Assembly: GCA_023334545.1 (NCBI GenBank)
Contig: JAADVB010000024.1
Location: forward strand, 59,626-123,625
Source: Salisapilia sapeloensis CBS 127946
Lineage: Eukaryota > Protista > Oomycota
Direction of reading: 5' to 3'
Length of the DNA stretch: 64,000 nucleotides
Below are positions 1 to 64,000 of the stretch, piece after piece; the stretch's first letter is position 1; every line of letters starts with the position of its first letter. Under the pieces are notes generated by a model, which was not told the DNA's origin, searched no databases, and worked only from the letters and a program-made list of their open reading frames with translations. Both the position numbers and the translations under genes were made by a program.

Positions 1-3000
1 AATAAGAACCACTTTTCAACTGTCGAAGCAAATTTCTCACCACATTCAGCCTTATCGACACCATTTTCAGACGTAGCCAACGCATTATACAAGTTACACA
101 GCGATCGCACGCTATTAAAGACTGTGACTGGCACAAGTTCCGTCGCTTCCATCAATTTACACTTGACGATGCGTTCCATGTACTTTTCAAACAACGTCTG
201 AAGGATCTCACGCTCCTCTGCGTCTGTAATTTTAGTCGTTAACCAGGTTTTAACGAATGGATTCCAGCCTAGATCATCCACATCCATGTACACCATACCA
301 GCACGACTGACTGTCGCAGGAGACGCAACAGCCAAGTCCTGTACTTCAAATAATAGTGCCATCGAGTTACTCATACTAATACGATCGCCGTTGATAAGCG
401 TCAAGACTTTATTGTCATCCATGACACTATTCATGCTTTCGATCCAAAGCGTATCGACCGGTCCATCAAGCATAATCCATTTTTCATCCGGCTTTTCATC
501 TGCTGCTAGAGATCGAAAGATAGACGATAGAATACCGTCAATCCATTCAAACGTCGAGAGGTCGTAGACACCGTAGATTTCGTTTAGTGAAATGGACTTT
601 GGATTCAGCACTTGGACTCTCACTGGGTTATACCCTTGCTCTCCTTCCTTTGCCAACGTCGTCTTAGCATTCTGCAACGTTCTCCAGACGGTCGATTTAC
701 CAGCTAATGTTTGACCTACAAGCATATTGCAATGCCTCGTCACGAGCGACTCGTATAACTGAATCGTCTTGAAGACAATGACAGGATGTACTTGGAGTTC
801 TTGTACTTGCAATTCCTTTTCAATTGTGCCTTGGAGGTTACCATAGTCTGTCACTGGTAACTCAACCGACGGGAACAAGTCACCTAGTAGCAGTCGGAAT
901 AACGCTGCGTCTTCACGTATAAACTTTGGCATGTTCATGTCACGAAGAGCTCGGAGGAGGATAAACTCTTCCTGTAGATTAGGATCTTCACGTTTTAAAG
1001 ATCCAGCCATATTCAGTACTGCCTTGAGACTACGTAGACCGAAATCATAGTGATCTTGCTTGCTTAGTTGTTGGATCATCAGACCATACAACGTCGTCGT
1101 TTTCTTGGCCAAGATCTTGGCTTCTCGGAAACCTTCTGCTTGCAGCATGACTTCGGCAATGAGCGCGAGGTCTGGTACCATCATAGCGCATGGACGCATC
1201 AACGCCTTGAGATTATCAGGAAGCTCCGTACGACCAGCGTATCCTGGATTCATGGTAATGAAGATACCCATGTTATGATTACACTTGATCATTGAACCGA
1301 GGAACATGAGTTCCGACTGCTTTGTTGTGAGTGCCTGCATGATCGTCAACACTTGTTGCGCTACGACTGAAAGAACTTCAATTTCAATTCGATTGAACTC
1401 ATCGAAGCAACCCCAGCCACCAGACTGGACGAGTCCGGAGAACATTCGACCGACAGATTTGTAATCTAGACCGTCACTACAGTTGAATACGATGACGTAC
1501 TTGGCTAAGTTCTTCCCTAGATCTTTCACAGTCTCCGTCTTACCTGTACCTGCTGGACCGAGAGGATTGCCACCTCTATTCAGATGCAGAGCTGTCGTCA
1601 TGGTCAGGACACAACGATCTGTCAAGGGTGTAATGACAAGTCTCCCGTTATTCCCTTGGTACTCGTAAGAGTACTGGAGAGACGTGACGGTCTGTTTGAC
1701 TTCACAAATACCAACGTCTCCAATATCCTTGTTAAAGTAGAATCGAAGCTGCATGAGCCAGTCAAAGTCATTTATGCTCTTACAGTTCTGCTTCACCAAA
1801 CGGTCAATAACGTCTCGAGAATGGATCTCGATCGTAATGAGAGCAACCACTTTCTTACGTTCAATCGGTGTCAACTGTCCACGTACCATGTCTGCCAATT
1901 TGTTCAAGTAAGACACCCACTTTTTCTTTAGTTGACGAAGAGCTTTTTTTTCGCCTTTACTAACTTCATTTAGACTCTTGATACATTCATTCGTCCAAGC
2001 CGTTTGACCACAACTGATCAATAATTGCCCTGGGAAATCTTTTATCCATTTCTCCTTCTTACCCTTATACCCAGCGAGACATTGAACGTAGATTTTCTCC
2101 AATGTTGCGACCATTGCAGACTCAATCTTTAGCAGCCATCCTTCGACTGCACCTGACACGATGACGTTTGAAGCAAAAGGAACTTGCTCTCCACATGGTG
2201 AATGCATACCAAGTGCTTCGAACGTCGCATTGCCTTTAGTGTTAGGTGGAAGCAACTGAAGTGATTTAATCGCTTCAAAACATTTTTTAATATGTTTCTG
2301 CACTTGGTCTGGATCCTTTTGATGTCCGAGGATCTCAAGCAAGTCATCATTTGATAGGAAATAGAAACGTGGGAAGAGCATACGCTTCGTTTCTAAATAC
2401 TGATCCAAACACTTTTGGATTTCATCCAACTTCTCCTGCATCTCGTACAACGTTTCAAGCGTACCTTCCGCTTGTGTCGCACTCAGTGCATTCTTTGTTT
2501 TCGCCATTTGCTCCGTTACTCGACAGTATGAGCTATTAACTTCATCAAAGAGCTGACTTTCTCGTGGAAGTTGCTTTCGAATATCTTCTGACGCCATGAA
2601 TATACTTTCTAGATAAATCCAACAACGCTGGACACTTAGTAACGTTTCAATCACTTCTGACATGTGTGCCAACGTCTTCTCCCAATACAAAATCCGAGTA
2701 TCGAAGGAAGCAAAGAACGGAGATGCTTTCATCGTCGAAAGCTGCACTTGATCATCTTCCAACGCCGTGAAAAGGTCATCGACGGATCGAATCTTGTAGT
2801 ACACACCTTTGTACTCGCCAATATCAATATCCACGATAGCCCATCGCTTGTCAATCCCATCTAACGTATGCTCAATCGAAAGCTCTTTACCAGCGTTACC
2901 GGATAAGGCACTAATAAAGTCTGCATGCTGGTGGAAACCAAGCAAGAAGACACGTTCCAAGGTAAAGTCCGCTGCCTCTGGATCAAACTCCTTTTCCATT

Positions 3001-6000
3001 TCTGTCTGTAGTTGCATCCAGTGTCGAGCCCTCAACGCTGGACTTTTCAAATCCTGAATCAAGGGCAATGTCTGTCGAAACTGTTCGATCTTCGTCTTCA
3101 TGTTTCCCCACACAGCCCATTCTTTCATATCCTTTCCGAACTTGACCACTTTCTTGAAGAATTGAGCAGCAGTCGTCTCCATGGCATCTACCTCCAGTTC
3201 ATGGAAAACTTTGAACTTCCATCCTTGCCACACAACGTCCCATTCGTCCTGTAACGTCCATATCTGCCGAAGTTGCTCCACCTCTCGTTCCGTCTGGACA
3301 AAGCCTTCATTCTCCGTCTCTTCGATGCTAAAGATTTCCAATCCCTTTCGCAACTGAGCCTGATGTTCACGAGTAACCTCCATCTTCTTCTCAAAGTCAG
3401 ACAGGATGGTATGAGCTGTGCTAGACGATTGCTCGCCAGAGTACGGCAACGTCGCCTGTGCCTCTAAGCGAAGCTCGGACATCTTCTTACTAAGCTCAGC
3501 TACGGACTCCTGCAGGCTTTGCTTCATACTGAGCTTACACTTTTGCAACATCGTGTTCGCTTCTGTTAGCACACCTTCAAAGACTTCCCAATTCGGTCGT
3601 AAAGCTGCCAAATCATTCTGTTCTTCTTCTGTGATCGGAACATCAAACTCTGCTAGTAGATCATACTTTTGCTGCAAAGGTTCAAAGCGAGCAAGGATGG
3701 TAGGTGTGCTGTCTCTAATATCTTGCAATAGACGTATGCTATCGCCTAAGTGATCCAAGTTGAGTGGTCGAACTTGCAGCTTCTCCGCGTTCATAGTCAT
3801 CATCGATGTGAGCTCATGCAGTTCATCGTGTGCTGTTTGATTCAGTAGACCTGTAAGCTTACCAATCCACTGGACTGTATGTTCTACGAGACTCGATTTG
3901 AGGAAATTGGTGTCGATCTGGATGAAGTTGATCGTATTCGTCGAGTCTTCGTTCTGGATATTCGTCTGCTGCTCTCGATAGCGTTCAATATCTCCTCTAA
4001 ACTGCTGTAAAGGTCGATTCGCCTTGGCATATCGACGAATGAACGCTTGTTTATCTTGATTCCATAATAGCTTGTACTTGTCCCAGTACCCAAGGTACTT
4101 CTGTAGCTCTGTCGCACTGGACGACATGCCATTCATAATGTGCACAAGCACCTTGAGGATCTCTTCGTCATTAAAAATGGAATTATAAAAGCTATTCTGA
4201 TTCGCTTGCTGGTTGTCCGACGGTTTACTCTCCATTTTCTCACTTTTACTTTCAGCTTCTACCATCTTTTCTTCAGTTTTAGCTTCAGGCACCCCGTCGT
4301 CACGCTCTCCCTTCTCACCTTCCTCTAGATTGTCAGCTTTCTCCTGATTCGACGTAGTAGCTGCATCCATTGGATTAGTACCAGCTCGCTTATGCTTAAA
4401 CGAAGTGACGAGTCGAGGGATAACAGAGATGACTTGGAAGATTTCCTTTGCGACCGAGTTCACCATCTGCGTCAAGTCGACCATGAGAGGTTTAAAGTCG
4501 ACTTTACTCTCCTCCAACACGACGTGTACTCGGAAGAGAGGTCTAGGATCTGTCTTTGCATCTCCATTAATCGCTTTCGATAGCTCCTGGAGAGACCTTT
4601 TGACTGATTGACGTAACGAATCTTCTAGCATCTTATCAAACTTTTCTACAAAACGCTTCCATTCGCGCTGGACTTCAGATGGACCAGAAGAAAAGTTCTC
4701 ATACGTCGCTTGCATTGTTGAGTGAATCTTTGAATAGGCGTCCCGTAGCTTCTTGTCTACGTCTCGACGATGCACCTCTTGCTTCGCTTCAAAGACACCT
4801 TCGTCATACACTGTATTACGCTCAATGTAGATAAGCATGAGCTTGGAAATCATCTTGCAGCACTTGATAATCGTCTGCTTATTTGCTTGGAACTCTTGAA
4901 CGACCTTGTACGTGGTTTCACAGTGCTTCCGACAGTCTGCGACATACCACTCGACAACACCTTTCGAAGCCCACGTCAACTTCTGTAGACCAGGCTGAAT
5001 ACGTCGATCGAGCTTCCGAATGATATCTTCAAACAACCTGCGTTCATTCGAACTAAGTTCTAGGACGATGCGATTGTAGTCACGAACGACAAGCGTCACG
5101 TGTTCACGAAGCACACGCAATGCTTCCTGTTGATTGCAAATATCATGTGCAAGATATGGGATCTGGAACTCTCCATTAAACTGCTGCCAATGATGCACTT
5201 CGGAAAAAAGACTCATGAGTGGTCGATCAAAGTTACAATGTAAGAAACCTTTCTTCGCTCGTCCGATGATTGTCTTCTCTGTATTCTGCAAAACGTTTTG
5301 ATCTTTCCCACCATTATGAGCATTTAAATTGATCGCACCAGTCGGCTTTGCACCACTACTTTCTTGATTATTACTGGCGATCGATCCAGTGACAATGTCC
5401 GAAGATGCTACCGTCTTGGTCATCAGTGGGTTCTCGAGTCTGGAGCTTAGATTCGAACAACCGAGATCATTTAAATCTTCAATCCAGTCATGGTACTTGC
5501 GCTGGATGAACTCGTTCACGACAAGACGTACACTGTCATAGTACTCTTGACACTCCTCTTGCTCAGCAACGTTCGATGCGTCACAAATGTCTTTTAAACG
5601 TATCATCTCTTCTGCGACGTTAAACAAAAGTCCTCGTGCCCATAATGCTGCCCCAGAGAACTGAGGCTCCATGCTCGATAGTGGAGGTGCACTCTTGTTC
5701 TTTTCAAACTGTGTACGCATCGTCGCCACGAACGTCTTGAACATGCCAAAGACGTCAATCGCACGCTTTTCAACACAACGTTTAATAGCTTTACGATGTG
5801 CTATCTGTCTAAACGCAAGTACAAGATCGACTCCAAACGATACAGTAGATGCAGTCTCGAACGCACCGTTGATCACGTTCTGCGTCATGGCTTCGAGGTC
5901 TTTCATGCCGTTCTTAAACACGCTAAAGTCGCCATGCCAACTAGTGATCTTGACGTCCAGGAGATCGTACTCGAGCTTTCGAAGTCGATCCACATGACCT

Positions 6001-7364
6001 TCGAACTGAGCTTCAATGCCTCGCAAGATCTTCACAATCTCCGGTCCACGATGCCCACCAAAGACAGGCAAAGGCATCTGCTTGCCTTCCTTTCCTTTCC
6101 GTGCAAACTGGATCTGTCCTTCACATACTTCTAGGAACTCTCGACAGCGTTGTACGAACGCATCGATCTGAGCAAAGATACCGGTCTCTTCAAACTGCCA
6201 TTTCCGATTAGACGATGCGTCTGTATTAACTGCCGCTACGGCTTGACGATAACACTGTTTCCATAACGTCCCGCACTCGATACTTTGCTCCAAGTGATTA
6301 ATCTCGGCTTCGACATTTCCGTCAAAGATATTCTCGAGCGATATACGATAACGGCAGGCATGTATGATCTCATTGCTTACTTTACGTAGCAAGCCAGTGA
6401 TGCGTTCTTCCGTGTTATAATGCTGCGAGTACGTCCATATGAGTCGAATATAGTTCAAGAGTTTGGGTAACAAGGTTGGTATGATCTTCGGATCTGCTCG
6501 AGACAGATCTTCACAGGCAGGACTGAGTTTCTGAAGGAAACGCAGATTGTCATGCGCTTCTGATGATCCTTGTTTCACGATTTGAGACAGCGTTTCGAAT
6601 GGTTGGAGGTAGGAAGATTTAGCCGTTCGTAAGATCTCGATGATTTCCAATACACCGGTACGATTCAATTGGTCTGTGATACCAGATAGATCTTGCGTTC
6701 GGAGTTCCCAGAACTTGATCTCTTCCAATGGACCAGCATCTTCTTCATCATGCGCATTATCTTGACTGTTCAAGACTTCCTTGATCTGACGCGTCCAATG
6801 GATGACAGTGGACTCTAGCTGCTGCAGTAGATCCTTGTCTCGGTAGTTGAAGTGTGTGGCATCTACTGGAGGCAAGTACAAGACCGTTTTGCCTCGACTA
6901 CGACTCACCGTCTCCGTCAGACTAGACATGAACCGGTAAAATTGACCCATGAATTCCTTCTGGACACTGTCTGGCCAAGCTGTGTTGGCACGAACACGTT
7001 GCAAGTAGTTGCCATTCATCACGAGTAACAAGGATGCGATGGCATCCTGTCCGATCGAACCGAACTGCACGCGTTGGTGAATGTTGTCCGATGTCAATTC
7101 AACCGTGTCGTTCTTGACAAAGTACATGAGTTCTTGATACTCATGGCGAGGTGCGGTGGTTGTCACGAGAAGAGCAGATGGGGTCTTTACATCTTTCTCA
7201 TCCAGTAACTTGACAATGAAAAGTGTTGGAATCGCTGGTGTCTCGATAAATTCTTTCGTAGTTGCTAACTGAGCTGCAGACCATGGCTCTTGAGACTTGG
7301 TGGAGATGGATATACGATCTTGTATCCATTGCACGAGGCCCTCGACATCTTCGAAAGACGTCAT
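1..7364 (-). CDS. DNAH2: Axonemal dynein heavy chain, inner-arm I1/f beta (DNAH2-like); 3' part runs off the window
   Basis: Manual translation of the minus strand. AAA1 region near 1400-1570 reads GNPLGPAGTGKTETVKDLGKNLAKYVIVFNCSDGLDYKSVGRMFSGLVQSGGWGCFDEFNRIEIEVLSVVAQQ. N-terminal tail reads LQQLESTVIHWTRQIKEVL...GPLEEIKFW. First in-frame ATG is at 7364 (MTSFEDVEG); an upstream exon is not excluded. Not in the ORF track because there is no stop inside the window. Not every codon was checked. Confidence 0.9.
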   Translation of the reverse strand, partial: MTSFEDVEGLVQWIQDRISISTKSQEPWSAAQLATTKEFIETPAIPTLFIVKLLDEKDVKTPSALLVTTTAPRHEYQELMYFVKNDTVELTSDNIHQRVQFGSIGQDAIASLLLVMNGNYLQRVRANTAWPDSVQKEFMGQFYRFMSSLTETVSRSRGKTVLYLPPVDATHFNYRDKDLLQQLESTVIHWTRQIKEVLNSQDNAHDEEDAGPLEEIKFWELRTQDLSGITDQLNRTGVLEIIEILRTAKSSYLQPFETLSQIVKQGSSEAHDNLRFLQKLSPACEDLSRADPKIIPTLLPKLLNYIRLIWTYSQHYNTEERITGLLRKVSNEIIHACRYRISLENIFDGNVEAEINHLEQSIECGTLWKQCYRQAVAAVNTDASSNRKWQFEETGIFAQIDAFVQRCREFLEVCEGQIQFARKGKEGKQMPLPVFGGHRGPEIVKILRGIEAQFEGHVDRLRKLEYDLLDVKITSWHGDFSVFKNGMKDLEAMTQNVINGAFETASTVSFGVDLVLAFRQIAHRKAIKRCVEKRAIDVFGMFKTFVATMRTQFEKNKSAPPLSSMEPQFSGAALWARGLLFNVAEEMIRLKDICDASNVAEQEECQEYYDSVRLVVNEFIQRKYHDWIEDLNDLGCSNLSSRLENPLMTKTVASSDIVTGSIASNNQESSGAKPTGAINLNAHNGGKDQNVLQNTEKTIIGRAKKGFLHCNFDRPLMSLFSEVHHWQQFNGEFQIPYLAHDICNQQEALRVLREHVTLVVRDYNRIVLELSSNERRLFEDIIRKLDRRIQPGLQKLTWASKGVVEWYVADCRKHCETTYKVVQEFQANKQTIIKCCKMISKLMLIYIERNTVYDEGVFEAKQEVHRRDVDKKLRDAYSKIHSTMQATYENFSSGPSEVQREWKRFVEKFDKMLEDSLRQSVKRSLQELSKAINGDAKTDPRPLFRVHVVLEESKVDFKPLMVDLTQMVNSVAKEIFQVISVIPRLVTSFKHKRAGTNPMDAATTSNQEKADNLEEGEKGERDDGVPEAKTEEKMVEAESKSEKMESKPSDNQQANQNSFYNSIFNDEEILKVLVHIMNGMSSSATELQKYLGYWDKYKLLWNQDKQAFIRRYAKANRPLQQFRGDIERYREQQTNIQNEDSTNTINFIQIDTNFLKSSLVEHTVQWIGKLTGLLNQTAHDELHELTSMMTMNAEKLQVRPLNLDHLGDSIRLLQDIRDSTPTILARFEPLQQKYDLLAEFDVPITEEEQNDLAALRPNWEVFEGVLTEANTMLQKCKLSMKQSLQESVAELSKKMSELRLEAQATLPYSGEQSSSTAHTILSDFEKKMEVTREHQAQLRKGLEIFSIEETENEGFVQTEREVEQLRQIWTLQDEWDVVWQGWKFKVFHELEVDAMETTAAQFFKKVVKFGKDMKEWAVWGNMKTKIEQFRQTLPLIQDLKSPALRARHWMQLQTEMEKEFDPEAADFTLERVFLLGFHQHADFISALSGNAGKELSIEHTLDGIDKRWAIVDIDIGEYKGVYYKIRSVDDLFTALEDDQVQLSTMKASPFFASFDTRILYWEKTLAHMSEVIETLLSVQRCWIYLESIFMASEDIRKQLPRESQLFDEVNSSYCRVTEQMAKTKNALSATQAEGTLETLYEMQEKLDEIQKCLDQYLETKRMLFPRFYFLSNDDLLEILGHQKDPDQVQKHIKKCFEAIKSLQLLPPNTKGNATFEALGMHSPCGEQVPFASNVIVSGAVEGWLLKIESAMVATLEKIYVQCLAGYKGKKEKWIKDFPGQLLISCGQTAWTNECIKSLNEVSKGEKKALRQLKKKWVSYLNKLADMVRGQLTPIERKKVVALITIEIHSRDVIDRLVKQNCKSINDFDWLMQLRFYFNKDIGDVGICEVKQTVTSLQYSYEYQGNNGRLVITPLTDRCVLTMTTALHLNRGGNPLGPAGTGKTETVKDLGKNLAKYVIVFNCSDGLDYKSVGRMFSGLVQSGGWGCFDEFNRIEIEVLSVVAQQVLTIMQALTTKQSELMFLGSMIKCNHNMGIFITMNPGYAGRTELPDNLKALMRPCAMMVPDLALIAEVMLQAEGFREAKILAKKTTTLYGLMIQQLSKQDHYDFGLRSLKAVLNMAGSLKREDPNLQEEFILLRALRDMNMPKFIREDAALFRLLLGDLFPSVELPVTDYGNLQGTIEKELQVQELQVHPVIVFKTIQLYESLVTRHCNMLVGQTLAGKSTVWRTLQNAKTTLAKEGEQGYNPVRVQVLNPKSISLNEIYGVYDLSTFEWIDGILSSIFRSLAADEKPDEKWIMLDGPVDTLWIESMNSVMDDNKVLTLINGDRISMSNSMALLFEVQDLAVASPATVSRAGMVYMDVDDLGWNPFVKTWLTTKITDAEEREILQTLFEKYMERIVKCKLMEATELVPVTVFNSVRSLCNLYNALATSENGVDKAECGEKFASTVEKWFL

Positions 7365-8153
7365 ACTCGAGTCAGCAGTCACTGTCTGGCTAGTGTCACT
7401 GTCAACTGGAGTACTACTTCTAATGGAAGTATGCCAATGAACAGAACGAAAAGACACTTGGGATCGAGTACAATGTGAAGAGCCACGCGATCTTTAGCGA
7501 TTGAAGAATGAATAAAAAGCGATGGGAAGATGTCGTTTCGACCTGTCGTTTCAACCGACTTTTAGTCGCAGTAGCAAACCAAGATGTCTGCATACAGCAT
7601 CTATACACTAGTGCTGTCGGTATAGCTCTTCGTATAGCACTAAGTAGAATGACAAAGCAGAGCATCATTGCCATGCAGTGGTTATGAATGAAAGTAGGCT
7701 TTTCATCGTTTTTCATACCGTTAGACATAGGTATATACAGCAGATAGACGTCCATAGAATCTAAGCATGCCTGCAATACAAGATATCACGCTCGAAACGT
7801 ACTTGAATGCTATAGTTTAGATAGCAGCATTACTCGACGCATATGAGCTATCCGGTACGAGACTAAAACCGGTAAAGGATGAGATATCCTAACATTACCT
7901 GCATTAATACAAGACCAACATGGACAGTAACATCTTTATTACTATATAACATGTCCAAAGCTAAGACAAAAGATACAGATAAAATGGCCATAGGAGATAA
8001 ATCTGGGCAGTTTTTCGATCTCACGCTCGACTTAACTACTGTGCTCTCCTAATCGCATTCTTTCCACTGCACAAGTACGCGTGCGTTCACATCCATCAAT
8101 CTCTCCACCTTACTCATAAAGCCCTCTATACACAGGTGCTTGAAAGACCAGGA

Positions 8154-10229
8154 ATGACGAGCTCCAAAGTCCATAAAAAGCGTGAAGATGAACGTCATAT
8201 TGACGACTTGCGTGCATTCCAGCGCTCCAATCCGGCTAATAAACGATGCTTCAACTGCAATGAAATGGTATGCAACTAGACACTTTCAATAAGTCGATAT
8301 ACATGGTATATTAATTGTATTAACTGTAGATGCCACAATACATTTGCCTCGACTTTAATACATTCGTCTGTACATCCTGCAGCGGCATTCAGTACGTCCA
8401 TGTCCTCCATACCTATCCAAGACATATTTAACCCGTCTATCATAGTCGAGAATTTGCCCATCGTGTAAAGTCGATTTCCATGGCCAAATTCACCGATTCA
8501 GAAGTCAAGAACATGACGCAATTCGGTGGCAATGAGGTATACTGTCACTTCCTTCTTTCGATTCTAATTGAGCTTACAAGTACATTTCGATGGTGTTGTG
8601 TGCATGCAGGCAGCGAAGAAGTATTGGTTAGCAGAGTACGATTCGAGTTATCGACTACGTGGAGCTACTCCAGGCGAACGGACACGTAGCTTTATCCGCA
8701 ATACCTTCATAAACCGAAAGTCAGTCATCCTTCCTACCCTTCCCTACTTTTATTATAAGCTAACTGCTTTGTACCACTTGCAGGTGGGTATACGAGTCGC
8801 CTCGTGCATCTAAAAGTAAGTCTAGCGACGCACCGCCAGCGTCTAAACCACAGAAGCGAGAGGAGCAGAATCCCTTTGACGCCTTCAGCGATACGGAACC
8901 GAGTCCTCGGAAACCAAAGAAAGACAGCGGTAACTTTGCTTCCTTCGCCGATTTTTCCCATTTCGATGACACCTCCAAGTCATCGGATACGAATGCTACG
9001 GACGATTTCGCCGACTTTGCCGACTTTGGCTCGTCCAGTGTCAAGCAACGTGCAGCAGCGAAAGAAACGAGTGACGACGCATTCCATTTCCCATCACCGA
9101 AAGCACCCGAGTCCTCTTCGAATGACTTTATGGACTTTGCTCAACCGGCTGCATCAAATCCATTCGATGCCTTTGGCTCTTCTCCAGTCTCGAAGCAGTC
9201 CCAGAAGGATGACTTTGCCTCCTTTGATATGTTTGACCAAGCGCCATCCAATTCTTTTGATGCCTTCGCTCCGTCTCCTGCTAACAGCCAACAAGCGGAT
9301 CCGTTCTCCCAGCCACCACAACAGTCGGATCCGTTTGACCCGAGTGCGTCTTTCGGGTCGACTACGTCCGCACCAAAAGCCGAGACGGCTCCGAAAGCAG
9401 ACCCGTTCTCTGCATTTGATGACCTAGACAAGCCCGTGGATGCATTTACATCGCCTCCAGCGCCAGTAGAACAGACTTCTGGTAACACAGACCCGTTCAC
9501 TGGGATGTCTATGCCTGCGCCAGCCCTTCAGCAACCACAGCAAATGCAACAAGCAATGCAGCAACAGAATAGTGGACAGTCAGCACCAATGTATCCGCAA
9601 CAGAACATGTATGGGAACATGCAGTACGCACCACAGATGCAAATGTATTCTCCAATGCAAATGCAAATGCAAATGCCGACGCAGCAGCAATTTCAGATGA
9701 TGCCACCACAGATGCAACAGCAGTACATGATGCAGTTCCAAGCACAGCAGCAATACCAACAAGCCAATGCTGCACCCCAACAACCCCAACAACCGCCACA
9801 AGCTCCATCTCAACCAAAGGTATGTCCAATCCTATCGAATGGATAGACTACATGATCTCAACGTTGTGGTAGGAAACACAGGAAACGTCTCTACGTGACC
9901 CATTTGCGTCGCTAAGTATTGGGGACAGCTTTGGGTTGCCCAATTCAGGAAAGAATCAGCAGTCCAATGGTAACAACAATGCTGGACTTGGAGCTTCCAT
10001 GACATCGTAAGCTTACACGTTATCCATATACTCTCCCGTAAAGCTCATAACGACTCATTTATCTCGTAGGAATGGCAGTAGTAACCCGCCCAAGAATCAC
10101 ACGTATGACTCTTCATCTCCATCATTTCTACTCTTCTAATCACTATGCTCTAGGTCTGACAGCTTCATGTCAACTACTTCGAACAACAACAGTGCCACGA
10201 TGTCGACCAACCCATTCGACATGTTCTAA
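8154..10229 (+). CDS. ArfGAP-domain protein with NPF/DPF-rich tail (AGFG/HRB-like), multi-exon
   Basis: Spliced reading gives RCFNCNEMMPQYICLDFNTFVCTSCSGIHREFAHRVKSISMAKF, the ArfGAP CxxC-x16-CxxC zinc finger. First intron 8268-8329 is GT-AG. Large exon has many DPF, NPF and DDFxxF motifs and a Q/M/P-rich stretch; the protein ends NPFDMF*. Confidence 0.85.
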
Positions 10230-10317
10230 TGTAGAGCAAGTAATAGAAGTGCCTAAATAAAAGACACCACGTTCTAGCCATCTTGTCTACTTGTACGATA
10301 TACTTGCATGTGTGCAG

Positions 10318-10572
10318 GAACGAAAAAGCCCATTGGTGGCTTTATATCACAAAGTCGAGATTCCCCACCATAGCAGCATGCACGCATGAGGAGTGGCAGG
10401 GAAATGCCAACAGGACATAAAGCCGCCCGGACCGAAGAAAGCCTGTAGCGGCAATCAACCCAGTGACGGCATTCAAGAATACGACGACTGCATTTCTCTT
10501 CTTTACAGCTACCTATAAAAAGTCCCCGCGTAGTCGCGTCCTTGAATGTGATCGGATTCACCTTTCCCGTTC
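10318..10572 (-). ncRNA. Candidate structured RNA element downstream of the RPL9 stop (3' UTR element or independent ncRNA; family unrecognised)
   Basis: Hand-found nested helices: closing stem 10562-10572/10318-10328, long hairpin 10470-10548, hairpin 10422-10452, long hairpin 10338-10424. Non-Watson-Crick positions are G-U on the minus strand and A-C on the plus strand. Confidence 0.5.
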
Positions 10573-10585
10573 AAAGCATGAAGAC

Positions 10586-11152
10586 TTACTCTTCTTCTTC
10601 CTCCATGTGGCCCTTCTCGCTGACGTAGATACCATCAAGGAACTTACGGATATCCTTGTCGTGGACAAGGCACGACTGCGAGATGTTAGCAGCGTCCTGG
10701 GACACCTTGGTGACGTCAATGCCGCTCAGCTCAATCTGGTCCTTGACGTCGTTCGAACGAACGTACTCGACACCAGGCGAGAGTGCAACGCGACGCACAC
10801 GCTTCTCACCGAGGAAGTTACGGATCTCCACCACGTTGTTCTCATAGTTGACGTTGATGGGAAAGTGAGCGTACACGAAGCGCATCTTGTAGCGGAAGCC
10901 GACACGGACACCCGTGATCATGTTCTCAATAAGAGAGCACACGGTACGGACGCAGGCAAGCTGCTTACGGTTGCCAAACCAAAGGTCAACGCGGATCTTC
11001 TCCTTGTTGATGCGGCGGAGGTCGAGCGTAAGGTGACGGAAGTCACGCGTGAGCGTACCGCGCTTGCCCGTCACGGTGACCTTACGGCCATCGAGCTTGA
11101 CCTTGACGTCTTCCGGGACGTCGATGTATCTCGTGGCTAACAATTGACGCAT
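10586..11152 (-). CDS. RPL9: 60S ribosomal protein L9 (uL6), intronless
   Basis: 188-aa ORF with [16 protein letters not shown] and [16 protein letters not shown]. Confidence 0.98.
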
Positions 11153-11303
11153 CTTACTGTCTTCAAAGGGAAAGAGGAAATGAGCTGCTCGAGTATGAGC
11201 GAACCTCTGTCTACCAACCGATATTTTTATCCAATTATATGATATTGGCTGCTATATAATTGGCGGAAATAATTTGACAAGCTATTCGAACACAACGTGG
11301 AAA

Positions 11304-12204
11304 ATGGCTCCAGAACGGACGATGGACGAGACTGTCGGTACTTGAGCACGTTTGATCATGCTTTCATGGCTTGTAAAGACTTAATATGTATTGCTTATTT
11401 CGGGATGGTAGACAAGACCAAAGAGATTACCAAGAGGATGCTGACAGGAGCTGCTCTAGTCGGTATGTGTGATCTTGTTGTGTGTTATAGGAGAGGAGAT
11501 GCTTATGTTTGATGATGTAGGTGGTGCTGGCGCTAGTTGGGGGGCTGTACTTGCTGCACTGCGTAATGAAAGCATCCCGTTCTACGCAGCTTCCATGGGC
11601 ACCAACTTTTTCCTCTTCAGCTCGACTTACATCGGTATGAAGATGCCCACACTAGCACCTCTAGCAGATCCTTAACCTTTACGCAATGTTGAAACATAGC
11701 TCTGGAGGAAATCATTATTGACAAAGTAGGCAAATCCACTCCAGCAACTGGTGCTGCTGCTGGTGCCATGACTGGTGGCTTCTACGCCGGAATATTCGGT
11801 ACGTAGATATGCCTCGTCTTCGCCACTGTTTTGATGTAAACGTACAAATAGGTGGACGTGTAAGGGGTCTTCAGGGAGCTCTAGCAGGCGCTGCGATTGG
11901 AGCCGCGGCACAGTTTGGACGTACGAAGTTCAACCACTGGCGACTATCGAAAGGTCTCGAGCGATATGAAGAAAAGTACGGCAAAGCACCAGCTCAGCTC
12001 TACTATCCGGACTCTGGAAAAGCAGTGGAAAGCAAGCCTACTCCACAGCCCATCGACATCCCTTCGATCTTGCCCAATTCGAGCAAAATCTCAGAGGAAG
12101 AAATTGAGCGACGCATCCAAGTACGTTTGGAAGAGATGCGAAAGGATGCTGCTGAAGGCAAAGATCCTTTCCGAGAAAACATACAGGAGGCAATGAAGAA
12201 ATAA
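11304..12204 (+). CDS. Tim17/Tim22/Tim23-family membrane protein with charged C-terminal extension, 5 exons
   Basis: Joining GT-AG exons gives MAPERTMDETVDKTKEITKRMLTGAALVGGAGASWGAVL...TGAAAGAMTGGFYAGIFGGRVRGLQGALAGAAIGAAAQF, i.e. Gly/Ala-zipper TM helices typical of the family. Confidence 0.65.
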
Positions 12205-12261
12205 AGCGTATAATGCGTAAAACCTTCACCACTCATTCATTTCATTCAAGAAGATCATTCA

Positions 12262-15200
12262 CTATGGGAGTTCATGTGGTATTTGTGCCTTCAAGATACT
12301 CTCTTGACTTTGCGCCGCTGATGTCCATTTCGAACGCTCTTGCTTTGGTGTCCACAACTCATCTTCTTCAAATCTTTTCCCACGATACCGATTTACGTGG
12401 ACTAGTATACCTCCAATAACAAGCGCCAACACGCCCATGATACCAAACGCCATCGCAGTCCACTGAAAGGTGCGTCTTGTCTGTTTCGACTGTGTTGTCT
12501 CCTCACCTATCTTCCGAAAAGTGCCTTCATCAGCCCTTGTTACCGCAGAAAAATCCGATGCTGCATTCTCGTCGCATTGATCAAGCTTGTAGTCAAAAGC
12601 TCGTGGAATGCCGCCGGAATTGCACAACTGGCAGGAAGTGAGTCCAATACAACCAGCCACACTCTCCTTGGTCGCTGTATCACATTTTGCTTGATACTGT
12701 ATGGTAACACCTGGAATTTCAAGTCGAGTTCCCATCTCTCCACACGATTTTGGAGTCAAATCCGTAAAGCAGAGCTTCAATGGCTTGCTTCTATCTGTGA
12801 GTAGGAACTGGCAATACTGGCATGGAGTTTGTGCAATGCAATCGCCCGTCCCACCATTTAGTTCACAGTCTTCATGATGGACAGCAGAGATGCCCTCGAC
12901 CATTTTCTCATACGAAACCTCTAACGCGCACTCATTATGATTCTTTGACATTGAATTATCGTCTTGGCTAGAGACAATATCCGAGTTCCCGTCAATCGGT
13001 AGGTCGGGTGGACAAAGTGGTAGATCGGACTGAGCATAAAGTTCATCAGAAGTTGTGCATACTCGGCAAGATTCAGTTACGCAACCGTCATCATCCAAAC
13101 TGCATGTGTTGTCACGGTAAGCAGACACAACATTACCCATCGTAGGCTCCATCAGTACCATCGAGCAGTCATCCGCTCGCAATGGTTTGAATGTTTCAGT
13201 TCTATACTGTTCGTCTTCCATGTCCACGCCAACCCGTGAGCATTCGTTTAGATACCACCAAGCTGTGTCATAAGTCTGCTGGCACAGACGACACCTTCTG
13301 TCTACACAGCCGAGTCCGCCATAGCTACATGACTCGTCCAACAAAACAGCAATGCCCGTTGCTGCTTGGCTTTCCGACACGTAGCTCAAGCACTCGCTAT
13401 TTGCTGCTTTAACTAATGCCTCATCGAGTCCACCAGGACACGGAAGCAGGTGTCCAGATTTGTTAGTACTCCATGCTTTGCAAAATCGACAGTTCACTTC
13501 ATCTGCTCGGCAGCCTACGCCACCATTTTGACATGTAGCGTCAAAGTAAGATTTGATTCCATTTGCAAGATCCTCCTCCGGTACATTCTTCATGCATTGA
13601 CCGTTATCAACGACGGAGCTTCTTGTGAATGCTCTTGCTAGTTCTTTTCTCGAAGTTTGTGCTTGGTCTTCTCGTGTAAATTCATCAGACTTGGGACCGA
13701 ATGGACAAGTAACGAGACTCTGTGGAGCACTGCTTATAGCTAGCTTGCAGTACCTGCAGCTTGAGTCGAAGCAATCTGGACCATCACAGTTCTCATATTG
13801 GTACGCTAGAACACCAGCCTTTCGATTATCTTCGTCTATCGCAGACAAGCATGGGTCATCAATATCGCACCAGCTCCCATCATTTTGACCGTCATCTGGA
13901 AGCTGATTTTCATCGAAAGAAGTACTTGTCCATGAGTCCCCAGTAAGTTTTAAACTAGAGAGGACAGAAGCATCAACACTAGCAATCCCAGCGTTGTCAG
14001 GAACTTTGGCAAGCACATTTACTGATGTGCAACCATCGATAGGACAAGCGTATGTTTCAGTATCAAATTTACGACCTTCTTTCAAACGAAGCTGAAGCAG
14101 CCCGCGATCAGCTTGATAAAAGTAACAGTTGACACATGTGTTATCGTTTAGCTCACCCATGACACTAAACTCTTCTTTTGCGTGAGATTGCACAGCTTGA
14201 ACAGCAGTGCCAGCAGGGTATATGATAGAAATGGTAAAAATCTGCTCTCTTTCCGTGTTCTGCATCGACATGGTAAGATTGCTTGGGGTGTGCTGGGTAA
14301 AGTGCATCGTATACGAAGCTTGTGGTGACAAGATTGGATGGTACGAGTAGCCATTAACTTCTGAAACGAAAGCCCCACTAAGGTCCAAGTGAGGAAGTTC
14401 ACTGTTTGACGGCTCAACGTTATTTCGCAGCAATCTCAATCCACCATCCTCGCTCGAAACTGTATCGCTAGCAAAACTAGAGATTTGAAAGTTTGCGTAT
14501 TCGTGTGGGCATATAACCCCAACGAAATCTTTCTTAGCGCATTTCGATGTATAATAAAAAGCTTGATCGGACAGCAAAGATGCGGTACCATACCCTGTCA
14601 ATGACCCATCGGTATCCCGTATGAATGATGTCTTTTCTCCATCTCCATTTCGATTAGAGTCGTATAAACGATAGTTTGTTCCTTCATCAAACCTGACGTT
14701 TTGAATAAACGCGCTTATTTGCATGGACGACGCTTTGTCTGTCTTGGCACCGATGGCAGGATTGATATAGTCCAAGCATGGCTCGGAACGCCACTTTAAG
14801 AAAGTAGAATCTGTAATGTTTAAAAACCCACCATGCAATGTGATTCCCGTACGAACTTCCTCGCTACGATCAACAGCACTTTCAGTGCGCCCTTCAAGGT
14901 AGTTAAGATCTTGCCAGTCATTCTCAACCAAGTTACCACGATTCTCAGTGCCGCCGACAAAAATAGAATTCGATACATACGCTTCTGCGGCTAGTGCTGG
15001 TGCGTTTCCTTCCGTCAGCATTTTCAATCCCTCCGTAACATCAGCGATAACCCAATAGTCAATGACAACGCGGACGAGTTCAAAGTAGCCGCCATATCGA
15101 CAATGGTGTACGATCATATGACGTAGGACGGGCATCTCATCTGGACTGTATGTTTGCGGAGTTGAATAAGCAGTAGTTATAGCAACCTCCTTCTCCTCGC

Positions 15201-16500
15201 TCTCGAGGGACTCAATCTTAAACGCCATCGTCGATGAATGCACAGAGTTTCCGACGACGACTCCGAAAGATGTTTTGTATGGCTTGATATGAGCATAAAT
15301 ACCTAGTTCGAGACTTCTACCTTTGACAGTTGAATGCGTGTGTAGCCAAAAGCCAGACCCATCAACGGCAGCTACGGCGTTTCCAATCAAAGTATTGGCT
15401 GGGTTCTGGAGATAGAAGGCACTGGGAGAAAACGTCTTTTGCCTTTCTCTTTCATTAAATCGAGACTTATCTTGCACGAGGACAATCAAATTATGATAGA
15501 AGATGTTGTCATGCTCACATCCGTCTTCCAAAACAAAAGCGTGGTCTGTAATGTTGTACGCGACAAAACTTTCAACCAGTAAACCGTGAGTTGCTTGGAT
15601 ATTTACTGCTTGTGAGTTTGAATCATGAACAGAGTTTCCACGCAGGTATGCTCTTTCAGTCTCAAGAATACCGCATAAATGGAAATGAAAGGGATGACGT
15701 TCTTTTCGATCTCCTTGACCAAAGTTTTGAAGCTCAATACCTTGAATTTGAGCAGTTTGGAATCCATCCATAAACATCATGTGACCTCCAATGCGAGCAT
15801 CAGTACTTTGATTCTCCTGGCATCCTCGAAACACAATGTTTCGAGTGAGTAAACCAACTTCGGTCCTTTGGTCGACACCTTCAGTCATAAGACCAAAGTG
15901 GCTATAGGCAAGCGGACGGTCGATCTTGACGCAATCATCTTGGAACCCAACGATCGTACGCTTTTCAGTCTGATACGGGTCAAAATCGGATGATGGGATG
16001 ACGATCTCATCGCCTTCTTTCCAGTTACTTGGTGAGTTAAAAGTAAGACAAGTTGAGCCAACTTCTGCGGTATCCTGGAGCTTTGTCCAGGTATCACCGA
16101 AGCCGCGTTCGCCAAAGAGCTCAACGCTTCCTCCTCTACGTACGACGATACCCTTTCGTCGTTCGTCATCAAACGAAAGAGGTGAATTACAAGCAAGCTC
16201 AATCACAGCTTGGTGAGCATAGGGATGGTTTTCTTCTCCAATAACAAGGGACCCGCTGATGTCAATGTTGTTGACATAGAGAGTCATATCTTTTGCTGAG
16301 TCGACAGATAGAATGCCTCCAGCTTGAATTTCAAGCATACCATTGATGCGATTGGTACCGCTTAAAGTCAAGGTATCTCCATTCAGCACAATGTAGTCAC
16401 CATCTTCGGTATGATCTTGCCATGATATATTCCTGGATAACGCCATTGACGTGAAACAACATACAATGCAGAGTGATAAGAATGCATTGCAAGGGAGCAT
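12262..16500 (-). CDS. Type I membrane protein: signal peptide, G8 domain, CEMIP/TMEM2-like beta-helix, six Cys-rich repeats, TM helix
   Basis: 1412-aa ORF with hydrophobic N-terminus, G8-like Gly pattern, EVGLLTRNI, HPFHFH and HAFVLEDGCEHDN motifs, repeated GC-x4-6-CRxC units and TM segment WTAMAFGIMGVLALVIGGILVHV. Confidence 0.85.
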   Translation of the reverse strand: MLPCNAFLSLCIVCCFTSMALSRNISWQDHTEDGDYIVLNGDTLTLSGTNRINGMLEIQAGGILSVDSAKDMTLYVNNIDISGSLVIGEENHPYAHQAVIELACNSPLSFDDERRKGIVVRRGGSVELFGERGFGDTWTKLQDTAEVGSTCLTFNSPSNWKEGDEIVIPSSDFDPYQTEKRTIVGFQDDCVKIDRPLAYSHFGLMTEGVDQRTEVGLLTRNIVFRGCQENQSTDARIGGHMMFMDGFQTAQIQGIELQNFGQGDRKERHPFHFHLCGILETERAYLRGNSVHDSNSQAVNIQATHGLLVESFVAYNITDHAFVLEDGCEHDNIFYHNLIVLVQDKSRFNERERQKTFSPSAFYLQNPANTLIGNAVAAVDGSGFWLHTHSTVKGRSLELGIYAHIKPYKTSFGVVVGNSVHSSTMAFKIESLESEEKEVAITTAYSTPQTYSPDEMPVLRHMIVHHCRYGGYFELVRVVIDYWVIADVTEGLKMLTEGNAPALAAEAYVSNSIFVGGTENRGNLVENDWQDLNYLEGRTESAVDRSEEVRTGITLHGGFLNITDSTFLKWRSEPCLDYINPAIGAKTDKASSMQISAFIQNVRFDEGTNYRLYDSNRNGDGEKTSFIRDTDGSLTGYGTASLLSDQAFYYTSKCAKKDFVGVICPHEYANFQISSFASDTVSSEDGGLRLLRNNVEPSNSELPHLDLSGAFVSEVNGYSYHPILSPQASYTMHFTQHTPSNLTMSMQNTEREQIFTISIIYPAGTAVQAVQSHAKEEFSVMGELNDNTCVNCYFYQADRGLLQLRLKEGRKFDTETYACPIDGCTSVNVLAKVPDNAGIASVDASVLSSLKLTGDSWTSTSFDENQLPDDGQNDGSWCDIDDPCLSAIDEDNRKAGVLAYQYENCDGPDCFDSSCRYCKLAISSAPQSLVTCPFGPKSDEFTREDQAQTSRKELARAFTRSSVVDNGQCMKNVPEEDLANGIKSYFDATCQNGGVGCRADEVNCRFCKAWSTNKSGHLLPCPGGLDEALVKAANSECLSYVSESQAATGIAVLLDESCSYGGLGCVDRRCRLCQQTYDTAWWYLNECSRVGVDMEDEQYRTETFKPLRADDCSMVLMEPTMGNVVSAYRDNTCSLDDDGCVTESCRVCTTSDELYAQSDLPLCPPDLPIDGNSDIVSSQDDNSMSKNHNECALEVSYEKMVEGISAVHHEDCELNGGTGDCIAQTPCQYCQFLLTDRSKPLKLCFTDLTPKSCGEMGTRLEIPGVTIQYQAKCDTATKESVAGCIGLTSCQLCNSGGIPRAFDYKLDQCDENAASDFSAVTRADEGTFRKIGEETTQSKQTRRTFQWTAMAFGIMGVLALVIGGILVHVNRYRGKRFEEDELWTPKQERSKWTSAAQSQESILKAQIPHELP

Positions 16501-16977
16501 GCTGGTGACTTCGGACGTGGCGTTTGCAGCTGATGGAATGTAAAATAATGGTGGACCCAGCCTGAAATTACGTTAAGAGTGAAACCTTCAGAGTGTCTTC
16601 CTGATGCTTTGGCATCGAAATAAACGTGCTGGAGCTAGATTAGTGTAGTATCCCACATGTAAGGATAAGTAAAGGACTCAAAGCACGAGCAGAGCTCTTT
16701 CTAATAGTGTCCTTCCATCGACAGTTACGACGTGATAACTTTCCTTGATGTGTCCTATGAGACTACAGCTATAATGCACTTTTCAGCAAAGGCCGTGAAC
16801 CTGACCGAAAGCATCAAATAACATTGTAAGCATGATTCCATCGACTCAACTTTTCGATAACAAACGAACGCACTGACAAGAAATTCTTTTGCGAAGCTTT
16901 TTCGTGGTATCCTGCTTCTGCTATAACCGTCCATCATGTGTACCATCGACGGTTAAAGCTGAGAATGTCTACACTGT

Positions 16978-18546
16978 CTACACTTTGGCGGAGGTGACTG
17001 TCACATTTAGCGGACCGTTAACGCTCATAATACCTGCCGTGCTGTATGCGTAGCTAGACGGATCGCGCTCGGGTTCTAGGTCGAACCTGCTAACAATTGA
17101 TGCCAACGCAACCTTGAGCTCCATCATCGCGAGTCTCTGACCGATACAAACTCTTGCACCGCCTCCGAATGCTAAAAATTTGTATTGAGACACGGTTTCC
17201 AGCTCTCCGGTCGTCGAATTGATCCAGCGCTCAGGTTTGAAACTTGCTGCATCCTCTCCCCATTCCCGCTTCGAGCGACACATTGCATATATGGGAAAAA
17301 AGACTGGAGTTCCTTTTTTGAGCAATGTACCATCGCTTAAGACTGTGTCTTCGAGTACATTTCGCTGCAAACCCGGGGCGACTGGGTTCATGCGCAAATT
17401 CTCTCGGATTGCTGCCTCCAGATACGGTAGTACTTGCAATTGTTCCATGGACGGTATCGCGATCTCTCCGGTTAAAAGTCCTGGAAGCTTTTCACGCATC
17501 TCTTGTCTGATCTTTGCCAACACATGTGGATGTCGATTCATCATCAGAATAAACCAAGATAAACTGCTTGCAGTTGTTGATCGTGATGCTGCCAAAAAGG
17601 TGATAGCAATGTTGCGAATGAGCTCTGTGTCCAACTGCTGGTCATCCGTCAGATCGATATGTTTCACTAAAAGAGAAACAAGATCCATCGGCCTGTCTTC
17701 ATCTTCTTGATATTTGCTCTTGTTCATAATAGATTGAGCCACTACGTTTTTTGCGAAATTCGTCAAGAACTCAACGTCATGAACGACTTGTCCTTCCAGA
17801 CCAATGCGAAAGAAGCGCAAGCTCTTCCACATCCAAACTGGCATAAATTCTCGGCGAAAGAGCGTCGCGTCATAACGAGTTAAAGAAACCTTGAATGCTT
17901 GATTCACTGTTTCGAGCTCCTTGCCATCGATGCCAAAGCCGACTTCGAGAAAGACATTCGTTGTTAAAGTATCCATCACATCCTTAACATCCACACTAGC
18001 TCGCGTTTGTTGGAGCTTAGCAAGATGTTCGCATAGACTTTCTGTATGTTTTTTCGCAATAACTTGCATCTTTTCACGCAGCATCTTGATCGAGAAGAGG
18101 TTGCTGGTAATCTTGCGTTGTCTTGCCCACTCTGGACCATCCACACTGAATAGCGAATGTCCGATTGTATCTTCAATATTTGCAGTGAAGCGCTCGCCTT
18201 TGCCTATAGTGTCTGCGTGTACTTTGAGCACATCCTGCACCATTTCTGGTGAGCATACCACCGCTGTGGGAGGAAGGCCCATCAGTTGGTAACTCCATAT
18301 CTTCCAGTGATGCTTTTCAGATTGAGCAAGCATCCAGTCATGGAGAGTGGTGTAGTTTCGGATTATATCAAAGGTATTCCTGAAGAATGGTATTTTCGAG
18401 TCAGGCGCAGGCATATCGACTGCGTCGCGATCCTTTCGATCTGTTTGACTGACGATACATACCCAAGTCATTCTGAGCCCAACGAGCGCACAAGCTGCAA
18501 CCGTGAATGCCAACGTAGGTTGACTGAAGATCACGTGGCGATCCAT
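16978..18546 (-). CDS. Cytochrome P450 (CYP86/704-like clan by motif pattern)
   Basis: 522 aa with N-terminal TM anchor, ExxR (ENLR), PERW and heme motif FLAFGGGARVCIG. Confidence 0.95.
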   Translation of the reverse strand: MDRHVIFSQPTLAFTVAACALVGLRMTWVCIVSQTDRKDRDAVDMPAPDSKIPFFRNTFDIIRNYTTLHDWMLAQSEKHHWKIWSYQLMGLPPTAVVCSPEMVQDVLKVHADTIGKGERFTANIEDTIGHSLFSVDGPEWARQRKITSNLFSIKMLREKMQVIAKKHTESLCEHLAKLQQTRASVDVKDVMDTLTTNVFLEVGFGIDGKELETVNQAFKVSLTRYDATLFRREFMPVWMWKSLRFFRIGLEGQVVHDVEFLTNFAKNVVAQSIMNKSKYQEDEDRPMDLVSLLVKHIDLTDDQQLDTELIRNIAITFLAASRSTTASSLSWFILMMNRHPHVLAKIRQEMREKLPGLLTGEIAIPSMEQLQVLPYLEAAIRENLRMNPVAPGLQRNVLEDTVLSDGTLLKKGTPVFFPIYAMCRSKREWGEDAASFKPERWINSTTGELETVSQYKFLAFGGGARVCIGQRLAMMELKVALASIVSRFDLEPERDPSSYAYSTAGIMSVNGPLNVTVTSAKV

Positions 18547-20169
18547 TCCTTGCTCACTTCACTTTTAGCTTCCAGTTAGTATAGGATGAAGTCTTAGTTG
18601 GCGTTTGGCGATGAGATGGGACTTGACGCCAGCAGGGTAATATATAGTATCGCTGTGGTAAAGAGGCGGAGTCTCCTGCTATATCCGGTGGCCGATAATG
18701 GAGACCAAACACTTGCGATCTTTACAGTGAAAATGAGAGTGAATTAAATTTAGAAACTACTTCTTCAATCTGCAGATCTCTCATATCTGGTTTCTGCTCA
18801 TCATGACATCCTTCAGATCCTTGAATTTAGCCCATTTCTTCCAGGTTTTCAGCAGCACCTACTGGATTCAGGTCAGAGAGTGTAAAGAGAAAACGAAAAT
18901 AGAGAGTCCAACATGGCTGAGCCCAGATGCCGTATCCATAGAGCTCACCAACTTACCACTGATATGTCAGGCAGTGTCAAATCAACGAAATGAGGTACCC
19001 GATGGGTAGAGTGCAGTCGTCAACTGCCCACAATACTCAGTCATTTCAAGCCATGCATCCCTTATTCAGTGGCTCCATCCCAATACTAAACCATCTACAG
19101 GTATTTGAGCTCATCTAAAGTTAAGATGAGGATCAACAAGAGAGAATGATGTGATACTTTAGTGGGTTTGGTACACCCTATGAGCATGGGATGGCCGATT
19201 GTGGGAACCCAGGAACCAGAACATGATACTGAGTAGGAGAGAATAACAAGTAAATATTTCATAAAGGTTATAAAAGTGTAGTTTTACTTTTAATAGCCAC
19301 CAACTTGAAGCCACGCAAAGCTATTTGTATTCTGGTTTCCCGCTCGTTGCAGCGCCTACTGCAACCGGATCTTAAAATCCTTCCGTGCTTTCGACTGGAT
19401 CGTTGGATCCCACTTCTAGTCGGATGGCAGCACTCAACTCCACTAAAAGTCCGTTTCTACTATTAGAAAGCCCCTTGAAAGAAGAGGCGCCTTGGTAACC
19501 GAGGTAACCGCTCTCTAACGTTTCCACCGCAGAAGGATCGTACTCGGAGCTTTATGAGGATGCCATAAATTATGCTTTGTAAAATGTACTACTTGTGGTA
19601 AATTTGCAATTAGGCAAAGCAGTGTGTAGGCATTCAATGATCGAAAGATCAGTAATTTCACCCTTGGTCTATTTTGGCTAATATGTGATCCAGCATGCGA
19701 AATGTCTAGAAGGATGATGTATTCCTCCAGATATAAGAAATTCTTTCCTTCGATTCTTTCCATGAAAAGTTCCCCGTGAACTACTGCCATCTTTGGCATT
19801 CCACACGTCACACTGGACGTGTCATGGTTTCATCCCAATTTGATGCGAATTAAGATGAATGAATTGCAGCTATTGCTACAACTAAAGCCCTTCCTGGCAA
19901 TTCGAGTCATATTCTTTGATTATTTCAGCAGTACCGTTGTAGCTGTACAATTAACCGAGTATGCGCCATTCGATTCTAGTAGCAATGGGATGCATCTGCA
20001 CTACCGTATCGGAAAGAAGTTAAAAGCATGTATAAAGCATGCTTCTTGATCGAAATAAATCTTCCATAAATCTTTGCTATGAGCTTTCCTATATCCAAGT
20101 TACTTGGATAAAGCAAAAATATATTGAAAAAAACAAAAGTGTCATCCATTTTTTACTTCTTGATGCTTA

Positions 20170-22087
20170 TCACCACATGAATCGGCCAGTAGATCCATCC
20201 ACCCATTCGTACGGTCGATGGAGAAATATGTACAACGTCACAGCGTTCACGAAAAAGTAGACAGCAATGGTACTCCACAAAGCGGTCATCGACATCTGTC
20301 ATCAGTGTTAATGAGTAAGAGTAAAAAAAGTAAAGAGAACCCATAGCATACCGATCCAACATTAAGGTGGAGCATGATAAACGGCAGGAGAAAGTAACGC
20401 ATTTCGACAAGAGGAGAGGGCACTAGAGTCAACGCGACGGCGATAGCATACACCAATTTCCACAATGGCGTTCGGACTTGGCCTATCATAACATATCCAC
20501 ATCAGATAGATCCAAGAAGCAGCACATGCAATACATACGCAGCGCAGTCCACATCATCCACCCACAGTAGAGGTACAAGGGCAGAGGCACGTACTTGGCC
20601 ATTGCATGACGTAGGAAAAATCGATGCCAGACGTAGAAGATGTAATGTCGGTTGTCCGCGAGCATGAATTTGTGAACATAAGTTCCGTATCGAATCGCTA
20701 ATATTGCCCCGAGTATACTGGCGATCAAGAAAATACATCCCTTCAGCGTCTTTCCATTGCGTTGTATGGACGTTAGAAAGTTTTGGACTGTTTCAGGCTG
20801 AATGAGGCTCAGACCAAAGCCTGATGCTGCCACGACAGTAAAGTATAAGAGTTGAGCAGCATGGAAGCTGACTTCATGACTCGATTTATCACCTTTACAT
20901 TTAAATGGAAGGTCAGAGAGATAATCTAATAACGATAGATGCTTTCGTACCGACGACGATGCCTCCATTGTACAGCAGAAAGCTGGTAAAGGAGAGAATG
21001 ACGAGGATGAATGGCCAGACAATTGTCACAAGCTGCATTGCATTCGTAACGAGCACGACGATAAAGTTGACTAAGACCTGTCGGGCACTTTGGATTTCTC
21101 TACAAGTACATGAGCAGGAGAAGACAAAGTAGATAAGCTAAAATACGAACTTGGTGGAGATGACAAAGTTACGACCGATGCGGTGACCTTTCTTTGGAGA
21201 ACTACATCCTTTTATGTGAACATCATGTTGACTAGGCATATCGAAATGCATAAGTACCCGTAGATGTAATTGCCATGGGAAAGCTCCAAGCAGCGGACGA
21301 TGATGGTGCCAGTGACAAACAATACCCACAAGATATTTGTCTGACGAAAGAGTACTGCGACAGCTCCGCACTAAGGATAGATTGTATAATGGTTATTAAT
21401 ATCTTGAATGATCTAGATAGTGATCGGCATACCAGTGCACTGGGTACATACGACCTTCGTAGTGATGGAAACACTGTCAAGTCGACACGGAGGGCGAAAT
21501 AGTACATAAGGAGGACAAAGAAGATTGCTCCAGCGTCCGTGTAGAACAGAAACGAGAAGAAGAAATTAATAGGGAATAGTGTGATCATGAGTGCATGCAA
21601 AAGAGCATGCTCGTCCAAGGGCTATCGATCATGTCAAGTGAGTATTTATAACGCCATGGATGCGATCTAGACGCACCACAATTTGTCTGCGAAGAGAGGT
21701 CACTAAGAAGGCACTTCCAATCGCAAACAGCACATTCAAGCTCCTTAAATTGGCTAATGAACATGTCATCCCGAGTGTCGAAGACAACGTCGCAGTCACA
21801 TATAATCCCGGGAACGTGGTAATCTTTGAATCCCATTCTCCTATCAATGTCATCAGCCACTTGCACTATCCTCCGGTCCAAATAACGTACCAAACTCTCC
21901 TTGACAGTACTTCTGCGCCTGCGGGACATGGAATATTTCATCCTAACATCCAAAATTCCAATGAAAAATACAATCTACCTTGTCCTACAATCCCCAGTCT
22001 TACCATATACGGCTCCGGCGCGTAGACATTCACATGTGCAAGTAAAGCAGCGTATACGACAGCAAGACCGACGACGCCACTGGCCAT
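20170..22087 (-). CDS. ALG10: Dol-P-Glc alpha-1,2-glucosyltransferase ALG10/DIE2, multi-exon
   Basis: Spliced EPYM-DEIFHVPQAQKYC...WDPKITTFPGLY at the N-terminus, EMRYFLLP internally, and NAVTLYIFLHRPYEWVDGSTGRFMW* at the C-terminus. Confidence 0.92.
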
Positions 22088-22273
22088 CCTGAACATCCTA
22101 CTGCGATGGGAAGAGACGTCCCGTAAACTGACTACACTAGAACGTCCACCGTTCGGCATATATTGTAGGACACATGACAAAAACGGGGTCGGGAAAGGCG
22201 GCGATCGATCACTCGGAATTCAGACGTCCTGTAGCTTGTTCAAGCTTATTTCCATTGTATCGGAGACAAGGAC

Positions 22274-24557
22274 ATGGCATCTGCGGTTCCACTTGACTCG
22301 GACACAAAATCAACTGCGCCCATGCCGGCGACATCCACCCCAGTGAACACCTCCAGCAGCAACCGTCGGCTGACGAACGGATCGCTCGGACCCAAGTCCG
22401 TCGCAAGCAATATGATGGACGCTGAGCCTGCGGCCGACCGACAGAAGCGATATGCTTCATCCGGTCGCGAGCGAGGGTCGCAGCCGTCAACTCCGACGCA
22501 ACGGTATCGACGACCGACTGGACATTCGGATGTGCCAGCCTACTCGGAAGAAGGGCAGTCAAATCAAAACAATCATCATGGACGACCGAGTGGAGAGAGT
22601 ACGCTCAGTGGATCCACACCTCGTAGAGACCATCTCCAAGGCACAGCGATGACGGACACTGGATCGGAGCACTCGAAAAGTGCCGACAATTATAATGAAG
22701 ACATGCCCGGAGCAGCTCTACTCCAGCTTCGCCATCGCTCTGACGCGAGAAACAATGATGAATATGATCCAGCTGATGGGAATAACGAGCAGGAAAGTAT
22801 CGGTCGATCTTCGAGACCGTATTTGAATGAACGATTAAGTGGTAGAGATGCCCAAAACGACAATGGATACTATGACATGCATCGAGACCAGCGCAATGCA
22901 GGTCGAAGCTGGAACGGATTCAATTCTAGAAACAATGGCGATGGCAGACAGGATATGGAAGACCCAGATCAGTCACGCAATTCTTCAGACTCTCGAGATG
23001 GTGATTCTCCGTCACCAAGTGGTGCCGACGCCGTGGTCAACTTCCACGGACGAGATGTCTACGTCGATGACCTCGTGGGCTTACGTGTCGCCAAGTCGTT
23101 TGAACCTCATGGAAACTTTCTTGGACAAGTACATGCTCTCTTATAAATATTAGCGTGCAATATAATCATACATGTACTAGGTCGTCAAGTACGACGCCCC
23201 GAGTGCACGTTTCACCATCGTCTACGCCGACGGAGACATTGAAGAGTTGAATGTGCAGGATACTATCCAAGTCATTGTCCAAGACAACGTGGAACGTGCT
23301 GTACCGACGCGCTCCTTGCGTCCAAGCAACCCGCCGACTGCCACAGAGGCACCCATCTCAGAGCCAGCTCGAACGCCCGTACCAGCGACTAGTGACAATG
23401 ACGTCGGACAGCACTTTGCCATTAGTCTTCTTGAAAATAATGCTCTACCTGTGCTAATTCATAGTGGATGGCGCGTCCAACGCGACCCGAACACGTCTGA
23501 ACGTACCTTTATTCCTCCACATGGAGGTAGTCGTACCTATTCTTCTCCTTTGGCTGTTCTTGAGTACATCGCTGGTGATCGAGAGATGATGCACGCTTGC
23601 TTTCCACCGAATATGCATCAAGCCATTCAGAGCATGTTTAGTGCGCCGGAGGACAGTAAAAAGCGTCCTCAGACGTATCATGAAACTCCTCAGGCCAAAC
23701 GTCCACGCACGACGGCTCGACCTCGTGGACCTACCTCCCACGCTCGTGATCGTCCAAACCCGAATGAACGCTTAGAACGTGAACGAGCAAGAGCATCGAT
23801 GCTGAATATCTCGAATATGACCTCGCCTCACTCCACTCGATCGGTCCCTGCTTCTGCTTCTCGAGATAGGTATGCCGCACCCATGCCTAGTGCGTATCGA
23901 CAACATCCAAGCGTACCACCTCAGAGCTTTGCCGAGATACCACGAGGTGCGAGGTACAGCGAACGACCGGTGGACGCACCAGGCTACTTTGATCCGGAGA
24001 GAGAGGGAGGTCGAGGTGAACGATCTTTCCTACGACCGAATGGAAGGGAGAGCCTATCGTCTGGCCCGGCCGCTTATAGGTACAGAACGCCAGAGTACTC
24101 GTCTGCTGGTTATCGTGGCCGACAGCCTCGTCCACCTGCTGGTGACTCGGCATTGTTTTCTCGTCGCGACATGCCACCGTCGTATCGAGGAGAGTCTCCT
24201 GCCCATCGGTACGAGAGACCTCCTCGTGGACCCACGACACCTACGCTCATGCCATCAATGTCTGGAGGTTCCTTCTCGATGCGAGATGTCGATCGCAATT
24301 CGGTGTCATATGAGAACGGGAACTATCCACGAGGTGAGGACAGAGGAGCAGAGTGGGGAGTGAGAAGATCAGCACCAGTACCTACTGGGTACCCTAGTCG
24401 AGGCAGACCTGAGGGTGGGGCGACACCAATGTCCTATGGACAGCAGTACCCGAGGATGACCCCGGTGAGCGAGTCACGTCGATCGGATGGTCCACTTCGA
24501 GGACGAGCTAGTGTCGACGGGGAAGGCCCGACGGATCGTGGTGATAGAAGTGGATGA
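22274..24557 (+). CDS. Largely disordered protein with one PTM/DIR17-like Tudor domain
   Basis: Two ORFs joined by a GT-AG intron near 23130-23180 give LVGLRVAKSFEPHGNFLGQ-VVKYDAPSARFTIVYADGDIEEL. Flanks are R/P/S/G-rich. Confidence 0.7.
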
Positions 24558-24640
24558 TGCAGCGAGACTAGTGCTGGCACTTCTATGTGTGTTGAATTGA
24601 TTTTAGGGAGAAAGAAAAATGAAAACGCAATGCATTAACT

Positions 24641-25120
24641 TCATTTAGTTTGTGTCTGAATGTGGTAAAACTCGAGATTCCGAGCCTCTTCTTCCGCAAC
24701 ACCGCATGCTCGTATGCCTTCAAGATCCGAGATGAGATCGGAGAATGAAGTATATTGCCAAGAATGAAGAGAGCGGAGAAGTGAACGAAGACGTTGTGTA
24801 AAGAGTGACTCTGGAAACTTCTTCTTGTACGTTTGAAGCACTGCGGCAAGCTCCGATGTAAATCGGTAGTGGATTTTTGCTAGATGAGGATGAAAACTAC
24901 TTGAGTCCATAGTTTTCGTTTGATCCTTGGACAGCAAGTTAAAAGCAACGTTTAGCTGTTTAAGCCACAATGGCTGGGTAGTTGTTTCATTCAGAAAATC
25001 GACGGCATGATGACGCTTTTGAATTACTTTCGAGCGGTAATGTACCATACGAGCAAACTCCTGTACTTGATTTAAATCGGTTGTATCACTAGTCGAGTCC
25101 AGATTTATATCTGCCTTCAT
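24641..25120 (-). CDS. Hypothetical helical protein
   Basis: 159-aa ATG-started ORF with protein-like composition; no motif recognised. Confidence 0.45.
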   Translation of the reverse strand: MKADINLDSTSDTTDLNQVQEFARMVHYRSKVIQKRHHAVDFLNETTTQPLWLKQLNVAFNLLSKDQTKTMDSSSFHPHLAKIHYRFTSELAAVLQTYKKKFPESLFTQRLRSLLRSLHSWQYTSFSDLISDLEGIRACGVAEEEARNLEFYHIQTQTK

Positions 25121-25290
25121 CGTACGATCTTGATTGCCTTCAAAGGGATAGATATCTAACAGAGAATTGACGGTTGTTTGTTTAGCAGCTGAAACCGAAA
25201 GGCAAGGTTCTTCCTGCTTGCACAGTGTCTGCGATCTATTGCCATAAAGATGATTAGTACCGACATAAAATAGTTGAAGGGTAGCAGGAT

Positions 25291-26593
25291 TTACTCTGAC
25301 ATTAAAATCTTCTTTCGTACTGGTTGTTGCTTCACGGAATACCGTCGTGTCCCCTCTTTGATCGTGGCAAGCCTCACTTTGCTAGGCGATGAGCCATTGC
25401 TGGCATTGCCATAGACACAAGATGTTTTGACTCGTTTCAATTTATCCTTTACCAATGGTCCAGTAGTGCCATTTGGACGATGGAAAGTTGCGGCTTTAGG
25501 ACTCATCGGCGAGAGTTTCGACCCCTGCTCGACATTGACCGACGTCTTTAAAGCGTTTTGAAGTTGCTTTTGCTTTCTCCATCTTTTCCAACATCGTCCA
25601 AGGACTCTTCTGAGCTTGTCTTCGCTTAAAAAGAACTCGTCATACAATGTTGGAAACTCCACAACGAACAATTCGCGCAGCTTAATGTAGTATCGATCTT
25701 TCCAACGTGATGGCCAGCGCATCAAAATAGTTGCTTTATAAGCTATTTGCCAGGCAGTAAGCTGCTTTCGGAATGCATCATCCGTGAGCGGATCCGTGTA
25801 GCGTAGGGTGGAGACGAAGCATTGATACAGGTTTTTAAAGCTACCAGCCTCAGGAAATACATCTATTTCCTTCGCTTTCGCAAATGCATATGAACAGAGA
25901 ATGTAATCCTGCTGCTTAAATGCTCTAGAGCCAAACTGACGCAAGGTAGAACCGTTTAAGTCTGTCATCTTCTTACTCCAATATCGAGTAAAGCGATGTC
26001 TTGCTGACCTGTCGTAGACGAGGGCCTATGAAAGATGTGATTATGATATAAAGGATACGAATATGACGAAATGATTACCACGAGTAGGTATCCATCCTCT
26101 AGCATGTATGGCGACGGCATTGTCGAGTAAAGTTCCTGTCCGCATAATAAGTCAACAGCCATTTCCCTTCTCGCTACAGACGTACCAACGCCATTACTAC
26201 AGCTTGATCAAATAGCCCATTCACAAGAAGAATTTGCAGCGCAAGTAGTGATGCTTTTCTTGTTGATAGACTGTTTCCATATGTCTCGGTAACTTTAATC
26301 AATGCAGTCATTGCCTTACGATAGTTCCCACCAACGATGCAGTTCCTGTCAGCACATCGGCTTCATTGTATGTAAAGTATGACGTAGCAAGTCTTTTACC
26401 TTGCATATTTAATAGCAGACGTAGCGATGTTTTCCTTCTCCATGTCGCTGTCCACACTAGACACTTCGTGTGCATCTGAAGCAATATCATCCTCACCCAA
26501 GCTTTTATTCAATACATTTGCATCCTCCATCTCCTCTTCTTCTGAAGCGATCGAACTAGCTTCGTCACCAGATGCATTCAAGCTTTCAACCAT
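25291..26593 (-). CDS. Hypothetical multi-exon protein (acidic N-terminus, helical/TPR-like middle, basic C-terminus)
   Basis: ORFs 26396-26593 and 25291-25968 appear linkable through GT-AG introns (exon NYRKAMTALIKVTETYGNSLSTRKASLLALQILL). Exon structure is approximate. Confidence 0.5.
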
Positions 26594-26695
26594 TTATCTT
26601 GACGATAGTACGGATAGAAGACGATAAATGCCAGGTCAAGAATGTGAAAACGGATAGACAAAGAGGTATTTATAACTTGTATCTGCCAGTATGAT

Positions 26696-27467
26696 CTATT
26701 CTTCGCTTATGACTGGTATCCGCTTGAGCGTTAAGCACCAATTGGAACGACTATACTCTACAGACACAACTTCAAGACTAGGAACTTCCTGCACAAGTTC
26801 CTCCAACTCTCCTGATCTGTACACGTGACAGTATCTCTGGTACACGACCCACCGTTTATCAGCATCTCGATGGGCATGCTCGGCACCAGGCTCTGTTGTA
26901 GCGTACTTTTCCTGTAACTTCCACTCGACCATCACATCTTGCTCGTCGAATTTGCGCTTGGACTTTTCGTCTTGCTCAAATGCCCACGCGACAACGTAGA
27001 TGAAGCCTCCAACTCGTACAATCCTACCTAGCTCACTATAGATAGTCTTAGCTGTGTATTACTTAAAAATAAAATATCCTAGTGTACCGAAGTAAAGATA
27101 GACGCCTCGTTCTGGTGGAAATGTGGTGAAGGACAGCGATCGAGATAGCAGCGTCGAATGCACCTGTGCGAAACGGGAGCTGCAATGCATCACATGCTAG
27201 TAAATGGTAGTTCTTGCCTCTTCCTGAGCATTGCAATAGCGGTACACTCCGATCACTTCCCAGCATAAAGTGCTGTGGATGATGCCCGAGGTATTTGCCA
27301 TTGCCAGTTCCAACATCGGCCACCATGGAGCCTACTGGTAACCCATTTAAAAATTGCGTGACTTGTGGCCATGGATGGTGTCGGGAGTGTGCAAAATGCT
27401 CGGCGATCGAGTCATATACCTTGTGGACATGCTCTGACTCGAGCACAGGAGGTACCAATTCCATCAT
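26696..27467 (-). CDS. tRNA wobble-uridine carboxymethyl methyltransferase (Trm9/ALKBH8 MTase/KIAA1456-like), 2 exons
   Basis: ESEHVHKVYDSIAEHF...WPQV, SAM motif VADVGTGNGKY, ISIAVLHH; after the intron RELGRIVRVGGFIYVVAWAFEQ and YQRYCHVY...NWC. Confidence 0.9.
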
Positions 27468-28183
27468 GAACCAGTTAGCTATAGTACGCGGGCAACAACA
27501 TTCGTGTCACTCGGTAGACATTCAGGAAACATTTTAGTCGTTTATACTCGATAAGGTTTCCAGCCTGACTTGTGCCAGTAACTCGACTACTTTGTCGGAA
27601 GAAGCTGCATGCTGAATATGACTCTCCACTCTTTCATTAGGACAGATCATTTGTCCAACGGATGCATATTGTGCCTGTATTTGGTAACTTTACATATAAG
27701 TAGCCACGTGGAAACTTTGATCAGAAGATCATGCAGAATTTCGCACGCCTACAGATTGATGTACCGTCTTACGGTACGAATGCTCTATCCTGACATTTGT
27801 ACTTCTGAAACCTTCAGCGTAGTATCATATACCCTCCATGCTTCCCGCTTGACATCTCATTACGAATTTTAGTTTCCCATGACTCTCGAAAATGCGCCTT
27901 GATTTGAGTTTACCTCATAATAACCAAGTAACTAGTCCGCATTTTCACCAGATACGAGGTTCACAAGATGTTCAAACTCAAATAAAATTCACGTCATCAT
28001 TTCCTAGATCTTTTCACTTCAATGCACAGGTTCAGTCCAACCACCGGCACATCATCCTAATTTTTCGTGTCCCCGTCTCTACACTCTAATTCCATCCTAA
28101 TTCGCGTGAAATAAAGTGCTTCGAAAACACTTTACGAGCCCAGCTTCAACTTCAAGACTAAATTGTCCATTTCCAGTTTTCGG

Positions 28184-28630
28184 ATGAGAATGCACCAAGC
28201 AGAAGTACAAAAGCCTTCCCATCCGTGCTCGTATTCATGCTCGTTGCAAATTTCTGCCGCGCAACAAGCTTTTACCAAAGGCAACGCTTTGGTGGTAGAT
28301 GGTAGTGCTGTGTCACTGGAAGCGAAGAAGCTCAAGCAGCTCCTGAGCAGCGGCTCCAAGACTATCACTGCATCTGGAAAACCCAAGTTTGACTTTATAC
28401 GATTCAAAGTCTATATCCGTCCACCCGTAGCGATCCCAAAGGATATTGACGATCCGAAACTGTCCTGTAACTACGTATCTGGCCATCGCGTCCCGCTCAC
28501 GAAAGCCATGCACGACAAGAAGAAACGTCGAATGCTACGGAAGATGCCGTGTCCAGTTCTGGAGAACACGCAATATTGGAATCGGCATTCATTTGGTGAT
28601 CCGCGGAAAAAGCCATACCTCAAAGGCTAG
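28184..28630 (+). CDS. Hypothetical basic protein
   Basis: ORF with Lys/Arg-rich C-terminus (YWNRHSFGDPRKKPYLKG); start codon uncertain. Confidence 0.5.
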   Translation: MRMHQAEVQKPSHPCSYSCSLQISAAQQAFTKGNALVVDGSAVSLEAKKLKQLLSSGSKTITASGKPKFDFIRFKVYIRPPVAIPKDIDDPKLSCNYVSGHRVPLTKAMHDKKKRRMLRKMPCPVLENTQYWNRHSFGDPRKKPYLKG

Positions 28631-28697
28631 CTTAATGGCTACCAAAAGCTTGCATGTTTCAAAGTAAAAGTCATTGTTGCATACCACTTTCCTTTTT

Positions 28698-31600
28698 CTA
28701 CGTGCTTTGATTCAATTCTTCCGTCCCTTGTATCATCTTCTCCTGCTGTGGCACTGCCAGCTCCTTTAGATCGCTTTTTGAAATTCGAATGGTTGGGGCT
28801 GGAGCGTCCTTCGAGCTCTTGAGCTTCATCGACGAGCGCAAATACACTTTTGCCGCCGCCAGATCCTTCATCAGCGACTCATTCGCTTCTTCCAGTTGCT
28901 GCAACCTTTGAACCATGATCGTATTTGCGTCGTCTCCAACTTGATTTCCACTCTTTGCCAATAACTTTTGTAATTGATCCTGTGCTTGCTGTGCCTTGGC
29001 TTTATAGAACACAATGTGCTTTTCCATTTCCGCCATGTACGAATCCTTCTTTTGATTGCTGACAATTAGCTTTTGCATCTCGTCGATATTTGTCGAGCTT
29101 TTCTCCTTCTCTTTCCCACTTGCAACTAGCTTTTTATTCTGACTAGTTAACTCCTTCACTTCTTCCTTAAGATGCGCTGTCATGAGTGCATGATCGCGAT
29201 GTTCGAGCTCCAGTCGTCGATCAAACTCTTTCCGAGCAGCTTGCATCGCCATCTCCAATTGTTTCAACGTTGTATCCTTCTCAAAGACACTTTCTTCACT
29301 CTCTTCATACCGTTGTTCCCATTCTTTATTCTTCATACTCAACACCGCAACGTCCGCCAAGCATCTTTTTACCAAAGTCATTACACGTGAAGCGTCAGCA
29401 TTGTAGCATACCTTCCCACTAATCTCCTTAGACAACTCATCGATAGGAGATACGTTCTCTTCACTTTCTGGTAACTTTCCATCCGTGCTCGCAAGCTGAG
29501 ACTCCTGGAAATTGATATGGGACGTTAGATCCTGAATCAATTCTTCTAAATCATCTAGCTCCTGTTGCTTATCTGGATCTAAAAGCTCCTCCTTCTCTAC
29601 TTGCTGGCGAAGTTTCTGCATCTTCTTCTCCGCGCGAAGTTTTAGCTTCTTCAACCGCTCTGCTTCTCCAGAGGAACTCTCTTGATTGATCTTGTCATCT
29701 ATCTCTTGCAATGACGTTGCTACTTCCGAAATAGTCTTCTGTAACGTCAGTGACTGCCGCATCTTTTGCATCTCTAGTGCATTCACACGCTTGGCTGCCT
29801 CATCCAGACTTTGACAAATACCTTCCTTCTCCACGAGCACACTTTTTACTTGTTTCTGACAATTTTCATACTCTATCAAACGATCTACAGCGGCCTCGTA
29901 CATCTTCATGATATCCTCATCTTCATGTGGGCGACGCGGCGTCGAGACGAAACTCCTTTCCTTACTCGTTCGTTCAGCATCTTCCAACCGATGTTCTAGT
30001 TCCTTTCGTTCATGTTCCCACCGACGCGTATCCTGCTCTCGTGCACGAGATAGCTCGGTCTATCCACATCGAAAAAACAAGAACACATGAAGATGAGATA
30101 TAAACGCTGGAATGGACAACGAGTTGCGTCAAAGACGCTTCCGTGTCAAGTAAAGTGCGTACGTTTAGATGCTGAAGCTCTTCAATTTTTGCACGAAGCT
30201 TCACGTTCGCATCTTCGACCTTTTGTACCATCTCCGAGTGGTTATCTCGTACTGCCAATGCCTCGTGGCTATGATGGACATCGATGGCAAATGCTGAGTC
30301 TCCTTCGCTTCCAGTAAGCACATCATCGTCGTCATTCGGGCTAGTCAAAGGCCCCGGACTGGTAAACAAATGACGAGACGATGTCTTCGTCTTCTCTGCG
30401 GACGGTGTTGACATCTTGACTGGCGCCGTTGCTCCTCTCGCTGACGATATCTTGCTCCTTTCCATCGCCACAGACACTTTATTACCAATGCCAGAGGTAC
30501 TGGCAGAGGTGTTAATACCAACATTCGACCACAATTGCCCACCCTTCTCTAGCTCAGCAACGCGCTGCATAAGTTCTGATCGACTGGCTTCTGTTTTATC
30601 CACTTTCTCTTGCAATGACTTGATCTCTGCGTTCTTGAGTTGGAAAATCTCTTCATCATGCTCGAGATTCTTTCGAGCTTCCAACAATTCGTCCGATAAA
30701 CGTTTTACATTCAACGCGCTTGGGCATGCGTTCTCATCGTTCTCTGCCTCGCTATCGACTTCAATTGCATTGGCACATTGAATCGAAGCATTCACTCGCT
30801 TCACAATCTCGCTCAGTCGTTGCTGCACTGGTCTACCAAGTGTCATCACGTCTCTTTCAAGCGCCATCAAAGACATGACGACATCTACGGAATGACCTTT
30901 CATCAACTGAATCGCTTCGACACACCGATGGAGCTGTTGTTTCAGCTTTTCACCATCTTCCATTGTTTCCATTTGACTATTCATCTCATCCTTCTTAGGC
31001 GAACTACCCATCCGCAGCTGGTTTGACTTTTCTAGTTGCGAATGAAGATCGACGATCTCCTGACGCATACGTGACACTTCATCATCGATTGCTTGCTTGC
31101 TCTCGTCAATAGCATGCTGATTCACAATCGGTTGGTTATGTATATTCTTCGCTCGGTTGGCATACTTGAGTGTGTTCAAAGTTTCCTCAAAGTTAATTGA
31201 AGCAGGACTGACGCATGCTATCATCAACGTCTTTGCATTTCCTCCTAAACTATCCTGCAGCAGTCGTGTGAGCTTGGAATCGCGATATGGTACATGGACA
31301 GTTGCATGTCGTTTCTCGTCACCCAGAGCACTGATCACGTTGCCTAGAGCTAATAGTCCCTGATTGATGCTAACGCTCTCTTTAAAACGACCAGCGACAG
31401 CGCCAGTACGCTTAGCACGCTCGGAGCCAGCGAGATCGACGAGATGAAATTTGGATACGCGACAAAGGCCGGAACTGCGATCACGTTGCTTCAGGATGAT
31501 CGTGAAAATCGCATGCGAACGACTTGATTGCTCATTCATAAGTGTGCTGCCAGTCGTACGAGAGGATGTCCCGAGGGTCAATTGACGAATCACGTCTTGC

Positions 31601-32240
31601 TTTGTACGAGTGGACTCGGATTTGACTCCAGCGATGACAATCGTACCCGCAGCATTCTCTCGAATAGAAAGTTGCTTAGAAGATGTCTCTGGATGAAGCA
31701 AATCTCGAAGTTCTTCATTGTAAATCTCAACAAACTCCACTCGAAGATCATACTGACACTCTTGATGTCGTTTATTTGCCTCTTCAAATATTGCAGTCAC
31801 AACTCTCGGGATAATGCCTTGAAGCTCAACGTTCTCCGTTCCATTGATGTCATAGCCAGATCCATAAATCGTGTGCGTCTTACCAGTACCTGTTTGACCA
31901 TATGCAAGTACAGTTGCGTTATAGCCGTCGAGAAATCCTTGGACTAGAGGTATCACACAGGAATGATACACGTTCTACAAGCTACTACATCAGTACTTGA
32001 CTTTACACAGATAGCACTCACTTAGTATACATGTTGGGAGCTCGTGATACCAAAAACGGTGTCAAAGGTGAATCCTCGATCTTTACCGACAACTAATTGC
32101 TGCGGACCTTTCGTTTCATCTTCATGATGGCTAGATAAACCATCCACAGACGATGCTATACGTAAGCAGCACTTCGTCTGACCTCGTCGCTCTTGAGCAG
32201 TCAGAGGTCGAAGCCGCACACATACTTTCACGGTGTCCAT
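28698..32240 (-). CDS. N-terminal-motor kinesin, kinesin-4 family-like (KIF4/21/27 group), 3 exons
   Basis: VKVCVRLRP, FTFDTVF, P-loop YGQTGTGKT, switch motifs SSRSHAIF and LVDLAGSER, YRDSKLTRLLQDSLGG, long coiled coil. Introns near 31975-32030 and 30055-30160. Confidence 0.93.
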
Positions 32241-32375
32241 AACTGGACTTAATCAAAAGTAACAATTATCACTGTTCAATGCTAAGACACGAAGAAATAG
32301 GCATATGACCTCCGTCGTTTCAATCTTGTCAGCCCAGATTATTTTTATGGCGAATAGATATAATTAGTTTTTATT

Positions 32376-32871
32376 TAGGCCGTGTCCGTTGTGCAGATAA
32401 TCAAGGAACATGCAAACCATAATGAGTGTTGTGTGAACAAACACTCAAAAACTGTAATTGGACGCAATAAAGTTTTAGGCCGTTCGTCCTGCTCTTATAT
32501 CGTTATCGACCTTTCCATTGTTATCCACGTATATCTTCCACCCCTCGGTCAAGCTTTGGCGGGGAATAGCACGGTATATATCGTGATTAATCGCCAGAAG
32601 CTATTCGGGTTGAAGTTGCATTCGATTTACTTGCAACACTTAGCTCTTCGCCATTTCAGTCGGACTGCTTACAGTGCGCATCATAAATATCCCCCAATTA
32701 TTTAGTTCAATACGGTACTACTCTTGTTCCGAAATAATAGCGAAGAGCTCAACAGCGCAAGTAAAGCGAAGAGCTCACTGAGTCTTTCGCGGGCTTTTAC
32801 AAATTTGCACACTTCGAGCACCACGCGTGCCTTGAAGTCTTCTCTAGGATCGTTTCCTCCTAATCGCATCC
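32376..32871. repeat. Dispersed repeat, copy 1 (degenerate element or pseudogene fragment)
   Basis: Aligns by eye over ~500 bp with 63330-63912, from TAGGCC...GATAATC through CTTGAAGTCTTCTC...TAAT.GCATC. Confidence 0.9.
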
Positions 32872-34061
32872 AAGACGAAGACAGAGGTAGACTAGAGCAA
32901 GTAAGACCATTTTCGTTGCGAGGACAACAGAGGATTATGCGAGGCGAAATATAAAATATGGAATGAGTCCGTGCGAGCTGTGATCGGTATTGTGCCTCTT
33001 AAATCGACCTGATTAAAATCGGCGAAAGAGGCAAGTGATGTCGAAGGACATATTGATTTAGGCCTAATTATCTCCAGGAACGTCATCTGTATGTTGCAAC
33101 TTTTACACAGATCGTGCTACAGCGAGCATGACAATGGAAACCTCAATTTATAAAGAGGATGAAGCAAGAGAAGCAAGTTAGACCAAGAATATGAAGCTGT
33201 GTCTCCATTGATAGCAGAGGTCACTCGCTTTATAGCTCTCTCTTTCGACCCGAAAGTTACCTAGATTTGTAGTGAAAATTATAATGTCATGTAGCTGGCC
33301 CAAATAGGCAATTTTCAGTCAACGCAGAGTTTGCCGAATCGACTGTCATGAATAGAATGACAATGTGCGAATCTCCTATTCCTCTGAACACTGTTTCAGC
33401 GCTACCATGACCTAATTTACTCATTACTTTTCCTGTAAAGAACTACATGAAAATGTATTTTTGAACAGAAATGCTGTCTACACTGGGGTGCATGCAGAAA
33501 CTTCTTTGGCCGACGCCTTCGAGACCGATGCGTTATGTACTTTCAGGGCGATGGTCAAGCAACCTCAAGATAGCTCGATGTCGCATACGCGCTCAAGTCA
33601 GAATCCCAGATCGTCCTGGCTTTCGCATTCGATGAGTGCTAGAACGAGTATCTGCGAGGACGGAGGCATTGCTAGGATGGTCATCACTCACAAATTTATA
33701 GTTGAGTTTGAGTCCAATACAAAAATTGAGAATCTTTAACGCGTCTTCACGTTGCGTGGGCGATATAAACGACGCCATGTACGAGCTCCTAGCCATACAA
33801 CACGGCCTCCTCCAAGACGAAGCGGACAATGTGAGATTGATCTCGAGTCGTCAACAAGTAGATATCACATAATAACTATTGTATATTTCTCTGTGGGTGT
33901 TGAAAGCATAGTAGACGTACTCGCTTGCGCTTCAATCTACTCGCGAGCACCCAGATTCTATCCTCTGGCCTTTCACTTTCTAGCTTGAGGTGTGCTCCTA
34001 CAAACTTCGAGTGGAGATACTTGAAAGGACGGATGGGTTTTTCAGCAAGTTCTCATGAGGC

Positions 34062-34560
34062 AAGGAATGACATGTAGAGCCTCTGGACCATCCCATTATA
34101 TGCTTTGGAGTGCGCTCTATCTATCCATGTCAAAATTGGAATTTTGAAAGACAAAAGTTTGGCGGTCGACTCGAGCTCGCTACCTTTGGCTTTTTAATTG
34201 GATTCCAAAGAGTTTAATTAGATAAATTCTTTGTTAAAAAAGAGCTCGCTACCTTGGGTTTTGCTCTCGAGGATGTTGTGTTGGCGGCTTGACTGCTCCG
34301 AGGTATACAAAAAATTAGCCTTTTAAACCAATAGCGCTAACTGTAAGGAAAGTGTTGCGAATTCAGGGCTCACTAGCTTTTTGTTTGATCTCGAACAGTC
34401 GCGGATCGAGCGAACACTGGAGCAAGCGGACAACGAGGTAGCGATCGCGAGTCGACCACCAAAACTTTTGTTTTTCAAATGTCCAATTTTGACATGGATA
34501 GATAGAGCGCACTCCAAACCGTATAATGGGACGCTCCAGAGGCTCTACAAGTCGTTCCTT
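34062..34560. mobile_element. MITE/foldback-like non-autonomous element with ~125-bp terminal inverted repeats
   Basis: 34062-34185 and the reverse complement of 34436-34560 differ at about 13 of 125 positions, with a 37-nt perfect core TTTGGAGTGCGCTCTATCTATCCATGTCAAAATTGGA. No transposase ORF inside and no clear TSD. Confidence 0.85.
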
Positions 34561-35538
34561 CATCTCTAAAAGGATCAAATTATATCTACGACCATTCAAG
34601 GTACATTGAGTACTGGAAGGCTGAATGCGGGGTGTGCACAAGTGTGATCCTTAATGAGGGCAACCGTGCGGCGTTGATAGTTTGAGATCTTTGCTTAGAG
34701 ATCAAAGCGCTGAGATCGTTAGCTCCGTAAGCAATACATAAATGAGAGGCCCACGTGGCTCTCTTTAAAAAAAGGGAAACGCACAAATGAATATATAAGA
34801 ACGCATTTCAATTCCTGATTGTTTTATGTTTTTGTGTCTTTTTGTGAGGTAAACCTCAGTTTCCTGATTAAATTTGCAGTCTAGAATATTATACGTAGGA
34901 ATCCAAAGATCAATCTATTATTTTTAAACAGACATGCATTAGTTGCCATACAAGGTATACTCTTTCAGCCTCGACGCATACTATAATACGCTCATTGAAT
35001 AGAGCTTGGGGATCAGACTGGTACGCATATCTTAACGACTCTGAGCTTGCATAATAGCGAAAGTAGCGCAGTGAGGTTACGTAAAAGCATCTGAAAAGAT
35101 GAAAGTATTCGAATAATTAATACGATCAAAGACGCTTGTCGTCTCGACTATGGCAAAAAAGCAAAAGGTCGCTTGTTAAGCTGCAGGGTGACTATTTCGT
35201 GCATAAATGACTGGTTTTATGCATACAATTTCGTTTCGGTGTACAAAGAGGAAATTTGTGTGTACATTCACCTTTCACATAAACGATCGATGCCTCTTTA
35301 CAATATCTTGATTAAAGTATAGACGTACGGATGACAAAACCGCACTCACTACTAAACATAACTCTCGTCAGGATAAATCGGACGGAAGCGACGATCGAAG
35401 AGCCTGCTCTGTCTGCTGCGTTGTACGCATTGTCGACGACCTTATTATTGCTGTGTATCTCTATTGTCTTGATATTCTCCCCCTTGTCCATTTCCGTTGC
35501 GAATTGCTCTTTACCTCAAGTAAAGGATCTGAAAAGGC

Positions 35539-37557
35539 ATGTCGAGCACAAATAGTGGAGCGATTTCGGCCAATAACGCCACTACGAGCAATACTCAAGG
35601 CGCTATTTTCCACTTGCAAGTTCGTACGCTAGATCAGAGCACCTATCCAATCTCCGTTCTGCGTGATGCGACCATAGCACAACTCAAGATGCACGTGGCC
35701 GCCCAAACGGGTGTGCCGGTCTTTCGCCAACGACTTATCTATCGTGGTCGAGTGCTCAAAGATGAACATACCATGCTTTCTTACTCGATTGAAGACGGAC
35801 ACACGTTGCATCTGGTCGCACGGGCAGAACCAGAGCCTTCCAATGCGAATACAGCAGCATCGAACTCCGGTTCATCCACATCGCAGCAGACATCGAATCG
35901 TCGATCTCGTGACGCATCTACTAGAAACACCCAACCTTCTGATGCACCTAATCGTAGTGTAAGGAGAACTGGACATCGTGTCATGTGGAATACCACAGGT
36001 CGATCGAATGATGAACCTGATCCGAACATGAGTACTAGCGGCCTCTTCTTCGGTCCGAACGTTCTCATGGGTACATTTGAGTTCTCCGAGCGTAGACGAC
36101 CATCTGCTATTCGTTCCGGATCACGAGCATTGGCAACTCAACGAGAAGGTCGAGATCGTCAATTGCCAAGCTTGCTGGAAGACTTTTTAAGTAGATCCGT
36201 TGGCACTTCGAACGAAAGGGAAGGAAGAGGACGTGCAGCAGCACGACGTACAAACTCTAGTGCTTCATCTGGACCGAGTATCCATACGCACGGGACGCAA
36301 GCTCATCGTCTACAAAACCTACATCATCAGTCGGAATTGAATTTAAACAACATCCGGTCCGATCTAGATGACCGACGTTACGACTTTGCACCATCAGCAA
36401 CATCGGAGCAAAGTGTTCCAGCCAACAGCAACGTCGCGTTGCTCCAGTCTCAACTAAGTGAGTTTGAATCTCTCCAGGAACGTCTGAACGTTCGTCTCCG
36501 TCGATTGCCTTCTGTATTGCAAGAGTTTAGACACTTTGAAATGCGGCCACAAGAGTCCATGCGGCCAGCTATGCAAGCCATCCATACGTTGCAAAGTGTA
36601 GGTGAAGCTGCCACGTTATTGTCTTCTTTTGCATATAATCTCCTCTCTACGCCTCATGCATCTCCATCGGATGATCCGTCTCCACAAGCCAATACAACCT
36701 CGACATCTCGTCGACACACGCCACAAGATGCTACGAATACGAACGTCTATCCTTCTCATCCATCAGCTTCGAATGACGCCGTTCCTCGTCCATCTCGACA
36801 TGTACCGTTGAACTCCGGAACGAATGATGAATCCACGAATATGTCTGGTGCCAGTGGTCCTCAAGGCTTCCAGATGTCTATGTCTGGACCGTTGCAATCG
36901 TTCATCTTTCCCATGTCTATGCGAGGACAGACGAGTACGACGTGGGAGTTTGCTGGTTTCATCGGACGTGTCGCTCGAGACATTCCCATCGCTCCTCTCC
37001 ACTCTGCTCTGGCTGGAGACATGAGCAGTGTGCACGCGCTCATGGACCATGTAGGTTACTCTATCTTATCAGGCATCGACCTGCCTCCTGTCACGCGTAC
37101 AGAGATTCGTAGTTGGACAGCACAACTAGCTAGTGAACTGCGTCGACAATTAGCAGCTCGTGTCATGCCGCAGGAAGTACGACGGATGTTTTGTAACAGT
37201 CAAGACACGTCGTTAGCAGACATGCTGGTCACACCGATCGAACCTTTCTTGCCTGAACTAGTAGATCTTCTGTTGCGAGCTACTTCTGCGACAAGAATGG
37301 AGGCTTTTGGCACGAACGGTGCGCAGTTTCTTCGAAATATGGCCCAGCACTTTATGGACCATGTCAGTAGCCACTTTAATACGACGGAAGAAGTCCATCT
37401 CGCACTCATGCACTTGCTAACGGATGCTGGTGTGGCAGAACCACTCGCACGTGTGGTTGTATCAAGTCTTGACGTGCGACGCCAGCAAGTAAGTCGTCGT
37501 CGGCAGAGGTCGCAAGCATCAGCGGATGCACCAGCGAATAAACGACGTCGACAGTAG
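35539..37557 (+). CDS. N-terminal ubiquitin-like domain protein, BAG6-like
   Basis: UBL motif LQVRTLD...QRLIYRGRVLKD...YSIEDGHTLHLVAR, long disordered middle, helical C-terminus, terminal NLS-like NKRRRQ. Confidence 0.75.
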   Translation: MSSTNSGAISANNATTSNTQGAIFHLQVRTLDQSTYPISVLRDATIAQLKMHVAAQTGVPVFRQRLIYRGRVLKDEHTMLSYSIEDGHTLHLVARAEPEPSNANTAASNSGSSTSQQTSNRRSRDASTRNTQPSDAPNRSVRRTGHRVMWNTTGRSNDEPDPNMSTSGLFFGPNVLMGTFEFSERRRPSAIRSGSRALATQREGRDRQLPSLLEDFLSRSVGTSNEREGRGRAAARRTNSSASSGPSIHTHGTQAHRLQNLHHQSELNLNNIRSDLDDRRYDFAPSATSEQSVPANSNVALLQSQLSEFESLQERLNVRLRRLPSVLQEFRHFEMRPQESMRPAMQAIHTLQSVGEAATLLSSFAYNLLSTPHASPSDDPSPQANTTSTSRRHTPQDATNTNVYPSHPSASNDAVPRPSRHVPLNSGTNDESTNMSGASGPQGFQMSMSGPLQSFIFPMSMRGQTSTTWEFAGFIGRVARDIPIAPLHSALAGDMSSVHALMDHVGYSILSGIDLPPVTRTEIRSWTAQLASELRRQLAARVMPQEVRRMFCNSQDTSLADMLVTPIEPFLPELVDLLLRATSATRMEAFGTNGAQFLRNMAQHFMDHVSSHFNTTEEVHLALMHLLTDAGVAEPLARVVVSSLDVRRQQVSRRRQRSQASADAPANKRRRQ

Positions 37558-37621
37558 AAAAAACAAGTAGTGCAGTAACGAAGAAACATGAAGCAATGGT
37601 CTTTTGTTCGGACAACTCTAT

Positions 37622-39952
37622 CTACTCGAGGAATTTAGGGTAGACGCGCTTGTACAAGGCAAGACAGATCGTGTCATGCTGCTTGACTGGTTTATTGAAC
37701 AGCGCCTTGAAGTCGCCGTGCGTACCGAGCGATTCTTTGATGTGGCCGGACATGCCGTGCTTGGTCGTCAGTTCCACTGGTTTAAACCAACGAATGTCTT
37801 CCGGCGAGTGGAACATATACCGAACGACTGCCTTACGCTTCTTCACCTTCACAGGTGTACCTGTCAGAATCACACGCTTCAGCACGACACGATCCGGATT
37901 CACGTCATGCAACGTGCCATGTGCCACGAGTTCCTTTCGATCGTCCTTAAACATCAGGACGGACGCTGGTTGGAATGTCACGGGACCATACACACTCGCG
38001 ACGGCCCATCCGCTTTGAGGTAAGAACCGTTGGAAGAGGTGCTGGTCGCTCTTGAGACTCTGATCCGAGTACACTGGCTTGCCTTTGAATCTCCGGAAGC
38101 CACAGTGGAACTCGAGCGGCTCCTTCGACTTGAGTGGCTCGTCGAACGATCCAGCGCGTTGGACGCTAAAGTTAAGCACGGACAGTCGGTTTTCGTGCTT
38201 GTGGAGAGCTCCGAGGATCAATGGACCGCTCTGGACTCTCTTCTGGTACGCAGCGTAGGAGACGTCCTTGACGTGGAGCGTCACGAAGACACCGGACGGA
38301 ACGTATCCGTCACTACCAAAGTCAGGAGCAAAAGACGTCTCCGAGTCGACGTCCATGCCACTGGCCATGGAAGAAGCTCTCGAGCGCTGATGCTGACGCT
38401 TGAGCTCGTCACGCATCGCTTTCTGTGCTTTCCGTCCACGCTGGAGCGCCATGCGTTGGACCATGGCAAAGTCCTCGAACTGGAAGAGACGCGCGTAGTC
38501 CGACGGTAGAGATTCCTTCGGGTCCCACATGCTCGTGCGAAGAGACTTCATGCCACGGTATCGAGCAAAGCGCTCGCGAGCAGGTGTGTCCTCCGGAACG
38601 TCCACCTCATCCGGGAACGTCTGGTTCTCACTCTCCTGCTCTCGCTTCGACTTGATCTGAGCCATTTGTTTCATGTAATTGGCCTCGTCGTCATCATCCA
38701 TGGAAATGTCATCTCCATCCTCCTCCTTCTCAGTGGACTGGAGGAAACCTTGGTCGACAAGAGGTGTGTCATCATCCTCATCTTCCTCATCCATCCAAGC
38801 AGCTTGGTACGAAGACATGTTCTTCTGCTCTTGCATAGTGGACTCGTTTGCTTCGTTAATTTCCTCTTCCGTCGGCCACGTCTGCTCTCCAGCAAACGGG
38901 TTATAGTCCGCTTCATACTGCAAGTCTTCCTGGACTTCCGGATCGGCTGATGCCAATACGACAGTATCCTGCGTCTCTTCACTACCAGCCATGTCTTGGT
39001 CCGTGCCTTGCGTACTCTGTTTCAACTTGCCCTGCGCAATGTGAGCAAGCTGGAACGTCCCGACGTCCGTAATGTGCACGAGTTGATTGGCCGACAAAGG
39101 TTTACCACGAATGTACCCGCTAACTTCCAGCGTACCAATGTCATCGTCTGTCGACGTGAACTTTGCACCAGTTGCAAGCATGTACGGACGCTCTTCACGC
39201 CAATGGATCGTCCGAGGAGACATGGTCATAATAGCACGAGTCAATTGAGAATTTGTGTTGCCTTGCGTCACTTTGACGTGCTCCCCGAACTCTGTCTGGA
39301 AGAACCGCTGACCATTCTTACGGAGCTCTGTCTGATTCTTCTGGTTATGCACCTCGAGGCCTTGGATGACACCGACGGTCGAAGGTAGACCTTGTGCCTT
39401 GATCGACGTGAGGATGCGCTCACCTGTCTCGTTCAAACAGACGTCCATCCCTTGGTGCATGGGCAGCACAAAGGCGACGATGTCTGCGACTTTACATGCA
39501 TCCATGGCTGTCAATAGGTCATTGCCACACTCGACGACACAGACTTTCTGCTTATGCTGGGAGAAGACACCTGTGGTGCAGTTCATCAAACCGTCAGCCA
39601 CCGGTTCTTCCAGCGTAGAGACGCCTTCGAAAATGGACTCTTTGACCTCCGACAAGTTCGCCAATTCACTCAATCCGACCAAAGCAATGATTTTCGGCGG
39701 TCCTAGAGTACTTCCAGAGCCATACCGACGTTGCAAGTACAGATCCTCTCGTTTCTGTTCACGCAATTGCTTTTGACGCTGGAGACGGACGGCCTTATTG
39801 CTCGCAGCATTAGCGTGACGACCTCCACTTCCACCTTGCTCCACTTTTCCTCCACTTTGTCTTGACCGGAATGACTTGGAGTCATGTTTACCAGTCTTAT
39901 GCTGTTTATTCTTCTGCTTCAATGGACCTGACCGATGGTGGTGAGAGCCCAT
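37622..39952 (-). CDS. TSR1: Pre-40S assembly factor TSR1
   Basis: HHHRSGPLKQKNKQHK N-terminus, WREERPY, ARERFARYRGMKSLRTSMWDPKE, GHIKESLGTHG, CLALYKRVYPK. Likely ATG is 39952. Confidence 0.96.
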   Translation of the reverse strand: MGSHHHRSGPLKQKNKQHKTGKHDSKSFRSRQSGGKVEQGGSGGRHANAASNKAVRLQRQKQLREQKREDLYLQRRYGSGSTLGPPKIIALVGLSELANLSEVKESIFEGVSTLEEPVADGLMNCTTGVFSQHKQKVCVVECGNDLLTAMDACKVADIVAFVLPMHQGMDVCLNETGERILTSIKAQGLPSTVGVIQGLEVHNQKNQTELRKNGQRFFQTEFGEHVKVTQGNTNSQLTRAIMTMSPRTIHWREERPYMLATGAKFTSTDDDIGTLEVSGYIRGKPLSANQLVHITDVGTFQLAHIAQGKLKQSTQGTDQDMAGSEETQDTVVLASADPEVQEDLQYEADYNPFAGEQTWPTEEEINEANESTMQEQKNMSSYQAAWMDEEDEDDDTPLVDQGFLQSTEKEEDGDDISMDDDDEANYMKQMAQIKSKREQESENQTFPDEVDVPEDTPARERFARYRGMKSLRTSMWDPKESLPSDYARLFQFEDFAMVQRMALQRGRKAQKAMRDELKRQHQRSRASSMASGMDVDSETSFAPDFGSDGYVPSGVFVTLHVKDVSYAAYQKRVQSGPLILGALHKHENRLSVLNFSVQRAGSFDEPLKSKEPLEFHCGFRRFKGKPVYSDQSLKSDQHLFQRFLPQSGWAVASVYGPVTFQPASVLMFKDDRKELVAHGTLHDVNPDRVVLKRVILTGTPVKVKKRKAVVRYMFHSPEDIRWFKPVELTTKHGMSGHIKESLGTHGDFKALFNKPVKQHDTICLALYKRVYPKFLE

Positions 39953-40105
39953 GATCGACCTAGTAAGATGGCTACGAAATAAGCTTATCGAAATGACCAC
40001 TTTGGTGGCGTGGAGTTCAAGCCTTTATGTCCAATCAAATATCACTTCAGACACATTACTACCAATCAATTTCATCTTTCAACTTCAAAAATCGGACAAG
40101 AACTG
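39953..40105. promoter_or_regulatory. Short divergent promoter between TSR1 and DDX51 with two CCAATCA motifs
   Basis: 153 bp between head-to-head ATGs; CCAATCA at 40031-40037 and 40062-40068. Confidence 0.5.
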
Positions 40106-41821
40106 ATGGAAGTCCATGATGACGCTGCTCGCGATCGCCGCTATGCGCTACAAGAGCTAGCAAATGCTTGGAAGCTGTCTCCGGAGATCCAGACATCCTT
40201 GAAAGAACAGGGGATTGCATCCTTCTTTCCTGTTCAGGCAGCAGCTATCCCAAAGTTACTCTCGACTTCCCATGATCGGACTTCGGATGTGTGCATTGCA
40301 GCTCCGACAGGTAGTGGCAAGACCTTTGTCTATGCCATTCCGATCGTCCAACGGCTTATAAGTCGTGTCGTATGTAGGCTGAGAGCTCTTGTCGTACTGC
40401 CTAGTCGTGACTTGGCGGTGCAGGTGCATCAAGTGCTGTCCCAGCTCTGTGCCAACACCCCACTACGCTGTGGTCTTGCCATCGGTCAATCCAATTTCAC
40501 AGCTGAGCAGATTTCGCTCGTCGGCTCCAAGTCCATACGTAGTAGTAGAGTCATCCTCCATCCAACGGAACATTGTGGTTTAGACGGAGGTACTAGCCAA
40601 GTAGACATTCTCGTCGCGACTCCTGGTCGACTCGTCGATCACCTGGAACAAACGCCTGGCTTTACATTACAACACCTACAGCTACTGGTAGTAGATGAAG
40701 CTGACAGGCTTTTAAACCAGTCGTACCAGGACTGGATCCCAAAGATGTATGCGTCCATCTTCCCTTCCGAACGACCAATACCGACGGACGAAGCCTTGCA
40801 TCCAACCACTTGTAGACGTCAAGATACAGTCGATCGACAGCGTCTCCGTACACCCTTAACGAGAGTCCTTCTCTCCGCGACGTTGACGCGTAACCCACGA
40901 AAGCTCGCTGCCATCGGTATGAGCAACGCAGAGCTAACACGCATCGGTCGTGTCGACGATCCTCTCGCTGATGACAATCTACGTGAAGGCCACGTCGGTG
41001 ATATGGATGAGCAAGAGGGAGAGAAAGAGAAAGAGGAGACTGGAGGTGACGAAGTCGAAGCTTCTGGTAAAATGTACTCTACGCCATCCAACCTGGAAGA
41101 GTGCTACATCGAATGTGAAGCTGCTTCCAAGCCGCTACTTCTCCTCGAGATCCTGCATGACTTTGCTGGTTCCCTCACTATCGTTTTCACTGCTTCTTTA
41201 AATGCAACACATCGTCTCGCTCGTTTACTCCAGCTATCGTCCGAGTCTCCTGATCGCATCCAAGAGTATTCGAGTAGTTTAACGCAAAAGCAACGATCAA
41301 AGCTTGTGGCTAGATGCAAATCAGGTGAAGTCGATACGGTTGTCTGTTCTGACGCCATGGCACGTGGTATGGATATGGACAATGTGGCGAATGTCGTGAA
41401 CTACGACGTACCGTCCTTCGTGAAAACTTATATCCATCGTGTTGGACGAACTGCGAGAGCAGGGCGTCAAGGGCGATGCGTGACGCTCGTCAAGTCCGGA
41501 CAAGTTAAATCGTTCATTCGGATGCTAGAGAAGGCAGACACGAACGAACTACAGGACTATGCTATCGACCAGACGCATATGAAGACTCTCGTGCCGGCCT
41601 ACAAGGAAGCGTTGGAGCGCTTGAAGGACACGCTCGAAGGAGAGAAGACTGGTGTCTCTGCTCCGAAGCCAGAAAAGGAAGAAAAGAAGAGTAAACGGAG
41701 TAGGAAGAGAGTGTCTGCGAACCAGACGGAGCCTATAGTAGCTGACGGTGACCAAGCCATGGCAGACCTGTACAGCCAGCTGCAACAAAATATTCACAAG
41801 CGACTCAAGTCGGACATGTAG
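40106..41821 (+). CDS. DDX51: DEAD-box RNA helicase DDX51/Dbp6
   Basis: Q motif FFPVQ, APTGSGKT, TPGRLVDHL, VVDEADRLL, SATLT, ARGMD, YIHRVGRTARAG. Confidence 0.9.
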   Translation: MEVHDDAARDRRYALQELANAWKLSPEIQTSLKEQGIASFFPVQAAAIPKLLSTSHDRTSDVCIAAPTGSGKTFVYAIPIVQRLISRVVCRLRALVVLPSRDLAVQVHQVLSQLCANTPLRCGLAIGQSNFTAEQISLVGSKSIRSSRVILHPTEHCGLDGGTSQVDILVATPGRLVDHLEQTPGFTLQHLQLLVVDEADRLLNQSYQDWIPKMYASIFPSERPIPTDEALHPTTCRRQDTVDRQRLRTPLTRVLLSATLTRNPRKLAAIGMSNAELTRIGRVDDPLADDNLREGHVGDMDEQEGEKEKEETGGDEVEASGKMYSTPSNLEECYIECEAASKPLLLLEILHDFAGSLTIVFTASLNATHRLARLLQLSSESPDRIQEYSSSLTQKQRSKLVARCKSGEVDTVVCSDAMARGMDMDNVANVVNYDVPSFVKTYIHRVGRTARAGRQGRCVTLVKSGQVKSFIRMLEKADTNELQDYAIDQTHMKTLVPAYKEALERLKDTLEGEKTGVSAPKPEKEEKKSKRSRKRVSANQTEPIVADGDQAMADLYSQLQQNIHKRLKSDM

Positions 41822-41839
41822 TACCTAGCCTTTAGTCAC

Positions 41840-43161
41840 TTAACTCGTGCAATCTAGCTCTTGCTTTTTCTTTTCTATCGCGATGCGCTTCACATGGTAC
41901 TTGTGTCCTTTAGATCGCAAATGACTTTCCCACTCTTTCACGCCAGTGAGTTCTCGACCGAGACAGATATCACATATATACTTTTTATGCTTCTCTTCGA
42001 TCGTACGCTCTTTCGACATCTCTGGATTCTGTTCCTGGACACTTTGAATGTTTGCTACTGGTCTACCTTCTAAGAAAGACCTAGCGACATCCACTGCTGG
42101 TAGATGGACGTTGTCCTCCCAGTCACTTACGTCTGTACTGTCGAATTCATATACAGGGATATTACGCGTGACAAAGCGATTTCGTAACCACGAGAGCTGT
42201 CGTCTAGCATACTGCCACGTCGCTGTATTCAACTCCTCTTTGCATTCTTCGAATACACTTTGCAAGTCTTCCCGTCTACCATCTTCTGCTTCGAGATACG
42301 GAGCAAACTCCTTGTATCCGATCGCCTGCAAGATACCGACAGCACCATCACTATCGTCACGATCGTCGTCCATCGTTGGAGGATTCTCGCGGACTTGCTC
42401 ACGCAAGGATCGGACTTCATCCACGATTCCTTTTTCGACCATGGAGTCCACGCGGGTCTCCAATCGTTGACGCAATACTTCTCTCGAACGACAGTGGACC
42501 CACAAGGCGCATGCATCAAAGTACTTTTCAGCACTCTTATTCTGCTCTTGCTGTTCGTACAGGAGCTCGCTATGTGGACGACCAGTTTGATGGTACACTT
42601 CCAGACTACGCTGCACTTTACGTACGTTATTTACATGCAATCGCGAGGCCATCTCTGGATCTACTCGTTGTAACTCGTCAAACATCTCCTGGGAAGACGG
42701 ATTGGCGAGAGATGGAGTGGACTCGATGTTGGAGGTTGGAATGTCGTCCAAGAGCTGAGCTTTCCAAAGAATCGATTGGGTGTAGTACATGGTACCACCA
42801 ACGATTATCGGCACATTACCACGTGCAAAAATCTCATCTATCGTACTCAACGCTTTCTTTTTAAAGTCTAACACGTCGCATCGACTCGATGGATCGACGA
42901 TGTCGAAGAGGTGATGCGGAATGCCTTCTTTCTCTTGCTCTGTAATTTTCGCCGTTGCGATATCCAATCCACGATACATCTACCATGCACTATTAAATCC
43001 AAATCCAAATTGTATTGTCACCTAGATAGCACAAATACCTGCATAGCATCGGAATTGACAATCTCACCACCGACAGCCTTGGCTATTTCGATCGATAGCT
43101 TCGTTTTACCAGCACCAGTGGTGCCGACAATCACAAGAACTTTTCGTAACGGACTGCTCAT
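41840..43161 (-). CDS. TRIT1: tRNA dimethylallyltransferase (Mod5/TRIT1), 2 exons
   Basis: Exon 1 [11 protein letters not shown]...NSDAMQ; exon 2 [35 protein letters not shown]-terminal C2H2 finger CDIC...HLRSKGH. Confidence 0.95.
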
Positions 43162-43295
43162 GACGTGGAGAATTTTTTACGAGAAATGAAGATTGGATCA
43201 AGGAGATGAGAGGACGAATAGAGCTTCTGGACACTCGAAAATGCGTTTGAATGGTTTTGTGCGTTTTTAGGCGGATGGGTAACCTTAAGCATACT

Positions 43296-43904
43296 TTATT
43301 CAAGTGATTTATCAGCATCTACGTTCTGAGAAGACTTGCTCTGTAAGAAATGAACGATACTATCGACTTTTGCTTGTTCTTCCGTGTTGGTCGTTGCTTG
43401 ATCACTGTTGCTGTCTTGGTTCAATCCTTCTGCGTTGTTGTCAGTATACATTTCATCGGACTGTCCTTGCGAGTTGACGATGGCAAAAGTACTGAGCGAC
43501 TTCATACCAAATAGAGCACCCAGAGCTTTCGATGACAATGTCAAGACACAGATCGATACGTGATGCAGCTTGCATAGCATGGGAATCTGTGTAAACGTTG
43601 GTGCTTTTGGATCCACAGCAAACACCACGACCGATGCTTGACTTCTAGCAATACATCGACTCACTTGGTTCACACCACACACTACTGCAGCCTTTAGCGT
43701 AGCATTGACATCCAATTGCTTGGCAATCTCCATCTCCACTCGATCCAACACAATCTCCTGCTCTTCACTGTTTAACTTTTCAAACTGATCCAATTGCCAC
43801 ATATCTTTCGTCACTTGCTGCTTGTCATTCGTCTCTTTCTTCTTTGATCCCAGAGGTTTCTGTCGACCTCCATATCGATGTGCGACCTTCCTCTTCCTTG
43901 TCAT
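43296..43904 (-). CDS. L7Ae-fold RNA-binding protein (Rpp38/Pop3-like)
   Basis: VVCGVNQVSRCI...VVVFAVD...QIPMLCKLHHV...LGALFGMKS matches the L7Ae pattern. Likely start is MTRKRK at 43904. Confidence 0.65.
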   Translation of the reverse strand: MTRKRKVAHRYGGRQKPLGSKKKETNDKQQVTKDMWQLDQFEKLNSEEQEIVLDRVEMEIAKQLDVNATLKAAVVCGVNQVSRCIARSQASVVVFAVDPKAPTFTQIPMLCKLHHVSICVLTLSSKALGALFGMKSLSTFAIVNSQGQSDEMYTDNNAEGLNQDSNSDQATTNTEEQAKVDSIVHFLQSKSSQNVDADKSLE

Positions 43905-44023
43905 GCTGCTCGTGTCCAACTGATATAAGTCATTATCAGATGCTATTAGCCAATCATATAGCTGCATATTTTCGTACCAAATTCTTTTCGCCAAAACGTT
44001 TTTTAGGTCGCGAGTACACGTCC

Positions 44024-45448
44024 ATGGTCCGCTTCTTCTCTACTTCTTCAAAGAGAGATCGTCGGTATACAGCAGTAGAAGAACAAACGGGAGAAAGAGA
44101 TAGTTTACAGTCTAGTCAGACAAGTCCGAGCGAAGAAGGAGACATGGGGAACGCTGCAAGTCGAAACGATGTGTCCGACCGTGGGGAGAGGCGGCAAGGT
44201 TCAGAGCACCAGGCGCCAAGTCCATCCAATACCATCCATTCGAGTGATGAGGAAGGTACTGATAATCAGCATTCCCCTTCACATACCACACAGCACGCAA
44301 CGAGCGAAGGCAAAGGCACGATTGTCCGTCCAAAAACTTCAGACGACGCTCAAGCTGCTTCAGATAACCAAATGGAGAGCGAACAGAACCATGAGGAGAG
44401 TAGTGACGTTGATTCTGAACCTGGTAGTATGACGATCAGGATTCTAGACCTCAATGGCAAGTACTATCGTATTGATTGCCGTCCAGAATGGACGATCGCC
44501 ACGATCAAGGAGAAAGTGGCGGTCGAGGCAGAAGTCGCCATCCCTTCCCAGAAACTTATCTATCGAGGTCGAGTTTTGGAAGATGATAAGTCGTTAGATG
44601 AGTATCAGGTCGAAGATGGACATACGATTCATCTTTTCGTCCGCATGGCGCCGAATCCAGAGTCAGAGGAGGCATCTACTGAAGCAAACAACGCAAACAC
44701 AACGTCAGAAGACCATACTCGCATGCACATCGTCCATGTCGCTAGTGACGTCGTGTCCTCTGCAGTTTTTCCGTCTGATTCCGCTCGACGAGTGGATCCT
44801 TTGATGCTTGATTCACCTCTTGGGAACTGCGCTCGACGAGTAAAACTCTGGAGCTCCTTCTTACTCATCATCTACACGATGAAAGTCATGGGTCAATTTG
44901 CTCTCTTAGCAAATGACCAGCAACCTCCACAACAGAACGACATGATGGATGGAGAGAACATGACAGGAGATGATGGGAACGGGTTTGAACAGAAAATCTA
45001 TGACCGACAGCGGTACGACTACCAGGAGAACTTCAACCAAGACCCGCTCATCGGCACCGTTGAACTCATCGTCCACTTCTTCGGTGTGTACATTGGTTGC
45101 GTTGGGTTTAAAGCTGCTCATGACACAGATATTCGTCCTATTCGCTTCTACTTTCGAGGCATCCTGTGGCTTGCTGTCTTGACTGTCGCGGAACAAGTCT
45201 ACTTGACCATCCACATTGCCGAGTCAGACTATCCGGAGGAAAGGGTGCACTATCCATACGGAGCGCAGGCACCATCAAAAGATGACATTGTGTCGGCGAA
45301 TATCTTTCAGATCGTCATGCTGTCGACCATGTGGGTCTTGTGTATCCACCACTCGCATCAGCATGTAAAGGAAGTGCGTCGATACAATGAATCCTTTGCT
45401 GCTGCTGCGATGAATGCAGTCCCTCCGTCTCACTTACCAGATGTGTAA
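44024..45448 (+). CDS. Membrane protein with internal ubiquitin-like domain and about four C-terminal TM helices
   Basis: UBL IRILDLNG...QKLIYRGRVLEDDKSLDEYQVEDGHTIHLFVR, followed by hydrophobic segments. Likely start is MVRFF at 44024. Confidence 0.75.
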   Translation: MVRFFSTSSKRDRRYTAVEEQTGERDSLQSSQTSPSEEGDMGNAASRNDVSDRGERRQGSEHQAPSPSNTIHSSDEEGTDNQHSPSHTTQHATSEGKGTIVRPKTSDDAQAASDNQMESEQNHEESSDVDSEPGSMTIRILDLNGKYYRIDCRPEWTIATIKEKVAVEAEVAIPSQKLIYRGRVLEDDKSLDEYQVEDGHTIHLFVRMAPNPESEEASTEANNANTTSEDHTRMHIVHVASDVVSSAVFPSDSARRVDPLMLDSPLGNCARRVKLWSSFLLIIYTMKVMGQFALLANDQQPPQQNDMMDGENMTGDDGNGFEQKIYDRQRYDYQENFNQDPLIGTVELIVHFFGVYIGCVGFKAAHDTDIRPIRFYFRGILWLAVLTVAEQVYLTIHIAESDYPEERVHYPYGAQAPSKDDIVSANIFQIVMLSTMWVLCIHHSHQHVKEVRRYNESFAAAAMNAVPPSHLPDV

Positions 45449-45601
45449 AATTCAAATGAACTTGCTTGTGCTCAATTACATTGTCGTTCTCTTTGGTGTT
45501 GTTGTGATGTACAGACAAGAGGTTTCTCCCTTTCTCCGACGTGGATATAAATAGATTGATCTGATGAAGCTGTGTGCAAAAGGAGAGAGGAAACGAACTG
45601 G

Positions 45602-48600
45602 ATGGGAGATAGATCTAAGGAAAGCGAATATATTAAACCTTCTAGGACTGACTGTCCGAGTGGTCTAGTCGGTGAACCAGAGAAATCTTCCTGTGAAGTT
45701 GACTCGTCCGTGTGGGATACGATCGAAGCGCAGGAACAGTCAGAGTTTCTATCTTGGCTCGATGGAGAGGACCAAGCTGGAACTATTGAAGATGAAGACT
45801 TCATATTCAAACCTCCTAGAGACAAGGGTCAAGCATCACGTTCAGGTTGGCCTATGCAAGCTAAGACTTCATTAAAAGCTTCTCTTGTGGAACAAAAACG
45901 AAAGGAGAGTATTCATGCAAAAGAGTATCCGATACATCCTATCAGCACGTCAGTAAACAGCGGTACGTACGTAAATAATCTATTAACCGATGGTAATGTT
46001 GGGCGCACTCTTATCCATGTGCTGTAGAAAAGTTTGTGCAACGTAGCCAAGGAAGCAATGATCGTATCACTAGTTGGAGGGAAAGCATAGAGGTACCTAT
46101 CTTACTACTGTACAGTAATCCACGTTTCTTCATCCGGCAATAGATATGCTTTCCGATTCTTGCTCATGATCAAGTGTCCACAGGTACACTTGAGAGGACC
46201 AAATTGGATTTACCTAGTCAAGTGATGCTTCGCCGTGATCTTGAGGCTCTGTACTCATCAATTTTTTCCTCATCGACTTACAAGCATAATCTGCGCTCAG
46301 CTGATCCAGTACGTTGCAATGACGGAACAATCGACGTAATTGATGCTGCTGAAAAATTATTTACCTGCCTGTATAAAAGCCTTGGTGAACCTTACCGCCA
46401 AGGACAGGTAAATACGTTTGGACCACTATTGTTGCTAGCAGAAGCTGACCCATCGCAGCGAGATGTTTGGATCATTCTATACGCCATGGCAAAATACTTT
46501 TTACCAGGTCCTTCCCATAAACTACGCAATGTCATTGTAAGTAATCGAAGGTCTCTTCTTCCGTGGTTACTCTTGTACCATGCACCAAAGCTTGGAGTAT
46601 ATCTGTCTCAGCGAGTTACCACGTGGTTTACTGCCGATGAACGAGGCAATTTCATCATTTCGGAGACCTGGATTGCATCGCTATTTGAGGATAAGAAACT
46701 GGACGATTTGAATACGTTGATTAAAGTTTGGGATACTTGCCTTGGCGTAAATGCTTCTCTTCGAGGTAGTCATGAATGTGAAAGTGTTGATCCATCCTCC
46801 ATCGTATGCTACATTACCATATATCTAATGGTAGTGAGCGAGCGAGAACTAGTGCGAATGTCACAACAAGAGCTACAATTTCGCCTACCTCAAGTGCTAT
46901 ATGAAGCATTGGGACGAAGCACCTCCTCCGACCTTTGTATTGGTGTACAGGACATCATTACATCGACCCCAAGTAGCTTTCATCAAAAGTTGGGCAAAGT
47001 ATTATCGAAAACAAAGCGTTACAATTCTTCAGACGAAGTGGAAGATCAACGTACAAAGAGAGATGAACGAGCAAAAAGTTTAGAAAATGTACACGCCACA
47101 GATACTCCTGCATCAATTCTTTCAGCGCCACGACGCTTGTCTCTAAATTTACTCAGTGTACCTGGAAAACTGACGCAGCTTGCTCCAACAATATCAACAT
47201 TTGCCTTCGGTCAAGAAATCCATCTCCACTCGCAGGATACAATAGGAGACAATTTAATCGTCAAGACAGCAAATAGTTACCCAGAACTCCACTCAATCGT
47301 GTTATCGCTTCCTCCGGAAGATATTTTACCAGCCATCTTCAGCACATATTCGGATTTTAATCATTCATCAACGAAAGGTCTTATCCAGTACATGATACTT
47401 GACTGCCGGTCAGATGAAAAAGGATTTGTGGGTAGTATTCCTACTGCATTTAAGATTAGCCCGCAAGTGTTATTTGATGACGATGAAATTGAAGCCACAC
47501 TTTCCACGCTTTCTTTGCTCAAGCAAGACTACCACCTTTGCGTCATGGGGCACGGATATGAATTTAAATCCAAATGTCAAATTTCCAAAGGTAAAAGTGC
47601 CAGTTTAAAGCCATCGTCTGCAGCTCTATATGGCATGACTTGTGCTGAATATGACGCGGCAGTAGCGAAAGATTATTCGTGTATAAATGATATTGTTCAG
47701 CTGCTTATAAAGCATGGACTAGCTCATGTGAGCACACTTGAAGGCGGATACGCTGCTGCACACGATTTTCTTTTGTCTGCCACGGACTTCTCTACTGATG
47801 AACTCGTGGACCACGATAGTTCTGACTGCTCACTTTGTTGCCATCAGCGACCAGAATCTCTTCGTATTAGTTCACATTCAAGCGAGTTACTTGCCAATAC
47901 GAAAGCTAATAACTACAATGATTCCATCGATAGCAAACTGGACGCGAATAAAGATGAAGATGTGACAGCTACGAAGACAACAAACGTAAAGCCCGGTTCC
48001 TCTTTTTCAAAGTTTACTGAACGATGGCGAGCTACCAGTATCTCAATGCCACTGCCATCTACTGAAAGTTTAGTTGAAGCAAAGAATTGGGTAACTCGAA
48101 ATTCTTTTACACCGAAGACATCACAGCAAAACACGCCTTCTATATCGTCCAATGCAAAGGCTGTAGGACAAGAAGGCGTAGATGTATCGTCGCCTATAGC
48201 ACGCTTTCGAAATTCGTTCGTAGCGATGGGAAGTGAGGGCGTGGATATACTTCGTAAAGCTGAGTACATTGGCTTGGAGAAAGCTCTTCAAGGAATGCAC
48301 TTAGCTTCGGATACTCTTAGTCATTTACGTTATCACACTGAAGAGCCTAAGCCAAGGCCACAGTCCATGCCTACTTCAGCATCACCAACGCATGAGCAAT
48401 TTACAATCGACGGTGAAGATGACGATCCTGAAGTAGCCAATCTCTACGATAGCAACTCTGCTCGTAATTCAAACGTGTCGTCTTTAGCAGTAGATCCCTT
48501 ACAGGCGTCCATGTTATTCAAACTGAACACAACCGTTGAAGAAGTTGATATTACACCTGGGCAAATTTACCAATTGACCAAAGGCGTGTATGTACGTCGA

Positions 48601-48984
48601 TCGAACCTTCAAAAGCTCAGACCAAGTTTGTTTTATATTTCGTACAAGAAGAAGGTTGTCCGGTTACCGTCGGACGCTACACGGCCAACTTGCATCAAAA
48701 TGGTTCAACGGCGGTTGGTTGCTGTCGAGAATTGTCTTCTAGTGCTGCAGGTCACCAATGACGATGAAGATCTGTTTGAAGTAAAATCGTGCCATCCACT
48801 CTCTCATCTTGATCGGATGACTCAGATGAAAAAGAATGCCTTGGTGGTCAAGCTGTATTTCAAATGGGATCTTCCGAATGGGGAATGCAGAGAGGTATGT
48901 AAAACCTATGAAGTGCAACAGCGAGATCAATTCATTCGAGTTGTACAAGCAGCTATGGAGCGCCAGGTTACCACTGCAGGCTAA
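45602..48984 (+). CDS. TBC1D23: TBC1D23-like (TBC + rhodanese-like + C-terminal PH-like), introns near the 5' end
   Basis: TBC-like helical region (LLLYHAPKL, IKVWD), rhodanese-like ILDCR...CVMG...VSTLEGGY, C-terminal KSCHPLSHLDRMTQMKKNA. 5' exons are approximate. Confidence 0.75.
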
Positions 48985-49151
48985 GAACATGCTGCTGTAT
49001 TCCATAAAAAGAAACTAGCCGTTAGCGTATTTGCGACGGTAAATAAAACTTGACTACTTCCACAATTCTTATCATTCCGCGTATTTACCGTCTAAGCTGA
49101 AGTGCCCATCGTGCTCTATTCACATCTCTTTAAGCAGTCCAAACAGCAAGC

Positions 49152-49820
49152 ATGAGCGACAAGGTAGTAAAAATCGATGAGGTTTCCAGAAACCAGATCT
49201 GGCGCGAGCAACTCAAGAAAGAGTACAACATGGAAAGTCCACTCACTCCTTTCCAGATCAACCCGAAAACAAGTAAACACCATTTAGAGTTTGAATTATT
49301 AAGGAGTCTTCCGTCTCTTATGTCAATAACGTAGTCAGTGCTGTCTCCATGAAGCCTACGATTACACATCCATCGGACTTTGGAAAGTCGCCTAGAGAAG
49401 ACAACAACGAAATTGGTACTCTTCCCTATAATAAACGATGGATATAGTCTCTAATTCACTACTTTATCATGCTAATAGCAAACAAAGTGATAGAAGCTAG
49501 CCAAAAAGTACTCGATCGATCCAAGTTACCACTCACGGAATCCCAACGCGTCGGGTACATCTCTCTTCTTCGTATCTCCGTCGGAGTAGCATATTAACAG
49601 CAAGCGCATGCATATATAGATGGCTTCATGCCGCCGCTCTACAAGGCATTGAAGGTGACTTGCAACGACGGATGTTTAAAGGACGCGAAAGGTACTAATC
49701 CAATTGCCACTACATCCTACCTCCTATCTCAATCTTTTTTCTAGCTGCGACGTAACTCAATTTGCCGACTCATATTGCACCATGGCAGGTTGCTCGCCAT
49801 TTGCAGACAAGTCTACTTAA
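49152..49820 (+). CDS. CFAP144/FAM183-like small axonemal protein, multi-exon
   Basis: DEVSRNQIWREQLKKE...FQINP; spliced LPLTESQRVGW...CDVTQFADSYCTMAGCSPFA*. Confidence 0.65.
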
Positions 49821-50014
49821 TTCAACAATCGATTTGCTTCGAATAAACCACCTACCAGATCTACTATCTTGCCCTCTATCCCTTTCGTTCCAAAGTACGA
49901 GTATGAATGCATAAAACTTGAAAGCAAAGGTATCTAAAAACCCATATCACGGCCTCTTATCTCATCTCCACTTTTCGTAATAAAGAGAAACATTGTAAAA
50001 AACGTTTCTCTAGC

Positions 50015-51622
50015 TTACACGTCATCCGGTGGCTGAGATGCCAACGACCCCCTTCGTTCATTCAATCCCGCTTGCTCCGGTAACGACTGCGCTGAAGGTG
50101 CTTTCGGGATCGGAGGCAGCATACTCAACGTCGGCGGATCCACCTTCTGTCCTTCTCCCTTCGTCTGAGCATCCAGCATCTGCAACTGCGTCCGCAGGTC
50201 CTCAATATTCGACAAGACCATACGTCGATGACCTTTCTTCACCTTCATGTCCTTGAGGTCTTCCTCATCAATCGTCGCGACGGTTCGCAAGTCATCAAAT
50301 CCATCACGCTCAAAGTTGTTCACGTACTCGTCCATCTTGAGCTGACTCAGCCACTCTTTCACCGTGTCAATGCCTCGCAATCGAGCACCTTCCGGAACAG
50401 TCTCATCTGTTCCCGTCGCTTCGTGCTCATAATTCGAAAACTCGGCGTTCCCTTCTTCCCATGCCTGCAGTCTCGCTGCTAGTGTGCTATGTCCAGCTTC
50501 GAAAGCACACCTCGAAGGCGTTTTATTCGTCAACGTTAGAGAGAGGAACTGGGAAGCGTCAGGAGCCTTTCGCACGAGCCAGAACGCACAGTGCTTGTGG
50601 CCACCTAAAGCAGCACAATGAAGGGCGTTGCGACCGAACTTATCGGCGTCTGTCCAGACGGCAAAGTGCTCGCCAAGGAGCTTGAGCGTCGACAAGTGTC
50701 CGAACTCAGCTGCCCAATGCATGGCATTCTTCCCGTTCTTATCGACCATGAAACGAAGTGGATAGGCGCCATCGATTTCGGCGATCATACGACTTACTTG
50801 CTCGTCATCCCCGTCTTCCGCTGCGTGAACAAACTTCTGCGACGTATCGTACCAGCTCTTGAGAAACTGAACGCACTTTTGCTTGTGCTTGTCTTTCGCG
50901 AGCTGATAAGCTGTCCTATTGTCAAAGCTCGTGATATGGACATCGATGCCTTTCATGCACAAGTACTGGATGACTTCCTTCCGGCCCTTCGACGCTGCCC
51001 AATGCAGGCAAGTGCTTCCATAATCATCCACGATATTCACGTCAATCGGATCAGCACATTCGTCGACAAGGTACTCGACTACATCCAAGTGCCCATTGAT
51101 AGCTGCAAAGCAGTGGGCCAATCGACCGAATTTGTCTTGACCGTCGATCGGAACGCCTTGATCGACTAGCAGTTGGACGACTTCCAAGTGGCCGTAGAAG
51201 GCAGCATAATGCAAAGGTGTCTGTCCATCGTCGTCTTCCACTTGTCGATCGACGTTGGGAAAGTTGAGTAGATATTCCACCACTTCCAATTGTCCGGATG
51301 AGGCAGCTGCATGGAGTGCCGTGCATCCATTCTAGCAAGTAGACAGGTATAAAAGTTTAGGATATGTGCTTCATTATTATACATAAAAAGAGAAAGATAA
51401 TAGAGGGGTATGTACTTGGTTCCGGTAGTTAATGTCAGCATTCACTTCTTCCAGCAAGTAGCGAATCTCCTGGACTTTGCCGCGGTGACACTTGACGATG
51501 AGCACGTCGCCGAGGGTGTAGATCCCTTGTGCCGGGGCTCCACCGGCCGCAATCGGTACAGATCCATTTCCGCCAGCAGCTGCGGCCCCGCCCATAACTA
51601 CGTGCATGACAGGTCGGCTCAT
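50015..51622 (-). CDS. Ankyrin-repeat protein with C-terminal SAM domain, 2 exons
   Basis: Multiple G-x-T-x-LH-x-AA repeats; SAM WLSQLKMDEYVNNF...DLKDMKVKKGHRRMVL; intron near 51335-51415. Confidence 0.9.
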
Positions 51623-51848
51623 ATCGAACTCGTCCGGTGGTAATCCTCTCCTGAGTCGGGTCCGTCGAGAGCACCGAGTACGCTGCCAGTGCTATTGATC
51701 AAAGTATATGTTGCACGAAGGTCGCACGACAGGCTTCGGAGCAACATGGCGCCTCCTCCATGATCTTCAGCGGCCGTTTCAGCGCCGTACGTGGAGACTT
51801 GGCGAGAGGGACTTTTGGATACGAGTCGGAAGACGGATTTGGACCGAT

Positions 51849-52387
51849 ATGGGTGCTGCAGCTAGTACGAATGAAGATGGGGTACCTACCTTTTTATTTT
51901 TTTAAATTATTTATGTAGTTAATTAATCAAGGATGTAGTTTGTTATTGGAGATGTGGTCACCTTTGGAATGCCGCAATTGACACATCGAGTCGTTGGGGT
52001 AGATCTAGATTGCTTCTAAGAGTAAAAGAAAATTTATTGAGAACTATGTGTGTACAGATCGTTGTCGCGGTCGAGGAGAAGACTTGTGATATCCAAGTGT
52101 CGAGTGATGAAGTTGTGGACATGATTCCACGTGATGACATGAAGCGAATCGCTAGCTGGGACGAAATTGAGGTCGATGATATAGTCAAAGTAAAAGAAGA
52201 TGGTAGTAGCTTGTACTATGAAGCGAATGTTCTGTCGAGAGACACGAATGGTACGTTTACAGTGCGATTCGGAGATGGCGAAGTGGAACACAACGTTCAC
52301 ACGGATCGAATATTGAAGCTCATGTCCGGGAGACTACAGCGAAACGAACGAATGACTTTAAAGTCATCAGCAGAAGATGAAAAGTAA
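51849..52387 (+). CDS. Small tandem Tudor-like protein with N-myristoylation motif, 3 exons
   Basis: Spliced MGAAASTNEDG-FVIGDVVTFGMPQLTHRVVG-IVVAVEEKTCDI...IEVDDIVKVKE...YYEANV...FTVRFGDGEVE. Confidence 0.55.
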
Positions 52388-52438
52388 TGATCATGTTCAC
52401 ATCAAACCAGATACTTCACTTTTCGAATCAAGATACTT

Positions 52439-54039
52439 TTATAATACTTTTGCGAGTGGTAAGATGGATAGATATCCATTAGGAGGTGCTACCACGGTCT
52501 CGTCGAGATTCTCTGCTATCCAGCTCTATGAAAATAATCACCGTCAATACATGGGATAGGTTTGCTAGTTGAGTCAGATAGTTTACCTGAAGTTTCCCTT
52601 CGATAGCTGAAAGTGAATCGGTCCGGGATACATCGATAGGTCCAATCGTTGTCATACTTTCAGGATGACCGGGTAAAGGATCTTGGAGTAACAACCGCAC
52701 CGACGCGGCATCCTCTTGCTTTAAAAGATAAGATAGCACATTCTCCTTGCGAAGTGTGTTTTCAATAAGTCCTGTACGAACGCGAATTAGAGGATCGATT
52801 ATGAGTAAGATCGGATCAATATAAATTATTGAGTGTACCGTCAAGAAGTCTCATCGCAGTAGCTTTCATGTCGACTATGTCGCTAACTTCAGGAATGATA
52901 GTTGTTACCAACCACACTTCGAGATCACGTTGAATCGGATCGTAAAAGACGCCATTGCGTTCCAAAATTCTAATAGTCTCTTTAATAACATGAGGGATAA
53001 TGGCCTTTGAATATTGCCAAGCTGCTAGTTTCTCAACAAATTTCTTGCGCTGCTTTATCTTCTTTTCCTTCTCGGCTTTCATACGTTCCTTTTCCTTGTA
53101 ATCTGCAACTGCCTTTTGCTCCAGTTCGCGCTCGGCGCGAGCATTCTCAGCCTTCTTGTCAACCATAATGCGATGATCGGATTCGAGAGAAACCATTTCC
53201 GTCTCCTGCTTTAATTCCACCAAAGCTTGTGCCATTGTTTTATTCACTAAGACATGAAGAAGTGGTTCCACCTCCTTGTCAAAGTTAAACAATTGGTCTG
53301 AATCTTGGATCTATGCCCACAAAAGCCATCATTAGTTGACCAACGAAAGAAAACTACCGGACTTCAGTATGCTAAAGACTAACCTGAGTTGAAGTGTCGA
53401 CTCCAACTTTCGGTCGATGGAATGGACCGTCAGATATATCTTTAGCTTGGTTCGTGATCAAGCGTGGTCCAAATGCATCTGTCTGGCTGTAGGATTCCAC
53501 ACTGGCACACGCTTGTGCCTGTTCCACGAGATACTCTTCAAGTGGTAGTGATGAAACTATAGAGACGGATAAACTATAGCAAGCATTCGAGATTAAAATA
53601 GTGAAGCAGATTACATGACTCAGAGATTCGTGCTTTCGGCTCGAAGACGCTATGCTGCTTCGTTTTAGACTTTTTAGGTCGCTTGGGGACGGTTGGTCCG
53701 AAGCTGGAACGACTTTGCCGAGCATGAGATGCGATAGAATTCTAATTACCACATAGAATAGTAATTGCTTCTGTGCTAAGGGATACCAAATGCTTCATGA
53801 AGGCAGACATACCATAGCAAACACGCTTCCTCGCACCACACGAGGATTGTGCATGATGTTGGGAATAATTTCTCTAAAATGGAAGTGATCGCATGGAAAT
53901 AAGATAATTGTGGAAACTACATGGAGAATGTGACGTACCTCTCAGATTCGTCTGTACGCTTTCTCTGTTTCAATCGCCCATTTGGAACTGCTCTTGGCTT
54001 TGATGCGTAGGAGTACGATAGTTGTTCGTCTAACTCCAT
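52439..54039 (-). CDS. RSP3: Radial spoke protein 3-like, multi-exon
   Basis: YSYASKPRAV, NIMHNPRVVRGSVFA, SQTDAF, PKVGVDTSTQ-I, LFNFDKEVEPLLHVLVNKTMAQALVE. Confidence 0.8.
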
Positions 54040-54151
54040 CCCACCTTTGCTGGCTTGATAGTCAAATAAATACAATGGGAGTTTCATTTCTATTCTGTAC
54101 ACCAGGGTTGCTTGAGTTTCTTGCTACTCTTTTGCTGCTACAAAATTGCGG

Positions 54152-54682
54152 ATGAAGTTTAGTCGTCTAGAGGTAGAAGATCTATCAAAAGCTACTATTG
54201 CATGCTTGGCGGAAAGCAATGTTGAAACAGAACAGAAGAATTTATACCAACTCGAAGCTGACCAAGTACGTGCTCAGATAGCTATTCAAGAATATCGTCT
54301 TCAAGAGCTAGAAAAAGATGAGCAGGAGCTTTTACAGCTGGAGAAAGAAGCGAAAGATGCCGCTAAAGAAGCCGAAAAGAAACTGAACAAGATCGGAGGC
54401 ACGACGAATGCTGCCAAGGCTCTACGAAATGAACTAATTGCCGCAAAAGAGGACTTGAAAGCTTTAGTGAACAAGACAACTACGGTACAGGAAACAGAGA
54501 ATTTACTCAAAGATGAAGTACAATCATTGCAACAGCAACTAGACAGAACACAACAAACTTGCATGCAACTCGAAGGTGACGTTCAAGATCAAATGAAAAG
54601 ATATCATGCGTTGCAGAAAACTTTAAAATCTCTTGGAAAGCCATCTAGATTATTATTTGAAGCAAACAGAAGTATTCTGTAA
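54152..54682 (+). CDS. Coiled-coil protein
   Basis: Heptad-rich E/K/Q/L ORF, divergent from the RSP3-like gene across ~110 bp. Confidence 0.65.
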   Translation: MKFSRLEVEDLSKATIACLAESNVETEQKNLYQLEADQVRAQIAIQEYRLQELEKDEQELLQLEKEAKDAAKEAEKKLNKIGGTTNAAKALRNELIAAKEDLKALVNKTTTVQETENLLKDEVQSLQQQLDRTQQTCMQLEGDVQDQMKRYHALQKTLKSLGKPSRLLFEANRSIL

Positions 54683-54704
54683 ATGGAGACGAGGATTGCA
54701 GGTC

Positions 54705-55500
54705 TCACTTGACGGTCAGAGTGATTAAGGCATCAACCATTTTCTGCCGAATCGATGTTTGCCAAGCTATCGCGTTCGGATCATCCAGGCAGATGCGGTA
54801 GACAAGTTTGCATTGCTTACAAGGGCACTCTTCCTATGAGAAGGTTGGGAAATAATTAAACAATCCAAATTAAAGCATTGCAATGCCCACTTTTAGTTGA
54901 ATGCTTTTAGACTTTTTGTCTGAAAGTAGCGAAGCAGATCGAGAGTTCATACACGATCGCCAAGAAAAGTGGTGGTCATTGACTGTATCAAAGTAGACGG
55001 CTATGATCTTATAGGCGATTATATGTTCTTTAATTCTGCACCACGAGATGTATCCTCTAAGAACGTTTTAATCGATTATGAAGTAGAAATCGCACTCTTT
55101 ATCATCGTTGACTTCCTTTTTATCGCCTTGCTCTTCCACGTCGAATTGATGAGACTGCTTCATCGACCTTAATTACACAACTGGATCGATCAACAAACTT
55201 TTAGTAAAGAAATCTAGGAAGAAACCATGAACAAATTCTTCTCAGTAAGTCCCTACTACAGTGTATATTAGCTTGCATCTGTGAGTGCAGTAGTTATGCC
55301 TATGATACGATTTAAATTCGCTGCCAGGATATAGAAAACTTGAAGAGAGGACAACATCATGCAGGCTTTGTCTTCTCATAGCATTAAAAGATGTCAATAT
55401 CATCAACAAAGCTACTAGCATCTTTTTATTCAACTCGTACTCCTCAGGATACCGTCAAAAGGTTTGAAGTACCGTTCACTTCACATGAATCAGAGTGCTA
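54705..55500 (-). CDS. Possible multi-exon hypothetical gene; last exon carries a CxCxxC motif
   Basis: Terminal exon reads EECPCKQCKLVYRICLDDPNAIAWQTSIRQKMVDALITLTVK* (stop at 54705). Upstream exons were not resolved. Confidence 0.35.
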
Positions 55501-55614
55501 TAAACATAAAGCCGCTTCCTTTTATGATCCGTATCCTTGATCTTAATCTAATAATGTCGCTAAGTTTTCAACACGACATCCTTCCTGGACAAGAAAAAAG
55601 AAGTATAGGTTGGC

Positions 55615-56485
55615 ATGGCCATCTACTACTGTCTCGTGGCGAATAGACATTGCCCGCTCGCGGAATATAACAATGGTGGTAATGAGAAGATGGGTGAGAT
55701 CGCTATGAAGCTTTTGAAGAAGCTCGACTTTGATCAGAATTCCGTCGAGGCCGTGGATTTTGAGGGCAAAAACTACAGCTATCGCATCGATGACGAAGTC
55801 GTTTACGTCTGTGTCACGGACGAAAACTTTGGCAACAGGTATGCACTACCATCTTTGTAAGACATCTAGCATTGTGCCAAATCTACGTAATGAACAGTGC
55901 AGCTGCTCTCTTCCTTAAACACATCAATCAGCTTTTCGATGCTCAATTCGGCAATCGAGGCAAAGCGACCAAGCTCAAACTAGACCTCAACCGTGACTTT
56001 GCACCAGTGCTAAAGAAGCAAATGGTACATTTGTATCGTTATAAAACAAAAAACTCAATAGTTCATACGTTTTTGTAGGAAATATATTCGTCAGAGTCGG
56101 GAGGCGAGCTTTTGCGTGAACTTAAGGACGATCTGAGTAACGTTGCGAAGAATATGCAGAACAACATTCGTACGGATCTTTTCACCTCGCATGCTCTTCC
56201 ACTACTTACCACAGGTAGATAAAATCATGGATCGAGGCGACAAAATTGATGTCCTGGTGGACAAATCCGACACACTAAACGCTCGATCGTCCGATTTTGC
56301 CCACTCCAGTCGACAGCTTCGACGAAAAATGTGGATGGAAAATATGAAAATGACAATCGCAACCATCGTCATTGCCATTGTATGCTCACAACTTCTCTTT
56401 ATCGCCCACCTTTCTAACAGGATGCATATAGCTACTACTCGTCGTCGTCCTTATCGTTTGGAAAAAGCACAGCAAGAAGGAATGA
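55615..56485 (+). CDS. Longin R-SNARE (VAMP7-like), multi-exon
   Basis: Longin start MAIYYCLVAN...LAEY; SNARE motif NIDKIMDRGDKIDVLVDKSDTL...LRRKMW; spliced TM anchor IVIAI-LLLVVVLIVW. Confidence 0.88.
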
Positions 56486-56545
56486 AGCCTCTTTTGAATA
56501 GTATACCATCCAAATTTTCATTCATTTGTCATGCACTGTCGTCTT

Positions 56546-58091
56546 CTACTCCGCTTTACTCTTGAATCGAAGCAACTTCCATGCCAATGTCGTTGCAATA
56601 GCCATCACGACACTTGTGATCCCGAAGAGTACTTCTTGACGATAGTATTCCGTACATGCGATACCCATCACGACGATAATGTTTGTCGGTAGTCGAAAAA
56701 TAGACAAAGCTGTGCTCATGTATTCCGATGGGAAGTAACGACTCCGTAATGTTGCTGCACAAGGAGAAAAGAGACCAACACATACCTACGCAAAAAAGTT
56801 AGACACAAAGCATATAAGAGGTAGATTGCTTTGTACCTCAAAGACTAGAAACGATAATAACAGCCATTCATATTGGCTCGTACACGATGGAATTAAGAGC
56901 GCAATCGTCGAAACGAAGCTAATGGCAACGAGAAGTACTTCGGCTGGGAGAGTACTGGAGATGTAGGTGTGGAGCTTGCCTCCAATAGCCAAGCTAAGCA
57001 TGAACGCAGAGAAAACTACGCCACTTGGAAGCATCTGGTTAGGTACTTGCGGCTGCAGCGTTGGGTACCACAAGAAGACTACGATCACACGTGATGAGAT
57101 AAAGCTATAGAAAAGAAGTTATTAACGAGACAAGTACCGAAGATGTACATTGCGCCATCGAATAGGCTGCAGCAAAGGCCCAATGCATACACTTGCCAGG
57201 ACATTTGGAACCACTTTCGTTGTAGATTTGGCTCTTCTTTTGTCAGCGTGGTAGCATAGTTTTCTTCCCACCGAGATATCCACATGATGGACATGGCAGT
57301 AACAGCTACAGCTACTCGAAATGGACCAATCTCGCCAAGCGTATCGGCAGCAACTTGTGCGACAAGCCCCGCAACGACTGCTAGTAGTCCATTACCTTCT
57401 GAGGCGATGGAAAACGTTTGTGACAGAAATGATTCTGGAAAGCCTACTCTGAATCTGTTACATATATAAAATGTAGCTTAAAGGCACCCGCAATACCTTT
57501 GGATCGATGAGCTGTAACCGCCCAGCTTTCAAATGCAGAAAACAGGAGTGAGGTCGATACTCCTCCTATGATCCTTCCAATGAAGAGTACCGGATATGAT
57601 GGTACTTCTTCCAACAAGTTGATCAGGATCTATGTCCAATGTGATCAATGTGCACGTCGTTCGTTATAGCAGTATAAATCTACCTCTAGGATGCAATAGA
57701 CAAAGCATGCGTTTCGTCTACCGTAATGGTCGACGCACGGACCAAGGAAGCTGCCGAAGAAAGCAGAGGATAAAAAGCCAGTGAGAAATAAAGACCCGAC
57801 GTGGACACCATAGCTCTATTCACATTAATTACTATATGCAATCTATCATGCACATAGCTACAGGTGTACCTCGTATAAGCTGTACATGTGAGTGCCCTGC
57901 AGCCAATCGGCAAACATGATGAGGAAGTAGACTGTAAGGTACTGCCTCTGAAAGTGTTTATACTCTCCCTTCTTTTCTGCATCCTTTACAGCGGCTGAGT
58001 TTGCTTTCCATTTATCGAAAATGTGCAGTACAAAGAGAGCAAGTGCGAGTAGTATACAGGGCACAGTCGCCCACAGTGGCCATGAGACCAT
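56546..58091 (-). CDS. MFSD5: MFSD5-like (molybdate-anion transporter family) MFS protein, multi-exon
   Basis: FQRQYLTVYFLIMFADWLQGTHMYSLYE, LFDGAMYIF, LRSRYFP...SIFRLPTNIIVV. Confidence 0.85.
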
Positions 58092-58180
58092 TTCTGTCGT
58101 CACTTTTACAACTTGTTGTTTTTTACATATTTTATTCAAGTCACTTTTTGCAATTTGTCAACCACGAAATTAGCGAAAAG

Positions 58181-58450
58181 ATGGAGGTCCTGAAGACGAC
58201 GTCGGTGAGCAATGAGCGCGCTGCGAAAGTGCTGAACAAGTTTATGGCGAACAAGGTCGACGATGAAGACCAGGATCTTTCAGTGGTATGTACTTGTTTC
58301 TCGAAATTCTGCTCGTACAGCGGGAAACTTACACTATCATGCTAGATGACACCGGAGGTTCAGTTTCAGCTCAAGCAAGTGTTGGCATTCTTGGAAAACC
58401 GTCCATTGGAGACAGAAGATGTAGAGGAGACAGAAGCCACGGATGGCACG
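58181..58450 (+). CDS. Small acidic hypothetical protein, 3' end unresolved
   Basis: MEVLKTTSVSNERAAKVLNKFMANKVDDEDQDLSV, GT-AG intron, then MTPEVQFQLKQVLAFLENRPLETEDVEET. Confidence 0.45.
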
Positions 58451-59036
58451 TACTCTTATGAATAACTTGCAATAGAGCTAGGAATACTTTTCTGATAACA
58501 AAGTCTATTAGAAACTTAGAGCTACAAGTCATAGAGTGCGTATAATCTCAAACGCTCCGTAATTTTGATGATTATGTTGAGCTTCAATGCACCTCTTGTC
58601 ACTAATACTCACGCAAAATCGAGTTCATTTCTATCACATACAGCCTTCAAAATGGTCCATCGTACTTACCACCCCGCTCTATTGCTTGTGGATTTTTTAT
58701 TGACGTCCGAATATCTTCCGAATCCACGTCTTCCTCTCCATACCTAAAATGACTTTACTAGGTGGTATTGCTGCCGGCCATTTCTTGCAAATCAGACTGT
58801 ATGCACATCCCTTTCCCTCTTTCGATGCATGTTTTTACGAAATCAGATGTCAAGGATAGTATATTTTGATTGGAGAACTGAACCATCTCGCGCTTTTGAT
58901 TGGCATAAACCAAAAGCGACGATCAGATGATACGCGATGCAGAGCATACGGCACGGCCTCGACCTGCGATCAGCCCTCGCTTCCCGTTGATGACACTCCT
59001 CTTCCCTCCTATCATTCTAAATTCACATTGAGGAGC

Positions 59037-60935
59037 ATGCATCGCACGTCCGTCCAGAGCCGTGCCTCGGTGGCTAGTCGAGCCTCCAACATTGGCTACT
59101 ACAGTCACAACCATGGCGAACACGGCGCAGGTGACCGACCGACGATGGTTTTCAAGGGCGAAGAAAACTACGCTGAGGAAGAGGGGGCACGTGATACGGC
59201 CGTGTACGTCGGAAAGCACTTCACAGGCAGTCAGCGTCGAGATTTTGTCCACTTTACTTCATATCTACATGATGACAGCGATGACGATCAAGCGTCCGAT
59301 GATCCACATTGGTACACTGCAAAAGCATCCGATCGTCAGCGCGCCTTACCGAACAAGATGCTTCGTAGCAATCCCCCTACGAAAACGTCCATGTCCAATT
59401 TGCACGAACCTATCTCTGGAAGTGATGAAAGCTCATCGGATGAAGATGACAAGCATCCTGCCCCAGTGCTAAAGAAGACTACCAGTAGACAGGTCTTGTC
59501 AAATTCAAGATCTTCTAAACGATTGACAGTACGTCGCTCTTCGTCCAAGAATACATTGAGACGGTCTCAAAGTCGACTAAAGTCCTCTTCGACCAACAAT
59601 CGCATGCCTACGCACACGGACAATGGTCCTACATCACCAACGGATACAAGCTCGAAAGACATAGCTGTACCTCCTCCTAAACAAGCTAATCCAAAGGCAC
59701 TTGGGATACTTAAATACCCATCAAGTGGACACTCTACTCGACATTTACGAGTGAAGAGAGAAACCGATGACACTCCTGACATCAAGAGCAGTCCTGTTAT
59801 TGTACAGAGAATTTCTTCCAACCCTCGAAAGGGTAGCTACATGGAACGTGTTAAGCATGCGGAACGGGAGACAGCAGCACGCAAGAAGAGTATGTCGTCT
59901 AGAACATCTACCATGTCGAAGCAATCGAGCCAACAACCAGAGTCGATTCCTCAAGTAGACGTCCATCGTTGTGCTCGCACAGGCGACGTCACTGGTCTCC
60001 AAGCTGTTCTCAGCCACGACACAAAGCTTCTCGAATGTGACCCGAAGCACAATCAAAATGCGCTGCATGTAGCTGCACGTCACGGACAGATCCAGGTCAT
60101 TCGACTGTTGTGTCAGAGCCGTATGCTACCACATCTTCTCGAAGGCCCAGACGCACGAGAAAACACGCCGCTACATCTCGCTGTTGTCAAGTCCAAACGA
60201 ATTACGCAATTGCTACTAAAGCATGGTGCCGATGCCACCAAAGTGAATGCTCGAAAGCAAAGCCCGCTGCTCATTCACTTGCTCACTGCCAAGAAGGATG
60301 ACCCGACGATCACAGCCTTACTTCTCGCACATAGCGCAGACCCGAACGCGGTAGGTGAGTCCGTATCGCCTTTGCACATTGCCGTCGATGCCATGTTCTT
60401 CCAAATCGCGTCTTGCCTCGTCCACTATGGTGCACGCTTAGATGTGAAAGACAGACAAGGACGTATGGTGTTTGATAAACTGTCGAGCCAACAGCTTTGT
60501 CAGGTCTTGATGGAGATCTCTCAACCGCCCATCTGGGTCCCAGACCAAGAACGTCCGAGGTGCATGCTGTGCTCCAAGAAGTTCAGTACCTTGACTGGTC
60601 GTCTTCGCCACCACTGTCGTCACTGTGGACGAATTTGCTGCGGAAGTTGTGCGAAGAATATGGTCGAAACGGTTGAATTTCCGCTTGATTTCTCGCGTGA
60701 ATTTGCATCGAAAGGTGGCCGTGACAAGCAACGTGTGTGCCGAGTATGCAATGACGTATTCAACTATCGCAGTCAACCGAATCGGAAGAAGACATGGACG
60801 CCAGAATACCTTCAAACGATATTGAGTACAGACCCGTTGGATGGAGCTTCGTTTACTATGAACAGAAGAGCTACGACTCAGACAGAGGTTGACAAGAAGT
60901 CTGGACGATCGCAACGACTCGACACGATCGGGTAA
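59037..60935 (+). CDS. Ankyrin-repeat + FYVE zinc-finger protein
   Basis: Disordered basic N-terminus, ankyrin repeats (NALHVAA, TPLHLAV, SPLHIAV), FYVE WVPD...CMLC...RHHCRHCGRICCGSC...RVCRVC. Confidence 0.92.
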   Translation: MHRTSVQSRASVASRASNIGYYSHNHGEHGAGDRPTMVFKGEENYAEEEGARDTAVYVGKHFTGSQRRDFVHFTSYLHDDSDDDQASDDPHWYTAKASDRQRALPNKMLRSNPPTKTSMSNLHEPISGSDESSSDEDDKHPAPVLKKTTSRQVLSNSRSSKRLTVRRSSSKNTLRRSQSRLKSSSTNNRMPTHTDNGPTSPTDTSSKDIAVPPPKQANPKALGILKYPSSGHSTRHLRVKRETDDTPDIKSSPVIVQRISSNPRKGSYMERVKHAERETAARKKSMSSRTSTMSKQSSQQPESIPQVDVHRCARTGDVTGLQAVLSHDTKLLECDPKHNQNALHVAARHGQIQVIRLLCQSRMLPHLLEGPDARENTPLHLAVVKSKRITQLLLKHGADATKVNARKQSPLLIHLLTAKKDDPTITALLLAHSADPNAVGESVSPLHIAVDAMFFQIASCLVHYGARLDVKDRQGRMVFDKLSSQQLCQVLMEISQPPIWVPDQERPRCMLCSKKFSTLTGRLRHHCRHCGRICCGSCAKNMVETVEFPLDFSREFASKGGRDKQRVCRVCNDVFNYRSQPNRKKTWTPEYLQTILSTDPLDGASFTMNRRATTQTEVDKKSGRSQRLDTIG

Positions 60936-61016
60936 CATTGTCTATGCAAAGAGTGGAAGCCACGATAAGAAGTGGATTTTGATAACACAAACATGTAAGT
61001 GAGTTGATGGATCGAG

Positions 61017-63179
61017 TTAAAGATTGTTGTTATGAAACATCATGCCTCCTACGTTTAAAGTTACTGGTGTCAATGCAACCGTTGGTTTGCTCTTGCGTGC
61101 TAGCAATCGCTCGCGATATTGCCGTCCGTATTCGAGGGCATTCTTACTCTCGCGAGGCGCTGGCGCGATTGGCGTCGGTAGATTTATGTTTTGTGTCTGA
61201 CTCGAGTGACCAAGCATGAGTCGATGGGCTGCAGCCACCTGCTCAGGATCTGGTGCTGCGTATAGTTTGGAAGATTGGTTTCCGCTAGCAAATAATCGAG
61301 CCTTGTCGGTCCCGAGGTAGCCGTAGCAATCCCGACCGACTTGTTGTTGGACGTTTTGCGACGTAGAAATTAGTGGCAAAGTGTTCACATCAGAAGTATC
61401 AACCTTGCGGTGCTGTAGTGGCATGGTAAATCGCAGTTGTTGCTCAATAGTATCCTTCTTGGATGCCTCAATCAGCTCTTTATATAGCTTCGCCTTGCTC
61501 GGATTAGCTCGTGGCGGATATAACAACTCAAAATCTATTAACTCTTCGTCCAAGAAGTCATCTTCGACCTCACAGACTGGTTGTGGGAGTGGCACCTTGC
61601 TTGGCATAATGAAACTTTGCAACGATCGATGATACTTCTTTCTAAAATGTCGGTCTAATGCTGCCTGGTTGTGCAGGTATTTCTCAATGAGCTTGTCTAT
61701 ATTTTGCTTTCGTCCAGGTTTCACTGCAGCATAATAGTGTAGTAAGGTAGATCGTAGCTCATCTTCAGATAGATCCAATGCCACTGGTGAAGGTTGCTCA
61801 GGCCTGGCCTCACTTTTCTCATTATCAGAGTCTTGCTGTTGGTTTGGTGGATGCACATTTGTAAGCACTGGCAAGAAAGATGAATCATCTCGTGCATGTG
61901 TCCTCTGGTTTCCTTTCAAATGCCGACCATACAAGCGTTCTTGAGTCGACTTGGTTTGTGCAGCTTCAAACTTTCCTCTATCTGTGCCTTTGAGATCAAG
62001 GATGTCAAGTGTTTGGCTTATGAGTCTCTCTTTCACATCCCAGTCCAACGGTGTATCGCATCCAAAACTCGGTAAATGATTCACTTCCAACATCCATGGT
62101 TTCAATTGTTCATCCAGAAGCACGTCCATGCCTAAAAGAGAGAAACACGAACAAGAGTCTTTCGGACTAGTGGATGATGAGCTTGACTTGGCTGCACCGT
62201 CAGCACTTGCTGGTCGAGATGATTCCCAAGTTGCAGGAGGTGATCCAGTCGGAGTCACAGACACCTTATTATTCCGTACATATCTAGCAAAGGTAGAGCG
62301 GTAATCTTGTGCTAGCATTGGCTGGACGGTCAGTATCGACTTTAAAATGATGTCTCCAATCGATTCCCACAACGCATCGACTTTTTCATCACCATAAAGC
62401 TCCCTAAGCCATGTCAAAAACCAACGAAGCGATCGTTTAATTCCTCCACCTTCCTCATCTTGTTGCTTGTTATTCGAATGCTTGTTGACAGCATAATTGG
62501 TAAGGTGTATAAATCGTTGATTCATATTCGATCCGTTCGGCGCAACGTACGCTTCAGAGCACATGCGTACAAGCCCGTCTTGAAAGAGATACACTCGAAG
62601 TGGATCACATGCCGTGCAAAGTACATATATCCGAAGGTCAAACTTCTTCCCGTCGATCAGTAGAGGCTTTGCAATGTACTGCTGTGCGACGGAAATCTTG
62701 CTGGCATCAACTCGATCTAAATTACGAGTTAAGAAGACTCCTCGACCTTGACATGCACCATCCGGCTTGATGATAAACGTCCGATTGCTCACTCCTTCCG
62801 AGTTGAATTGCTGCTGAAAGTCATGCAGATCGGTCGGCAAAATCCACGTTCGTGGACAAAAGTCATACTCTTCCGGGAATAATTTCTTCATCCGTTCATA
62901 GTTTCGAGCGAGTCGAGACTTGCGAGCCAAATTCGACATTCCCGGAAAGTGGTTGATACGCATGTATGGCTGGATGATTCGGAAGAGCGGTACAAACTCT
63001 GTGACATCGATCCAGTGAAGGTTGCAGGATGCAATGGCGGCCGAATCGTTTTCGTCCGTGATTGCAATCCAGCCACGATCACGTACGATCTTTCGAACAA
63101 CTTCATAGCGACATAAAGATAGATTAACCCGAACTTTAGGCTCTCTTCTTTTAGCAGAAGTACGTATTGGTTGCTCCAT
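61017..63179 (-). CDS. Tubulin polyglutamylase, TTLL6/TTLL13-like
   Basis: RINHFPGM, FCPRTWILP, IIKPDGACQGRG, QQYIAKPLLIDGKKFDLRIY, HLTNYAVNK, GMDVLLD, WMLEVNHLPSF. Confidence 0.93.
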   Translation of the reverse strand: MEQPIRTSAKRREPKVRVNLSLCRYEVVRKIVRDRGWIAITDENDSAAIASCNLHWIDVTEFVPLFRIIQPYMRINHFPGMSNLARKSRLARNYERMKKLFPEEYDFCPRTWILPTDLHDFQQQFNSEGVSNRTFIIKPDGACQGRGVFLTRNLDRVDASKISVAQQYIAKPLLIDGKKFDLRIYVLCTACDPLRVYLFQDGLVRMCSEAYVAPNGSNMNQRFIHLTNYAVNKHSNNKQQDEEGGGIKRSLRWFLTWLRELYGDEKVDALWESIGDIILKSILTVQPMLAQDYRSTFARYVRNNKVSVTPTGSPPATWESSRPASADGAAKSSSSSTSPKDSCSCFSLLGMDVLLDEQLKPWMLEVNHLPSFGCDTPLDWDVKERLISQTLDILDLKGTDRGKFEAAQTKSTQERLYGRHLKGNQRTHARDDSSFLPVLTNVHPPNQQQDSDNEKSEARPEQPSPVALDLSEDELRSTLLHYYAAVKPGRKQNIDKLIEKYLHNQAALDRHFRKKYHRSLQSFIMPSKVPLPQPVCEVEDDFLDEELIDFELLYPPRANPSKAKLYKELIEASKKDTIEQQLRFTMPLQHRKVDTSDVNTLPLISTSQNVQQQVGRDCYGYLGTDKARLFASGNQSSKLYAAPDPEQVAAAHRLMLGHSSQTQNINLPTPIAPAPRESKNALEYGRQYRERLLARKSKPTVALTPVTLNVGGMMFHNNNL

Positions 63180-63329
63180 CTTGGTCTTAAGTGGTCTCAG
63201 GTGTGTGCGCCTCAAGACTTGAATCTATTCGTAGAGTCATGCGTCTTTTAATAGAATTGCATGCGGATCCTAAATTGACTAGCAGAGAGGGATGATAGCT
63301 GCTTATACTGGGTCACAACTCACAGGACA

Positions 63330-63912
63330 TAGGCCAAGTTCGTTGAGGAGATAATCGGGTTATATGCAAGGCATAATGAGCATTGTGTGAACAAACACGC
63401 AAAAACTGTAATAGGAAACAATACCCAACTCTTTGGCCGTTCGTCTTACTCTTATATTGTTATCGACCTTTCCATTGTTATCCGCGTATATCGTCCGTTC
63501 CTCTATCATGCTTTCGTGGAAATAGTACCGTGCATATCGTGGTAGATCATCGGAAGTCATTCAGGTTGAAGTGTCATTCGATTTACTTGCAACACTTAGC
63601 TCTTCGCCATTTCAGTCGGACGCCTACTGTTGACTAGGCAGGAGAGTCCAACATGGATTCCAAAGATAAATTTTAATAAAAATGAATCTTTGAAAAAAAG
63701 CCATTTCAGTCGGACTGCTTACAGTGCGCATCACAATGTCCCCCAATTATTTAGTTCAATATGGTACTACGCCTGTTCCGAAATAACAGCGAAGAGCTCA
63801 ATAGCCCAAGCGAAGAGCTCATCGAGTCTTTCGCGCGCTTTTTCAAATTTGCACATGTAGAATACCAAGCGTGACTTGAAGTCTTCTCGATGGTTTCCTT
63901 CTAATTGCATCA
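63330..63912. repeat. Dispersed repeat, copy 2 (interrupted by a short insertion)
   Basis: Aligns with 32376-32871 apart from the extra segment and duplicated site at 63606-63715. Confidence 0.9.
63606..63715 (+). mobile_element. 78-bp retroposed-type insertion with 16-bp target-site duplication
   Basis: GCCATTTCAGTCGGAC at 63606-63621 and 63700-63715 flanks 63622-63699, which contains AATAAA and ends in A7. Copy 1 has the single empty site at 32650-32665. Confidence 0.75.
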
Positions 63913-64000
63913 ATATAGAACGATCACTTGCTTTTGTACCCTCAGTTTAGCAGGAAAGTTATATTGAAGTGTCACGATGAGTTTCCAATGGCAAGCGGTA

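Follow-up and report, generated by a model that had tools for sequence, protein, structure and literature searches.

A conserved RNA element attached to RPL9 across the oomycetes, and its possible part in RPL9 3'-end formation

What kind of RNA lies between the stop codons of two convergent genes in the oomycete Salisapilia sapeloensis CBS 127946, directly behind the gene for ribosomal protein uL6 (RPL9)? The question is raised by a 64,000-nucleotide stretch of genomic DNA (contig JAADVB010000024.1; hereafter the window), in which a preliminary description, made from the letters alone, had placed a strand-specific multi-helix structure at positions 10318 to 10572 on the RPL9-sense (minus) strand, and had read it as a candidate autoregulatory element, a termination element, or an unknown non-coding RNA (ncRNA). 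The two genes that border it are the following:

10586-11152, minus strand: RPL9/uL6 coding sequence, 188 aa, intronless, stop codon UAA at 10588-10586 (from the list of open reading frames)
10154-10229, plus strand: last coding exon of an ArfGAP-tail gene, stop codon TAA at 10227-10229, convergent to RPL9 (from RNA contigs)

The homologues of the RPL9 protein (Pfam Ribosomal_L6) are all oomycete-like and share 74-86% identity with it. The top database matches, from Logan and JGI assemblies, are 86% identical, and those that carry a name come from Lagenidium (83%), Albugo (82%), and Aphanomyces, Achlya and Pythium (80-81%); the database lookup returned no record with an exact copy. The convergent gene (8850-10229, plus strand) is spliced and NPF/DPF-rich, with ...NPFDMF* as the end of its translated product; three runs yielded RNA contigs that delimit GT..AG introns at 9818-9870, 10007-10069 and 10103-10153 (53, 63 and 51 nt). 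Because the ArfGAP gene ends at the TAA at 10227-10229, its stop codon and that of RPL9 lie just 356 nt apart, and the element takes up most of this interval. The 3' UTR of the ArfGAP gene must share DNA with the RPL9 element, on the complementary strand, and the two transcription units must converge and overlap. On the other side of RPL9 lies a divergent gene (11411-12000, plus strand), spliced as well (introns 11462-11519, 11634-11698 and 11798-11850), with a contig depth about 50-fold below that of RPL9; an upstream region of about 250 nt is common to both.

The element region is present in RNA: contigs from the same three runs, all from the same organism, extend from the RPL9 coding sequence through the element into the ArfGAP gene, these being assembled, unstranded sequences that fuse the two genes and carry neither local depth nor poly(A) information. 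A further run, X6, comes from a relative that is about 96% identical. Its RPL9 contig (97.8% identical over the coding sequence) leaves the window at position 10538, 48 nt past the stop, and then continues for 814 nt of unlike sequence.

Folded in isolation, the minus strand of 10318-10572 reaches -94.7 kcal/mol (z -3.88), a value equalled by none of 200 dinucleotide shuffles; the plus strand reaches -71.9 kcal/mol (z -2.28), with five of 200 shuffles as good. The RPL9-sense strand is thus folded better than chance and better than its complement, as had been proposed. Also the individual helices of the preliminary description were all found on the minus strand when their coordinates were checked, and most of them belong to the minimum free energy (MFE) fold; the GCCGC/GCGGC pairing is missing from that fold and competes with the long helix described below. 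The first helix starts 13-14 nt past the RPL9 stop, in agreement with the 14 nt given earlier. Two of the helices are found in the window only:

10562-10572 with 10318-10328, minus strand: closing helix, GAACGGGAAAG (10572-10562) paired with CUUUUUCGUUC (10328-10318), 11 bp in the MFE fold, window-specific
10470-10548, minus strand: 5' extended hairpin, CAUUCAAGGA (10548-10539) paired with UUCUUGAAUG (10479-10470), GUAG tetraloop at its apex, in the MFE fold, window-specific

Alignment of the regions downstream of RPL9 gives a different view of what matters in this structure. Twelve loci were compared: the window and the DNA around 11 other oomycete-type RPL9 genes, namely those of P. kernoviae, Phytophthora-like metagenome contigs, Pythium oligandrum, Lagenidium giganteum, Albugo candida, Aphanomyces stellatus, Achlya hypogyna, three Logan assemblies, and an ENA metagenome contig (RPL9 74% identical). 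Among the closest relatives, BLAST and MAFFT disclosed a block of about 55 nt, some 100 nt past the stop, with a conservation similar to that of RPL9 coding DNA, and by pattern searches the element was found in 12 of 12 oomycete loci, always in the RPL9 sense, with the start of its core 64-132 nt after the stop. The coding DNA of RPL9 is 81-84% identical between the window and the seven closest loci (L001-L007); despite this divergence one block of 15 nt and another of 16 nt are invariant or nearly so. Together these ca. 31 near-invariant nucleotides and the helices that covary beside them span the Saprolegniales, Albuginales and Peronosporales. The gene that follows downstream varies by taxon (ArfGAP, a beta-lactamase-domain protein, a Tim17-like protein, TFIIIC-delta, and others); it is thus RPL9 to which the element is linked. 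This orientation-specific linkage to the RPL9 stop, maintained while the neighbours change, speaks for an element that works in cis on the RPL9 transcript, or that is at any rate transcribed together with RPL9.

Folding statistics and a covariance model fill in this picture. On the sense strand z ranged from -1.2 to -5.8 over the 12 loci, ten of them being at or below -2.4; on the antisense strand eight of the 12 fell between -1.04 and +2.23, the other values being -1.9 (L007), -2.9 (L003), -4.1 (L011) and -5.7 (L092). The covariance model of the core (R1) recognizes exactly one site per oomycete locus, at 59-80 bits, and makes a single match in the 64-kb window. It made none beside about 40 non-oomycete RPL9 genes, which serve as negative controls and were recovered by a metagenome scan with the RPL9 protein that yielded non-oomycete loci only; a metagenome scan with the core pattern gave 0 matches. 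Nor is the element known to Rfam: with Rfam 15 it had no match at E<=10 in a scan of 9800-11300, no family reached its gathering score anywhere in the window, and 10 relatives scanned at E<=5 gave nothing relevant. Evidently, the element is real: an RNA element attached to RPL9 throughout the class of oomycetes, and previously uncatalogued.

The conserved unit is smaller than the ca. 255-nt domain drawn in the preliminary description. It extends approximately from 10495 to 10335 and is centred on two near-invariant single-stranded blocks that had not been singled out there. From 5' to 3' on the RPL9-sense strand its parts in the window, together with the tail that follows, are:

10492-10495, minus strand: AAAU, the window copy of an AAUA-like motif, candidate poly(A) signal, 26 nt upstream of core A
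10455-10469, minus strand: core A, near-invariant block CCGUCACUGGGUUGA
10439-10454, minus strand: P-var hairpin with UU spacers, GCC (10452-10450) paired with GGC (10443-10441), loop GCUACA
10423-10438, minus strand: core B, near-invariant block, UCUUCGGUCCGGGCGG here and UCUUCUGUCCGGGCGG in all relatives
10414-10427, minus strand: 5' strand of the long helix (P-long), GG(C)GGCUUUAUGUC, pairing with 10348-10335 (inverted repeat, in the MFE fold)
10349-10413, minus strand: variable insert enclosed by P-long, here a long hairpin, AUUUCCCUGCCA/UGGUGGGGAAU and CAUG/CAUG
10335-10348, minus strand: 3' strand of P-long, GAUAUAAAGCC(A)CC, pairing with 10427-10414
10312-10334, minus strand: pyrimidine-rich tail AAUGGGCUUUUUCGUUCCUGCAC, directly after P-long

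Core A is identical in eight of the 12 loci (7 of 11 distinct sequences), with one or two changes in the remainder, while core B is identical in 11 of 11 relatives and changed once in the window; across the loci it follows the pattern UCUUC(U/G)GUCCGGGCGG. Between the two blocks every locus has a hairpin at the position of P-var. Its stem differs in sequence and length (for example GCAGC/GCUGC, GCAA/UUGC and GAGUGC/GCGCUC) and its pairing is kept; in the Saprolegniales it is a longer stem in two parts, which covaries between Aphanomyces and Achlya. P-long is formed by the last GG of core B and about 10 further nucleotides, which pair with a CC-ending strand 39-185 nt downstream, and is extended by GGG(C)GG/CC(N)CC. 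When the strands of 11 loci are anchored free of gaps, canonical pairs fill 150 of 187 cells; sliding the partner by 1-3 nt lowers this number to 79-102. Compensatory double changes occur at a minimum of nine positions (all of positions 2-10). RNAalifold, run on an independent MAFFT alignment, also predicts the base of P-long, with pairs changed on both sides. Four substitutions are listed for run X6 within 10296-10446: two hit P-long (10345 and 10335) and turn Watson-Crick pairs into G-U pairs, on the RPL9 strand only, and the remaining two fall at unpaired positions. The insert enclosed by P-long measures 39-185 nt across loci, shows no conservation of sequence, and mostly forms hairpins in the MFE fold of each locus. 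Directly 3' of P-long the relatives carry C/U-rich tracts of 20-45 nt with repeated YGUCC. In five loci (L001, L003, L010, L011 and L091) YGUCC(U) occurs in up to three copies, and UGUCC is found within core B as well; the sequence may be a reiterated protein-binding motif.

Of the architecture as first drawn, therefore, the GGCUUUAUGUC/GAUAUAAAGCC helix is conserved, and the relatives show no equivalent of the closing helix, of the 5' hairpin or of the GCCGC/GCGGC pairing. The relatives keep neither the sequence nor the shape of the 5' extended hairpin (10470-10548), and across taxa the 5' region paired with neither the tail nor core A nor core B more than chance would give (median p 0.4-0.8). 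Alignment downstream of RPL9 did bring out covariation: the same element occurs in all 12 loci and two of its helices covary. A coding reading of the region, as a 95-aa open reading frame at 10274-10561, was rejected, the conserved blocks being devoid of codon periodicity and split by indels of arbitrary length. Three loci (L001, L002 and L007) share an extra motif, G(U/G)GGUAAG(C/A)GGG(G)AU, 25-45 nt upstream of core A, which was not seen in the other oomycetes (the window has UGUAAAGAAGAG at the aligned position); this suggests a lineage-specific extension of the element.

What could such an element do? The reading that we prefer, with a probability of roughly 0.45 and hence somewhat short of even odds, is that it acts in cis on the formation of the RPL9 3' end, probably in response to uL6 itself, in analogy to RPL9B of yeast; in this analogy the ligand, the cleavage site and the switching are all putative. 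Eleven of the 12 loci have an AAUA, AUAA or AAAU 23-30 nt ahead of core A, Albugo having it at -20 and at -32/-34, and in eight of the 12 it is the sole such motif in the 5' region of about 100 nt. In P. infestans the predominant motifs ahead of poly(A) sites are AAUAAA and AAAAUA; at the site, which is mainly an A, no 4-mer is commoner than CUCA (PMC4360255). A position-fixed A-rich motif, followed by UCA about 25-30 nt later, fits these poly(A) sites. The A-rich (AAUA-like) signal and, ca. 25 nt further on, the invariant CCGUCA would make a plausible cleavage and polyadenylation site, with the cut at the very start of the invariant core and the remaining structure just downstream. The depth of run X6 may be mentioned here: its contig over 10296-10446 has a depth of 2.7 against 334 for the contig of the RPL9 coding sequence, two contigs that possibly derive from different organisms, and this low depth over the 3' half of the element is weak evidence that most RPL9 mRNA ends upstream.

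The RNA around and downstream of the candidate cleavage site could offer a platform of the size of a protein, made of the two near-invariant strands (CCGUCACUGGGUUGA and UCUUCUGUCCGGGCGG), the small hairpin and the long helix, whose base GGGCGG would be able to pair either with the upstream CCGUC or with the downstream CC(N)CC. When uL6 exceeds the demand of ribosome assembly, it would bind this platform on the nascent RNA and alter how much of the transcript is productively polyadenylated and how much is read through or degraded, such that less RPL9 mRNA is made. Cleavage at the start of the core, with the structure downstream, is an arrangement that would let a bound protein compete with the processing machinery.

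The precedent for this proposal is the 3' stem-loop of RPL9B in S. cerevisiae, reportedly the subject of a 2012 paper by Gudipati et al. in EMBO J (31:2427). Yeast L9, in the summary given by a later review, binds this stem-loop and so decides between polyadenylation and degradative termination (PMC8047918). In another study the structure was found again in Saccharomycetaceae only and was not in Rfam in 2021 (PMC8216456). Both the yeast and the oomycete element belong to the RPL9/uL6 family, both lie on the sense strand 3' of the stop, and both are conserved structures at the place where the 3' end is decided, or, in the oomycetes, would be decided. As in an element of the RPL9B type, the position on the sense strand 3' of the stop holds in all 12 loci, and a stem covaries. 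The yeast gene, however, is a minor paralogue served by the fungal NNS pathway, whereas the oomycete element accompanies what is apparently the only RPL9 copy fetched per genome. Going by the descriptions, the oomycete element is also the larger of the two, with two invariant strands, two helices and an insert. Linkage to RPL9, conservation, covariation and the absence of an Rfam match are what one expects of a cis element specific to RPL9, and the analogy to RPL9B is therefore reasonable. It had been put forward in the preliminary description, of which the strand-specific, RPL9-linked RNA structure survives, being present in 12 of 12 oomycete loci, and the drawn architecture survives only in part.

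Other ribosomal protein genes provide wider parallels. The kink-turn of RPL30, the elements of RPS14B and RPL22, and the 3' hairpin of RPS28B that acts with Edc3 are likewise gene-specific structured RNAs in the protein's own transcript, and the RPS28B hairpin too is located in the 3' UTR (PMC8047918). These systems are fungal or animal, and splicing or decapping is what most of them control; in several the RNA imitates the protein's site on rRNA, a mimicry that is not demonstrable here. The bacterial leaders of ribosomal protein genes (Rfam L10, L20 and S15) also are conserved, covarying RNAs beside a ribosomal protein gene, in which near-invariant unpaired nucleotides presumably bind the protein; unlike the eukaryotic oomycete element, which is 3' and belongs to no Rfam family, they lie 5' and act on translation or attenuation.

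In the large subunit (LSU) rRNA, helices H95 and H97 adjoin uL6. A mimic of this site within the element was looked for with the eukaryotic LSU consensus of Rfam (3005-3131, less 27 positions) in place of an oomycete 28S sequence; the H94-H97 consensus was recovered through a chimeric IMG/VR contig. Smith-Waterman alignment of the element with the H95-H97 consensus was not significant (p 0.1-1.0 against shuffles), the best matches being CUGGGU(CG). By eye, a collinear look-alike of H94-H97 can be seen in CUGGGUYG..AU, and a second, GGAUU.UG...AAUCC, which falls among positions missing from the consensus, was judged against yeast 25S rRNA. As the local alignment was no better than shuffles, mimicry of the uL6 site is set aside as evidence and kept as a lead. 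The contig in question (L093, IMG/VR UViG_3300009564_000091) opens with some 128 nt of eukaryotic LSU rRNA (1-128) through the sarcin-ricin loop, followed by unrelated AT-rich coding sequence, and likely is an assembly chimera or carries a captured rRNA fragment.

A more specific form of the preferred reading, control of RPL9 3'-end formation in cis, is that of a two-state riboregulator shared by all oomycetes, in which GGGCGG pairs either with the upstream CCGUC or with the downstream CC(N)CC, and free uL6 chooses between the two and so sets the polyadenylation of RPL9. We consider this possible, if doubtful. RNAalifold folds the invariant core as CCGU/GCGG, CUGGG/UCCGG and GA/UC, a fold that needs the same G residues as the base of P-long and hence competes with it; the bases of the alternative CCGUC/GGCGG pairing are invariant, so that covariation neither supports nor refutes it. 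In the Saprolegniales the downstream partner strand is CCGUC(C/U), identical to the start of core A, and this copy makes a two-state arrangement plausible.

Two explanations, both of which we think unlikely, would place the function elsewhere. According to the first, the element is a stable ncRNA of a new or highly divergent class that is co-transcribed with RPL9, processed from its 3' flank, and acts in trans, for instance in ribosome biogenesis, its 5' end being made by cleavage of the mRNA at CCGUCA and its 3' end lying after P-long or the pyrimidine tail. The level of conservation (31 near-invariant nucleotides with covarying helices) is typical of ncRNAs, many snoRNAs owe their expression to a strongly expressed host gene close by on the same strand, and the conserved part starts at the putative cleavage site. 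A large insert unconstrained in sequence and length speaks against such an RNA, however, as does the lack of an Rfam match in the window and the 10 relatives, and the features of the known classes were not found either. Across the 12 loci there is no C box (RUGAUGA), and the D box (CUGA) is absent or not conserved in position, which removes the box C/D snoRNAs; a conserved Sm site, as in the Sm-class snRNAs, is likewise missing (one isolated match, in L092), as are a CCCUAAA-type telomerase template and the conserved U-run terminator of small RNAs made by Pol III. The strand GGAUUUUGUG has an Sm-like or terminator-like look in some taxa, but it is a strand of a covarying helix. A tRNA-like element or a tRNA-derived SINE was rejected as well: ARAGORN found none in the eight loci scanned (L001-L011), and the likeness of GGGUUGAU to a B box is imperfect. 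Elsewhere in the region, at 10053-10130 on the minus strand, there is a weak match to the snR75-like C/D snoRNAs (13.5 bits, E 7.7, far below the gathering score) that overlaps ArfGAP introns on the opposite strand and is probably due to chance.

According to the second, the element is part of the 3' UTR of the mature RPL9 mRNA, where it would be bound by some factor other than uL6 and control stability, translation or localisation. The same conservation and the same linkage to RPL9 are in keeping with this, as are the RNA contigs that join the coding sequence to the element and the X6 contig of RPL9 that runs 814 nt beyond the stop region. It leaves unexplained, though, why an A-rich motif and a UCA should be fixed in position just upstream of the core, and single-copy, gene-specific elements in the mRNAs of ribosomal proteins, where studied, are mostly autoregulatory (PMC8047918).

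A dedicated strong terminator or insulator, one that keeps the very heavy transcription of RPL9 out of the nearby convergent neighbour by means of RNA structure and of pyrimidine-rich signals for pausing or termination, would suit a gene whose next neighbour is convergent in nearly all loci, at a distance of 355-670 nt, and whose structured RNA is followed by a pyrimidine-rich tail with repeated YGUCC; yet the motif was not found at the other genes of the window, and a terminator of general use would have no need for 31 invariant nucleotides throughout the class, which leaves this explanation with little probability. A chance fold, or a miniature transposable element (MITE) lodged between the two genes, which the terminal 11-bp inverted repeat of the window might bring to mind, is refuted by conservation and copy number, the element being single in 64 kb and syntenic in 12 taxa, with its interior conserved and its terminal repeat confined to the window.

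To our knowledge, the autoregulation of ribosomal proteins in eukaryotes has been described almost exclusively in yeast and a few animals. Should the two-state model be true, the oomycete element would be the first autoregulatory RNA of a ribosomal protein outside fungi, animals and bacteria, and the control of the RPL9 3' end would either have arisen twice or be ancient. With a deeply conserved RNA 3' of RPL9 in so distant a lineage, the generality of ribosomal protein feedback through 3'-end processing becomes testable, and the catalogues of RNA would gain a new motif. As the element is compact, with invariant single strands beside covarying helices, tests by binding and mutation are straightforward; the oomycetes, including well-studied plant and fish pathogens for which genetic tools exist, would gain a defined cis element for studies of mRNA 3'-end formation.
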